Shown in pieces: positions 1 through 43,181 of a stretch of DNA of 43,181 bases (position 1 is the first letter of the stretch; each line of letters begins with the position of its first letter). The position numbers and the translations under genes were made by a program. The stretch lies in the sequence record DRR723986_6322; one strand, written 5' to 3'. The notes beneath the pieces are model-generated. The model searched no databases. It had not been told where the DNA came from and saw nothing but the letters and a program-made list of their open reading frames with translations.

Positions 1-29
1 CGTAGGTTCAAATCCTACTCCCGCAACCA
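1..29 (+). tRNA. 3' end of tRNA-fMet (initiator Met), truncated by window start
   Basis: T-arm GTAGG-TTCAAAT-CCTAC followed by acceptor strand TCCCGCA-ACCA, typical of alphaproteobacterial tRNA-fMet. The degenerate copy at 603-705 carries the CTCATA (CAT) anticodon loop. Confidence 0.9.
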
Positions 30-34
30 ACGAT

Positions 35-64
35 CAAGACCCTCGCCAATAGGCGGGGGTCTTG
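35..64 (+). terminator. Terminator-like hairpin after tRNA
   Basis: CAAGACCCTCGCC-AATA-GGCGGGGGTCTTG, a 13-bp stem with one G-U pair; weak U tract. Confidence 0.7.
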
Positions 65-72
65 TCGTATGG

Positions 73-167
73 GCTGCGTAAGTATGAATTGAACCGTAAA
101 AGGTTCGGCCGAAGGCAACGTGAGGAGCGCGCAGCGCCCGCAACGGTAAATCCTACTACGGCGCAGC
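73..167 (+). repeat. tRNA-linked repeat: inverted T-arm copy plus T-arm split by a structured insert
   Basis: GTATGAATTGAACC (82-95) matches the reverse complement of GGTTCAAATCCTAC at 12/14. GGTTC (102-106) and AAATCCTACT (148-157) are separated by an insert related to the one at 634-686. Confidence 0.6.
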
Positions 168-480
168 AGGCGATGACACCGTCATTGGCGACGCAGGAAA
201 TGACTACCTCTGGAACGGCAGCGGAGACGACCTGCTGACAGGCGGTGATGGTGCTGACCTGTTCGCCTTCGCGCTCACCAACGGCACGGACACCATCACA
301 GACTTTGATGCGAGTGAAGATGTTTTGAATGTTGAAGCCGCGGAGTTTGCGACTTTTGATGATTTCTTGGCAGCCGCTATGGAAGCGTCTGGCAGTACAA
401 CCATTTCGTTCGGTGAAACGACGATCATCCTTGAAGGGGTCGCAATCTCAGATCTCACTGAACGTAACGTCTCGATATAA
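160..480 (+). pseudogene. C-terminal stump of an RTX (hemolysin-type Ca-binding) protein with T1SS-type terminus
   Basis: Frame +1 reads GAAGDDTVIGDAGNDYLWNGSGDDLLTGGDGADLFAF..GTDTITDFD..TIILEGVAISDLTERNVSI*. In-frame TGA at 121-123 and no start codon before the repeats; absent from the ORF track. Confidence 0.85.
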
Positions 481-577
481 CGACTGAGTTCTGCGGTTAG
501 GGTGATTTAGAAGCATTCAGCGTGCCGTTTCACCTAGCCGTTAAACTCTTACTTTTGATGTAATTTATTATAAATAA

Positions 578-590
578 AATCAAATACTTA
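578..590 (+). promoter_or_regulatory. IHF-type binding site next to att-like tRNA fragment
   Basis: AATCAA-ATAC-TTA is a perfect WATCAANNNNTTR match with an AT-rich 5' tract, 12 nt before the displaced tRNA fragment. Confidence 0.65.
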
Positions 591-602
591 TAAGTCTGTC
601 AA

Positions 603-705
603 TCAGGCTCATACCTAGAAGGTTGCGGGTTCATATGGAGCCCAAGGCGGAATGGCGAGGAGAGGGTTAAGCCCTGACGAGGGAGTAATCCTACTCCCGC
701 AACCA
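603..705 (+). repeat. Displaced degenerate tRNA-fMet 3' half (attR-like) interrupted in the T-loop by 53 nt
   Basis: TCAGGCTCATACCTAGAAGGTTGCGGGTTCA (603-633), an insert at 634-686, then AATCCTACTCCCGCAACCA (687-705), identical to 11-29. An imperfect hairpin follows at 711-735. Confidence 0.8.
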
Positions 706-773
706 TTAAAAGAGCCTGGCCGCTACGGCGGTTCTGTTGCGTTTTTAATCAACGTGAAGGCAAAGCAAAAAGA

Positions 774-1382
774 CTAATAGCTAACATACCCCAGTTTAAG
801 AGCAATAACCGGGATTTCCCTGGTCGAAGTAACCCCCAGTTTGATTTGTAGTGCTTTAAAGTGGGCTGAAACAGCGGCTAGAGAAATGCCCATGTCGACA
901 GCTATCTCGCGATTGGAACGGCCCTGACACAATTGATAAACGACCTGCATCTGTTTTCTGGTTAACTTGACTTTTTCGGCATATTCATAGCGATAAAGCC
1001 TGCGAAATTTTCGCGAAAACTCATAATTATCAATCATGATTTCTTGAGAAGGGTCACAGAAATCAACGCCTATAATAGCCACTGTGCCAAATGTTCTGGC
1101 ATGATATGCAAGCGGGTCTTTTTCTATCAAATTGTGGCGCAGCAAACGCTGGTTATATTCCTCAACATTCTCTTCAAGTGCGATCATATAGTTCAGCTTA
1201 TTGGCATTGAATGACCCTTGGTTTAAGGGCAAATCTCCGGTTCTGGATATCAAGCCATATGTAAATGCGTAGGCTATCGGGCCGTTGAAGCCTCTTACGC
1301 GCATTTTATCAACATAGGCCTGCCAAAGAGACGACGTATCACCGCATGTCTCAAACTGATGTATGAATGTGTTTTTCTCCAT
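774..1382 (-). CDS. LuxR-family regulator (solo) with shortened autoinducer-binding-like domain
   Basis: C-terminal HTH LTRKQMQVVYQLCQGRSNREIAVDMGISLAAVSAHFKALQIKLGV; N-terminal part with a Y..DP motif (LIEKDPL). ATG at 1382 chosen over the GTG at 1424. Confidence 0.8.
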   Translation of the reverse strand: MEKNTFIHQFETCGDTSSLWQAYVDKMRVRGFNGPIAYAFTYGLISRTGDLPLNQGSFNANKLNYMIALEENVEEYNQRLLRHNLIEKDPLAYHARTFGTVAIIGVDFCDPSQEIMIDNYEFSRKFRRLYRYEYAEKVKLTRKQMQVVYQLCQGRSNREIAVDMGISLAAVSAHFKALQIKLGVTSTREIPVIALKLGYVSY

Positions 1383-1522
1383 TGCAGTTGGGCCTTGCAT
1401 CTGAGGTGGGAGCGAATTCAGCACTTAATTTTTTATAGGTTTTCAATTAGCGCACAATAAGCAACCTTTGAAAAGACTATTCTATCCCGCCCGAAACAGA
1501 GGCTATTCATAAGGGGGCCGCC

Positions 1523-3217
1523 ATGTTCTATGTCCTAAAGCACAGGTCTATCTACCTTGGTGTGATGTTATCTTTCATGTGTTTGGTTAACCCAGCCCAC
1601 GCTGAACTGGTTGAGGAAACCGCATACGGACGGTGGACCATTCGCTACCAGAATGAAGAGCGTCCGCGCGCGCACGTCGAAAAACATGCCCACATTTATC
1701 AAGAAATGGCGGCTGATCGTCTAGCCTATGATCGGGATATGGAATTGGTTGGATGGTCCCTGAAGTCCATAGAGATAGATACTAAACCCAGCAATAAATA
1801 CTTTAAATACCGCGCTAGGGCTGTTGTGTCAGTTATTCTTGCTACCGAAGAAAGCGAGACAGACCAAAAGTTGGATGAGGAAATTAAAGCTGAAGGCGCG
1901 TCTGATGTCTTAGGTTTAACAATAAGTCTCGATACCCTTTTCAAACAATTGCAAGACGTAGTCAAAAGCCTTGGTGGTGTGAAGGGGATTGGCCAATATC
2001 TTCCGGGTATTTTGGCGGGTGCTGACGCATATGGGTATGCTGAAAGGCTAAGCGCGATGCGACAGCGCATAGAAAAAGCACAAGAATTAATCGAGTCTGG
2101 GACCGCCAAATCTTTAGGGGAGTTTGGGAGTTTAGCCGACGAACTGTATCAAGATATTGAAGATATAAACATAGACAGTTCCGCAGCTGCCGTGGTCAGT
2201 GGTGTACTACCGGTAGAGACTCACAATAGCCTGTTGAGGCAGAAGTCACAGTTGTTGGACGGATTGCGGCTGGCAAGTATTAGAAGCAACAATGCACTAT
2301 TGAATCTTGCAAGCACGCAGGCCAAGCAAGCGGAAAACAGTGCAGATAATGAAAGCGAAAGTGGGTTTTTCGCGGCTATCAGCAGCGCAACAAACAGCAT
2401 CAAAAGTATCTTCGGTTTTGATGATCAAGAAGAACCGGAAAGTTCAAAAGAGAACTCACCCGAAGGCACCAATACGGCAAGCACGCAAAATTCTTCTGGC
2501 GGCAACGCCGGCAGTACCAACCCAATTGCAAGTGCCGCAGTTGGCGGGGCAATTGAAGCTACCCCAACAGAGCCCACTCTCGTTGCGGAGGAAACTACCG
2601 ATGATGCAGAGAAGGCACAATCTGCCGCCAAACGTGAAGAAACGAGAGAGGCTTTGCTCAAGCTAGAGACTGAATTTGCAATTAACCAAAGAAGTGAGTT
2701 TCAACAGTTAGCTACAGCGGCGGAAAAAACGGCAGATAAAGGCTATTTATACATTTATCGGCAAGAAGATATGCAACATGACAATTATTTCACTACGGAC
2801 CCAAAAAGGGAAGCCGGTACGGTGGAGTTTATGCTGCGCAAGTGCAACGCCCACAGAAGACATCTTGGTGGTGGGTGCTTACGCGCAAAGTGGGAAACTG
2901 GAGGATGGGACGATTATATTGTAGTAGAGGAAATGAGTGACCTAATAACTTTGTATAATGTTTATGATCAAGACGGTTTTATTAATGAATCTCTATACAG
3001 GGAACTCGAAGATCGCTTCCCAGATAATGCAAATGGGAAAGAATTTCGTCAGCGTATACACCAAAAATGGCGCATAACTAAAGATGATCCTCCTAAACGC
3101 CCAAGTGGTGCGGCGCGCATGAATGTTTCCTTGGGCGATGTAATCTCCAACTGGCTTTCTCCACCAATTTTAGATGAGCTCAAGCAAGAAATGCGCGAGC
3201 AAGGCATCGCGCAATGA
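1523..3217 (+). CDS. Secreted hypothetical protein (564 aa)
   Basis: AAGGGGG RBS; signal peptide ending AHA; central S/T/E/A low-complexity linker; no recognised family. Confidence 0.75.
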   Translation: MFYVLKHRSIYLGVMLSFMCLVNPAHAELVEETAYGRWTIRYQNEERPRAHVEKHAHIYQEMAADRLAYDRDMELVGWSLKSIEIDTKPSNKYFKYRARAVVSVILATEESETDQKLDEEIKAEGASDVLGLTISLDTLFKQLQDVVKSLGGVKGIGQYLPGILAGADAYGYAERLSAMRQRIEKAQELIESGTAKSLGEFGSLADELYQDIEDINIDSSAAAVVSGVLPVETHNSLLRQKSQLLDGLRLASIRSNNALLNLASTQAKQAENSADNESESGFFAAISSATNSIKSIFGFDDQEEPESSKENSPEGTNTASTQNSSGGNAGSTNPIASAAVGGAIEATPTEPTLVAEETTDDAEKAQSAAKREETREALLKLETEFAINQRSEFQQLATAAEKTADKGYLYIYRQEDMQHDNYFTTDPKREAGTVEFMLRKCNAHRRHLGGGCLRAKWETGGWDDYIVVEEMSDLITLYNVYDQDGFINESLYRELEDRFPDNANGKEFRQRIHQKWRITKDDPPKRPSGAARMNVSLGDVISNWLSPPILDELKQEMREQGIAQ

Positions 3218-3766
3218 GGTAATTAAACATTTTATAAAACCCGGCCCCATGAAACGGATAAATATGTATAGCCGTCTATATTTCTAACCGTTCTAACGCT
3301 TAGAAAGTATTTATTATCAATGGCTTATACAGGTCTGGTGCATTTTTGCTCGTATCCAGCAAGCATCGTTGTGCAGGGGTAAAGTCTTGGTCGCGGTTAT
3401 TGTAGCGATTGTATTTGGGCGCAAAGTGCCAGCCATGAGGTGCCGACAAGTGGAGAATTGGCAGTTAACCGGTATTAGAAGCGTAAATCTGGATTGGTGA
3501 ATAAGAGTTTTCAGCCAACTGAATTTCATAACGCCGTCATCTACGCGCACAAACGTCAAGTGCAGTATGTCTGTGATGTTTTTATAGAGTGGACAATCTG
3601 AACAAATACGTCATAGAATTTTATCAAACGGTGGCAGGGTCTATAAGTAAAGGCTATCACCTTACGTTATTTTTCATTGTCGCGCGACACCTTGTCCTGA
3701 TGATACACGGTACTTATGTGCCTCTTGTACTTATCATTAACTCTATAAATCGAAAGGAAGATACGT

Positions 3767-4240
3767 ATGCCAATTACAGAGAGTGAGTTGGATCAAGCTC
3801 GTGTTGCTTGGGGAGATGCACTTGTGGCAATTGCCAAAGCATATGAAGCTGATGGAATTGAGGGTGCTAGAAGTGTAGCTGAAGGTGTGTTGGACGCTGC
3901 ATATGGGTACAATCTGGGCCCAGTTTTGTTTAAGCCTACTTTGGCGAGCGGCGAAAAAACTTTCCGCCCGACCCGTAAAGGCGCTTTATCGTACTTTGTG
4001 GGGCATGACGATGACTACCCCCTGGACGGTGGCTTTGGCATAAAAGGATGGCGTGAAGTTACATCAGAAACGTCTGCCAGCTTTATTGAGGGCGACGTGG
4101 CGATGTGGATGGGTTGGGTTACAATGACCGACAAAGACGGTCAAGTGACCAAAGTTGACAAGAGTTGGGGTTATAAAAAAGACGCTGAAGGTACCCTGCG
4201 TATAGTGCATCATCACTCTTCGTTACCATTTCAACCCTAA
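3767..4240 (+). CDS. COG4337-type iota-class carbonic anhydrase (NTF2/SnoaL-like fold)
   Basis: AAAGGAAG RBS; motifs YGY..GPVLFKPTLA, GALSYFVG, DGGF, KVDKSWGY and terminal HHHSSLP. Confidence 0.75.
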   Translation: MPITESELDQARVAWGDALVAIAKAYEADGIEGARSVAEGVLDAAYGYNLGPVLFKPTLASGEKTFRPTRKGALSYFVGHDDDYPLDGGFGIKGWREVTSETSASFIEGDVAMWMGWVTMTDKDGQVTKVDKSWGYKKDAEGTLRIVHHHSSLPFQP

Positions 4241-4329
4241 GAAATCGGTACAGTTGAAAAAAAGCAATTATGGGTGATGAGCAGATTGTTATTCAACAAA
4301 GATTAGGTTGATCAAAATCTACAAAAACT

Positions 4330-4360
4330 GCCTTACTGAGAAATTAAAACTCAGTAAGGC
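4330..4360 (-). terminator. Hairpin between convergent genes
   Basis: Perfect 11-bp stem GCCTTACTGAG / CTCAGTAAGGC; T tract follows on the minus strand. Confidence 0.7.
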
Positions 4361-4442
4361 TCAAGAATACCTACTTATTTCATACTGGTGCACTTAGTTG
4401 GATAGATTTTGCCGGTAGCGTTATTTGAATGGCGTAAACGAT

Positions 4443-5900
4443 TCAGCTAAACGTCATTATGCCGTCGTCTAGGCGCTCAAACTTTAAGTGCAGCAGATCA
4501 GCGATGTAATTCTGGTGGTTTCTCCACGGCTGCGAACTGCCTTGCTTTGGCAGCAGTTCAATCGAACGTTGTATGTAGCCGGAGTTAAGGTCGAGTATTT
4601 TTTCTGATCCCGGTGCTTCGCCGTCCAATTTGGCCACGCACACTTTGTAATCATGTTTTTCCATATGGTTCAGCAACCGGCACACATAACTTGATGTAAG
4701 GTCGGCTTTCAATGTCCAAGAGGCATTGGTGTAGCCAACTGTCCAAGCGAAGTTTGGCACATTGCTTAAGCTAAAGCCTTTGTAATTGGTGGTTTTCCCA
4801 ACATCGACAGTTTCATCGTCCACCACCAGTTGCATGCCCCCAAGCGTTTGAAGCCTGAGGCCGGTTGCTGGCACAATGATGTCTGCTTTCAGTTCCTGGC
4901 CCGATTTTAGCTTAATGCCTTTCTGGGTGAAATGGTCAATATGGTCTGTCACCACGGAGGCCGTTTTATTCTTTATCGCTTCAAATAAATCCGCATCCGG
5001 CACAGCACACAGCCGCTGGTCCCATGGGTTATATTTTGGCTTAAAGTGGGTTGCCACGTCATAGTCTGGCCCTAGCTCGTCCCGAACCATGCCTACCAGT
5101 TTTTTCTTAAACTGTGCCGGGTACTTTCTGGCTAACGTGAAGAAAGCCATAGTCAACAAAACATTTTTCACACGGGTTATTTTATAGGCCAACCATGCAG
5201 GCAAAACTTTACGCAGGCCGTTGGCTATTTTATCCTGTTGGGGCCTTGAAGCTACATAGGACGGTGACCGCTGCAGCATGGTTACATGCGCTGCCGTCTC
5301 CGCCATGGCCGGAACCACCGTCACCGCGGTTGCACCGCTGCCGATAACAACCACAGTCTTGTCTGTATAGTCCAAGTCTTGCGGCCACTGCTGAGGATGC
5401 GCGATGATACCTTTATAGTCCGCGTAACCATCAAACTCAGGCAGATAGCCTTTGTCATAAGCATAATAACCGCTGCACATGAACAAATAGTTGCAGGTTA
5501 ATGTCTCAACAGTGTCGGTCTCGCTGCACCTTATGGTAGCAGTCCACCGGGCCTTTTCGCTTGACCAGCTTGCGCTTGTTACCTTGCGGCCAAAGCGAAT
5601 TTTATCGCGCAATCCGTATTCTTCGACAGTCTCACCCAGGTATTTCAGGATACTATCACCGTCTGCAATGGCATCGCCCTCTTTCCAGGGTTTGAACACA
5701 TAGCCAAGGGTATACATATCAGAATCTGACCGAATGCCGGGGTACCGAAACAGATCCCATGTGCCGCCAATGTTTGAACGTGCTTCAACTATCGCATAGC
5801 TTCGGTTGGGTGATTTCTGTTGCAAATGGCATGCGGCCCCAATGCCAGAGATTCCCGCCCCAACGATAAGTACATCTATATGCTCAACCTGTTCGGTCAT
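4443..5900 (-). CDS. EthA-like FAD-containing Baeyer-Villiger monooxygenase
   Basis: GAGISG, GGTWDLFRYPGIRSDSD, HPQQWP fingerprint, GSGATA, PWDQRLC, YTNASWTLK. Confidence 0.92.
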   Translation of the reverse strand: MTEQVEHIDVLIVGAGISGIGAACHLQQKSPNRSYAIVEARSNIGGTWDLFRYPGIRSDSDMYTLGYVFKPWKEGDAIADGDSILKYLGETVEEYGLRDKIRFGRKVTSASWSSEKARWTATIRCSETDTVETLTCNYLFMCSGYYAYDKGYLPEFDGYADYKGIIAHPQQWPQDLDYTDKTVVVIGSGATAVTVVPAMAETAAHVTMLQRSPSYVASRPQQDKIANGLRKVLPAWLAYKITRVKNVLLTMAFFTLARKYPAQFKKKLVGMVRDELGPDYDVATHFKPKYNPWDQRLCAVPDADLFEAIKNKTASVVTDHIDHFTQKGIKLKSGQELKADIIVPATGLRLQTLGGMQLVVDDETVDVGKTTNYKGFSLSNVPNFAWTVGYTNASWTLKADLTSSYVCRLLNHMEKHDYKVCVAKLDGEAPGSEKILDLNSGYIQRSIELLPKQGSSQPWRNHQNYIADLLHLKFERLDDGIMTFS

Positions 5901-6066
5901 AAATCCTCACGCTTTAGAGCCGTAAACTAAATACGGTCTGGATAGTCTAATGGTATTGATTTAATTATCAATTAGCGCAAGCTTGGTGAAAGTAAAGCTG
6001 CAGGCTTGATTGTCGCGCAGCCACACAAAACCGGCTACCTGAATATAAAAGCCGAGGGAGAGAGTT

Positions 6067-7065
6067 ATGAAAAAACGATATGATGTTAGCCGCAGGCAAC
6101 TGCTTACCGGCACGGCGATGATGGTTGCATCAGCTCCGCTAATTAAAGCGGGTGCGCAAACCATAACACCTAACCCAGACCTGTCTGGAAAGTCTGTTTT
6201 GATCACAGGCACATCTTCTGGGTTTGGTCGGCTTGGCGCTGAATATTATGCCCGGCGTGGGGCAAAAGTGTTTGCCACCATGCGAAACCTGCCACGTCCC
6301 GAGGCGGACGAGCTAACAGCGCTCGCTGCCGCGGAAAATCTTGATATCACCGTGATCGACATTGATGTGTTGTCAGATGACAGTGTGACAGACGGCGTTG
6401 AGCAAGCTTTGGCACAGACCGGTGGCACTCTTGATGTGCTGATTAATAACGCGGGTATTGGCATAACCGGCCCCGTTGAAGTGCAAGACATGGAAGCGAC
6501 AAAGCTCGCGTTTGATACCAATGTGTTTGGTTGTCAGCGCATGATACGGGCTGTGCTGCCTGCTATGCGAGATGCGGGCAGCGGACAGGTTTTCTGCGTT
6601 TCCTCACAGTTAGGCCGGTTGATTGTGCCGGGCGCGGGCCATTATTCAGCAACAAAATTTGCGCTTGAAGCCTTGAGCGAACAATTAGCATATGAACTGG
6701 TGCCACTGGGCGTTGATGTGACCATTATTCAACCCGGCGGATATCCGACCAAAATATGGGTTAATCGGAATGTTTATACGGCCAACCTGAAGGCACGCAC
6801 GCCTGAATCAATATTGGCTGCATACGGCCCAATGGCGGCTGGCATGGGCAAAGAAGATGGGTCTCGGCGGTCTGCTGACCCTATGGATATACCGCGCGCC
6901 ATTGCGGAAATTATGATGATGCCTGCGGGTGAGCGACCTTTACGCAAAGCGGTTCACCCAACCTACCGGCCGCAGGAAGGCGTTAATGCCGCCATGGCGG
7001 AGGCGCAACTGCAATTTTTGGGTAATTCGGCTTATGGCCCTTGGGTGCGCGCGGTTCTGGAATAA
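6067..7065 (+). CDS. SDR oxidoreductase with Tat signal peptide
   Basis: SRRQLL plus hydrophobic stretch and AGA; TGTSSGFG, NNAG, YSATK. Confidence 0.9.
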   Translation: MKKRYDVSRRQLLTGTAMMVASAPLIKAGAQTITPNPDLSGKSVLITGTSSGFGRLGAEYYARRGAKVFATMRNLPRPEADELTALAAAENLDITVIDIDVLSDDSVTDGVEQALAQTGGTLDVLINNAGIGITGPVEVQDMEATKLAFDTNVFGCQRMIRAVLPAMRDAGSGQVFCVSSQLGRLIVPGAGHYSATKFALEALSEQLAYELVPLGVDVTIIQPGGYPTKIWVNRNVYTANLKARTPESILAAYGPMAAGMGKEDGSRRSADPMDIPRAIAEIMMMPAGERPLRKAVHPTYRPQEGVNAAMAEAQLQFLGNSAYGPWVRAVLE

Positions 7066-7114
7066 ACTGGCCGCCTAGTAAAAGCCACTTTGTTTAACCC
7101 GAGGAAATCAGAAG

Positions 7115-7894
7115 TTAAAAGGTGCCCGGATATAATCCTCCGTCCATCAAAATATTTTGCGCTGTAATATAAGCTGCCTGTTGACTGCACAGAAAAGCGC
7201 AGGTGGCACCGAATTCATCCGGTTGCCCGGGGCGTTTAGCGGGCAGTTTTTCGAAGAAAGCATCGCTAAATTCACCTGAATCGGTGCCTGTTGCGTCCGC
7301 CTTGGCTTTTAGCACACCGTGCATACGGTCGGTTGCAATAAAGCCGGGCAGCAAGTTGTTGATGGTGACATTATGCTGTGCTGGTTCGTGGGCGATACCC
7401 GCAATGAACCCCGTGAGGCCTGCGCGTGCACCGTTGGACAGGCCCAACTCTGCTTGCGGCAGTTTCACGGCAACACTGGTAATGTTTACAATACGGCCAA
7501 ACTTGCGTTCAACCATACCGTCCAGCGTGCGGCGGATCATATCAATAGCGCTATACATGTTAGCATTGACAGCATTGAACCATTCTTTCTGGCCCCAATC
7601 ACGAAAGTCACCGGGGGGTGGGCCGCCAGCATTATTAACCAGAATATCTGGTGCCGGGCAGGCAGCCAAAAGCGCATCACGGCCTTCCGGTGTTGTAACA
7701 TCAGCGGTAACTGCATGGACGCCTGCATCACTGACAGCCGCAATTTCTTGCCGTGCGGCCTCTAGTGTTTCTTCTGTGCGCGCACTTATCCAAACATTTA
7801 CGCCTTCGGCGGCAAGAGCAGCAGCACATGCCTTGCCTAACCCTTTACTGGATGCGCAGATAATGGCGTTTTTACCTTTAAGTTTAAAATCCAT
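7115..7894 (-). CDS. SDR oxidoreductase (3-oxoacyl-ACP reductase-like)
   Basis: ASSKGLG, NNAGGPPPG, SNGAR active-site variant, LPGFIATDR, DGG. Confidence 0.9.
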   Translation of the reverse strand: MDFKLKGKNAIICASSKGLGKACAAALAAEGVNVWISARTEETLEAARQEIAAVSDAGVHAVTADVTTPEGRDALLAACPAPDILVNNAGGPPPGDFRDWGQKEWFNAVNANMYSAIDMIRRTLDGMVERKFGRIVNITSVAVKLPQAELGLSNGARAGLTGFIAGIAHEPAQHNVTINNLLPGFIATDRMHGVLKAKADATGTDSGEFSDAFFEKLPAKRPGQPDEFGATCAFLCSQQAAYITAQNILMDGGLYPGTF

Positions 7895-8038
7895 CGGGGG
7901 GTATCCTGGTTAAATTTTGAAAAATGACTATGGTCAATCATAAGTCGTTACAATCTTGTATAGTGGTTTTATGCTAGCTTAAAATGGATTGATCACTAAC
8001 AATGTATTTTCATTAATTGTTTTGCTTAGGATGAACCG

Positions 8039-8473
8039 GTGACAAAGCTTGACGATTTAGATCAGAAAATTCTGACGATTTTAGAGAAAAATGCCCGCGA
8101 ACCACTTAGCCAAATTGCCAAGCGGATCAATCGTTCGCGGTCAGCTGTTCAGGCGCGCGTGGACAAGTTAGAAGAGAGCGGTGAAATCGCCGCTTACACC
8201 ATACGACGCGCCGCCGCAGACCATCAAGGGGTTTGCGCAATGATTACTGTTTACTTGCAGGAACGGCTGGACCCCACATCGGTGGTGGAGTTGTTGATGC
8301 AGTTTCCCGAGGTTACCAATTGCCACCGCATTAGCGGTGAAGCTGATTTGTTGATTGAACTGTCTAACGGGCCGCATGACCGTATTCAGGAAATTTGTAA
8401 AATCTTGTGGGACCACGATAACGTGCGTCTGACTGAAACCGTGTTTGTTATGGATACGATTGTCGGAAACTAA
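8039..8473 (+). CDS. Lrp/AsnC family transcriptional regulator
   Basis: LDDLDQKILTILEKNAREP HTH, RVDKLEESGEI, C-terminal RAM domain (PEV..CHRISGEAD). Confidence 0.92.
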   Translation: MTKLDDLDQKILTILEKNAREPLSQIAKRINRSRSAVQARVDKLEESGEIAAYTIRRAAADHQGVCAMITVYLQERLDPTSVVELLMQFPEVTNCHRISGEADLLIELSNGPHDRIQEICKILWDHDNVRLTETVFVMDTIVGN

Positions 8474-8497
8474 AGAGAAACTAACGGCCTTACATTG

Positions 8498-9589
8498 CTA
8501 TGCCATCCTTGCAATCAATTGGTTTTTATCGCTTGCTGTAACAGTCCAGTCATAAGGGTCTTCTGAACGGCCTTCCTGTATGCCCAGCAACGCGTCTCGA
8601 AGCGTTGATGCTATATTACCGGTTTCTCGCAGTTGTATTTTATCTCCTTCAGCCTCACCGATATACGATATAGGGCAAACAATGGCGGCGGTACCACTGG
8701 CAAACAATTCCGTGCAGGCTCCTGACGTAACATCTGCAATAAGCCCGGCAATAGGCATGGTACGTTCGACGACATTGATACCCTTACTTTGGGCGATTTT
8801 AATCAAACTATCGCGGGTAACGCCGGGCAAAATGGTGCCACTCAATTCGGGCGTGTGCAGCTCGCCGCCCACCACCGCCATGATATTCATGCCCGAGAGT
8901 TCTTCAACCTTGGTTTGGGTGGCCGCATCTAACCATAGTGGTTGATCAAAGCCTGCCTTTATGCAGCGCTCTGTCGCGAGTAGAGAGCCAGCGTAATTGC
9001 CGCCAACCTTTTCTGCGCCCGTGCCGCCGCGCGCCGCGCGTGAGTGGGTGCGTTCAATCATTACTTTTATCGGGTCGCTGTAGTAAGCGTCTGACGGGCT
9101 GGCAAGCAGCAGGAAACAAAAACGATTTGAGCTTGTTACTGCAAAGGTATGATCAAGCCCCAAGAGGGTTGGCCGCAAGTATAACGACTGACCTGTATCA
9201 CCGGGGATAAACCCGCTGAATGCGCTTGTTAGTTGGCTAAGTGCATCCGCAAATATTTCCGGCGTGGGCGGGGGCATGCTCAGCCTGGTAGCAGATCGCC
9301 GAAACCGGGCATAGTTGGCTTCGGGCCGAAACAGTGTTGGTTGTTCTTGGCCAACTTTATAGGCTTTCATACCCTCAAAGCACTGCTGGCCAAATTGCAC
9401 ACAAGTAGCGGCTGGGTTTATTCCAACCTCGCCGAAAGGGATAAGTTGGCCTGCTTGCCAAGTGCCGTTCATGTAGTCAGCCCGGTACATGATAGGCGCA
9501 AGCTCTTGGCCAAACCCTAACGGCGAGGGAAGCGCATATTTATCTAATAGCGCTGTGACGTTCGGTTGATTGGGTGAAATACTATTCAT
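8498..9589 (-). CDS. ilvE: Branched-chain amino acid aminotransferase (class IV PLP)
   Basis: FEGMKAY, YLRP, KVGGNY, EELSGMN, ILPGVTRDS, GTAA. Confidence 0.85.
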   Translation of the reverse strand: MNSISPNQPNVTALLDKYALPSPLGFGQELAPIMYRADYMNGTWQAGQLIPFGEVGINPAATCVQFGQQCFEGMKAYKVGQEQPTLFRPEANYARFRRSATRLSMPPPTPEIFADALSQLTSAFSGFIPGDTGQSLYLRPTLLGLDHTFAVTSSNRFCFLLLASPSDAYYSDPIKVMIERTHSRAARGGTGAEKVGGNYAGSLLATERCIKAGFDQPLWLDAATQTKVEELSGMNIMAVVGGELHTPELSGTILPGVTRDSLIKIAQSKGINVVERTMPIAGLIADVTSGACTELFASGTAAIVCPISYIGEAEGDKIQLRETGNIASTLRDALLGIQEGRSEDPYDWTVTASDKNQLIARMA

Positions 9590-9975
9590 TCAGAGACGCC
9601 GTCCCGAAGGTAAGCATCGGTGCCATCAAGCCAGTCTTCCCGCGGCGGATTGAAAATATCTACATCCACAGTGTCTTCCAGCGCTTCGGCGCTGTGCGGT
9701 TGGTGCGGTGGTATCACCAGCACATCACCGGCTCTGACAATTTTCTCTTCCTTTTGGTCTTCACCTAGCAGAAACTTAAGTGCCCCGCTCAGGATATAGG
9801 TGATTTGTTCGTTGTGATGGCTGTGCATTGGAACTACGCCGCCCTTTTTAATGTAAACATGCGCGATCATCATATTGTCGCCAGTGATAAGCCGCCGTTC
9901 AATGTCATCATTAAGTTTCTCGCGCGGCATGTCTTCCCACGTATGTTGGTGGGCCGGGGCAGGGACATTGGTCAT
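9586..9975 (-). CDS. Cupin domain protein (KdgF-like)
   Basis: PMHSHHNEQ and IPPHQPH cupin motifs, C-terminal FNPPREDW; overlaps the ilvE start by 4 nt. Confidence 0.9.
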   Translation of the reverse strand: MTNVPAPAHQHTWEDMPREKLNDDIERRLITGDNMMIAHVYIKKGGVVPMHSHHNEQITYILSGALKFLLGEDQKEEKIVRAGDVLVIPPHQPHSAEALEDTVDVDIFNPPREDWLDGTDAYLRDGVSE

Positions 9976-10099
9976 TGCATGATCCTCTCGGTGTTCAGAA
10001 ATGCGTACAGCATCCTGTAAATGATGATTTTGGCGAAGTTAGTGGATAAAAAATATAGTGAGAATGACGATTTTTAGACTGAAAATGGCTAAAATAACA

Positions 10100-10984
10100 T
10101 CAGGATTGCCGCTTTTCGTTAGTGCGGGCGAGAAAAATCGCGCCGTCAATGGCGTCACCTACAGGTGGCAACAGAAACGCCTGAACATCTGATTTCATCA
10201 AAGGGCTGATGATTGGCGATAGCCCGCCCATTAGGGAAATGCGCGCGACACCTTTGTTATTTAGTTTAGTCACAAGCGCGCTAATGTGCTCGGCAGCGGC
10301 GTGCAAAATTTGCACTGCGTCCGAATCTCCGGCATCGGCATGCTCAACAACGGTTGGGGCCAATTTGGCATAGTCGGTTGCCGTTGCAGGGGTTGTCCAA
10401 TTTGCTACTTCATCGGGCGTGCTGCCAACCACATTCAAAATGGCCGAGGTGAAAGCACTAAGCGGATTGCTATCACCGATGAGATCAAGGGCATGCTGAA
10501 CAGCGGCAAGACCAATATGCGCGCCGCTGCCCAGATCCGAAGCCGGGAAGCCAAACCCGCCCGTTCGAACCGGCTTGCCGTTGATCAAACCATAGCCAAT
10601 TGAGCCGGTGCCAACAATAACGATCCCACCATCACGGCCTTTGTGCGCCCCAACGCAGGCAGTCTGAGCGTCGCTGACAACCATTACGTTGCTGCCGCAT
10701 TCAAAGGACACTTGTTTAATTAGCTTTTCAGTTTCAGAGCTGCTTTCTGTACCGGCAGCGCCCACTACTATTTGAGAATTTTTTAGCGTAGAAAGCTCTA
10801 ACCCTCCAGCGCGAAGCGTTTCACTCAGGCAAGCCATGATGGATGAAGCGGCGAAGGCGGCACCGCGGCGAATGGTGGCCGCACCGGTTTCTGCGCTGCC
10901 CAGCACATTGCCTTGCGCATCTTCCAGTCTTGCCCTGCATTTGCTGCCCCCGGCATCAACACCGATATAATATTGTGCTGTCAT
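10100..10984 (-). CDS. BadF/BadG/BcrA/BcrD-family amino sugar kinase (GlcNAc/MurNAc kinase)
   Basis: IGVDAGGSK, SDAQTA, IVGTGS, GGFGFPASDLGSG, GG; translationally coupled to the SSS gene. Confidence 0.88.
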   Translation of the reverse strand: MTAQYYIGVDAGGSKCRARLEDAQGNVLGSAETGAATIRRGAAFAASSIMACLSETLRAGGLELSTLKNSQIVVGAAGTESSSETEKLIKQVSFECGSNVMVVSDAQTACVGAHKGRDGGIVIVGTGSIGYGLINGKPVRTGGFGFPASDLGSGAHIGLAAVQHALDLIGDSNPLSAFTSAILNVVGSTPDEVANWTTPATATDYAKLAPTVVEHADAGDSDAVQILHAAAEHISALVTKLNNKGVARISLMGGLSPIISPLMKSDVQAFLLPPVGDAIDGAIFLARTNEKRQS

Positions 10985-12549
10985 GAAGCTTGGGCCCCCT
11001 TATTACCATCTGCGCTTTTCGTGCTGGCACATACCAGGAAAGCGCACAACGTTCCGATACATAGCTGCCACGAAAAAGCGAGCGAAGACCAACTTTCAGG
11101 CAGGCCAATCACATCAACAACATAGCTTTGCTGCATGAGAGTAATCAGAAAGCCTACCGCCAAAGCGGCGATCACACTATTGGTGCTGCCCCGTTTGGTA
11201 AACACAACAGTGAAGTAAACACCCAGCAAGCCTGAATAGGCGAAAACCATCACCGATAAGGCGAAGTCCAGCAGGGCCATTTCTGTGTACCGCTGCCAGT
11301 AAAAACACAATACGGCGGTTAAAAACAAGCCAACCCCAACCAACCCCATGCTGGCTTGCCCAGCCCGCACATAGTGTGTTTCGCTGAGTTTTTCTTTTCG
11401 TTCGCGCCACGGGCGGTAAAAGTCCTGCACAATAACCGACGACATTGAATTAAGGCCGGAATTAATAGTGGAAACAGCGGCGGCGATTACACCAACGGTT
11501 ACCATGCCGCGTAAGCCCGGGGGCATTTGGTTCAGGATATAATGCATAAATATAGTGACTTTTTCGCCGCTGAATTCTTGGCTAACTGCTTCTGCTGCAG
11601 CAGCGCCCATCAATTCAGGGCGGTCATAAAATACATGCAATAACTGTCCGATCGAAACAAAAAGCCAAACCACAGGTACAGCCACAACAACGGAAACAAA
11701 CAGCGCCCGTGTGCCTTGCCCAGCGTCTTTGCAGGTAAGCAAACGCTGGGAGGTGTCCTGATCAAGGCCAAAATTCCCAATGTTTAACAACACCAAGCCT
11801 GTCACAATTGAAATGAGGGCGAAGGGTTCTGAGAAGTTCATGTTCAGGTTAAAGAAGGTCAGCTTATTTTGTCCGCCCGGCGCATTTTGCAGCCCACTGA
11901 TAATCTCGCCGGTGGATGCCGGGATTTCAGTCCATAAAAAATACAGCACTAAACAGGCTGAAAATAAGTAAATGGCAAATTGAACCAGATCACTCCATAG
12001 AACGGAGCGAATACCGCCCAGAAAAGTTACCAAAAACCCCAGCGCCATCATGAGGAATGCTGCGGAAATGATGCTGCTAGCTTCAATGTCGGCGTATAGA
12101 ATCATCGCAACGGCAATGGCGGCCATATAAAGCCGTGATCCGCTTGCCAGTAGTCGCCCCACCAAATACATACCGCCCGCTGCCCGCATGGCCCGGTCGC
12201 TGTAGCGCGCACCAAGCAGTTCATACACTGTTCCCGCTTTCATGGCGTAGAATCGCGGTACCAGCATTTTGGCAACAAAAAGCGCTGCGATAACCGCACC
12301 TATGTTGGACGTAACATAGGTATAGTCGCCGCGATAACCTTGGTCTGGGCCGCCCAGAAAGGTTGCTGCTGACTGACTGGTGGCAAGCACAGAAACGGCC
12401 ACAACCCAATAAGGCATTTGGTTGCCACCGAGGAAATAGTCTTTTGAGTCTGTTGCTTTATGTTTGGTCAGCAGCCAGCCCATCACCAGCAATAGGGCCA
12501 AATACCCTACAACAATGAACCAATCTACCGGTGTGAAGCCGCTGCTCAA
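10981..12549 (-). CDS. Sodium:solute symporter (SLC5/SSS family), probable amino sugar transporter
   Basis: DYFLGG, SAATFLGGP, GGIRSVLWSD, DQD..QR, AAAVSTINSGLNS, many TM helices. TTG start at 12549 (LSSGFTPVDW) preferred; the track's 64-aa extension runs through the divergent promoter region. Confidence 0.88.
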   Translation of the reverse strand: MSSGFTPVDWFIVVGYLALLLVMGWLLTKHKATDSKDYFLGGNQMPYWVVAVSVLATSQSAATFLGGPDQGYRGDYTYVTSNIGAVIAALFVAKMLVPRFYAMKAGTVYELLGARYSDRAMRAAGGMYLVGRLLASGSRLYMAAIAVAMILYADIEASSIISAAFLMMALGFLVTFLGGIRSVLWSDLVQFAIYLFSACLVLYFLWTEIPASTGEIISGLQNAPGGQNKLTFFNLNMNFSEPFALISIVTGLVLLNIGNFGLDQDTSQRLLTCKDAGQGTRALFVSVVVAVPVVWLFVSIGQLLHVFYDRPELMGAAAAEAVSQEFSGEKVTIFMHYILNQMPPGLRGMVTVGVIAAAVSTINSGLNSMSSVIVQDFYRPWRERKEKLSETHYVRAGQASMGLVGVGLFLTAVLCFYWQRYTEMALLDFALSVMVFAYSGLLGVYFTVVFTKRGSTNSVIAALAVGFLITLMQQSYVVDVIGLPESWSSLAFSWQLCIGTLCAFLVCASTKSADGNKGAQAS

Positions 12550-12761
12550 TGTATTGCCCGGCAAGGCAAACAAAGGCCCCAAGCTATGGTGGTTGTTGAG
12601 ATTGTCACGTTGCTTCCCCGCGCGGCATAATTGCGTGAGGCTAACTGTTCCATAAAAAGATGATGAAAACCAGTATCTGTTGGCCATTTCCATTTTGCCG
12701 GTAATGTGGATAATGGCTTCTGGCATGCGACACGTACGCATATATGAAAAACAAGTGATCT

Positions 12762-13658
12762 ATGACCGAAGATGTTTCTATAAATTACGCCACCTTTGAT
12801 AAATGGTCGGCGATTGATGCTGTATCTGCAATGTATGATGGTCAGCAGGCGGCGCTTGCCGCACTTCAGCCCGCCTTGCCTCACATTGCAGCCGCCGTCA
12901 CTGAGGCCGCAGCAAGGCTAGGCGAAGATGGCAGGTTGGTTTATGTGGGCGCAGGTACATCAGGCCGGTTGGCGGTGCAGGATGGTGCCGAATTAAAGCC
13001 AACGTTTAACTGGCCACAAGACAGAACAGTTTTTTGCATTGCGGGCGGGCTTGAAGCACTGACCGTTAGCGTTGAGGGAGCCGAAGATTCGGTGGCGGAT
13101 GGCTGCACAGCCATTCAAATTAACGGCGTAGGTGCCAATGATGTTGTGATAGCGGTGGCCGCAAGTGGTAGAACGCCCTACACACTGGCTGCAATGCTTG
13201 AGGCTAAAAAGCGCGGTGCGTTGACCATTGGTATAGCCAACAATGCCGATACACCGATTTTGCAAGAAGCAACCGTTGGCATTTTGGCGGAAACTGGCCC
13301 TGAAATTGTCGCTGGGTCCACCCGCATGAAAGCCGGCACTGCACAAAAGGTTGTTTTGAATATGATTTCAACCGCGATTATGGCGCGCATGGGCCGGGTT
13401 TACGGTGGCTATATGGTGGACATGGTTGCCTCGAACAAAAAATTGGTGGACCGTGCCATTAGAATGGTAAGCGCGATTGCAGACTGCAGTGCTGAAAAGG
13501 CGCGCGCGGCGCTTGACCAGACGGATAATTATATCAAAACTGCGGTGCTGGTATGTAAGGGGCTTTCGGTTGCTGAGGGCGAAAAGCTGCTTATGCAATG
13601 CGGCGGTAACCTGAGAAGCGCACTCGAGACAGTGCCGAATAGGGCAGGTGAAAGTTAG
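12762..13658 (+). CDS. murQ: N-acetylmuramic acid 6-phosphate etherase
   Basis: YVGAGTSGRL, DGAELKPTF, VEGAED, ASGRTPY, GPE..AGSTRMKAGTAQK, SNKKL. Confidence 0.95.
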   Translation: MTEDVSINYATFDKWSAIDAVSAMYDGQQAALAALQPALPHIAAAVTEAAARLGEDGRLVYVGAGTSGRLAVQDGAELKPTFNWPQDRTVFCIAGGLEALTVSVEGAEDSVADGCTAIQINGVGANDVVIAVAASGRTPYTLAAMLEAKKRGALTIGIANNADTPILQEATVGILAETGPEIVAGSTRMKAGTAQKVVLNMISTAIMARMGRVYGGYMVDMVASNKKLVDRAIRMVSAIADCSAEKARAALDQTDNYIKTAVLVCKGLSVAEGEKLLMQCGGNLRSALETVPNRAGES

Positions 13659-13667
13659 GCTAAAACC

Positions 13668-15044
13668 ATGACAGATTTGATTGCAGAACTGACAGAAAAA
13701 CTGGGTGCTGGCGCGGTTGTGACAGGGGCTGATGTTGCCGCGCGGGCAACAAGCTACTGGGATCCAAGCCCCATGAAAGCCAAGGCAGTTTTGAGGCCTG
13801 GCAGCACCGAGGAGGTGTCGGCTATCTTGAAGCTCTGCAACGAGCATGGGCAAAAAATTGTCACCCACGGCGGGCTGACGGGCTGCGTGCAGGGCACAGG
13901 GTCTGACCATGACACTTTGGTGCTTTCGATGGAGCGTATGACGCAAGTGGAAGATATTGACCCTGTGTCTCACACCCTAACGGTGCAAGCCGGTGCTGTG
14001 CTGGAAAGCGTGCAAAATGCTGTACGCGATGCGGGCATGTTCCTGCCGCTAGACCTCGGTGCGCGCGGCTCCTGCACTATTGGCGGCAATTTGGCCACAA
14101 ACGCAGGCGGTATTAATGTTATCCGCTACGGCATGGCGCGGGCACTGGTGCTGGGGCTGGAGGCAGTTTTGCCGGACGGCACCATTTTGTCATCCATGAA
14201 TAAAATGCTTAAAAATAATGCCGGTTTTGATCTCAAGCAATTGTTCATTGGCACCGAGGGTTCGCTGGGCGTTATCACCCGTGCGGTACTAAGGTTGGCA
14301 CCGCAATCAACCACAAAAAACACCTGTCTGGCAGCGCTATCCAGCTTCGGCGATGTACCCAAGCTGCTTAATCATTTAAAAGGCACCGTGGGCGCGAGCC
14401 TGTCGGCTTTTGAGGCCATGTGGGGGGATTATATTCGCGCGGTAACCGAACCCGGTTGGCACACGGCCCCGATGGACCGCAGCCACCCTTATTATATTTT
14501 GTTTGAGTGCGACGGCAGCGACCCTGAACGCGATAATGACCGGTTTCTAGAGGTTGTAGAGCAGGCGTTTGAGAGCGGTATTATTATTGATGCAGTTCTG
14601 CCAAAATCTGAGGCCGAGCGCCAAGCTGTTTGGGCGATCAGGGATGATTTTGAGGCCGTTTTGTCGCCCAAGCCTGTGTTTCTATATGACGTTAGTCTAC
14701 CGATTACCGCCATGGAGGCCTATGTGGCGGATGTGGGCGCGTTGTTGAGGGAACGCTTGCCGCAGGCTGACCTGTATGTGCTGGGCCATGTGGGGGACGG
14801 CAATCTGCATTTCTTTGTGCGCGCGAACACGGATGATACTTCGGCACGCGAACTGTCTGATCGCTCCGTATACGAACCGCTGGTTAAATATGATGGGTCA
14901 GTTTCGGCAGAGCACGGCATTGGCTTTGAGAAGAAGAAATGGCTGGCACAGTCGAGGAGTGCAGAAGAAATTGCGGTGATGCAACAGTTGAAGGCTCTGC
15001 TTGACCCTAAGCGCACGCTGAACCCCGGCGTGGTGGTTGATTAA
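13668..15044 (+). CDS. FAD-binding D-2-hydroxyacid (probable D-lactate) dehydrogenase
   Basis: VAO/PCMH family motifs: TIGGNLATNAGG, KNNAGFDLKQLFIGTEGSLG, GHVGDGNLH, SAEHGIG. Confidence 0.88.
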   Translation: MTDLIAELTEKLGAGAVVTGADVAARATSYWDPSPMKAKAVLRPGSTEEVSAILKLCNEHGQKIVTHGGLTGCVQGTGSDHDTLVLSMERMTQVEDIDPVSHTLTVQAGAVLESVQNAVRDAGMFLPLDLGARGSCTIGGNLATNAGGINVIRYGMARALVLGLEAVLPDGTILSSMNKMLKNNAGFDLKQLFIGTEGSLGVITRAVLRLAPQSTTKNTCLAALSSFGDVPKLLNHLKGTVGASLSAFEAMWGDYIRAVTEPGWHTAPMDRSHPYYILFECDGSDPERDNDRFLEVVEQAFESGIIIDAVLPKSEAERQAVWAIRDDFEAVLSPKPVFLYDVSLPITAMEAYVADVGALLRERLPQADLYVLGHVGDGNLHFFVRANTDDTSARELSDRSVYEPLVKYDGSVSAEHGIGFEKKKWLAQSRSAEEIAVMQQLKALLDPKRTLNPGVVVD

Positions 15045-15049
15045 TCGGC

Positions 15050-16189
15050 ATGACAAGCAAGACATTCATTGCTGAAAGGGTTTTGATTGGAGACCAGTGG
15101 GTTGAAGACCAAGCCATTCATGTCACGGACGGTACGATAACATCGGTTGGCCCGGCTTCCAGCTATGGTGGCAACGATGCCATATCGCTTGCGGGGCAGG
15201 TGGTACCGGGTTTCTTTGACATTCAGGTGAACGGTGGCGGCGGTGCGTTGTTCAACGATAATCCCAGTGTTGAGGCAATTGAGGTTATCGGCGCGGCTCA
15301 CCGGCAATTTGGGACAACGTCGTTTTTACCCACCCTGATTAGTGATGACCTTGAAAAGGTGCGCGCCGCCATCAGTGCAGTGGATGAAGCCATTAAGCGC
15401 GGCGTGCCAGGCGTTGTGGGCATTCATCTTGAAGGGCCGTTCCTTAATGAGGACAAGAAAGGCATTCATGATGCCACCAAATTCAGGCGTATGACTGAAG
15501 ATGATGTGGCCCTTCTGGCGTCATTGAAAAAGGGCAAAACGCTGGTGACCTTGGCTCCAGAGGCAACAGACGAAGTGCATATCCGCGCGCTTGTTGCGGC
15601 GGGTGTGATTGTCTCGGCAGGGCATACGGCAGCGACTTATGAACAGGCGATCACGGGTGTCGAAGCGGGCGTTACCGGTTTTACCCATTTGTATAACGCC
15701 ATGACAGGTTTTGAGAGTCGCGCCCCCGGTGCAGTGGGTGCAGCGTTTGACAGCCCGGATACTTGGGCGGGCCTTATTGCGGACGGCCATCATGTTCATC
15801 CGGCGGCGCTTAGGCACGCGATAAAAACCAAGGGCGTTAACCGGTCGATTTTGGTGACCGATGCCATGCCAACGGTTGGTAGTGACAGTAATGAGTTTAT
15901 GCTGGGCGGCGAGCTTATTATGGCACGGGGTGGTCGCTGCTGTAACGCTGAAGGTGTTTTGGCCGGGTCTGCCTTGGATATGGCATCTGCGGTTCGCTAT
16001 GCTGCAAGAGACCTTGGGTTTGGCCTGCCAGCGGCGGTACGCATGGCAAGCTTAAGCCCGGCCGAATTTGTGGGGCTTGATAGTGTGGTGGGTTCCATCG
16101 GCGTTGGCAAAAAAGCTGATTTAGTTAGTCTGGATACTAATTGTCAGGTTCAATCTGTATGGATTGACGGTGAAAATCACTCTTTTTAG
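15050..16189 (+). CDS. nagA: N-acetylglucosamine-6-phosphate deacetylase
   Basis: PGFFDIQVNG, HLEGP, TLAPE, THLYNAM, DGHH, VTDAM, LAGS. Confidence 0.95.
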   Translation: MTSKTFIAERVLIGDQWVEDQAIHVTDGTITSVGPASSYGGNDAISLAGQVVPGFFDIQVNGGGGALFNDNPSVEAIEVIGAAHRQFGTTSFLPTLISDDLEKVRAAISAVDEAIKRGVPGVVGIHLEGPFLNEDKKGIHDATKFRRMTEDDVALLASLKKGKTLVTLAPEATDEVHIRALVAAGVIVSAGHTAATYEQAITGVEAGVTGFTHLYNAMTGFESRAPGAVGAAFDSPDTWAGLIADGHHVHPAALRHAIKTKGVNRSILVTDAMPTVGSDSNEFMLGGELIMARGGRCCNAEGVLAGSALDMASAVRYAARDLGFGLPAAVRMASLSPAEFVGLDSVVGSIGVGKKADLVSLDTNCQVQSVWIDGENHSF

Positions 16190-16398
16190 TGATCATGGTT
16201 GTGATTTTCTGACAATTCTTCGGTTATTTTGACTATTCACAAATATTTGCGTGCGGTTGGTCTTGCCATTGGATCAATTTGTCGCTTTGATAGCGACTGT
16301 TTAGGGCTTGTCGGATAACACGCGCGGGCAACTTATAATAAAGGCATCATGTAATAAAGATGCTCTGGGTCACAAGAAGATCATAAGGAATTATCGTC

Positions 16399-18840
16399 AT
16401 GAAAAGAGGCTTGATTGTCTTAACGGCATTTTTTGTGTTTGTTGCCGGGCTGGTAAGCCCAGCATCTGCGGATGCGGTCAAACAAACCAAAGGCAGTTTT
16501 CAGGATAAATTCAGGCAGTTGGACGAAGTATTGCCAACGCCGAATGTATACCGCAACGCTGCGGGTGAACCGGGCCATCAATATTGGCAGCAGAAGGTTG
16601 ATTATAAGATCAAAGCCAGCCTTGACGAAGACAAGCGCCGTATCACAGCTTCTGAGACAATTCGGTACCAAAATAATTCGCCCGACACGCTGAAGTATCT
16701 TTGGCTGCAGCTAGACCAGAATGTTTTCAGAAACGATTCGATGTCTGAGATGAGCAACTCGTTTGCGGGTATTGGCCGTCGTGGCCCGGTTACAACGGCT
16801 GCCAAAGGCAACACACCTGCCAAGATGAGTTTGGAAGAGCTTCGCCGTCAGCAATTCATGCAAGACAACGAGCTTGGTTATGTCATTGGCGGTGTCACTG
16901 GTGCGAGTGGTAATGACCTGAAGTTCACCATTGTAGGCACACTGATGCGGGTTGATCTGGCATCGCCGTTAAAGCCCGGCGCTAGCACCACCTTTAATGT
17001 GGACTTCGCCTTTAACATGGTGGACGAAAATACTGTTTCCGCCCGCGGTGGTTATGAGCATTTCCCCGATGATGCCCGTGAAGGCGGCAATGATATTTTC
17101 TTGCTGGCCCAGTGGTTTCCGCGCCTTGCGGCCTACACGGACTATGAGGCCTGGACCAATAAAGAGTTTTTAGGCCGCGGTGAATTTACGCTTGAGTTCG
17201 GCAACTATGAAGTTGAGATGACGGTACCTGCTGACCACATTGTGTCGTCAACCGGCACGCTACAAAATGCGAATGATGTTCTTACCCGCACGCAGCGCAA
17301 CCGCTTGAAAGAAGCGGAAACTGCCAAGCGGCCAGTTTTCATTGTTACAGCGGAAGAAGCGCTGGAGAACGAAAAAGAAGGCACAGACGACGTTAAAACA
17401 TGGCGTTTTAAGGCTGAAAACGTGCGGGACTTCGCGTGGGCTTCATCGCGTAAGTTCATGTGGGATGCCAAAGGCTATAACCAAGGCGGTGATGTTCAGC
17501 CGTTTGTGATGGCTATGTCATTCTACCCCAAGGAAGGCGGCGACTTGTGGAAGAAATATTCCACCGAAGCCGTGGTGCACACCATGGAAGTTTATTCACG
17601 CTTTTCCTTTGATTATCCGTACCCTGTTTCGCAGTCTGTGAACGGCCCGGTGGGCGGCATGGAATACCCCATGATTACATTCAACGGCCCGCGCACGAAG
17701 CTGCAGGCAGATGGCAGCCGCACCTACAGCCAGGCGGAAAAGCGTTTCCTCATTGGCGTGGTGATCCACGAAGTTGGGCATAACTACTTCCCAATGATTG
17801 TAAACTCGGATGAGCGTCAATGGACCTGGATGGACGAGGGCATCAACAGCTATCTGGACGGCGTTGCGGGCCGTGAGTGGGACCCAACCATTCCATGGGG
17901 TGTGGAGCCACGCGACATTACCGGCTATATGAAATCACAAGATCAAACGCCGATCATGACCCAGTCTGACAGTGTTTGGAAACTGGGGCCAAACGGCTAT
18001 ACCAAGCCCGCCGCAGCGCTCAACATTCTGCGCGAAACTATCATGGGCCGCGAACTGTTTGACTTTGCCTTCAAGGAATATGCTCAGCGCTGGATGTTCA
18101 AGCGGCCTACGCCGTCTGATTTCTTCCGCACGATGGAAGAAGCTTCCGGCATTGATCTGGACTGGTTCTGGCGGGGTTGGTTCTACAGCACGGACCACGT
18201 GGATATTTCGCTGGATGCCATTCACAAGCTGCGGCTTGATACCCACGACCCGGACATTGACTTTGGCCGCCTGCGCGACGCCGAGGCCAACAAGCCTGCG
18301 TCTGTGTTCGTTGAGCGTAACCGGGCGGAAGGCAAGCGCCTGTGGGTTGAGTTAAACCCGGATGTTAGTGATTTTTACGACACAAATGATCGTTTCACCG
18401 TCACCAACAAAGAGCGCAATAACTACCAGGATTTCCTGAGCAGTCTTGATGACTGGGAGCGTAAAGCGCTTGATCGTGCTGTGGCGGAGGATAAGAATTA
18501 TTACATTCTCGACTTCTCAAACAAAGGTGGTTTGGTGATGCCAATCATTTTAGGGCTTACCTACGCCGACGGCACGAGCGAGACCATGTATATTCCGGCA
18601 GAAATTTGGCGCCGGACAGCAGATGCGGTCAAGAAATTGATCGTAACCGATAAAGAGCTAACGCAGGTTGTGGTTGACCCAAAATGGGAAACCGCAGACG
18701 TGGACGTGGAAAACAACTATTACCCACGCCGCATCATCCCGTCTCGCATCGAGGCATTCAAGTCGCCAAAATCTAAATCGAAGGTAAGCCGCGACATTAT
18801 GCAGGACGTGAAAACCAAGCTGAAAAAGAAAGAGAATTAA
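16399..18840 (+). CDS. Secreted M1 family zinc metallopeptidase
   Basis: Signal peptide; GGMEYP; HEVGH-x18-E (WMDEG). Confidence 0.92.
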   Translation: MKRGLIVLTAFFVFVAGLVSPASADAVKQTKGSFQDKFRQLDEVLPTPNVYRNAAGEPGHQYWQQKVDYKIKASLDEDKRRITASETIRYQNNSPDTLKYLWLQLDQNVFRNDSMSEMSNSFAGIGRRGPVTTAAKGNTPAKMSLEELRRQQFMQDNELGYVIGGVTGASGNDLKFTIVGTLMRVDLASPLKPGASTTFNVDFAFNMVDENTVSARGGYEHFPDDAREGGNDIFLLAQWFPRLAAYTDYEAWTNKEFLGRGEFTLEFGNYEVEMTVPADHIVSSTGTLQNANDVLTRTQRNRLKEAETAKRPVFIVTAEEALENEKEGTDDVKTWRFKAENVRDFAWASSRKFMWDAKGYNQGGDVQPFVMAMSFYPKEGGDLWKKYSTEAVVHTMEVYSRFSFDYPYPVSQSVNGPVGGMEYPMITFNGPRTKLQADGSRTYSQAEKRFLIGVVIHEVGHNYFPMIVNSDERQWTWMDEGINSYLDGVAGREWDPTIPWGVEPRDITGYMKSQDQTPIMTQSDSVWKLGPNGYTKPAAALNILRETIMGRELFDFAFKEYAQRWMFKRPTPSDFFRTMEEASGIDLDWFWRGWFYSTDHVDISLDAIHKLRLDTHDPDIDFGRLRDAEANKPASVFVERNRAEGKRLWVELNPDVSDFYDTNDRFTVTNKERNNYQDFLSSLDDWERKALDRAVAEDKNYYILDFSNKGGLVMPIILGLTYADGTSETMYIPAEIWRRTADAVKKLIVTDKELTQVVVDPKWETADVDVENNYYPRRIIPSRIEAFKSPKSKSKVSRDIMQDVKTKLKKKEN

Positions 18841-18845
18841 GGCCT

Positions 18846-19358
18846 ATGACGCAGGGCTTTTTGCGTGCCTTTGGGCTTTACCTATTAGTGGCAGTGGGCA
18901 TGGTTACTGTGTCTGCCGCCGCCCATCAGCAAAAAGCGGCCATTACAAAAGTGTTGTTTAACCCGCGTACGGGCAACATTGAGGTGATGCACCGCTTTTA
19001 CCTGCATGATGCCGAGCATGCCGTACGGCAAATTTTTGGCAAAGACGCTGATATTATTGGCACGCGGGAAACCCAGAGTATTTTTGCTGATTATGTCAGC
19101 GAACGATTTGGCCTGAAAAACGGTGACGTTGATTTACCGCTGTCGCCTGTTGGATTTGAAATTGAGCGGGCATTTTTTTGGGTGTATCAGGAAACCCCGA
19201 TGGTCGATGACATCAGGGACCTAACCATCAAACACAATGCCTTGCGCGATGTGTGGCCCCAGCAGATTAACACAGTGAACATTGAAGGCCTGGACGAAAT
19301 TAAAACCGCCACATTCAGCGGTTCGGTTGAGTTGAAGATTATCAAGGTTAAAGAGTAA
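18846..19358 (+). CDS. DUF6702-like secreted protein
   Basis: Signal peptide followed by H, EVMHRFYLHDAEHA, WVYQE, QINTVN; typical partner of this M1 peptidase, 5 nt downstream. Confidence 0.75.
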   Translation: MTQGFLRAFGLYLLVAVGMVTVSAAAHQQKAAITKVLFNPRTGNIEVMHRFYLHDAEHAVRQIFGKDADIIGTRETQSIFADYVSERFGLKNGDVDLPLSPVGFEIERAFFWVYQETPMVDDIRDLTIKHNALRDVWPQQINTVNIEGLDEIKTATFSGSVELKIIKVKE

Positions 19359-19519
19359 CCGGCGGTAGATGTTAAGTTTACAATGTCAATTATTCGCAGC
19401 TTTTAATTTAAGCAGCGCACTAGCCAAAAGATTATTTATATTTAGCTATACAAGTATTCAGTGTATTTACACACGTAAATAATGTAAGATATATATTTAT
19501 TAATCTCAGGGGGGTGATA

Positions 19520-20332
19520 ATGCATAAAAATGTTGCGCTGGTTACAATTCATGGCATGGGCGACACTAGCCCTACCTACTATTCAACATTAAAAAAACGC
19601 GTTAAGAAAAAGCTAGATGCCACTTGGGATAAAGTGTCGTTTCAGTCTGTCTATTATCAGCCACTTTTACAGGATAATCAGGAAGAATACTTTCGCCGAG
19701 TCAAAGGTCGTTTGGATTGGTTAAAGATGCGCAAATTCGTCCTCTACGGCTTTTCAGATGCTGGCGGTTTGGAATATTCAAGAACAATTCCAAACAGCAT
19801 ATACACACAAGTTCAAAGAACAATCTTCGATACATTGCGCAAAGCTTGGAATGATGTTGGACCAGATGGGAGTGTGATATTCATTGCACAATCTTTAGGT
19901 GGTCAGGTATTGTCTAATTATATTTGGGATGCAGACAAATCAGATAAAGGCGGAGTTGATTATGGTATTTGGAGCCATGATCACACTTATATTGCGGCCG
20001 ACGAACTTGCTTTCTTGAAGCTAAAATCACTCAAGATTTTGGTAACTACGGGATGTAACATTCCGATATTTGTCGCCGGTTTAAGTCGCGATTTAATTAA
20101 ACCTATAACAAGAACATCAGAGGAACTGGTCTGGGAAAATTACTTTGATGAAGATGATGTCCTAGGTTGGCCGCTGCGGGACCTGAGCGATAAATACAAC
20201 GACTTAGTGATTGATAAGGAAATCAAAGCGGGAGGTTTTTTAACAAGTTGGCTACCAATTAGTCATGTAAAATATTGGGCAGACAATGATGTTATAAACC
20301 CACTATGCGCGCACATTAAAAGGCTATTGTAA
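19520..20332 (+). CDS. Alpha/beta-hydrolase-like hypothetical protein (AT-rich)
   Basis: VTIHGMG oxyanion region, AQSLGG nucleophile elbow, NYFDEDDVLGWPL, SHVKYW. Confidence 0.7.
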   Translation: MHKNVALVTIHGMGDTSPTYYSTLKKRVKKKLDATWDKVSFQSVYYQPLLQDNQEEYFRRVKGRLDWLKMRKFVLYGFSDAGGLEYSRTIPNSIYTQVQRTIFDTLRKAWNDVGPDGSVIFIAQSLGGQVLSNYIWDADKSDKGGVDYGIWSHDHTYIAADELAFLKLKSLKILVTTGCNIPIFVAGLSRDLIKPITRTSEELVWENYFDEDDVLGWPLRDLSDKYNDLVIDKEIKAGGFLTSWLPISHVKYWADNDVINPLCAHIKRLL

Positions 20333-20392
20333 GTATGGACGGTTAGTTGCAGCATTAGATTGTAATAGTGGTTATCGCCTTGATGTGTATTC

Positions 20393-22309
20393 CTACCGCC
20401 GTCCAAAAAGCTTTTCGATATCAGCCAGCTTTAATTCCACATAAGTGGGGCGGCCATGGTTGCACTGGCCTGAATGTGGGGTTTCTTCCATTTCGCGCAA
20501 AAGCGCATTCATCTCGTCAACTGTAAGTCTACGACCGGCCCGCACGCTGCCGTGGCACGCCATGGTGCCGCATACATCTTCCAGTTTTTCCTTGAGGGAA
20601 AGCGCTTCATCTAATTCAGTTAGTTCGTCGGCCAAGTCTCGCACTAGCCCCTTTACATCCAGCTTGCCAAGCATGGCGGGCACTTCGCGCACCATCACAA
20701 CATTTTCGCCGAACGGCTCAATGATCAGGCCCAGTGCTGCCAGTTCGTCGGCGCGGGCCAGTAACCTTGCAGCAGGCGCTTCTTCCAATTCAACCACTTC
20801 GGGCAACAGCAACGCTTGGCGGGCAACGCCAGTTGCGGCAATTTGCTTTTTCATGCGCTCATACACCAGCCGCTCGTGGGCTGCATGTTGGTCAACAATC
20901 ACCAAGCCATCAGCGGTTTGGCTGACAATATAGGTGGCGTGGACTTGACCGCGTGCGGTGCCAAGCGGGTAGTTTTGGGGTGTGGGGTCAGCGGTTCCGT
21001 ATGCAGACTGTTCAACGCTGCGTGCGCTGGGGGCGGCCATGTCGCCGCGCGCCTCGAAGCCCATCTGTTCATTGTCGCCGAAACCGCCCGCCTCTGGATG
21101 ATCTCCAGTTGGATATTGGTCAGGCGCGTAAATCTGGTTCACCACATCTGAGAAGCCGTGTGGCAAGTTGGGTGCACCGCCTGCACTGCGCGCCCACGGC
21201 ATCGCTGGGCCACCGGTTTGAGGCTTCATGGCACCAAGGGCGGCGTCCGCCACCGTGGTGGAAGCTCTGTGGCCTGCATCTGCCAGTGCATGACGCAGCG
21301 ACGAGACGATAAGGCCGCGCACCATGCCCGCATCCCGGAAGCGCACTTCTGCCTTGGCCGGGTGTACATTTACATCAACAAAGCTGGCAGGTACGTCTAG
21401 AAACAGCGCCAGTGATGGGTGTCTGTCCCGGGCCAGATAGTCGCGGTAAGCTCCGCGCACAGCGCCGTTCAACATGCGGTCTTTCACTGGTCTACCGTTG
21501 ACGAACAAATATTGTTGCTGAGCATTCCCGCGGTTGTAGGTGGGCAGCCCCGCATAGCCGGTTAGGCGCATGCCTTCGCGCTCGGCATCAATTTCTACGG
21601 CATTTTCGCGGAAGTCTTTGCCGAGGATCGCGCCCAGCCGCTCAAGCCGCGCATCGCCAACAAGATTGGCAACTGGCGGCGCCCGAAAAGTGGTGCGGTC
21701 CCCATCGGATAAAGTGAAGGCCACCTCAGGGTGGGCCATGGCCAGCCGCTTCATAACGTCCGATGCCTGGGCATATTCTGTGCGGGTGGTTTTAAGAAAT
21801 TTGAGCCGGGCAGGGGTGGCGTAAAACAGGTCGCGCACTTCTATCACAGTGCCCTTTGTAAGAGCAGCGGGCGCCATTTTTGATTTGGTGCCTGCGTCTA
21901 CCATAACCGCCCATGCATCGTCTGCACCGTCCGCGCGGGAGGTTACACTTAACCGTGCTACAGCACCGATGGAGGCAAGTGCCTCGCCCCTAAAACCCAG
22001 CGATCCGATGTTGACCAAATCTTCATCTTTAAGCTTGGACGTGGCGTGCCGCTCCACGGATAAGGCTAACTCTTCAGCGGTCATACCACAGCCATCGTCT
22101 CTGACTTGAATAAGCTCGCGGCCCCCGTCTCGCAGCACAACATCAATGCGGCTTGCGCCAGCATCAATGGCATTTTCAACCAGTTCCTTAACCGCGCTTG
22201 CCGGGCGCTCAACCACTTCACCGGCAGCGATACGATTGATCGTGCGCTCGGACAAGAGGTGGATGACGCCTGCCTTGGTTGGCAACTGATGTCGGTCAGG
22301 TGAACTCAT
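20393..22309 (-). CDS. mutL: DNA mismatch repair endonuclease MutL
   Basis: [50 protein letters not shown]. Confidence 0.98.
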
Positions 22310-22378
22310 GGTTTTATCGTATCAGCCTTGGATTAAAGTTGAAAGCGGAGGTTGCCTGAAATAGAGGTAAAAAAATAG

Positions 22379-22433
22379 TAAACCTTTTGGTTGACAATTG
22401 GGTGAACAGGCTTATTATTAACCATATGGTTGA
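22379..22433 (+). promoter_or_regulatory. Sigma70 promoter flanked by two ArsR-type operators
   Basis: TTGACA (22391-22396), 16 nt, TATTAT (22413-22418); palindromes TAAACCTTTTGGTTGA (22379-22394) and TTAACCATATGGTTGA (22418-22433). Confidence 0.75.
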
Positions 22434-22836
22434 GCTTATATCAAAAGAGTTAGACACGGTTTTTCAAGCACTGGCCGACCCCACGCGGCGGGGTATGCTT
22501 GTTGCCCTTGGTAGTGGTGACAGCACAATCAGTGAACTGGCAAAGCCGTATGATATGTCGCTGGCGGCGGCATCGAAACATGTGAAAAAACTGGAGGCTG
22601 CCGGGTTGATTGAACGCGAGGTGGTTGGCCGCGTGCATCATTGCCGGTTATCGCCCGAGCGGTTGAAAGCCGCGCGTGATTGGCTGCAGACCTATGAGAA
22701 GTTCTGGAACAACCGCCTTGATGCTCTGGAGGCAGCCCTGTTGTTGCAGCCTGAAGCGGGTTCGGACGCTTTGTCAAACGACTTGCCAGAACCGGCAAAT
22801 GATAAAAAGGGGATTGATCATGCCAACGACGAATGA
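22426..22836 (+). CDS. ArsR/SmtB family repressor
   Basis: LDTVFQALADPTRR, SLAAASKHVKKLEAAGLI, FW..RLDAL; ATG lies inside the second operator. Confidence 0.92.
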   Translation: MVELISKELDTVFQALADPTRRGMLVALGSGDSTISELAKPYDMSLAAASKHVKKLEAAGLIEREVVGRVHHCRLSPERLKAARDWLQTYEKFWNNRLDALEAALLLQPEAGSDALSNDLPEPANDKKGIDHANDE

Positions 22837-23377
22837 CCAGTTGGGTAGATTGGTGGCGCCGGCGACAATTGTGATTGAACGTATGTTACCTGGGCCGATT
22901 GAGCGTGTTTGGGCCTTTTTAACCGAGTCTGAGAAACGACAGCGATGGGTGGCTGCAGGTGATATGGATTTGCGAGTTGGCGGTGCGGTGGAATTAATTT
23001 TTGAAAATGACGACCTTTCACCTGTAAAAGAAGAAACCCCGGAAAAATATAAAGATAGCTGCGATAGTGGTACTGCTATGAAGGGGCATATTACAGCCGT
23101 GGAAGTGCCTCATTTACTCTCCTATACATGGAACGAAGACGGCAACGGTCAATCAGAAGTAACGTTTGAGCTTGAGACCGTAGGGGACAAAGTGAAGTTG
23201 ACCCTGACGCACCGCAAGTTGTTTGACAACGAAATGTTGGTGGGTGTTTCTGCCGGGTGGCACGCGCATGTGGCGATCATGATTGATATATTGGAAGGCA
23301 AAACCCCGCGGCCATTTTGGTCTACCCATATGGCGCTGGAAGACAGCTACCGTAGTCATTTATTTCCTGAAAGCTGA
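22820..23377 (+). CDS. SRPBCC/AHSA1 (START-like) domain protein
   Basis: IERMLPGPIERVWAFLTESEKRQRW, SEVTFEL, SAGWHAH; GGGGA RBS before ATG 22820; overlaps ArsR. Confidence 0.92.
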   Translation: MPTTNDQLGRLVAPATIVIERMLPGPIERVWAFLTESEKRQRWVAAGDMDLRVGGAVELIFENDDLSPVKEETPEKYKDSCDSGTAMKGHITAVEVPHLLSYTWNEDGNGQSEVTFELETVGDKVKLTLTHRKLFDNEMLVGVSAGWHAHVAIMIDILEGKTPRPFWSTHMALEDSYRSHLFPES

Positions 23378-23427
23378 TAAAGAGACCGAGAGCAGGAATT
23401 ACCCATAAGCTTGCACGCACAAAGAAG

Positions 23428-23461
23428 AAAGCACCCTGAAGTTTTTCACGGGTGCTTTTTT
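23428..23461. terminator. Bidirectional intrinsic terminator
   Basis: AAAGCACCC-TGAA..TTCA-C-GGGTGCTTT with T run; lies between convergent genes. Confidence 0.8.
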
Positions 23462-23490
23462 ACGGTTGGCTTATAGTATTTTTTGGCCGG

Positions 23491-23916
23491 TTATGAGCCT
23501 GAGCTAATCCGCTCAACTTCCACATTATCTGGGCGTAGTTGACGCTCGCCCAGTTCCAGAAGTTCGCCGAGGATGATGGTTTTTTTAACCACGCTTAGCT
23601 TTTCCTGACCGGCGTTAGAGCGTACATCAGGCTCGCCGAAACCAACACGAGCTAATAAGTCTTGCTCGCCTTTGCTCTTTGGCGGTGATGGCCGGTACGT
23701 TTTGCCGGGGAATAAAGCTTCAAAGGCGCGGCGGCCTGGGTCCATACTTTGGGCATTCGGCTCGCCGGGGCGGGGTGGCTTCAGATCTGCTTCAGGCGGC
23801 ACATATAGCGGTGGTCGGTTAACAACGGCAAATTCGTCAGGCGAATTTTTGCCGCCGCCGCATGCCGTTAATGCAACAGCTGATAACATCAAAACAGTCA
23901 GCCGGGTGGCATTCAT
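23491..23916 (-). CDS. DUF3035 lipoprotein
   Basis: Lipobox LTAC; PDEFAVV.RPPL.VPP...L.PPRPG; conserved position after lspA in alphaproteobacteria. Confidence 0.88.
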   Translation of the reverse strand: MNATRLTVLMLSAVALTACGGGKNSPDEFAVVNRPPLYVPPEADLKPPRPGEPNAQSMDPGRRAFEALFPGKTYRPSPPKSKGEQDLLARVGFGEPDVRSNAGQEKLSVVKKTIILGELLELGERQLRPDNVEVERISSGS

Positions 23917-23940
23917 TGGTTTTCTCCAAAGCGGTTACTA

Positions 23941-24480
23941 TCAGGGTTGACCATTTTCACTGTGGCCTTCCTTTGAGGTTTTTTTAAGGCTTTTCTGCCC
24001 ATCTCGCAAGCCATCAATCAAAAGCATGATAACGCCGATGGTTATGGCGCTATCAGCAACATTGAAAACATAGAAATTATAGTCGAAAGCGTGGAGGTGA
24101 ATAAAGTCTACCACCGCGCCGTGGACAAAACGGTCTATCAGGTTGCCCACCGCCCCACTAAGGATAAGCGAAAGAGCTGTTGCTTCAAACGCGCGTTCAG
24201 ATTTTTTGAGCCAGATTAAAAGCCACAAACTAATGCCAGCCGTTAGGGCAACAATTCCCCATTTGCCCAGCGCGTCGCCGAGCGAAAGGCCCATGGATAT
24301 ACCCTTGTTCCACACCATCGTCAGGCTGAAAAACGGCAAAATTTCAACGGAGCCTTTTGCTGGCAGGTCATAAATATTTAGCACCCACCACTTCGAAAGT
24401 TGGTCGACAAATGTTAGTGCAAAAATAGCGACTATGCCATTTTTTAAATAACCGTCATTTGTGGTGCTCGCTTGGGTCAT
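23941..24480 (-). CDS. lspA: Lipoprotein signal peptidase II
   Basis: DQLSK, WNKG, GAVGNLIDR, VVDFI, FNVAD. Confidence 0.97.
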   Translation of the reverse strand: MTQASTTNDGYLKNGIVAIFALTFVDQLSKWWVLNIYDLPAKGSVEILPFFSLTMVWNKGISMGLSLGDALGKWGIVALTAGISLWLLIWLKKSERAFEATALSLILSGAVGNLIDRFVHGAVVDFIHLHAFDYNFYVFNVADSAITIGVIMLLIDGLRDGQKSLKKTSKEGHSENGQP

Positions 24481-24482
24481 TA

Positions 24483-27323
24483 TCAGGCTGCTTGGCTGTC
24501 ATGCTTGGCCACAGCATCGGCGCAGCGGTTACACAGTTCGCCGTTGTTGGTAACCTCATCTGAGATAACCCAGCATCGTTCGCATTTGTCGCCGCTTGCA
24601 ATGGATGCTTTAACCGCAATTTCTGGAGTGCCTTCCAGCGTGAAAGCATCTGTAGGCACGTTGCCAACATGTAAGTTCGCCGATGAGGTAATTGAAATCT
24701 CTGCCCAGTCGAGATTTTCAAGCCCGATAGTAGAATCTACATATATGTCAACATGCGCTTGAAGGCTTGAGCCGATGGTTTTTTCCCGGCGCATGAGTTC
24801 TAGCGCTGCTGTTACGACACCGCGAACTTTGCGAATGCGTGACCATTTTTCTGCTAGCGCATCATCGCGCCATGCGGTGGGTGTTTCTGGCCAAATTTCG
24901 CGGTGAACGCTGGGTGTGCCTTCGCCGAAGCGAGACTGCCAAATTTCTTCCGCAGTGAAGGATAAAACTGGCGCGAACCAAACAACCAAACGGCTGAACA
25001 CAGCATCAAGCACTGTGCGCACTGCACGCCTGCGCGTGTCGTCTGGGCTGTCGCAGTAAAGCGCATCTTTGCGGATATCAAAATAGAAAGCTGACAGTTC
25101 CATGATGCAGAATTGGTATAGTTCGCGGAATACCGGGTTAAAGTCATACTCGGCGGCGCGTTCACGCATGAAAGCATCCAGCTCGGCCAGTCGGTGCATC
25201 ATTAAGCGGTCTAACTCTGGCATTTCATCAACAGGCAGGCTTTCATCTGCGCTAAAGCCATGCAGGTTACCGAGCATATAGCGCATTGTGTTGCGAATTT
25301 TGCGGTAAGCATCCACTTGACCTTTGATGATTTCCTCGGAAATGCGCACATCTTCTTTATAGTCAACAGCCGCAACCCAAAGGCGCAGAATATCAGCGCC
25401 GTATTGATCAATGATTTTTTGCGGTGACACCGCGTTGCCTGTGGACTTGGACATTTTCCGGCCTTCACCGTCCAGCGCAAAACCGTGGGTTAGCACGCCT
25501 TCGTAGGGCGCGCGGCCGCGTGTGCCACAGCTTTCCAGCAAGCTTGACTGGAACCAGCCCCGATGTTGGTCAGAGCCTTCAATATATAGGTCGGCAGGCC
25601 AGGCCAGTTCCTCGCGTTGTTCCAGAACAAAGGCGTGCGTGCAGCCGCTATCGAACCAGACATCGAGAATATCCTGAATTTGCTCATAATCGTCAGCGTT
25701 ATATTTATCACCGAGTAGGTCCTGTGCGGGTACGGCAACCCATGCATCTGCACCGCCTGCCTTAACCGCGGCAACAATGCGTGCGTTTACCTCGGCATCA
25801 ACCAAATAATCACCGGTTTCCTTGTTGACAAACACAGTAATAGGAACCCCCCAGGCCCGTTGGCGAGAGATAACCCAGTCTGGGCGGTCCGAAACCATAG
25901 CTTTGATGCGGTTTTTACTAACCGCCGGGTACCAGTTTGTTGCCTCAATCGCCTTTACGGCCTTGTCGCGCAGGCCGGTTTTCTCCATAGAGATAAACCA
26001 TTGCGGTGTATTGCGGAAAATCAGCGGCGCTTTTGAGCGCCAGCTATGTGGATAGCTATGCACAAGCTTGCCCACCGCCATCAAGGCATTCTTTTCTGTT
26101 AGCAAACGGCACACCTCGTCAGCCACCTTGTAAACATGGTGGCCTGCAACAAGCGCAACGTCCGGGTAGTAACAACCTGCCTCGTTCACCGTGTAAGGCA
26201 CAGGAAGTCCGAACTTTACATGGCCAACCTGGTAGTCATCGTCGCCGTGACCGGGTGCGGTATGAACAAACCCGGTGCCTGCCTCAACTGTTACATGCTC
26301 GCCGGGCAGCATGGGGACATCAAAGTCATAAAAACCGCCTGCATCCGTATGGCCGCGCCACGGGTGGGCAAGGATGGTACCTTCCAGTGTTGAGCCTTTA
26401 ATGTGGGCGGTTATGGAATGCTCGGTAATGCCAGCGCGTGCGGCAAACTCGCTGAGGAGTGTTTCGGCAATAACCAGTTCTTCGCCAGCGTTAATCGTGG
26501 ATTCTTCGTCTACAGCGCTCACGGAGATACGCATATAATTGATGTCATCGCCGTAACATACGGCCCGGTTTGCTGGAATGGTCCACGGTGTGGTGGTCCA
26601 GATGACAACCCGCGCGCCTTGTAGGTCTGCGCAGTTGGTTGAAACAACATCGAAGGCAACATCAATCTGCGTTGATGTGTGGTCATGATACTCAACCTCA
26701 GCCTCGGCAAGGGCGGTTTTCTCAACTGGTGACCACATGACAGGCTTGGACCCACGATACAGCGAGCCGTCCTCGGCGAATTTCAGCAGCTCTTCGACAA
26801 TCTGCGCTTCGGCATCAAAGGCCATTGTGGTGTAGGGGTTGTCCCAGTCAGCGATAATACCCAAGCGTTTAAACTGTTCGCGTTGTACATTGATCCAACC
26901 ATCAGCGAATTCTCTGCACTCCCGGCGAAATTCGATGGGGTCTACATCGTCTTTGTTTTTCTTTTTCTTGCGGTATTTTTCTTCGATTTTCCATTCAATT
27001 GGCAGGCCATGACAATCCCAGCCGGGAACAAAGGGTGCGTCTTTGCCCTGCATCTGCTGGGACTTTACAATGATGTCCTTGAGGGTTTTTTGCATGGCGT
27101 GGCCAAAGTGAATGTCACCATTGGCGTAGGGCGGGCCATCATGGAAAATAAACTTCTTCCGTCCTGCGCTGTCATTGCGCAGGGTTTTATAAATGTCTTC
27201 TTTCGCCCATTTGGCCAGGAACTCAGGCTCACGCTTGGGTAGTCCAGCGCGCATAGGGAAGTCTGTTTGCGGAAGAAATACGGTGTCGCGGTAGTCGCGT
27301 TTGTCTTGATTGTCGGCAGACAT
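24483..27323 (-). CDS. ileS: Isoleucine--tRNA ligase (type 1)
   Basis: HDGPPYANG, HFGH, GWDCHGLPIE, WTTTPWT, EGSDQHRGWF, KMSKS, C-terminal CERC..CNRC Zn finger. Confidence 0.98.
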   Translation of the reverse strand: MSADNQDKRDYRDTVFLPQTDFPMRAGLPKREPEFLAKWAKEDIYKTLRNDSAGRKKFIFHDGPPYANGDIHFGHAMQKTLKDIIVKSQQMQGKDAPFVPGWDCHGLPIEWKIEEKYRKKKKNKDDVDPIEFRRECREFADGWINVQREQFKRLGIIADWDNPYTTMAFDAEAQIVEELLKFAEDGSLYRGSKPVMWSPVEKTALAEAEVEYHDHTSTQIDVAFDVVSTNCADLQGARVVIWTTTPWTIPANRAVCYGDDINYMRISVSAVDEESTINAGEELVIAETLLSEFAARAGITEHSITAHIKGSTLEGTILAHPWRGHTDAGGFYDFDVPMLPGEHVTVEAGTGFVHTAPGHGDDDYQVGHVKFGLPVPYTVNEAGCYYPDVALVAGHHVYKVADEVCRLLTEKNALMAVGKLVHSYPHSWRSKAPLIFRNTPQWFISMEKTGLRDKAVKAIEATNWYPAVSKNRIKAMVSDRPDWVISRQRAWGVPITVFVNKETGDYLVDAEVNARIVAAVKAGGADAWVAVPAQDLLGDKYNADDYEQIQDILDVWFDSGCTHAFVLEQREELAWPADLYIEGSDQHRGWFQSSLLESCGTRGRAPYEGVLTHGFALDGEGRKMSKSTGNAVSPQKIIDQYGADILRLWVAAVDYKEDVRISEEIIKGQVDAYRKIRNTMRYMLGNLHGFSADESLPVDEMPELDRLMMHRLAELDAFMRERAAEYDFNPVFRELYQFCIMELSAFYFDIRKDALYCDSPDDTRRRAVRTVLDAVFSRLVVWFAPVLSFTAEEIWQSRFGEGTPSVHREIWPETPTAWRDDALAEKWSRIRKVRGVVTAALELMRREKTIGSSLQAHVDIYVDSTIGLENLDWAEISITSSANLHVGNVPTDAFTLEGTPEIAVKASIASGDKCERCWVISDEVTNNGELCNRCADAVAKHDSQAA

Positions 27324-27413
27324 GAGATGGTGTCTCGCTATATTCGGTGGGCGAAATTCATTCGCCGCATCATTTAGAATTCAATATGAAATAAAGTTGG
27401 GTCCCGGTCGTTT

Positions 27414-27512
27414 CTAGAACGCCGGGCCAGTAATTCGTATGCGTGCAACGCGTATCAATATGCCGCACACGACAAAAGACGCAGTTACTCTTGATTTCAA
27501 GTCATAAAACAT
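27414..27512 (-). CDS. Putative ileS leader peptide (32 aa, Ile-rich C-terminal half)
   Basis: MFYDLKSRVTASFVVCGILIRVARIRITGPAF*; four Ile codons (three ATA); stop codon lies in the loop of a CCCGG..CCGGG hairpin. Confidence 0.6.
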   Translation of the reverse strand: MFYDLKSRVTASFVVCGILIRVARIRITGPAF

Positions 27513-27520
27513 AAGCGCGA

Positions 27521-27549
27521 CTTTTATCAGCGATACCAACCGGTGTCGA
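27521..27549 (-). promoter_or_regulatory. Putative sigma70 promoter of the ileS leader
   Basis: Minus strand TCGACA, 17 nt, TAAAAG, ending 8 nt before the leader ATG. Confidence 0.5.
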
Positions 27550-27584
27550 GCGGAAACAGCGGCGTCTGCGCAGCAGTAGGTGTG

Positions 27585-28076
27585 TTAGTTGGTTTCGAAA
27601 TCTGTTGCAGCGATATCAGTGCCGCTATTGTCGAAATCCACGACCAACTTCCATTGGTCATTTTCATTTCTGAATATCAGCAGAACCCGGCCGTATGCAT
27701 GGGCTGTGCTGCCATCAGATTGCGGCAGGTTAACACGGTATTTGCCAGCAATATGACCAAACGAAGGGCCTATTGCAGTAGTTTCTTCGGTGAAATCAAT
27801 TGTGACATGAGGCGCGTTTTTGAACTGAGGCGCGTAATTGCGGCGAATAGCCTCTTTGCTTTGGCTCAGGCTATTGCCGTTGTTGGCATAGTAGATGTCG
27901 TCACTGTAAAGCGACATTAACCCGTCAATGTCTTTGCTGTTGTAGGCCGTTAACCATTGTTGCATCAGCCCGCGAATGACAGTCTCGTCAGTTTGCTTAG
28001 AGTGGCCGAACGCCGGATATAAACCCGCGTGCAAAATTGCGAAGGCGAAGGCTGTATATCGAACGAATTGTTTCAT
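27585..28076 (-). CDS. Secreted SnoaL-like/DUF4440 (NTF2 fold) protein
   Basis: Signal peptide; W..AYN.KDIDGLMSLYSDD; WKLVVD. Confidence 0.85.
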   Translation of the reverse strand: MKQFVRYTAFAFAILHAGLYPAFGHSKQTDETVIRGLMQQWLTAYNSKDIDGLMSLYSDDIYYANNGNSLSQSKEAIRRNYAPQFKNAPHVTIDFTEETTAIGPSFGHIAGKYRVNLPQSDGSTAHAYGRVLLIFRNENDQWKLVVDFDNSGTDIAATDFETN

Positions 28077-28090
28077 TGGAACGACGTCGC

Positions 28091-28837
28091 CTACTGATCA
28101 AGGGGGGAGTTGTCTTTTTTCAAGGCTTTGTTCTTTTTCCGCCGCCGTGAGGTAAGATTGAGAAGCTCCACACCCAACGAGAAAGCCATAGCGAAGTAGA
28201 TATACCCTTTGGGGACATGGAAGCCCAAGCCTTCTGCCACAAGGAAAACACCGATCAACATGATGAAAGACAGAGCGAGAATTTTCAGTGTTGGGAAACG
28301 CTCTAGTATTTTAGAAATATAACCGCTGGAAAAAATCATTACAGCCATGGCAACTGTCATGGCGGCGATGATAACACCGATGACCTGTGTCAGGCCAATT
28401 GCTGTCATTACAGAGTCGAAAGAAAACACGAGGTCAATAAAGACAACTTGCACAACCACAGCGCCAAAGGTGCCAGCATAAGAGCCGAGAGCTTCTTTAT
28501 GATCGCCGGTTACTTCGTCATGAATGCTATTGGTTCCCTTGTATAGAAGGAAGCCGCCGCCCACTAACATCAATATGTCTTTGCCGGAGAGTTCTTCTCC
28601 GAGAATAGTTAACCAGGGTTCCTGAAGACCAATAATCCAAGCTACACCAAACAAGAGCGCAATGCGCATGACGAGAGCAAGGACAAGTCCTGTAATGCGG
28701 GCTTTTTCGCGCTGTTCGTCAGGCAGATTTTGAACCATCAGAGCCACGAAAACAACATTGTCGATACCGAGAATAATCTCTAGCGCTGATAGCGTTAGAA
28801 AACTGACCCAAATGTTATAGTCGGTTAGAAATTCCAT
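28091..28837 (-). CDS. TerC family membrane protein
   Basis: LEIILGIDN, DLVFSFDSVMTAIG, KGYIYFAMAFS. Confidence 0.93.
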   Translation of the reverse strand: MEFLTDYNIWVSFLTLSALEIILGIDNVVFVALMVQNLPDEQREKARITGLVLALVMRIALLFGVAWIIGLQEPWLTILGEELSGKDILMLVGGGFLLYKGTNSIHDEVTGDHKEALGSYAGTFGAVVVQVVFIDLVFSFDSVMTAIGLTQVIGVIIAAMTVAMAVMIFSSGYISKILERFPTLKILALSFIMLIGVFLVAEGLGFHVPKGYIYFAMAFSLGVELLNLTSRRRKKNKALKKDNSPLDQ

Positions 28838-28954
28838 GAGTTTCTCTCAAGTTTTCTCTGTTGCTTTCGGTATTAGTGCTGCCATGGCAATAATTATCGG
28901 CATATCACGCCCAAGCAAGAATGCCAGTATTTTTTGTCGGGGGGGCGCTTTTGT

Positions 28955-29983
28955 TTAGCGCGCCCTTACATGGGGCTTGGGAAATAATTCCAGATAGCGG
29001 TCCAGTGTCGGGGCTTCTAATCTGTCTGAACTATTCTCAGGTTCTGCCAGTACAATGCGCGCTATTTTGCCGTCCATAGAAATTTGTTTTTTCAGGGCAT
29101 CAAGACCGTCGAATTTTTGTTCGCTGCGCAAAAAGGCAACCAATTGAACCCTGAGGTGTTTGTTATAAATGTCTTGGTCAAAATCAAATAAGTGCACTTC
29201 TAGTAATACATCACGCTTGTCAAAGGTTGGGCGTTTGCCAATGTTTGCAACGCCGCTGAAAACCTGATCTGACCCCTCAACTGCCACCCTTACGGCGTAA
29301 ACACCCAGTTTCGGTTGAAGGCTTTCGCCCATTTCTACATTGGCGGTGGGGAACCCAATGGTGCGCCCACGTTGGTCGCCTTCGGTTACACGGCCATTAA
29401 TGCTCCACCAATGGCCGAGCAGTGCCGCCGCCTTGCGGGCTTGGCCGTCTTGCAGGGCTGTTCGCACTAAAGTTGACGAGTAGACATCGCCTGCATAGCC
29501 CTCAAGCCCAACTGTTACCGGCTGGATAACTGACAGGCCAAAGCCTTCCATGTCGCCCATGTAGCCTAGGACATCAGTGCCGCCGCCGCGCCCTTTGCCG
29601 AAACGGTAGTCGTAGCCCACACACACATGGAGCGCACCGATTGCCTTTACAAGAATGTTCTGCACAAAGTCTTGGGCGGCAAGGCCTGCAAGATTTTTGT
29701 CAAATGGCAAAACCAGCAACTGGTCAACGCCGAACGATTCGAGAAGTAACGCTCGTTCGCGGAACGGTGTAAGCCGGAAAGGAGCTGCTTTTGGTGCGAA
29801 AAAACTAACTGGATGTGGTTCCGTTACCACCACCGTTAGGTTTACGCCCATACTGCGTGCCAAACGTCCTGCTTCGCCGATAACTACCTGATGCCCACGG
29901 TGAAACCCATCGAAGTTACCCAGTGCAACCACAGCACCACGATCGTTCTGAGTGTATTCATCAGGATGGCGAAAAACACGCAC
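28955..29983 (-). CDS. ribF: Bifunctional riboflavin kinase/FAD synthetase
   Basis: GNFDGFHRGH, SSTLVR, GRTIGFPTAN, NIGKRPT, LEVHLFDF. Confidence 0.97.
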   Translation of the reverse strand: MRVFRHPDEYTQNDRGAVVALGNFDGFHRGHQVVIGEAGRLARSMGVNLTVVVTEPHPVSFFAPKAAPFRLTPFRERALLLESFGVDQLLVLPFDKNLAGLAAQDFVQNILVKAIGALHVCVGYDYRFGKGRGGGTDVLGYMGDMEGFGLSVIQPVTVGLEGYAGDVYSSTLVRTALQDGQARKAAALLGHWWSINGRVTEGDQRGRTIGFPTANVEMGESLQPKLGVYAVRVAVEGSDQVFSGVANIGKRPTFDKRDVLLEVHLFDFDQDIYNKHLRVQLVAFLRSEQKFDGLDALKKQISMDGKIARIVLAEPENSSDRLEAPTLDRYLELFPKPHVRAR

Positions 29984-30269
29984 GATATGCTGGTCCCTAT
30001 GTGGATAGTTAAGCGAAAAATAAATTATGTCAGCGCTGATACACCAACAGACCCGTATCGAACAACCATTAATCTATACACGAAAATGCGAACAGTTGTT
30101 GAAGGAGGTGGTTACCTAAAGCTGGAGAAATGTTTGGATATTCACGCCGGATGGGTTAACCAATTCTTCACTACATCGGGTCTAGTGTCCGGTTTAGGCA
30201 TAGGGTGCTGGGTTTTCTATATGCAAGGCCCAGCAAATTGAAAGTTATTCAAAAGTTTGAGGAAAAATT

Positions 30270-30656
30270 ATGGCCGTTGATATGGACATGCCGATCCTGA
30301 TCGTCGACGACTACAAAACGATGTTGCGTATAGTACGCAACCTGTTGAAGCAACTTGGTTTCAATAATGTAGATGAAGCAACTGACGGTGCTATGGCGCT
30401 GGAAAAATCACGGGCACGGCCATATGGGCTGATCATTTCTGATTGGAATATGGAGCCAATGACCGGATATGAGTTTCTGAAAGAAGTACGTGCCGACAAT
30501 CAGCTTAAAAACACACCGTTCATAATGGTGACGGCAGAGTCAAAAACTGAAAATGTTGTGGCGGCGAAAAAAGCTGGTGTGAATAATTACATTGTAAAGC
30601 CATTTAACGCCGCAACGCTAAAAGCCAAACTGGTTGCCGTTCTCGGAGATTTTTAA
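30270..30656 (+). CDS. cheY: Chemotaxis response regulator CheY
   Basis: ILIVDD, ISDWNMEPMTG, MVTAE, YIVKPF. Confidence 0.95.
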   Translation: MAVDMDMPILIVDDYKTMLRIVRNLLKQLGFNNVDEATDGAMALEKSRARPYGLIISDWNMEPMTGYEFLKEVRADNQLKNTPFIMVTAESKTENVVAAKKAGVNNYIVKPFNAATLKAKLVAVLGDF

Positions 30657-31426
30657 TGGCAGACGGAAGCCTTTCCGAACAAATAGGGATGCTTGTAGAT
30701 AACTTACGCAAGCAAGATACTGCGACCATGTCTTTAACAGACGTTGCGTCGGTGACAGAAGTGCTGATCAGCACAACCAATAAATTTCATAAGTCTATCG
30801 ATACCTCTATTTACCGGGAATGCCGCGCGCTGAGCGACTATATTACCAATGCACGTAAAGAAATTGCTTCCTTGCAACCCGTCGATTTGGAAAGCGCGCG
30901 CATACCACGGGCAGGGCTTGAATTGGATGCGATTGTTCAGCAAACCGAGGAAGCAACCAACACAATTATGGCAGCGGCCGAAGAGATTATGGGCGCGGAC
31001 ACCACAAACCCTGAAGCGTATCAAGCCACTACAAATGACGCAGTGATGCGCATATTCGAGGCCTGCTCGTTTCAAGATATTACCGGTCAGAGAATTTCAA
31101 AGGTGGTGCAAACTTTGGCCCATATTGAAGAACGGGTTCTGGAACTGCGTAATTTAATGGGTATTACGGCGGAAGATATTAAAGAAGCAATGACTGACGA
31201 GCAGCAGCAAAGCGATACATCTCTTTTGTCCGGGCCAGCGCTTGAAGGCGAGGGGATAGACCAAAATGCTGTTGATCAGTTGATGGATGATGCGCCCTTG
31301 CATGAATCAACATCAGACGACGGTGCAAAGAAAGCCTCGTCAAAGGGAAAAGCAAAAGCCAGTGCCGCTGATGCTTCTATCGCCGATGATATCAGTCAGG
31401 ATGATATTGACGCTTTATTTGGCTGA
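30656..31426 (+). CDS. cheZ: Alphaproteobacterial CheZ phosphatase
   Basis: ELDAIVQQTEEATNTIM, FEACSFQDITGQRISKVV, C-terminal SQDDIDALF; TAATG coupling to cheY. Confidence 0.92.
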   Translation: MADGSLSEQIGMLVDNLRKQDTATMSLTDVASVTEVLISTTNKFHKSIDTSIYRECRALSDYITNARKEIASLQPVDLESARIPRAGLELDAIVQQTEEATNTIMAAAEEIMGADTTNPEAYQATTNDAVMRIFEACSFQDITGQRISKVVQTLAHIEERVLELRNLMGITAEDIKEAMTDEQQQSDTSLLSGPALEGEGIDQNAVDQLMDDAPLHESTSDDGAKKASSKGKAKASAADASIADDISQDDIDALFG

Positions 31427-31439
31427 GCTTGAATTAAAA

Positions 31440-32345
31440 TTACCAAATCAATTTATGCATGATCCAGTTTGGAACAGGTTTTCCGTTGCCGTATATGCGG
31501 TAAAAATCTGTGTGCCTAAGCGTATGGTTTTTAAAGGCCGCTTCTGTCGCGTGCCATTCATCCCGGTGAATGCCGCCTGCAATTAGGAGGCTTTGATACC
31601 CCGCGGCATGCGCCCCGGCGATGTCGGTCTGTAGGCTATCACCGATCATGACAACTTTGTTGGCGGCGACGCTTTTCAATTGTGCTTCATTAAGGCACGC
31701 GTGAAGCGCTTCAGCTACGGGTTTGCCAAACCATCTCACTGGCCCGTCCATGGATTCGTATAGGTCGGCCACAGCGCCAGCGCACGCATACAGCTTTTCG
31801 CCCACATGCACGACCCTGTCAGGATTGGCGCACAATAATGGCACACTGCGGTCGCGCGCTTTGGCCAAAAGCGGGCGGTGTTTTTCAATGTCTTGGTAGT
31901 CCAGGTCTGTTGCGAGGATGACCTCGGCTTCATCCGGGTGCTGCACTAGGTCAACGGGCAGGCCTTCAACAGTGTTGTGATCGCTTTCCGGGCCCAGATG
32001 GTATAGTTTCGCACCGCCATAGTCGTTGCGCACAGCATCGCGGGCAAGGCCCCCTGACGTAACAATTAGGTCTGTTAATTGTTCTGGCATGCCCATGCCA
32101 AGTAGCATGTCGCGGACATGATACCGCGGCCGCGGTGCGTTAGACAGGAACACGCTGGCTTTGCCCGCTGCCCGCAAGCGCATGAGGGCGTCAATGGCAT
32201 TGGCATCAGCCTTTATGCCATTGTGCATGACACCCCATAGATCACAGATTACCAGGTCAATTTGCTCTACGAGTCCGGATAAAGCCTGTTGGTGCATAAT
32301 ATGCGTGCCCGTATCAGCACTTATTGCAGAAACTGTTGAGTTCAT
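31440..32345 (-). CDS. HAD hydrolase subfamily IIA (TIGR01459-like)
   Basis: CDLWGVMHNG, LSNAPRP, CANPD, GKP, IGDSLQTDI, GGIH. Confidence 0.92.
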   Translation of the reverse strand: MNSTVSAISADTGTHIMHQQALSGLVEQIDLVICDLWGVMHNGIKADANAIDALMRLRAAGKASVFLSNAPRPRYHVRDMLLGMGMPEQLTDLIVTSGGLARDAVRNDYGGAKLYHLGPESDHNTVEGLPVDLVQHPDEAEVILATDLDYQDIEKHRPLLAKARDRSVPLLCANPDRVVHVGEKLYACAGAVADLYESMDGPVRWFGKPVAEALHACLNEAQLKSVAANKVVMIGDSLQTDIAGAHAAGYQSLLIAGGIHRDEWHATEAAFKNHTLRHTDFYRIYGNGKPVPNWIMHKLIW

Positions 32346-32406
32346 GATTTTTGTGGTGCTTTCGCAGAAAAGTTAGGCCTCAGAATTCTAACCGTATAGC
32401 AATTGA

Positions 32407-33921
32407 TCAGAGATCAGTGTCCATATCGTCAGATGCTGTAGGTTCGCCGAACAGATAGCCCTGTGCAAGCTCAATTTGACTGTCCAGCGTTTCGATAACC
32501 ATTTCTTCGGTTTCGATTTTGCTGGCAACCAGCTGCATACCGCGTTGGTTTAAATAGGCTGTTTGGTCTTCAATGTCGCCCGGTTCCGGGTTTGCGGCCA
32601 GAATATCGCTGATATCAGCTTTGATATATTTGAAATGGCTGCGTTCAAGTTCAATGAAGTCCTGTTCGAAGTCGGTGACCATATCCATGGAGAAAGCGAA
32701 GCCTTTTTTGCCCAAAAGGCGCAACCGTTCTTTCGTCTCATCTTCCAAAGACAGATAATCGTCTTGCGAAATTTCAAATACCATTCGGTTGGCGAACTCG
32801 TCGTTTGAGATCATGAAATCAATGAATTGCGGTAAAAACTCGTTATCAGATATGGAATAGCGCGACATATTCAGGAAAAAACGCACGTCAGGGCGGCGTT
32901 TGCCTAGGCGCCGCACAAGTTGCACCAACCGGAACATTAGCAGGTTGTCTATGGTGCTGATCAGCCCTTTTGTTTCTGCCACTTTCAGGTACTGGCGCGG
33001 CAGCACCACGCGTCCTTCTTCATCGCGAACCCTTGAGAAACATTCAAAATGAGAAGTTTTGCGGGATGGTAACGAGACAATAGTCTGCAAATAAAGATCA
33101 ACCCGGTTTTCAGAAAGTGCCTGTTTGATAACAGATAAAAGTTGGTCTTCCCGTTTGATAAGCCGAATGGGTGCCCGTGGCTTTTTGGGTATAGCATTAT
33201 TCCGTATCGTAGGTGTTTTCTTGTTCAGCTCGTCTTCTTGCGGTGGTATAGCTTTTTTTGAAACGGGTTCGAGTTCTTCGGTATTGCCTTTTGGCGTGCC
33301 GATGGGTCTTAAGCCTGATGGCTCGGAGGGCACGTGTTGGCTATTGTCATTCACGCCTTGCTGGGTATTTTCGCCCTTTTCACCCTCTGTGCTAGCATCA
33401 TCGATCACTACCAGCGCGGCTTCTTCCGGGGCTAACCCTAATTCTTCAATTTCCTCGGCAGTCATCTGGTCTTCTGGTTCAAGCTGGTCTTCTGGTTCGG
33501 GAGTAACAGGTGTGGTACTTGCTATTTTCTTAGCAGTGCTTGATTTTACGCCCTGAGTTTCCTTTTGCATGACTTGCAACAAAAACTCCTGCAGTGTTTT
33601 TAATTCGCTAACCAGTTTTTTATCTTTTTCATCGCCCTTTTCTGATTGTTCGCTGACCAACGCCTGAAGGTCTGCAACGTCTTTCCGCAACTGAAGGACA
33701 AACTTTTCAATTTCCTCAACTCGGTGCATGTCTATGGCATCACCAGCGTTTTTTTTGCCGTTGAAGAAAGATAGTTGTACTTGCCAGGCAATAATGAAAA
33801 CGGCGACACCAGCTAACGGGGCACCAGAGGTTGTCAGCTCAAAAAAGGCAAGGGCAGCCGCGGTGCCTGTGCCAAAAGCGGCATAGCAAATAATCATCAA
33901 AATCTGAGTTACAGCGCTCAT
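32407..33921 (-). CDS. tipF: TipF-like membrane-anchored degenerate EAL protein
   Basis: Two N-terminal TM segments, coiled coil, acidic linker, EAL domain with ECF in place of EAL; adjacent to the TIGR01459 HAD gene. ATG 33921 chosen. Confidence 0.75.
   Translation of the reverse strand: MSAVTQILMIICYAAFGTGTAAALAFFELTTSGAPLAGVAVFIIAWQVQLSFFNGKKNAGDAIDMHRVEEIEKFVLQLRKDVADLQALVSEQSEKGDEKDKKLVSELKTLQEFLLQVMQKETQGVKSSTAKKIASTTPVTPEPEDQLEPEDQMTAEEIEELGLAPEEAALVVIDDASTEGEKGENTQQGVNDNSQHVPSEPSGLRPIGTPKGNTEELEPVSKKAIPPQEDELNKKTPTIRNNAIPKKPRAPIRLIKREDQLLSVIKQALSENRVDLYLQTIVSLPSRKTSHFECFSRVRDEEGRVVLPRQYLKVAETKGLISTIDNLLMFRLVQLVRRLGKRRPDVRFFLNMSRYSISDNEFLPQFIDFMISNDEFANRMVFEISQDDYLSLEDETKERLRLLGKKGFAFSMDMVTDFEQDFIELERSHFKYIKADISDILAANPEPGDIEDQTAYLNQRGMQLVASKIETEEMVIETLDSQIELAQGYLFGEPTASDDMDTDL
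33466..33498. repeat. Short intragenic tandem duplication (EPEDQ x2)
   Basis: CTGGTCTTCTGGTTC at 33466-33480 and 33484-33498, 18-nt period. Confidence 0.8.
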
Positions 33922-34140
33922 GGTCGCGGGTATCTTTCTAAACTGTTTAACGAGCGCTGGACGTCTAATCCCTTTAAAGTACGGGGTGTATAAGTCAGCT
34001 ATCGCCAATATGCTGACATATTGCCTGAATATGGTTAACACTTTGTAATGGAATTTTTTCAGGTTTCCCTTACATTATGGTAAGTTATTACACGGATCGA
34101 GAGGGCGAAAGCCCGCAGTTTTCATCGAGGGAGTAGGCTG

Positions 34141-34863
34141 ATGAAGAAGTTTTTACTGGGCATTGTGGTTCTTGTTGGCATCATCGGCGTGGTGGTGGTC
34201 ACCCAGTTAGACGCCATGATAAAGTCAGGTGTTGAAACAGCCGGTCCTGAAGTTTTGTCGGTAGATGTTTCTGTTGGTAGTGTATCCATTTCGCCATTGA
34301 GCGGCACCGTGGAGGTAACGGACTTTGCCATTGGCCAGCCAAATGGTTTTGGTGATGGCCCTATGGTGCAGCTCGGCGAATTCAAGATGAAAGTTGAACC
34401 CGCCACTTTGATGGATGACCACGTTATTGTGGACGAGATTGTTATTGACCGTCCCTTGTTTGATGCCCGGATGATTGGCAGCGACTCTAATTTTCAGGCG
34501 TTACAAAGAAAATTGATGGAAGGCGCAGACAGTGAAACTGTTGGTGGCCAGCCGATAACACTTACTATTCGCAGTTTGGCGGTTAAGTCGCCGCAAATTT
34601 CTGTGCAGAAAGACGGTATGTTAAGCGTTGATGAAGATATTGCGCTGGCGGACTTCACCCTTACCGACCTTGGCACTGACGAAAAGGGTTTGTCTCCCCG
34701 CGAGATCGCCCGCCATATGATGGACACGCTGCAGCCTCAAATCACTAAAGCACTTATCACTGCGGGTGCGAGCGATAAATTGCAATCTATCGCAAAGGGC
34801 GCGCGCGGTGAACTGGAAGAAAAAGCCGGTAGCATTTTGAAGAAGTTGCGAAAAAAGAACTAA
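34141..34863 (+). CDS. AsmA-like/DUF748-like membrane-anchored protein
   Basis: N-terminal TM anchor; beta-rich V.V.SVSISPLSG.VEV..F.I.QP.GF; SNF motif. Confidence 0.7.
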   Translation: MKKFLLGIVVLVGIIGVVVVTQLDAMIKSGVETAGPEVLSVDVSVGSVSISPLSGTVEVTDFAIGQPNGFGDGPMVQLGEFKMKVEPATLMDDHVIVDEIVIDRPLFDARMIGSDSNFQALQRKLMEGADSETVGGQPITLTIRSLAVKSPQISVQKDGMLSVDEDIALADFTLTDLGTDEKGLSPREIARHMMDTLQPQITKALITAGASDKLQSIAKGARGELEEKAGSILKKLRKKN

Positions 34864-34908
34864 TTCGGGCTTGTTGAGTAAGTATGAAACCAAATAGCAT
34901 TTGATTTA

Positions 34909-34924
34909 TGGACGCATCGGTCCA
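34909..34924. promoter_or_regulatory. Operator-like palindrome upstream of SCP2 gene
   Basis: TGGACGCATCGGTCCA, 13/16 identical to the perfect palindrome at 37987-38002. Confidence 0.6.
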
Positions 34925-34972
34925 ATATTCATGACCATGCCTTAGTTTTTGGCATCCTTAACGGAGATCACT

Positions 34973-35272
34973 ATGAACCTTGAAGAAATTACTGAAGAAA
35001 TGCGCACCCGTGTTGGTGCTCACTCGCCCATATCCGCGGTTATCAAGTTTGATTTTGGCGATGACGGCGTGGTTAGAATAGATGGTAAATCGTCACCAAC
35101 TGTTATTGATAACGAAGACAGTGATGCTGATTGCACTGTTAAGGTGACCATCGAAAACTTTTTGAAGATCGCTAAGGGCGACTTGAATCCGCAAATGGCG
35201 TTCATGACCGGGAAAATCCGGGTGGAAGGCGACATGAGCCTGGCGCTGCAGTTAGGTTCTATTCTAGGCTAG
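34973..35272 (+). CDS. SCP2 sterol/acyl-binding domain protein
   Basis: GGAG RBS before ATG 34973; G.LNPQMAFMTGKIRVEGDMSLA. Confidence 0.92.
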   Translation: MNLEEITEEMRTRVGAHSPISAVIKFDFGDDGVVRIDGKSSPTVIDNEDSDADCTVKVTIENFLKIAKGDLNPQMAFMTGKIRVEGDMSLALQLGSILG

Positions 35273-35303
35273 TGCTAGCCTGCGTTCAAAGAAAGGGCCA
35301 TCG

Positions 35304-35840
35304 ATGTTAGACCGTTTTCGTTCAATAGTCGTTGGCCTGAGTGTAATTGTTCTCGTCGTGTTGATCAGCCTGTATTTGGTTGTCCAAATTGGTGGTGGGG
35401 AAGATATTTTCGGTGAAAGTGAAGGCACTCTTGCCCCGGTAGATTTCGCCCAGTTAAACTATAATGCTGATGACACAGGGTATCTTTTGTGCCCGGTTGA
35501 TGATTGCGGCCAAGCTGTGCCGGACGGGCCTTCACCAGTTTTTGAAGTTGGACAAAACCGCCTTCGCCAGCTTTTCATCGATTTTGCAGACACCAACCCC
35601 ACTGTAGATACTTTCCGGTTTGATCTACGCACCAATCAATTCGATTTCACCGAAAAAATGCCGGGACAACCGTTTCCTGCGGTTGTTACGGTTAAAATTA
35701 TCGCTGTTGATGACTATAGTTCAACGGCGTCCATATACAGCCGCCAGCCGGTTGGCAGCAGCGAAAAGTCGGATCATATGGAACGGGTAACTCGGTGGTT
35801 AAGGGTTCTGCTTGAAACCACAAACGGGACTGCCAATTAA
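35304..35840 (+). CDS. DUF1499-like membrane-anchored protein
   Basis: TM anchor; YLLCP..C; IYSR..VG; ERVTRW. Confidence 0.7.
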   Translation: MLDRFRSIVVGLSVIVLVVLISLYLVVQIGGGEDIFGESEGTLAPVDFAQLNYNADDTGYLLCPVDDCGQAVPDGPSPVFEVGQNRLRQLFIDFADTNPTVDTFRFDLRTNQFDFTEKMPGQPFPAVVTVKIIAVDDYSSTASIYSRQPVGSSEKSDHMERVTRWLRVLLETTNGTAN

Positions 35841-35933
35841 ACGGTTTTCTCTATTAAATTCATGGTAAAATAATATTGCCTAGGCGGAGAATGCGCGGCA
35901 GACAGTGCGGGTGCCGGGCAAAAAACTTACTTA

Positions 35934-36341
35934 TTATGCGGTCGTTTTACCCGTTGCATCCGTGGTTGTACCGCCCGTTAATACAGACAACCCCATCGTT
36001 TCAATAACGCTGGTCTGCGATTGCGCGTAGCGATTTAAGGCTTTGCCGAGAATTGATTTATCCGCAACCAATGATAGGTTTTCCTGCGTGCGTGTTTCGG
36101 CCAAGAGCAGCTGGCTGCTGGTTGATAGCATGCCGTTTCCGGGTTCGGCCACCTGTGTTTGCGGTGGGATAGACTCAGGGCTATTATTTGAGCTGACAGC
36201 GTTTGGGAACACGGGTTCATTGGATGTGTGCGCCGACAATCGGCCCAGCACATCAGAACGAGAGCGTGAGGAAGCCCCACCAGATTGTACCGGTGTTCTA
36301 CTGCCAGCAACGCTGCCTGCTGCTATTGATCCATCTGCCAT
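35934..36341 (-). CDS. Hypothetical protein (S/T/G-rich, largely disordered)
   Basis: ATG-started 135-aa ORF preceded by a perfect CtrA box; no recognised family. Confidence 0.6.
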   Translation of the reverse strand: MADGSIAAGSVAGSRTPVQSGGASSRSRSDVLGRLSAHTSNEPVFPNAVSSNNSPESIPPQTQVAEPGNGMLSTSSQLLLAETRTQENLSLVADKSILGKALNRYAQSQTSVIETMGLSVLTGGTTTDATGKTTA

Positions 36342-36395
36342 ATGGCACCCATTAATTACCCACGGTCAACCTACACACAGACAATTAAAAGACCG

Positions 36396-36411
36396 GTTAA
36401 CAAATACTTAA
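36396..36411 (-). promoter_or_regulatory. CtrA binding site
   Basis: Minus strand TTAA-GTATTTG-TTAAC, an exact TTAA-N7-TTAAC match. Confidence 0.7.
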
Positions 36412-36653
36412 AATTTTATCTATTTGAAGAAAACGCCCAAAAATAGCGCGTGGAGACTGCCCATGCGCCTTCACTACTGTCGGCTAAATACGACTAAGCC
36501 AGAGCATTAAGCCATATTCCTGACTAGAAAGCAGCACAACCATGTGCTATCGCTCGCTTCAAAGGCGGTAATATGATCCATTGACCGGTTCTGATGGAGC
36601 CATCAATTATCCTCATACCGCAGTCGTTAACTTAGAATGAGTAGTTACCCGTT

Positions 36654-37433
36654 ATGGATACCAATACGCTCGCAATTTATATTCATGAACTTCGCAATCA
36701 GTGCCTGCATACAGAGGCGTCTTTCGAATTATTCAATCAGGCAATGAACAGTAAAACAGGCCCGGGCGTATTGTTCGCCAGCCAAATCGTTTTAGTGCCA
36801 GCAAGCCAGTTGGCTGCGCTTCTTTGGCCAACCCGTGCTCGTTCGCGAGGTCGCGGTGAGGCGCTTCGCAAAGCGTTGCAGCTGCAAGAAAAGCATCCGT
36901 TGAATGATCGTCGCCTTGCTGAACTGTGGGAACGCACGGACCAGAAAACGGATGAATGGGTTGCTGCAACAAAAGGGCAGCAGGTTGTTTTTGATTATGT
37001 CGGTGACTTGAAAGATTTAGGCGAAGGCAACACGCCTGAAAATTGCATTTACCGGGCCTATAACACGGCTACCCGTGTGTTTTATTTCCAGGGTGTTGGC
37101 TATAACTTGCAAGCTATCGCTGATGCTATTGCAGACGTGACAGGCCGTGTTAATGGCATTTACCGCCAAATGTTCCCTGATTTAGCGAAAGCAGATGATG
37201 AGGCGCGGGCAAAAGCGCAGGCGGCTCAACAAGCTGCCGCTAACCAAGTGCAAGCTGAAGCGACACCTCTGGGGGACGCTGCTCCTAAGCCAGCTGTTAA
37301 AAAGCCTGCTGCAAAGAAAGCGCCAGCGAAAAAAGCGGCACCTAAGAAACCAGCGCCCAAGAAAGCACCGGCAAAAAAAGCAACAGCAAAAAAGCCAGCC
37401 GCAAAGAAAGCAACAAAGCCTAAAGCCAAGTAA
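36654..37433 (+). CDS. Hypothetical protein: helical HEPN-like N-terminal domain plus histone H1-like Lys/Ala/Pro tail
   Basis: Eight KK(A/P)xx pentapeptide units at the C-terminus (37284-37430); N-terminal pattern YIHELRNQC..LLWP..RGEALR..HPL. Confidence 0.8.
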   Translation: MDTNTLAIYIHELRNQCLHTEASFELFNQAMNSKTGPGVLFASQIVLVPASQLAALLWPTRARSRGRGEALRKALQLQEKHPLNDRRLAELWERTDQKTDEWVAATKGQQVVFDYVGDLKDLGEGNTPENCIYRAYNTATRVFYFQGVGYNLQAIADAIADVTGRVNGIYRQMFPDLAKADDEARAKAQAAQQAAANQVQAEATPLGDAAPKPAVKKPAAKKAPAKKAAPKKPAPKKAPAKKATAKKPAAKKATKPKAK

Positions 37434-37542
37434 CTAAAATACATTGCAGCTTTAGGCATGGACATAATTTAGGTCCGTTTGCCAAACAGCGTTAAATTTT
37501 GTAAAATGCAACGGCTAAATGGTGTTGAGTGAAGGTTAATTT

Positions 37543-37896
37543 ATGAAAAGTCATCTTATCGCTTTAATGGGTGCAGCCATTCTTATGGCACCGGCAGTGC
37601 ATAGTGCTGATTGCGGCGAGCCACCGTTGGATATGCCCTTTGTGCCCGAAGGCGAAACAGTTTCGGCCGATGCTGTCCGCAAGGCCAGGGCCGAAGTATT
37701 GGCCTATTCCGGTGAGGTTGATAAGTTTATCCAGTGTATGGACCAGCGGGTGGCGAAATTTGCGTCTTACATGACCAAAGACCAATTGACCCGTCGGCAG
37801 GAAGATATTGATGATTTGCACAATCAAAGACGTGACCTTCAGATTAAGCTGAACGAAGCTATTAGGGCGCTACGCAGGCAGTCTAGCAACAGCTAA
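37543..37896 (+). CDS. Small secreted helical hypothetical protein
   Basis: GAAGG RBS; signal peptide; C..P..P and second Cys; amphipathic helices. Confidence 0.8.
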   Translation: MKSHLIALMGAAILMAPAVHSADCGEPPLDMPFVPEGETVSADAVRKARAEVLAYSGEVDKFIQCMDQRVAKFASYMTKDQLTRRQEDIDDLHNQRRDLQIKLNEAIRALRRQSSNS

Positions 37897-37923
37897 GCCG
37901 GTTTACATAAATCGCTTTTCACC

Positions 37924-37946
37924 AAGGGGCCATCGGCCCCTTTTTT
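37924..37946 (+). terminator. Intrinsic terminator
   Basis: AAGGGGCC-ATC-GGCCCC-TTTTTT. Confidence 0.85.
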
Positions 37947-37986
37947 GTTGCACGCTGTTGTCGTGAACAAGCCATACAAACAAAAG

Positions 37987-38002
37987 TGGACTGATCAGTC
38001 CA
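37987..38002. promoter_or_regulatory. Perfect 16-bp palindromic operator (TetR-like) upstream of acyl-CoA dehydrogenase
   Basis: TGGACTGATCAGTCCA, 6 nt before a TTGACT -35-like hexamer. Confidence 0.7.
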
Positions 38003-38079
38003 TAAAAGTTGACTTGTAAGAGAAGCCGCCCCATTTTCTATGGTAGACGTGTAAATTGTATAACCATAGGGATACCAGC

Positions 38080-39219
38080 ATGCTGGCTCAGCGCGACGTT
38101 TACGAAGAAGAACATCATATTTTCCGCGATTCAGTGCGTAAATTTTTCCAAACCGAAGCAACACCGTATGGCAAGGAATGGAGTGACGCAGGACAAGTGC
38201 CACGGGCGTTTTGGAACAAGTTGGGTGAAACTGGTTTGTTATGCCCCCAATTGCCGGAAGAATACGGCGGTGTTGGCGGTGATTACCGGCTGAATTGCAT
38301 TATTAATGAAGAACAAATTTATAACCGTGGTGGCGGCGCGGCCATTGCAGTGCACTCCGATATTGTTGCGCCTTATTTGCTGGATTATGGCTCAGACGAT
38401 TTGAAAGAGCGCATATTACCCAAAATGGCGACAGGCGAAATGGTCGGTGCGATCGCGATGACCGAGCCAGGTACAGGCAGTGATTTGCAGGGTATGAAAA
38501 CCACAGCGAAACTAGACGGTAATCATTATGTGGTGAACGGCTCTAAAACCTTTATCTCGAACGGACAAAATTGCGATTTCGTTATCGTTGCCTGCAAAAC
38601 CGATGCGTCAGCTGGTGCTAAAGGCGTGAGCCTGATTGTTGTTGAGGCTGACCGCGAGGGTTTCAGACGTGGGCGTAACCTTGATAAAATTGGCCAGCAT
38701 TCGTCAGATACATCTGAACTGTTTTTTGACGAGGTGCGTGTGCCTGCCACCAACATGATTGGTCAAGAAGGCGCAGGCTTTATGTATCTAATGCAGCAAT
38801 TGCCGCAGGAACGGCTTTCCATTGGTTTCATTGCCATGGCCGGCGCGCAGCGGGCGTTCGATATTACCCTTGATTATGTCAAAGAGCGGGAAGCTTTCGG
38901 AAAGCCGATCATGAATTTCCAGAACACCCGTTTTAAAATGGCGGAAATGAAAACGGAACTTGAGGTTGGCTGGGCCTTTGTAGACCAGTGTCTATCGCGG
39001 CACATTAAAGGCAAACTCGATGCACAGGGCGGCGCTATGTCCAAATTATGGACCACAGAGATGCAGGGCCGGGTGGTTGACACTTGTGTGCAACTTCATG
39101 GGGGCTATGGCTTTATGTCTGAGTATGAGATTGCGCACCATTATACCGATAGCCGCGTTCAGCGTATTTATGGAGGCACGTCTGAAATCATGAAAGAGTT
39201 AATCGGCCGCACGCTATAG
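38080..39219 (+). CDS. Acyl-CoA dehydrogenase (LCAD-like)
   Basis: AIAMTEPGTGSDL, NGSKTFISNG, LPQERL, QLHGGYG, RIYGGTSEIMKE. Confidence 0.95.
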   Translation: MLAQRDVYEEEHHIFRDSVRKFFQTEATPYGKEWSDAGQVPRAFWNKLGETGLLCPQLPEEYGGVGGDYRLNCIINEEQIYNRGGGAAIAVHSDIVAPYLLDYGSDDLKERILPKMATGEMVGAIAMTEPGTGSDLQGMKTTAKLDGNHYVVNGSKTFISNGQNCDFVIVACKTDASAGAKGVSLIVVEADREGFRRGRNLDKIGQHSSDTSELFFDEVRVPATNMIGQEGAGFMYLMQQLPQERLSIGFIAMAGAQRAFDITLDYVKEREAFGKPIMNFQNTRFKMAEMKTELEVGWAFVDQCLSRHIKGKLDAQGGAMSKLWTTEMQGRVVDTCVQLHGGYGFMSEYEIAHHYTDSRVQRIYGGTSEIMKELIGRTL

Positions 39220-39241
39220 CATGCAGCCGATAGTATTCTTG

Positions 39242-40639
39242 TTAGGTTTTTTTAAGCCAGGCAAGCCACCAGAGCCGGCCACCCAGTAAAATGGTGGCTG
39301 CGATCAAACCAGATGTTAGCCCGTACCAAATACCCACAGCGCCCATAGTGGAGGCGCCCAGTATCGCTGCAACCGGAAAACCTATCAGCCAATAGCTGAT
39401 ACCGGACAGGTACATGGGCCACTGCACATCCTTAAGTCCTCGCAGTATCTGGTTTGCGGCAACCTGCGCTGCATCAAACACCATAAAGGTCGCAGCGATT
39501 GGCAAGAACAAAAGAACCAGTTCAATTACGGGCGCATTTACCGGGTCGTCAGGGGCCAGATAAAATGCTGCAACACCATTAGGGAAGAAAGCGAGAATGA
39601 GGGCAAGCGCAATAACCGAGAGGATTGCAGCAACCAGAGTAACCATAGCCGCTCGCTGAACCGCCCCCTTGTTTTTTGCGCCTTCTGCCAAACCAACACG
39701 CACCGCCCCCGCCATGGAAATGCCCCAGGGTAACATGAAAGCGAGCGCCACCACATTGATCGAAATCTGGTAGGCTGCCACCTCCATAATGCCGATTAGG
39801 CCCATAAGGATAACCGCAGAGTTAAACAGCATGCCTTCAAAAATGGTGGTCATGCTGATCGGCCATCCAAGGGCAACAACCTCGCGGAAACGCGGCCAGT
39901 CTGATCGCCAGAAATGCTGGAACAAATCAAATGTTCTGCCGCGTCTGTCGACCGCAATATAGCCAACAAAGAGGAAGAACCCGATCGTGTAGGACAGGGA
40001 AGACGCGATTCCGGCTCCTACCAGTTCCAGTCTTGGCACACCAAAATGACCGAAGATGAGCACATAGTTCAAACCAGCGTTGATCAAGGTTGTGATGATA
40101 ACCAACACAAGCGGGATATTCGTTTTGCCCAGAGCGGCTAAAAAGTTGCGAAGCACCATTGTTGCCAAAGCAAAAGGCCACCCGAAAGCAAGTGCGAGCA
40201 CATAGTCTGCGGCTTTTGCAGAAACGTTAGGGTCTTGACCTAACGCCAGGGCAATAGGCTCAGTGAGCAATAGCGCGCCAAGCACAATGGGCGACATCAA
40301 AAAGATAACCCATAGCGCCATACGTACAGAACGGCGCACATCGCGTGTGTCATTTTGGTCTGCGCCCAATGCTTGGCTTACCAAAGGCGAAACTGCCATC
40401 ACCGGCCCTGCCCCGACCATCCAGAGGGCGAAATATATTACAGTGCCAAGCGAGGCCGCTGCCAAGTCTTCTGGTGAAATCCGACCAATCATCAAAACAT
40501 CAACGGTATAAACCGCAAACGCCGCCAACTGGGTTAAGGCCATGGGAATACCCAATGAAAGCACACTGCGTGCTTCATCTTGCCAATTGTCAGGAAGAAT
40601 TACTTTTTGCGGGCTTTGGCCCGTTTCTAAAGTCGTCAT
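39242..40639 (-). CDS. MATE family efflux transporter (NorM-like)
   Basis: VDVLMIGR, LNYVLIFGHFGVPRLELVGAGIA, LGWPI..FE, FDAAQV..LRGLKD, GAVGIW. Confidence 0.95.
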   Translation of the reverse strand: MTTLETGQSPQKVILPDNWQDEARSVLSLGIPMALTQLAAFAVYTVDVLMIGRISPEDLAAASLGTVIYFALWMVGAGPVMAVSPLVSQALGADQNDTRDVRRSVRMALWVIFLMSPIVLGALLLTEPIALALGQDPNVSAKAADYVLALAFGWPFALATMVLRNFLAALGKTNIPLVLVIITTLINAGLNYVLIFGHFGVPRLELVGAGIASSLSYTIGFFLFVGYIAVDRRGRTFDLFQHFWRSDWPRFREVVALGWPISMTTIFEGMLFNSAVILMGLIGIMEVAAYQISINVVALAFMLPWGISMAGAVRVGLAEGAKNKGAVQRAAMVTLVAAILSVIALALILAFFPNGVAAFYLAPDDPVNAPVIELVLLFLPIAATFMVFDAAQVAANQILRGLKDVQWPMYLSGISYWLIGFPVAAILGASTMGAVGIWYGLTSGLIAATILLGGRLWWLAWLKKT

Positions 40640-40739
40640 AATAGAAGTTCCGTATCAGTGTTTTGGTAAACGCTACGGAATTTTTGGAAGATGTCCGAGC
40701 GTTGAAGAAAGGCTCGGATGAGGCAAGGAGAAAGGGTTA

Positions 40740-40835
40740 CTAAATCTCAATGTCGTTCGAGCATACAGCAATAGCTGCAACCGGGCCGCGTGAGCCGGTT
40801 GGTAGCGTGCCGAAATATGTCGAACATTTATTCAT
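40740..40835 (-). CDS. Putative leader peptide of the MATE pump (31 aa)
   Basis: AAAGAGAGAG RBS; MNKCSTYFGTLPTGSRGPVAAIAVCSNDIEI with double stop TAG TAA; two hairpins downstream. Confidence 0.55.
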   Translation of the reverse strand: MNKCSTYFGTLPTGSRGPVAAIAVCSNDIEI

Positions 40836-40988
40836 TGAAACTCTCTCTTTGTGTTGGACTGAGTGGATAATCGATTTATACGCCCTCGTCAATTGTTAAA
40901 CATCTTTGCAAATATTTGCGGGCTGATTTGCTTCATGCTAGACCACGGTTTGCTTGCTCAAAATAAACAATTTAAGGACTAGCCCGCT

Positions 40989-41162
40989 ATGGCCCGCAGA
41001 AAAGTAACGTTGAAAACCACGCTGCCGCACGGCGAGTTTTATTGGGTAACCAATGTAGATGCCGGTAGCGATGAAGAAGCCGTTGTCGCCGCGGAAAACC
41101 TGTTCATGGCAGAGATGGAGCGCATAAACGAATGGGAATTTACCGATTTTGATGTTGAGTAG
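40989..41162 (+). CDS. Small hypothetical protein (57 aa)
   Basis: AAGGA RBS; MARRKVTLKTTLPHGEFYWVTNVDAGSDEEAVVAAENLFMAEMERINEWEFTDFDVE*; not in the ORF track. Confidence 0.8.
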   Translation: MARRKVTLKTTLPHGEFYWVTNVDAGSDEEAVVAAENLFMAEMERINEWEFTDFDVE

Positions 41163-41174
41163 TGAGCGCGAAGC

Positions 41175-41735
41175 CTAACACTGTGTGTCTTCTGTCGCAG
41201 CCCATCGCTCCATTGCATCTAACGAGGCAACCAGCCGGTTCTCGTGGGCGGTGCGCTGGCCGAAAAACCAGAAGCGGTCTTTATAGGTGGCAGGTTCGAT
41301 AATTTCCTCAATATTCAACAGTGTCTGGCACGGCCCGATGACGTCAAGTGTGGTTGAAACCCAGCGGATGTCTTGGTCGGACGTTTGAATAAGCTTTAAA
41401 ACTCTACCTGCTAGCAGATTCTCGGTGCGCTCTACCGCTTGCCATCTCTTAAAGCCTTGTTTCCAGAAAATTAGACGGGTCGAACCGGCCTCTGTTGTTG
41501 GTCCGGTTAACTGGACCATGTCGATCATCTCGGCTTGCCATTTGTCACGGCTTTCATCATCTGATACCAACGACCATACAGTCTCAGCACTGGCGTTAAT
41601 GATGCGTTGGTTCACCACTTCAAATGCGGTGTCATACACAACAATAGCGCGCACAATAACGCCGAATATCATGGCTGAAATCAATATAACGATTGATTTG
41701 TGGTACAGGTTCCAATCCCTGAACTTATCGCGCAT
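41175..41735 (-). CDS. Membrane-anchored SRPBCC (polyketide cyclase 2-like) protein
   Basis: TM helix then INASAETVWSLVSD...KW START-like start. Confidence 0.8.
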   Translation of the reverse strand: MRDKFRDWNLYHKSIVILISAMIFGVIVRAIVVYDTAFEVVNQRIINASAETVWSLVSDDESRDKWQAEMIDMVQLTGPTTEAGSTRLIFWKQGFKRWQAVERTENLLAGRVLKLIQTSDQDIRWVSTTLDVIGPCQTLLNIEEIIEPATYKDRFWFFGQRTAHENRLVASLDAMERWAATEDTQC

Positions 41736-41873
41736 GTTACGTTTCCTAGCATCTATCCTGTTAGTCTTGATGACTATGATCTGTTGATTATACAGGGCTC
41801 ATTTCTTGAGCCTTGACCAATCCGCCAATCCCAACCAAGGTGGGGCTGAAATTAGTCTATTGGGAGCGACACT

Positions 41874-42263
41874 ATGACTATCACACTTATTTCAGCAAGT
41901 TTTTTGGGGCTTTTGTTGGTTTATCTTTCTTATAATGTATCCAGGAATCGGTTGCGTGCCAAAGTAGATATGGGCACGGGCGATGATGCCGGGCTTTTGG
42001 CAGCGTCTCGCGCTCAGGGCAACCTGATTGAATATGCCCCGATGGGTCTGATTCTGATTGGCCTGTTGGAATATTCACGGGTTAGTTGGTATTTGGTCAT
42101 GGCCGTTGCTGTTGCGCTTGTTGTTGGCCGGTATATGCACGGGCTTACACTGGGTAAATTTGAAGGCAAAAATCCGTTTCGCTTTTACGGAACACTGCTG
42201 ACTTGGTTGTCGCTGCTGGTTGCCAGTATCGCCGGTCTGTTGAAGGGCTATGGTTTGTTATAG
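41874..42263 (+). CDS. MAPEG family membrane protein
   Basis: RAQGNLIEYAP, GRYMH, four TM helices. Confidence 0.92.
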   Translation: MTITLISASFLGLLLVYLSYNVSRNRLRAKVDMGTGDDAGLLAASRAQGNLIEYAPMGLILIGLLEYSRVSWYLVMAVAVALVVGRYMHGLTLGKFEGKNPFRFYGTLLTWLSLLVASIAGLLKGYGLL

Positions 42264-42287
42264 AGGTGAACTGGATAAAAATTACAC

Positions 42288-42321
42288 AGGGTGCTCATGT
42301 TTTATGGAGCACCCTTTTTTT
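42288..42321 (+). terminator. Intrinsic terminator
   Basis: AGGGTGCTC..GAGCACCCT followed by T run. Confidence 0.85.
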
Positions 42322-42444
42322 ATTTGAAAATAAACGAAGGGCAATTTCACCGCCATTCGTAACAGGGTTAATTGCAATTGCCTGCGCTTTAATAGCCAGC
42401 GGTATAAGCGTAGGTGCCGGTATTTATTGGGACGATATATTTAT

Positions 42445-43181
42445 ATGACTTTCACTTTCAGCTCTAAACCCTCATTGAACATTGTGATTGCAAGCAGCCT
42501 CGCTTTATTTTTGGCCGCTTGCAACGGCGACGAGACAACATCCTCTGCGCCTGTGGTTACACCAGTTGCAACCGCAACCAACAGCGCCCCTACGGTGAGT
42601 GCTGCAGTGCCAGATCAAACTATATTTGAGGGGCAGGCCTACAGCTTTGATGCTACTCAAAATGGGGCAACATTTACTGACAGTGACAATGACCTGCTTG
42701 AATATTCCATATCGTTTGATGTCACAAACACCGGCCTGACTAGTGACGGCGGTACCATTTCGGGCACGCCCACTTTTATTGGTACAATCGTTGTGACCAT
42801 CACCGCATCGGACGGCAACGGCGGCAGTGCTTCAGACAGTTTTCTTATTACTGTTGCTGCAGCGTCAGCAAACCGGCCTATTTTGCCAACAACACTATTT
42901 AATTACGCCAATCAGGACTTGCCTGCCCATTACACACAGCCCAATGCAAATTTGGGTAATGTTGACCGCACCGATAATACACCAAACAACAACCCCATTA
43001 CCGACGAAGGCGCAACGCTGGGGCGGGTTTTGTTTTATGATAAACGCTTATCAGCCAACGACACGGTAGCGTGTGCCTCGTGCCATATTCAGGCCAATGG
43101 ATTCACCGACCCGGCAGTATTAAGTGTTGGGTTTGACGGCGGTGAAACCGGTCGGCATTCCATGCGGCTTGGCAATGCACG
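42445..43181 (+). CDS. Lipoprotein with Ig/cadherin-like domain fused to a di-heme cytochrome c peroxidase (bCcP/MauG family); partial
   Basis: Open frame +1 to the window end: lipobox LAAC; NSAPTV..PDQ..FTDSDND..ISGTP..VTITASDG; then NPITDEGATLGRVLFYDKRLS..CASCH. Not in the ORF track. Confidence 0.88.
   Translation, partial: MTFTFSSKPSLNIVIASSLALFLAACNGDETTSSAPVVTPVATATNSAPTVSAAVPDQTIFEGQAYSFDATQNGATFTDSDNDLLEYSISFDVTNTGLTSDGGTISGTPTFIGTIVVTITASDGNGGSASDSFLITVAAASANRPILPTTLFNYANQDLPAHYTQPNANLGNVDRTDNTPNNNPITDEGATLGRVLFYDKRLSANDTVACASCHIQANGFTDPAVLSVGFDGGETGRHSMRLGNA

Follow-up and report, generated by a model that had tools for sequence, protein, structure and literature searches.

A conserved, frame-specific leader upstream of ileS in Alphaproteobacteria and its possible role in sensing charged tRNA-Ile

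The ileS-lspA genes on the minus strand of a 43,181-nt stretch of DNA from record DRR723986_6322 (the whole stretch that was analyzed, hereafter the window) are preceded by a short upstream open reading frame (uORF), and its counterparts in related loci support a conserved, frame-specific leader of ileS that bears an isoleucine codon. Judged from sequence, it is this comparison, rather than the lone uORF of the window, that makes the leader real. At a probability of roughly 55%, we favor the reading that the leader is a cis-acting element of ileS-lspA in which ribosome stalling at a single dedicated codon reports on charged tRNA-Ile(GAU), and we rate it as a novel form of leader-peptide attenuation. 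We describe below the observed anatomy, conservation, frame specificity, codon-level constraint, and fixed geometry of the leader; from these we infer the stalling itself, its dependence on isoleucine, and a direction of regulation in which a stall would raise ileS expression.

The comparison set comprised 80 ileS loci, the best 80 of at least 598 IleS-encoding stretches, and is thus a partial census skewed to relatives of the IleS of the window. Twelve of these loci (L001, L002, L027, L007, L016, L019, L050, L065, L068, L074, L076, and L077) form, together with the window, a family of 13 sequences with uORFs of 15-33 codons. The element spans at least six separate alphaproteobacterial groups, among which the flanking sequence is unalignable. 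A covariance model trained on ten members recovered two of the three held-out members clearly (L076, E = 3e-4; L068, E = 2.7e-3) and the third weakly (L050, E = 2.6). The search covered 685 kb, with no further convincing match and a single copy in the window.

In the window, the putative regulated gene ileS (24483..27323, minus strand) encodes a 946-aa isoleucyl-tRNA synthetase (Pfam tRNA-synt_1, 2.8e-141, with Anticodon_1 and zf-FPG_IleRS). It is followed after 2 nt by the start of lspA, which encodes signal peptidase II (23941..24480, minus strand; Peptidase_A8, 4.3e-37), and the two genes are probably co-transcribed. No tRNA genes were found in the window. Upstream of ileS, also on the minus strand, a -35-like hexamer TCGACA (27544..27549) and a -10-like hexamer TAAAAG (27521..27526), both read from the sequence, are spaced by 17 nt. 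This promoter was not listed by a consensus promoter scan, and TAAAAG is without the T at position 6 that the scan demands. Nevertheless, the arrangement of -35, -10, and ATG is repeated in all 12 related loci. TCGACA is separated from the -10 by 17 nt in L001, L002, L027, L007, L074, and L077 as well, the relatives' form of the hexamer being CTCGACA, and the other relatives have TTGA-type variants at this position; by eye, a TAnAnn hexamer stands 6-8 nt before the uORF ATG in 12 of 12.

The uORF of the window (27414..27512, minus strand) has 32 codons and a TAG stop at 27416-27414, and lies in frame with a 41-aa ORF from the ORF list that starts at TTG (27414-27539). A protein-database search with this longer ORF gave no candidate; the peptide is thus absent from the collection searched, which is uninformative on conservation. 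The ATG (27512-27510) is located 8 nt past the -10, making the uORF near-leaderless; its transcription start and its translation are predicted from conservation. The encoded peptide is MFYDLKSRVTASFVVCGILIRVARIRITGPAF, with four Ile codons within codons 18-27 (ATA, ATA, ATA, and ATT). The lipobox FVVC in this peptide is not conserved among the family peptides and was set aside.

Folding was evaluated by z scores against shuffled sequences (n = 200). The leader as a whole (27300-27520) is more stable than expected (z = -3.0; 0 of 200 shuffles as good), and the stop codon of the uORF sits in the CUAGA loop of a strong hairpin, which we call hairpin B (27403..27426, minus strand). Its arms, CCCGGCGUU (27426-27418) and AACGACCGGG (27412-27403), can be extended to 27400-27428, and it folds with -14.8 kcal/mol (z = -3.5; no shuffle of 200 as good). 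Compensatory changes occur at five of the nine consensus pairs. The region within the uORF itself (27438-27480) holds no special hairpin (z = -0.6). Downstream lies hairpin C, GGCGAA-UGAAU-UUCGCC (27350..27366, minus strand; -9.6 kcal/mol, z = -3.2, with 1 of 200 shuffles as good), and the Kordiimonas relatives have, by eye, a hairpin of different sequence at this position. The initial annotation had described the promoter, the near-leaderless 32-aa uORF with its four clustered Ile codons, the hairpin at the stop, and the GGCGAA/TTCGCC hairpin, and all of these were confirmed. It had also placed a GAGA/TCTC stem over the ileS ribosome-binding site (RBS). This stem is present (27336-27324), but it is weak (4 bp, -2.8 kcal/mol, with 6 of 200 shuffles folding equally well) and not conserved in relatives, and modeling a stalled ribosome gave no stall-dependent change in RBS accessibility.

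Across the family, the N-terminal part of the uORF (7-25 codons) is conserved neither in length nor in sequence. It is followed by an invariant CGA-AUU-A, an Arg and an Ile codon plus one base, which we propose as the sensor site (27431..27437 in the window, minus strand). All seven bases are invariant alignment columns, with no synonymous change across deep lineages. The window has one copy of the pattern CGAATTA-N4-CCC, where 0.07 would be expected, and 11 of the 80 loci have one copy each, without exception upstream of ileS and on its strand; there is no other occurrence in the window or in the 80 loci. The reading frame is equally specific. An ATG-initiated ORF reaches the motif in the Arg-Ile frame in 13 of 13 sequences, compared with 1 and 3 of 13 for the remaining frames, and in all 13 the first stop of the uORF frame is reached in the hairpin region, compared with 0 and 4 of 13 for the others. 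Within this family, the alignment of ileS upstream regions across Alphaproteobacteria that had been proposed as a check on the leader yielded a conserved uORF frame (13/13) and a covarying hairpin.

This conservation appears to act on codons. CGA accounts for only 0-8% of Arg codons in the 13 family ileS coding sequences, and ATT for 2-37% of Ile codons in 12 of them (58% in the ileS of the window). Since both are minority codons in most members and yet invariant, we conclude that the constraint is on the codons and not on the peptide. The identity of the codons does not by itself explain why the base after AUU is also invariant. At the peptide level, only the initiating Met, the Arg, and the Ile are invariant. 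The residues after Arg-Ile vary (T/S/I/N, then G/R/T/V/N), and the uORF of L050 ends R-I-I-stop. Of the RI(I/T)GP frame whose conservation had been anticipated, the frame and its Arg-Ile therefore stand in 13 of 13, whereas the residues that follow do not. The resemblance of RITGP to the SecM motif IRAGP turned out to be an accident of the hairpin arm, because the next residues vary and L050 stops before the Pro.

Counting against a sensor, most family members have a single Ile codon in the uORF, and apart from the invariant one, Ile makes up 21 of 295 residues (hand count over the family uORFs), which is not a clear enrichment. The Kordiimonas group has one to four extra Ile codons directly upstream, for a total of two to five, and among the 13 sequences AUA codons are confined to the four from Kordiimonas. 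The earlier suggestion that the leader reads tRNA-Ile2 through AUA found no support, as the codon conserved is AUU, always placed after CGA and decoded by tRNA-Ile(GAU); the tRNA-Ile2/lysidine idea would be lineage-specific at best.

The distance between the codon pair and hairpin B is nearly fixed. A spacer of 5 nt separates AUU from the CCC of the hairpin in 12 of 13 sequences, and one of 6 nt does so in L050; stem length is 9-11 bp in 10 of the 13 (longer in L050, L068, and L076). For a ribosome that has CGA in its P site and AUU in its A site, the hairpin starts 11 nt past the first nucleotide of the P site. This geometry resembles the stem-loop of the dnaX frameshift signal, for which a 5-nt spacer and an 11-bp hairpin are described (PMC8861025), and a hairpin in a dnaX-type position is reported to hinder A-site tRNA binding in E. 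coli (PMC7282821, PMC8861025). The ileS leaders place a stem-loop within the 5-9 nt past the A-site codon that define the dnaX type, and they share with dnaX a 5-nt spacer from the A-site codon to a hairpin of about 10-11 bp (12/13; 6 nt in L050). They differ from it in the much longer hairpins of L050, L068, and L076 and in the absence of a slippery heptamer: CGAAUUA fits X XXY YYZ in no register, so no frameshift is expected, and -1 or +1 frameshifting at the motif was rejected on these sequence grounds. A pause here would serve sensing, not recoding.

Together, these features suggest the following model. A housekeeping-type promoter would start transcription at or beside the uORF ATG, giving a leaderless mRNA, and the ribosome, after a variable 7-25 codons, would arrive at the invariant CGA-AUU. 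There, CGA would be read by an I:A wobble and AUU by a G:U wobble, while the ~10-bp GC hairpin beginning 11 nt downstream of the first P-site nucleotide would hinder binding of tRNA to the A site. Together, the two wobbles and the hairpin could turn the arrival of Ile-tRNA in the A site into the rate-limiting step. With ample Ile-tRNA, the ribosome would open the hairpin and terminate at the stop inside it; when Ile-tRNA is scarce, the ribosome would remain parked at AUU with the hairpin intact. The effect of an I:A wobble in the P site is documented for yeast, rather than for bacteria, in the work that describes it (10.1101/755652).

How a parked ribosome might act on ileS was considered through several possible outputs. 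A hairpin followed by a U-tract terminator is found in 1 of the 13 leaders (L001), and a terminator scan of the minus strand of the window found none; the window leader indeed has no clean poly-U terminator, as had been noted, and the count of 1 in 13 speaks against a conserved intrinsic terminator as the output. Sequestration of the RBS found no support either, since duplexes between leader and RBS are no better than those of shuffles (z -2.5 to +1.7) and form at inconsistent positions. In the modeled stall, the unpaired probability of the ileS RBS goes up in 3 of 13 sequences, goes down in 4, and stays the same in the remaining 6. A stem between the 5' hairpin arm and the 20 nt that precede the motif, which would oppose the hairpin, is weakly supported (mean z -0.62; 4 of 13 below -1.5), and by eye no partner for the 3' arm was seen. 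Classical terminator/antiterminator switching and RBS sequestration both look unlikely as outputs. Because there is no general intrinsic terminator, ribosome stalling with a non-classical output is the best reading. For the earlier proposal of stalling control over ileS-lspA, this means that its core, an Ile-codon leader without a general terminator, is borne out, while a translational output through an RBS stem is not.

As to the output, our leading guess is that the C-rich spacer is shielded from Rho-dependent termination; protection of the mRNA from decay is a second candidate. The spacer between hairpin B and the ileS ATG (27324..27402, minus strand) has more C than G (C/G = 1.67 in the window) and includes the pyrimidine tract ACCCAACUUUAUUUC. 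Family spacers are short (38-105 nt; 46-113 nt from the uORF stop to ileS), with a pooled C/G of 1.44 over the 13 leaders and a ratio above 1 in 11 of them, compared with 1.05 and 57% above 1 in 67 control loci that do not carry the element. This modest skew hints at an involvement of Rho. It is not obvious, however, how a ribosome halted before the hairpin would cover a rut site located beyond it.

Leader ORFs that control Rho-dependent termination include tnaC, speFL, and mgtL, and the ileS leader is like them in having a short ORF with no intrinsic terminator, a C-rich untranslated segment ahead of the gene, and a stalled ribosome as the effector. In those systems, however, the sensor is the peptide or its Pro codons, and the ribosome, once stalled, covers part of the rut site or shifts the RNA between structures, whereas in the ileS leader the stall site would be upstream of the hairpin and we saw no sign of a structure switch. 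Leader-peptide attenuation of an aminoacyl-tRNA synthetase operon is represented by E. coli pheST with its leader pheM, and that of amino-acid operons by trp, his, and ilv, where the signal is charged tRNA and not the free amino acid. The likeness lies in a short upstream ORF with cognate codons (AUU in 13 of 13 here), with the position of the ribosome as the signal. Classical attenuators, however, use runs of regulatory codons, whereas the ileS leader has one invariant Ile codon on a leaderless mRNA, its stop lies inside the hairpin after the sensor codon, 12 of 13 members are without a Rho-independent terminator, and an antiterminator alternative is not well supported (mean z -0.62).

In Firmicutes and Actinobacteria, ileS is preceded by T-box leaders (PMC1262725), which act on the same gene and share the logical input, charging of tRNA-Ile read through a leader Ile codon. 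T-boxes differ in binding tRNA directly, without a ribosome, and in their conserved stem I and T-box sequences. Rfam 15 gave zero matches in the window at the gathering score, T-box included, and at 27200-27700 with E <= 10 it gave a lone chance miRNA match (E = 6). Another counterpart is an "ileS leader CDS" in Caulobacter NA1000 (CCNA_03934), a 14-codon ORF starting with ATG whose stop precedes ileS by 78 nt. Ribosome profiling revealed it, and its mRNA, whose 5'-PPP end has been mapped, is counted among the leaderless ones (PMC4117421). The passages of that paper that deal with it offer no mechanism and employ it as a negative control (PMC4117421). Like the family described here, it is an alphaproteobacterial, leaderless, translated short ORF directly upstream of ileS-lspA, and its 78 nt falls within the 46-113 nt of the family; the likeness described here is one of architecture. 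Our literature search found no published mechanism for an alphaproteobacterial ileS leader, the Caulobacter entry being the only mention.

Other explanations would account for part of these observations. One is that CGAAUUA next to the hairpin is a recognition site in the RNA for a protein, tRNA, or RNase, with the uORF only modulating access to it; candidates are an RNase E-type cut in the sole AU-rich island of a GC-rich leader, or binding of IleRS or tRNA-Ile. The invariance of all seven bases, without synonymous change, would fit such a site, and the one past the Ile codon lends this explanation some weight. The motif can also form the loop of a small stem, judged by eye (5 bp with a 7-nt loop in L077, 6 bp with an 8-nt loop in L076), GA/AUU resembles what we take to be the RNase E preference, and a parked ribosome would shield the site and give the expected direction of regulation. 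A pure RNA site, however, has no need of an ATG-initiated, frame-specific ORF with a stop in the hairpin (13/13 versus 0-4/13). The enclosing stem is also inconsistent, with loops of 7 to ~19 nt (mean z -0.62, 4 of 13 below -1.5), the Rfam families had no match, T-box included, and CGAAUUA agrees with what we assume to be the tRNA-Ile anticodon loop at only four of seven positions, so that we regard this explanation as unlikely. That the invariant codon matches the synthetase encoded downstream speaks against a uORF without any regulatory role, that is, a conserved housekeeping 5' region made up of a promoter, a stabilizing hairpin, and a chance ORF. The Caulobacter leader CDS did serve only as an inert overexpression control where that paper describes it (PMC4117421), but seven invariant bases, fixed spacing, a framed ORF, and an in-hairpin stop kept over at least six alphaproteobacterial groups also count against it, and we consider this explanation very improbable.

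A device of opposite logic, in which RNA polymerase halts or terminates at the hairpin unless a trailing ribosome melts it, would turn ileS on when the uORF is efficiently translated and tie ileS-lspA to translational capacity. The hairpin is the default structure, open only during passage of a ribosome and thus relevant only co-transcriptionally, and U-rich sequence does follow it in places: the L001 hairpin is followed by AGAUUUUUU and has a terminator-like score, the Kordiimonas relatives have U-rich tracts past the hairpin, and by eye a CUU[U/C] tract lies 8-17 nt past it in 8 of 13. Yet 12 of 13 leaders are without a terminator-like hairpin, and the distance from hairpin to U-rich tract varies from 11 to 19 nt (by eye), a misfit for which a polymerase pause at fixed distance was rejected. 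Such a device would also place IleRS under positive feedback, which is hard to rationalize, and would leave the invariant Ile codon upstream of ileS unexplained; we consider it distinctly unlikely. A point against our own stalling reading is that, if the hairpin acted on RNA polymerase, a stall would favor the hairpin and turn ileS down, the opposite of the expected feedback. There is only a slight chance that the R-I-x-G-P end is itself an arrest peptide of the SecM/RAPP, TnaC, or SpeFL type, stalling the ribosome and possibly sensing free isoleucine or the lipoprotein-processing state of LspA. Arg-Ile is invariant with a Pro three residues later in 12 of 13, lspA lies downstream in the operon, and known arrest peptides control downstream genes via stalled ribosomes. 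However, the 7-25 N-terminal residues are unconserved in length and sequence and hence offer no sensor domain, the residues from Ile to Pro vary (L050 is R-I-I-stop, without Pro), the Pro codon coincides with the invariant CCC/CCG of the hairpin arm, and Arg and Ile are fixed as codons, which a constraint on the peptide would not require.

Returning to ribosome stalling at the Ile codon, we tentatively extend this reading, with considerable doubt, to a class of attenuator not described before that would occur widely in Alphaproteobacteria: a minimal "hungry-codon" sensor, leaderless and built on a single codon, in which CGA with its I:A wobble in the P site, AUU with its G:U wobble in the A site, and a frameshift-type hairpin docking at the mRNA entry or A site would act together, and in which the parked ribosome, rather than an RNA switch, would control access of Rho to the ileS-lspA mRNA or its decay. 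This class would probably include the Caulobacter ileS leader CDS and form the alphaproteobacterial counterpart of the ileS T-box.

Regulation of ileS in Proteobacteria is poorly understood compared with T-box control in Gram-positive bacteria. If our reading is true, Alphaproteobacteria have a charged-tRNA sensor for ileS that works on a different principle, and the orphan "ileS leader CDS" seen by ribosome profiling in Caulobacter would be accounted for. The leader would also be a natural case of a frameshift-type hairpin and an unfavorable codon pair tuning decoding, not recoding, and in vitro findings on hairpin-hindered A-site binding would become testable in vivo. The seven-base motif with its hairpin makes an easy annotation signature, and its presence would predict the response of these bacteria to mupirocin and other IleRS inhibitors.

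We interrogated the intergenic region upstream of ileS on the minus strand of the window. It is bounded by a SnoaL/DUF4440 gene (27585-28076) and ileS (24483-27323), both on the minus strand, and Pfam gives the gene order as ribF, TerC, SnoaL-like, leader, ileS, lspA and a DUF3035 gene. A -35 element read from the sequence, TCGACA (27549-27544), and a -10 element, TAAAAG (27526-27521), separated by 17 nt, are followed 8 nt past the -10 by the ATG (27512-27510) of a 32-codon uORF, MFYDLKSRVTASFVVCGILIRVARIRITGPAF, whose codons 18-27 include four Ile codons (ATA, ATA, ATA and ATT). Its TAG stop (27416-27414) lies in the loop of a hairpin, CCCGGCGUU/AACGACCGGG (27426-27403; -14.8 kcal/mol), with an energy relative to shuffled sequence of z = -3.5 that none of 200 shuffles equals. 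A second hairpin, GGCGAA/UUCGCC (27366-27350; -9.6 kcal/mol, z = -3.2), follows, and the full leader is more stable than 200 of 200 shuffles (z = -3.0). The window thus bears out the promoter, near-leaderless uORF, four Ile codons, stop-codon hairpin and GGCGAA/TTCGCC hairpin of the initial annotation, while its GAGA/TCTC stem is present but weak (4 bp, -2.8 kcal/mol). No hairpin-plus-U terminator was found in the window leader, no Rfam family matched the window and no tRNA gene lies in its 43,181 nt. The spacer also holds a second small ORF (27338-27373, minus; ATG ATG CGG CGA ATG AAT TTC GCC CAC CGA ATA TAG), which overlaps the GGCGAA/UUCGCC hairpin and ends in CGA-ATA-stop; at the corresponding TTGATG, L001 and L002 carry no more than ATG..TGA mini-ORFs of 3 codons. 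Nearby, a CheY-like receiver with CheZ (30270-31426, plus) and mutL (20393-22309, minus) are ordinary genes with no evident connection to the leader.

A genome-contig search with the IleS protein matched at least 598 stretches, and the census covers the best 80 of them. The closest IleS among these best 80 are from Kordiimonas (L002, 83% identity; L001, 81%; L027, 73%), and we therefore assign the window to a Kordiimonas-like alphaproteobacterium. When the upstream regions of these 80 were read, the leader architecture recurred in 12 loci: the three Kordiimonas loci, Kordiimonadales bacterium IMCC3096 (L007), four Rhodospirillales-type MAGs (L016, L050, L065, L077), a contig labelled Marinimicrobia (L019, with an IleS sister to that of L016), an uncultured alphaproteobacterium (L068), Sneathiella (L074) and Parvibaculaceae (L076). 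By eye, the element-bearing loci have a (C)TCGACA or TTGA type -35, a 17-nt spacer, a TAnAnn type -10 and the uORF ATG 6-8 nt after it; with no space left to fit a Shine-Dalgarno sequence, a leaderless mRNA is predicted. The uORFs span 15-33 codons, the first 7-25 of which are not alignable, and all seven nucleotides of a CGA-AUU-A motif are invariant in the 13 sequences. After 4 nt (5 in L050), an invariant CCC starts a GC-rich hairpin that contains the uORF stop in 12 of 13 sequences and directly follows it in L050. CGAATTA-N4-CCC occurs once in the window (0.07 expected). Of the 80 loci, 11 also have it, each a single time and at the leader position, with no occurrence elsewhere in ~642 kb.

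The stem varies by clade (for example CCCGG/CCGGG, CCCCA/UGGGG or CCCCC/GGGG), and the inner stems are wholly different among clades, yet pairing is retained, with compensatory changes in 5 of 9 consensus pairs. A covariance model trained on 10 sequences picks up all three members held out of training (L076, E = 3e-4; L068, E = 2.7e-3; L050 weakly, E = 2.6) and a single copy in the window; the sole further match at E < 0.1 (L065, E = 0.018) is that locus's own palindromic hairpin, matched on the reverse strand. Past the hairpin (window 27380-27402, minus, and the following 25 nt in relatives) we also noted by eye a pyrimidine tract CUU[U/C], often CUUU(Y)G, at a variable distance of 8-17 nt in 8 of 13 leaders.

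Comparative evidence argues that the uORF is translated. In 13/13 sequences an open frame starting at an ATG runs into the motif so that CGA and AUU are read as codons (1/13 and 3/13 for the other two frames), the first stop past the motif falls in the hairpin region in 13/13 (0/13 and 4/13), and differences in uORF length come in multiples of three, even within Kordiimonas. Only M1 and the R and I of the motif are invariant residues. The alignment thus keeps the reading frame and the hairpin covariation but not the RI(I/T)GP peptide anticipated by the initial annotation, and its SecM-like reading of RITGP is not supported: the two residues after R-I vary, the Pro is CCC/CCG from the hairpin arm, and the uORF of L050 ends R-I-I-stop. 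The variable peptide and the codon-level fixation of Arg and Ile argue against a SecM/RAPP-type arrest peptide. Judged from these alignments, what is constrained is the codons or nucleotides and not the peptide. CGA-AUU is unchanged in 13/13 despite codon usage in the ileS coding sequences, where CGA makes up 0-8% of Arg codons in the 13 genomes and ATT accounts for 58% of Ile codons in the window and 2-37% in the other 12. AUA codons are restricted to the Kordiimonas group (three in the window, one each in L001, L002 and L027), so sensing of lysidine-modified tRNA-Ile2 is not a conserved principle; the extra Ile codons of this group fit Ile sensing. L076 (2860-2900) carries an earlier in-frame CGA-ATT (GCT CGA ATT GGA) within the same uORF, and L001 (2845-2865) has GCAATTACAGG upstream, a near-repeat of CGAATTACTGG; both may be partial sensor duplications.

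The proposed sensor combines CGA-AUU with a hairpin at a precise spacing. When CGA occupies the P site and AUU, which is decoded by G:U wobble, the A site, a 5-nt spacer places the first hairpin pair 11 nt downstream, counted from the first P-site nucleotide, thus at the mRNA entry channel. The stem-loops of dnaX and HIV are reported to impede the binding of tRNA to the A site on E. coli ribosomes (Bao et al. 2020, PMC7282821), and in dnaX the spacer is described as 5 nt long and the hairpin as 11 bp (PMC8861025); the hairpins here have 9-11 bp in 10 of 13 sequences and are longer in three. tRNA-Arg(ICG) is reported to decode CGA via inosine (PMC3711424), and in yeast ribosomes are reported to stall at CGA-headed codon pairs with the A site empty (10.1101/755652). 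By analogy, such stalling may carry over to bacteria. CGA in the P site, wobble at AUU and the spaced hairpin would together slow the arrival of Ile-tRNA, and thus three independent features converge on slow delivery to a single AUU codon.

The leader would then sense charged tRNA-Ile(GAU) through ribosome stalling and control ileS-lspA. The core idea of the initial annotation, Ile-dependent stalling with a non-classical output, remains the best explanation (probability about 0.55), although with this sensor in place of AUA codons or a SecM-like peptide. The leader itself is real and conserved and, on comparative evidence, translated; we infer the stalling and the direction of its effect on ileS. 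Functionally it most resembles pheST-type attenuation, in which a leader peptide controls a synthetase operon. The terminator that defines such systems is lacking in 12 of 13 leaders, with a terminator-like hairpin and U tract only in L001, in line with the early remark that no clean terminator is present, so the leader is not a classical attenuator. T-box identity is ruled out by the lack of Rfam matches, and a dnaX-type frameshift site shares the spacer-plus-hairpin geometry, but the ileS leader has no slippery heptamer.

As to output, RBS sequestration looks unlikely: the best duplexes between leader and ileS RBS do not outperform shuffled sequence (z -2.5 to +1.7) and are inconsistently positioned. 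In a modelled stall, RBS unpaired probability rises in 3/13, falls in 4/13 and is unchanged in 6/13. A competing stem that encloses the motif and uses the hairpin 5' arm is clear in L076, L016 and L001 and is not general (mean z -0.62; 4/13 below -1.5). Between hairpin and ileS, C exceeds G in 11 of 13 spacers (pooled C/G 1.44), against a C/G of 1.05, with 57% above 1, in the last 50 nt before ileS at 67 element-free loci, which suggests a modest rut-like signal. Control by Rho-dependent termination is a tentative candidate, ranked above mRNA protection by a parked ribosome and then translational control; the parked ribosome would sit upstream of the hairpin and Rho would load downstream of it. 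A rival reading has the hairpin acting on RNA polymerase, which would invert the sign of regulation.

We placed the element on a FastTree phylogeny of 78 IleS sequences (77 loci and the window), which excluded L003 (5' end absent) and L050 and L070 (< 600 aa). All 12 element-bearing rows fall within a single alphaproteobacterial clade (39 rows, support 96), and the element is absent from 19/19 non-alphaproteobacterial and 19/19 basal alphaproteobacterial rows (Pelagibacterales, PS1, MarineAlpha, L051). Its distribution within the clade is patchy: well-supported branches force at least 3 changes and the tree as drawn 6, whereas shuffled labels average 11.4, with 0/500 shuffles as low as observed. 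This fits an old element, lost repeatedly. In Kordiimonas sp. NAT158 (L043:2880-3000) the element is absent, with a similar promoter, ATC at the expected uORF ATG, CGCAATTTA where CGAATTA is expected and CCCGG close by; this looks like a decayed remnant and suggests loss by decay. Element-free loci can retain the same promoter type, as in L020 (2900-2992), where CTCGACT-N17-TTACAA directly precedes a plain 5' UTR; the promoter appears to predate the uORF or to be more stably kept. Three loci labelled Marinimicrobia (L019), Patescibacteria (L052) and Gammaproteobacteria (L033) have IleS nested in the alphaproteobacterial clade, that of L019 sister to a Rhodospirillaceae MAG, and are probably mis-binned.

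In literature covering few subscription journals, we found no account of this leader or of how it works apart from one mention in Caulobacter crescentus. Schrader et al. 2014 (PMC4117421) named an 'ileS leader CDS (CCNA_03934)', listed in the supplement as a new ORF by ribosome profiling (796784-796828, minus; 14 codons plus stop) and among leaderless mRNAs for which a 5'-PPP site was identified. Its stop lies 78 nt from ileS (793796-796705), and the corresponding distance in our element-bearing sequences is 46-113 nt. Compared by position and architecture, CCNA_03934 would provide independent experimental support for uORF translation; in that paper it served solely as a negative control and no mechanism was proposed. 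The same source reports another small leader CDS preceding trpS in Caulobacter, so regulation of synthetase genes by leader ORFs may be general in Alphaproteobacteria.
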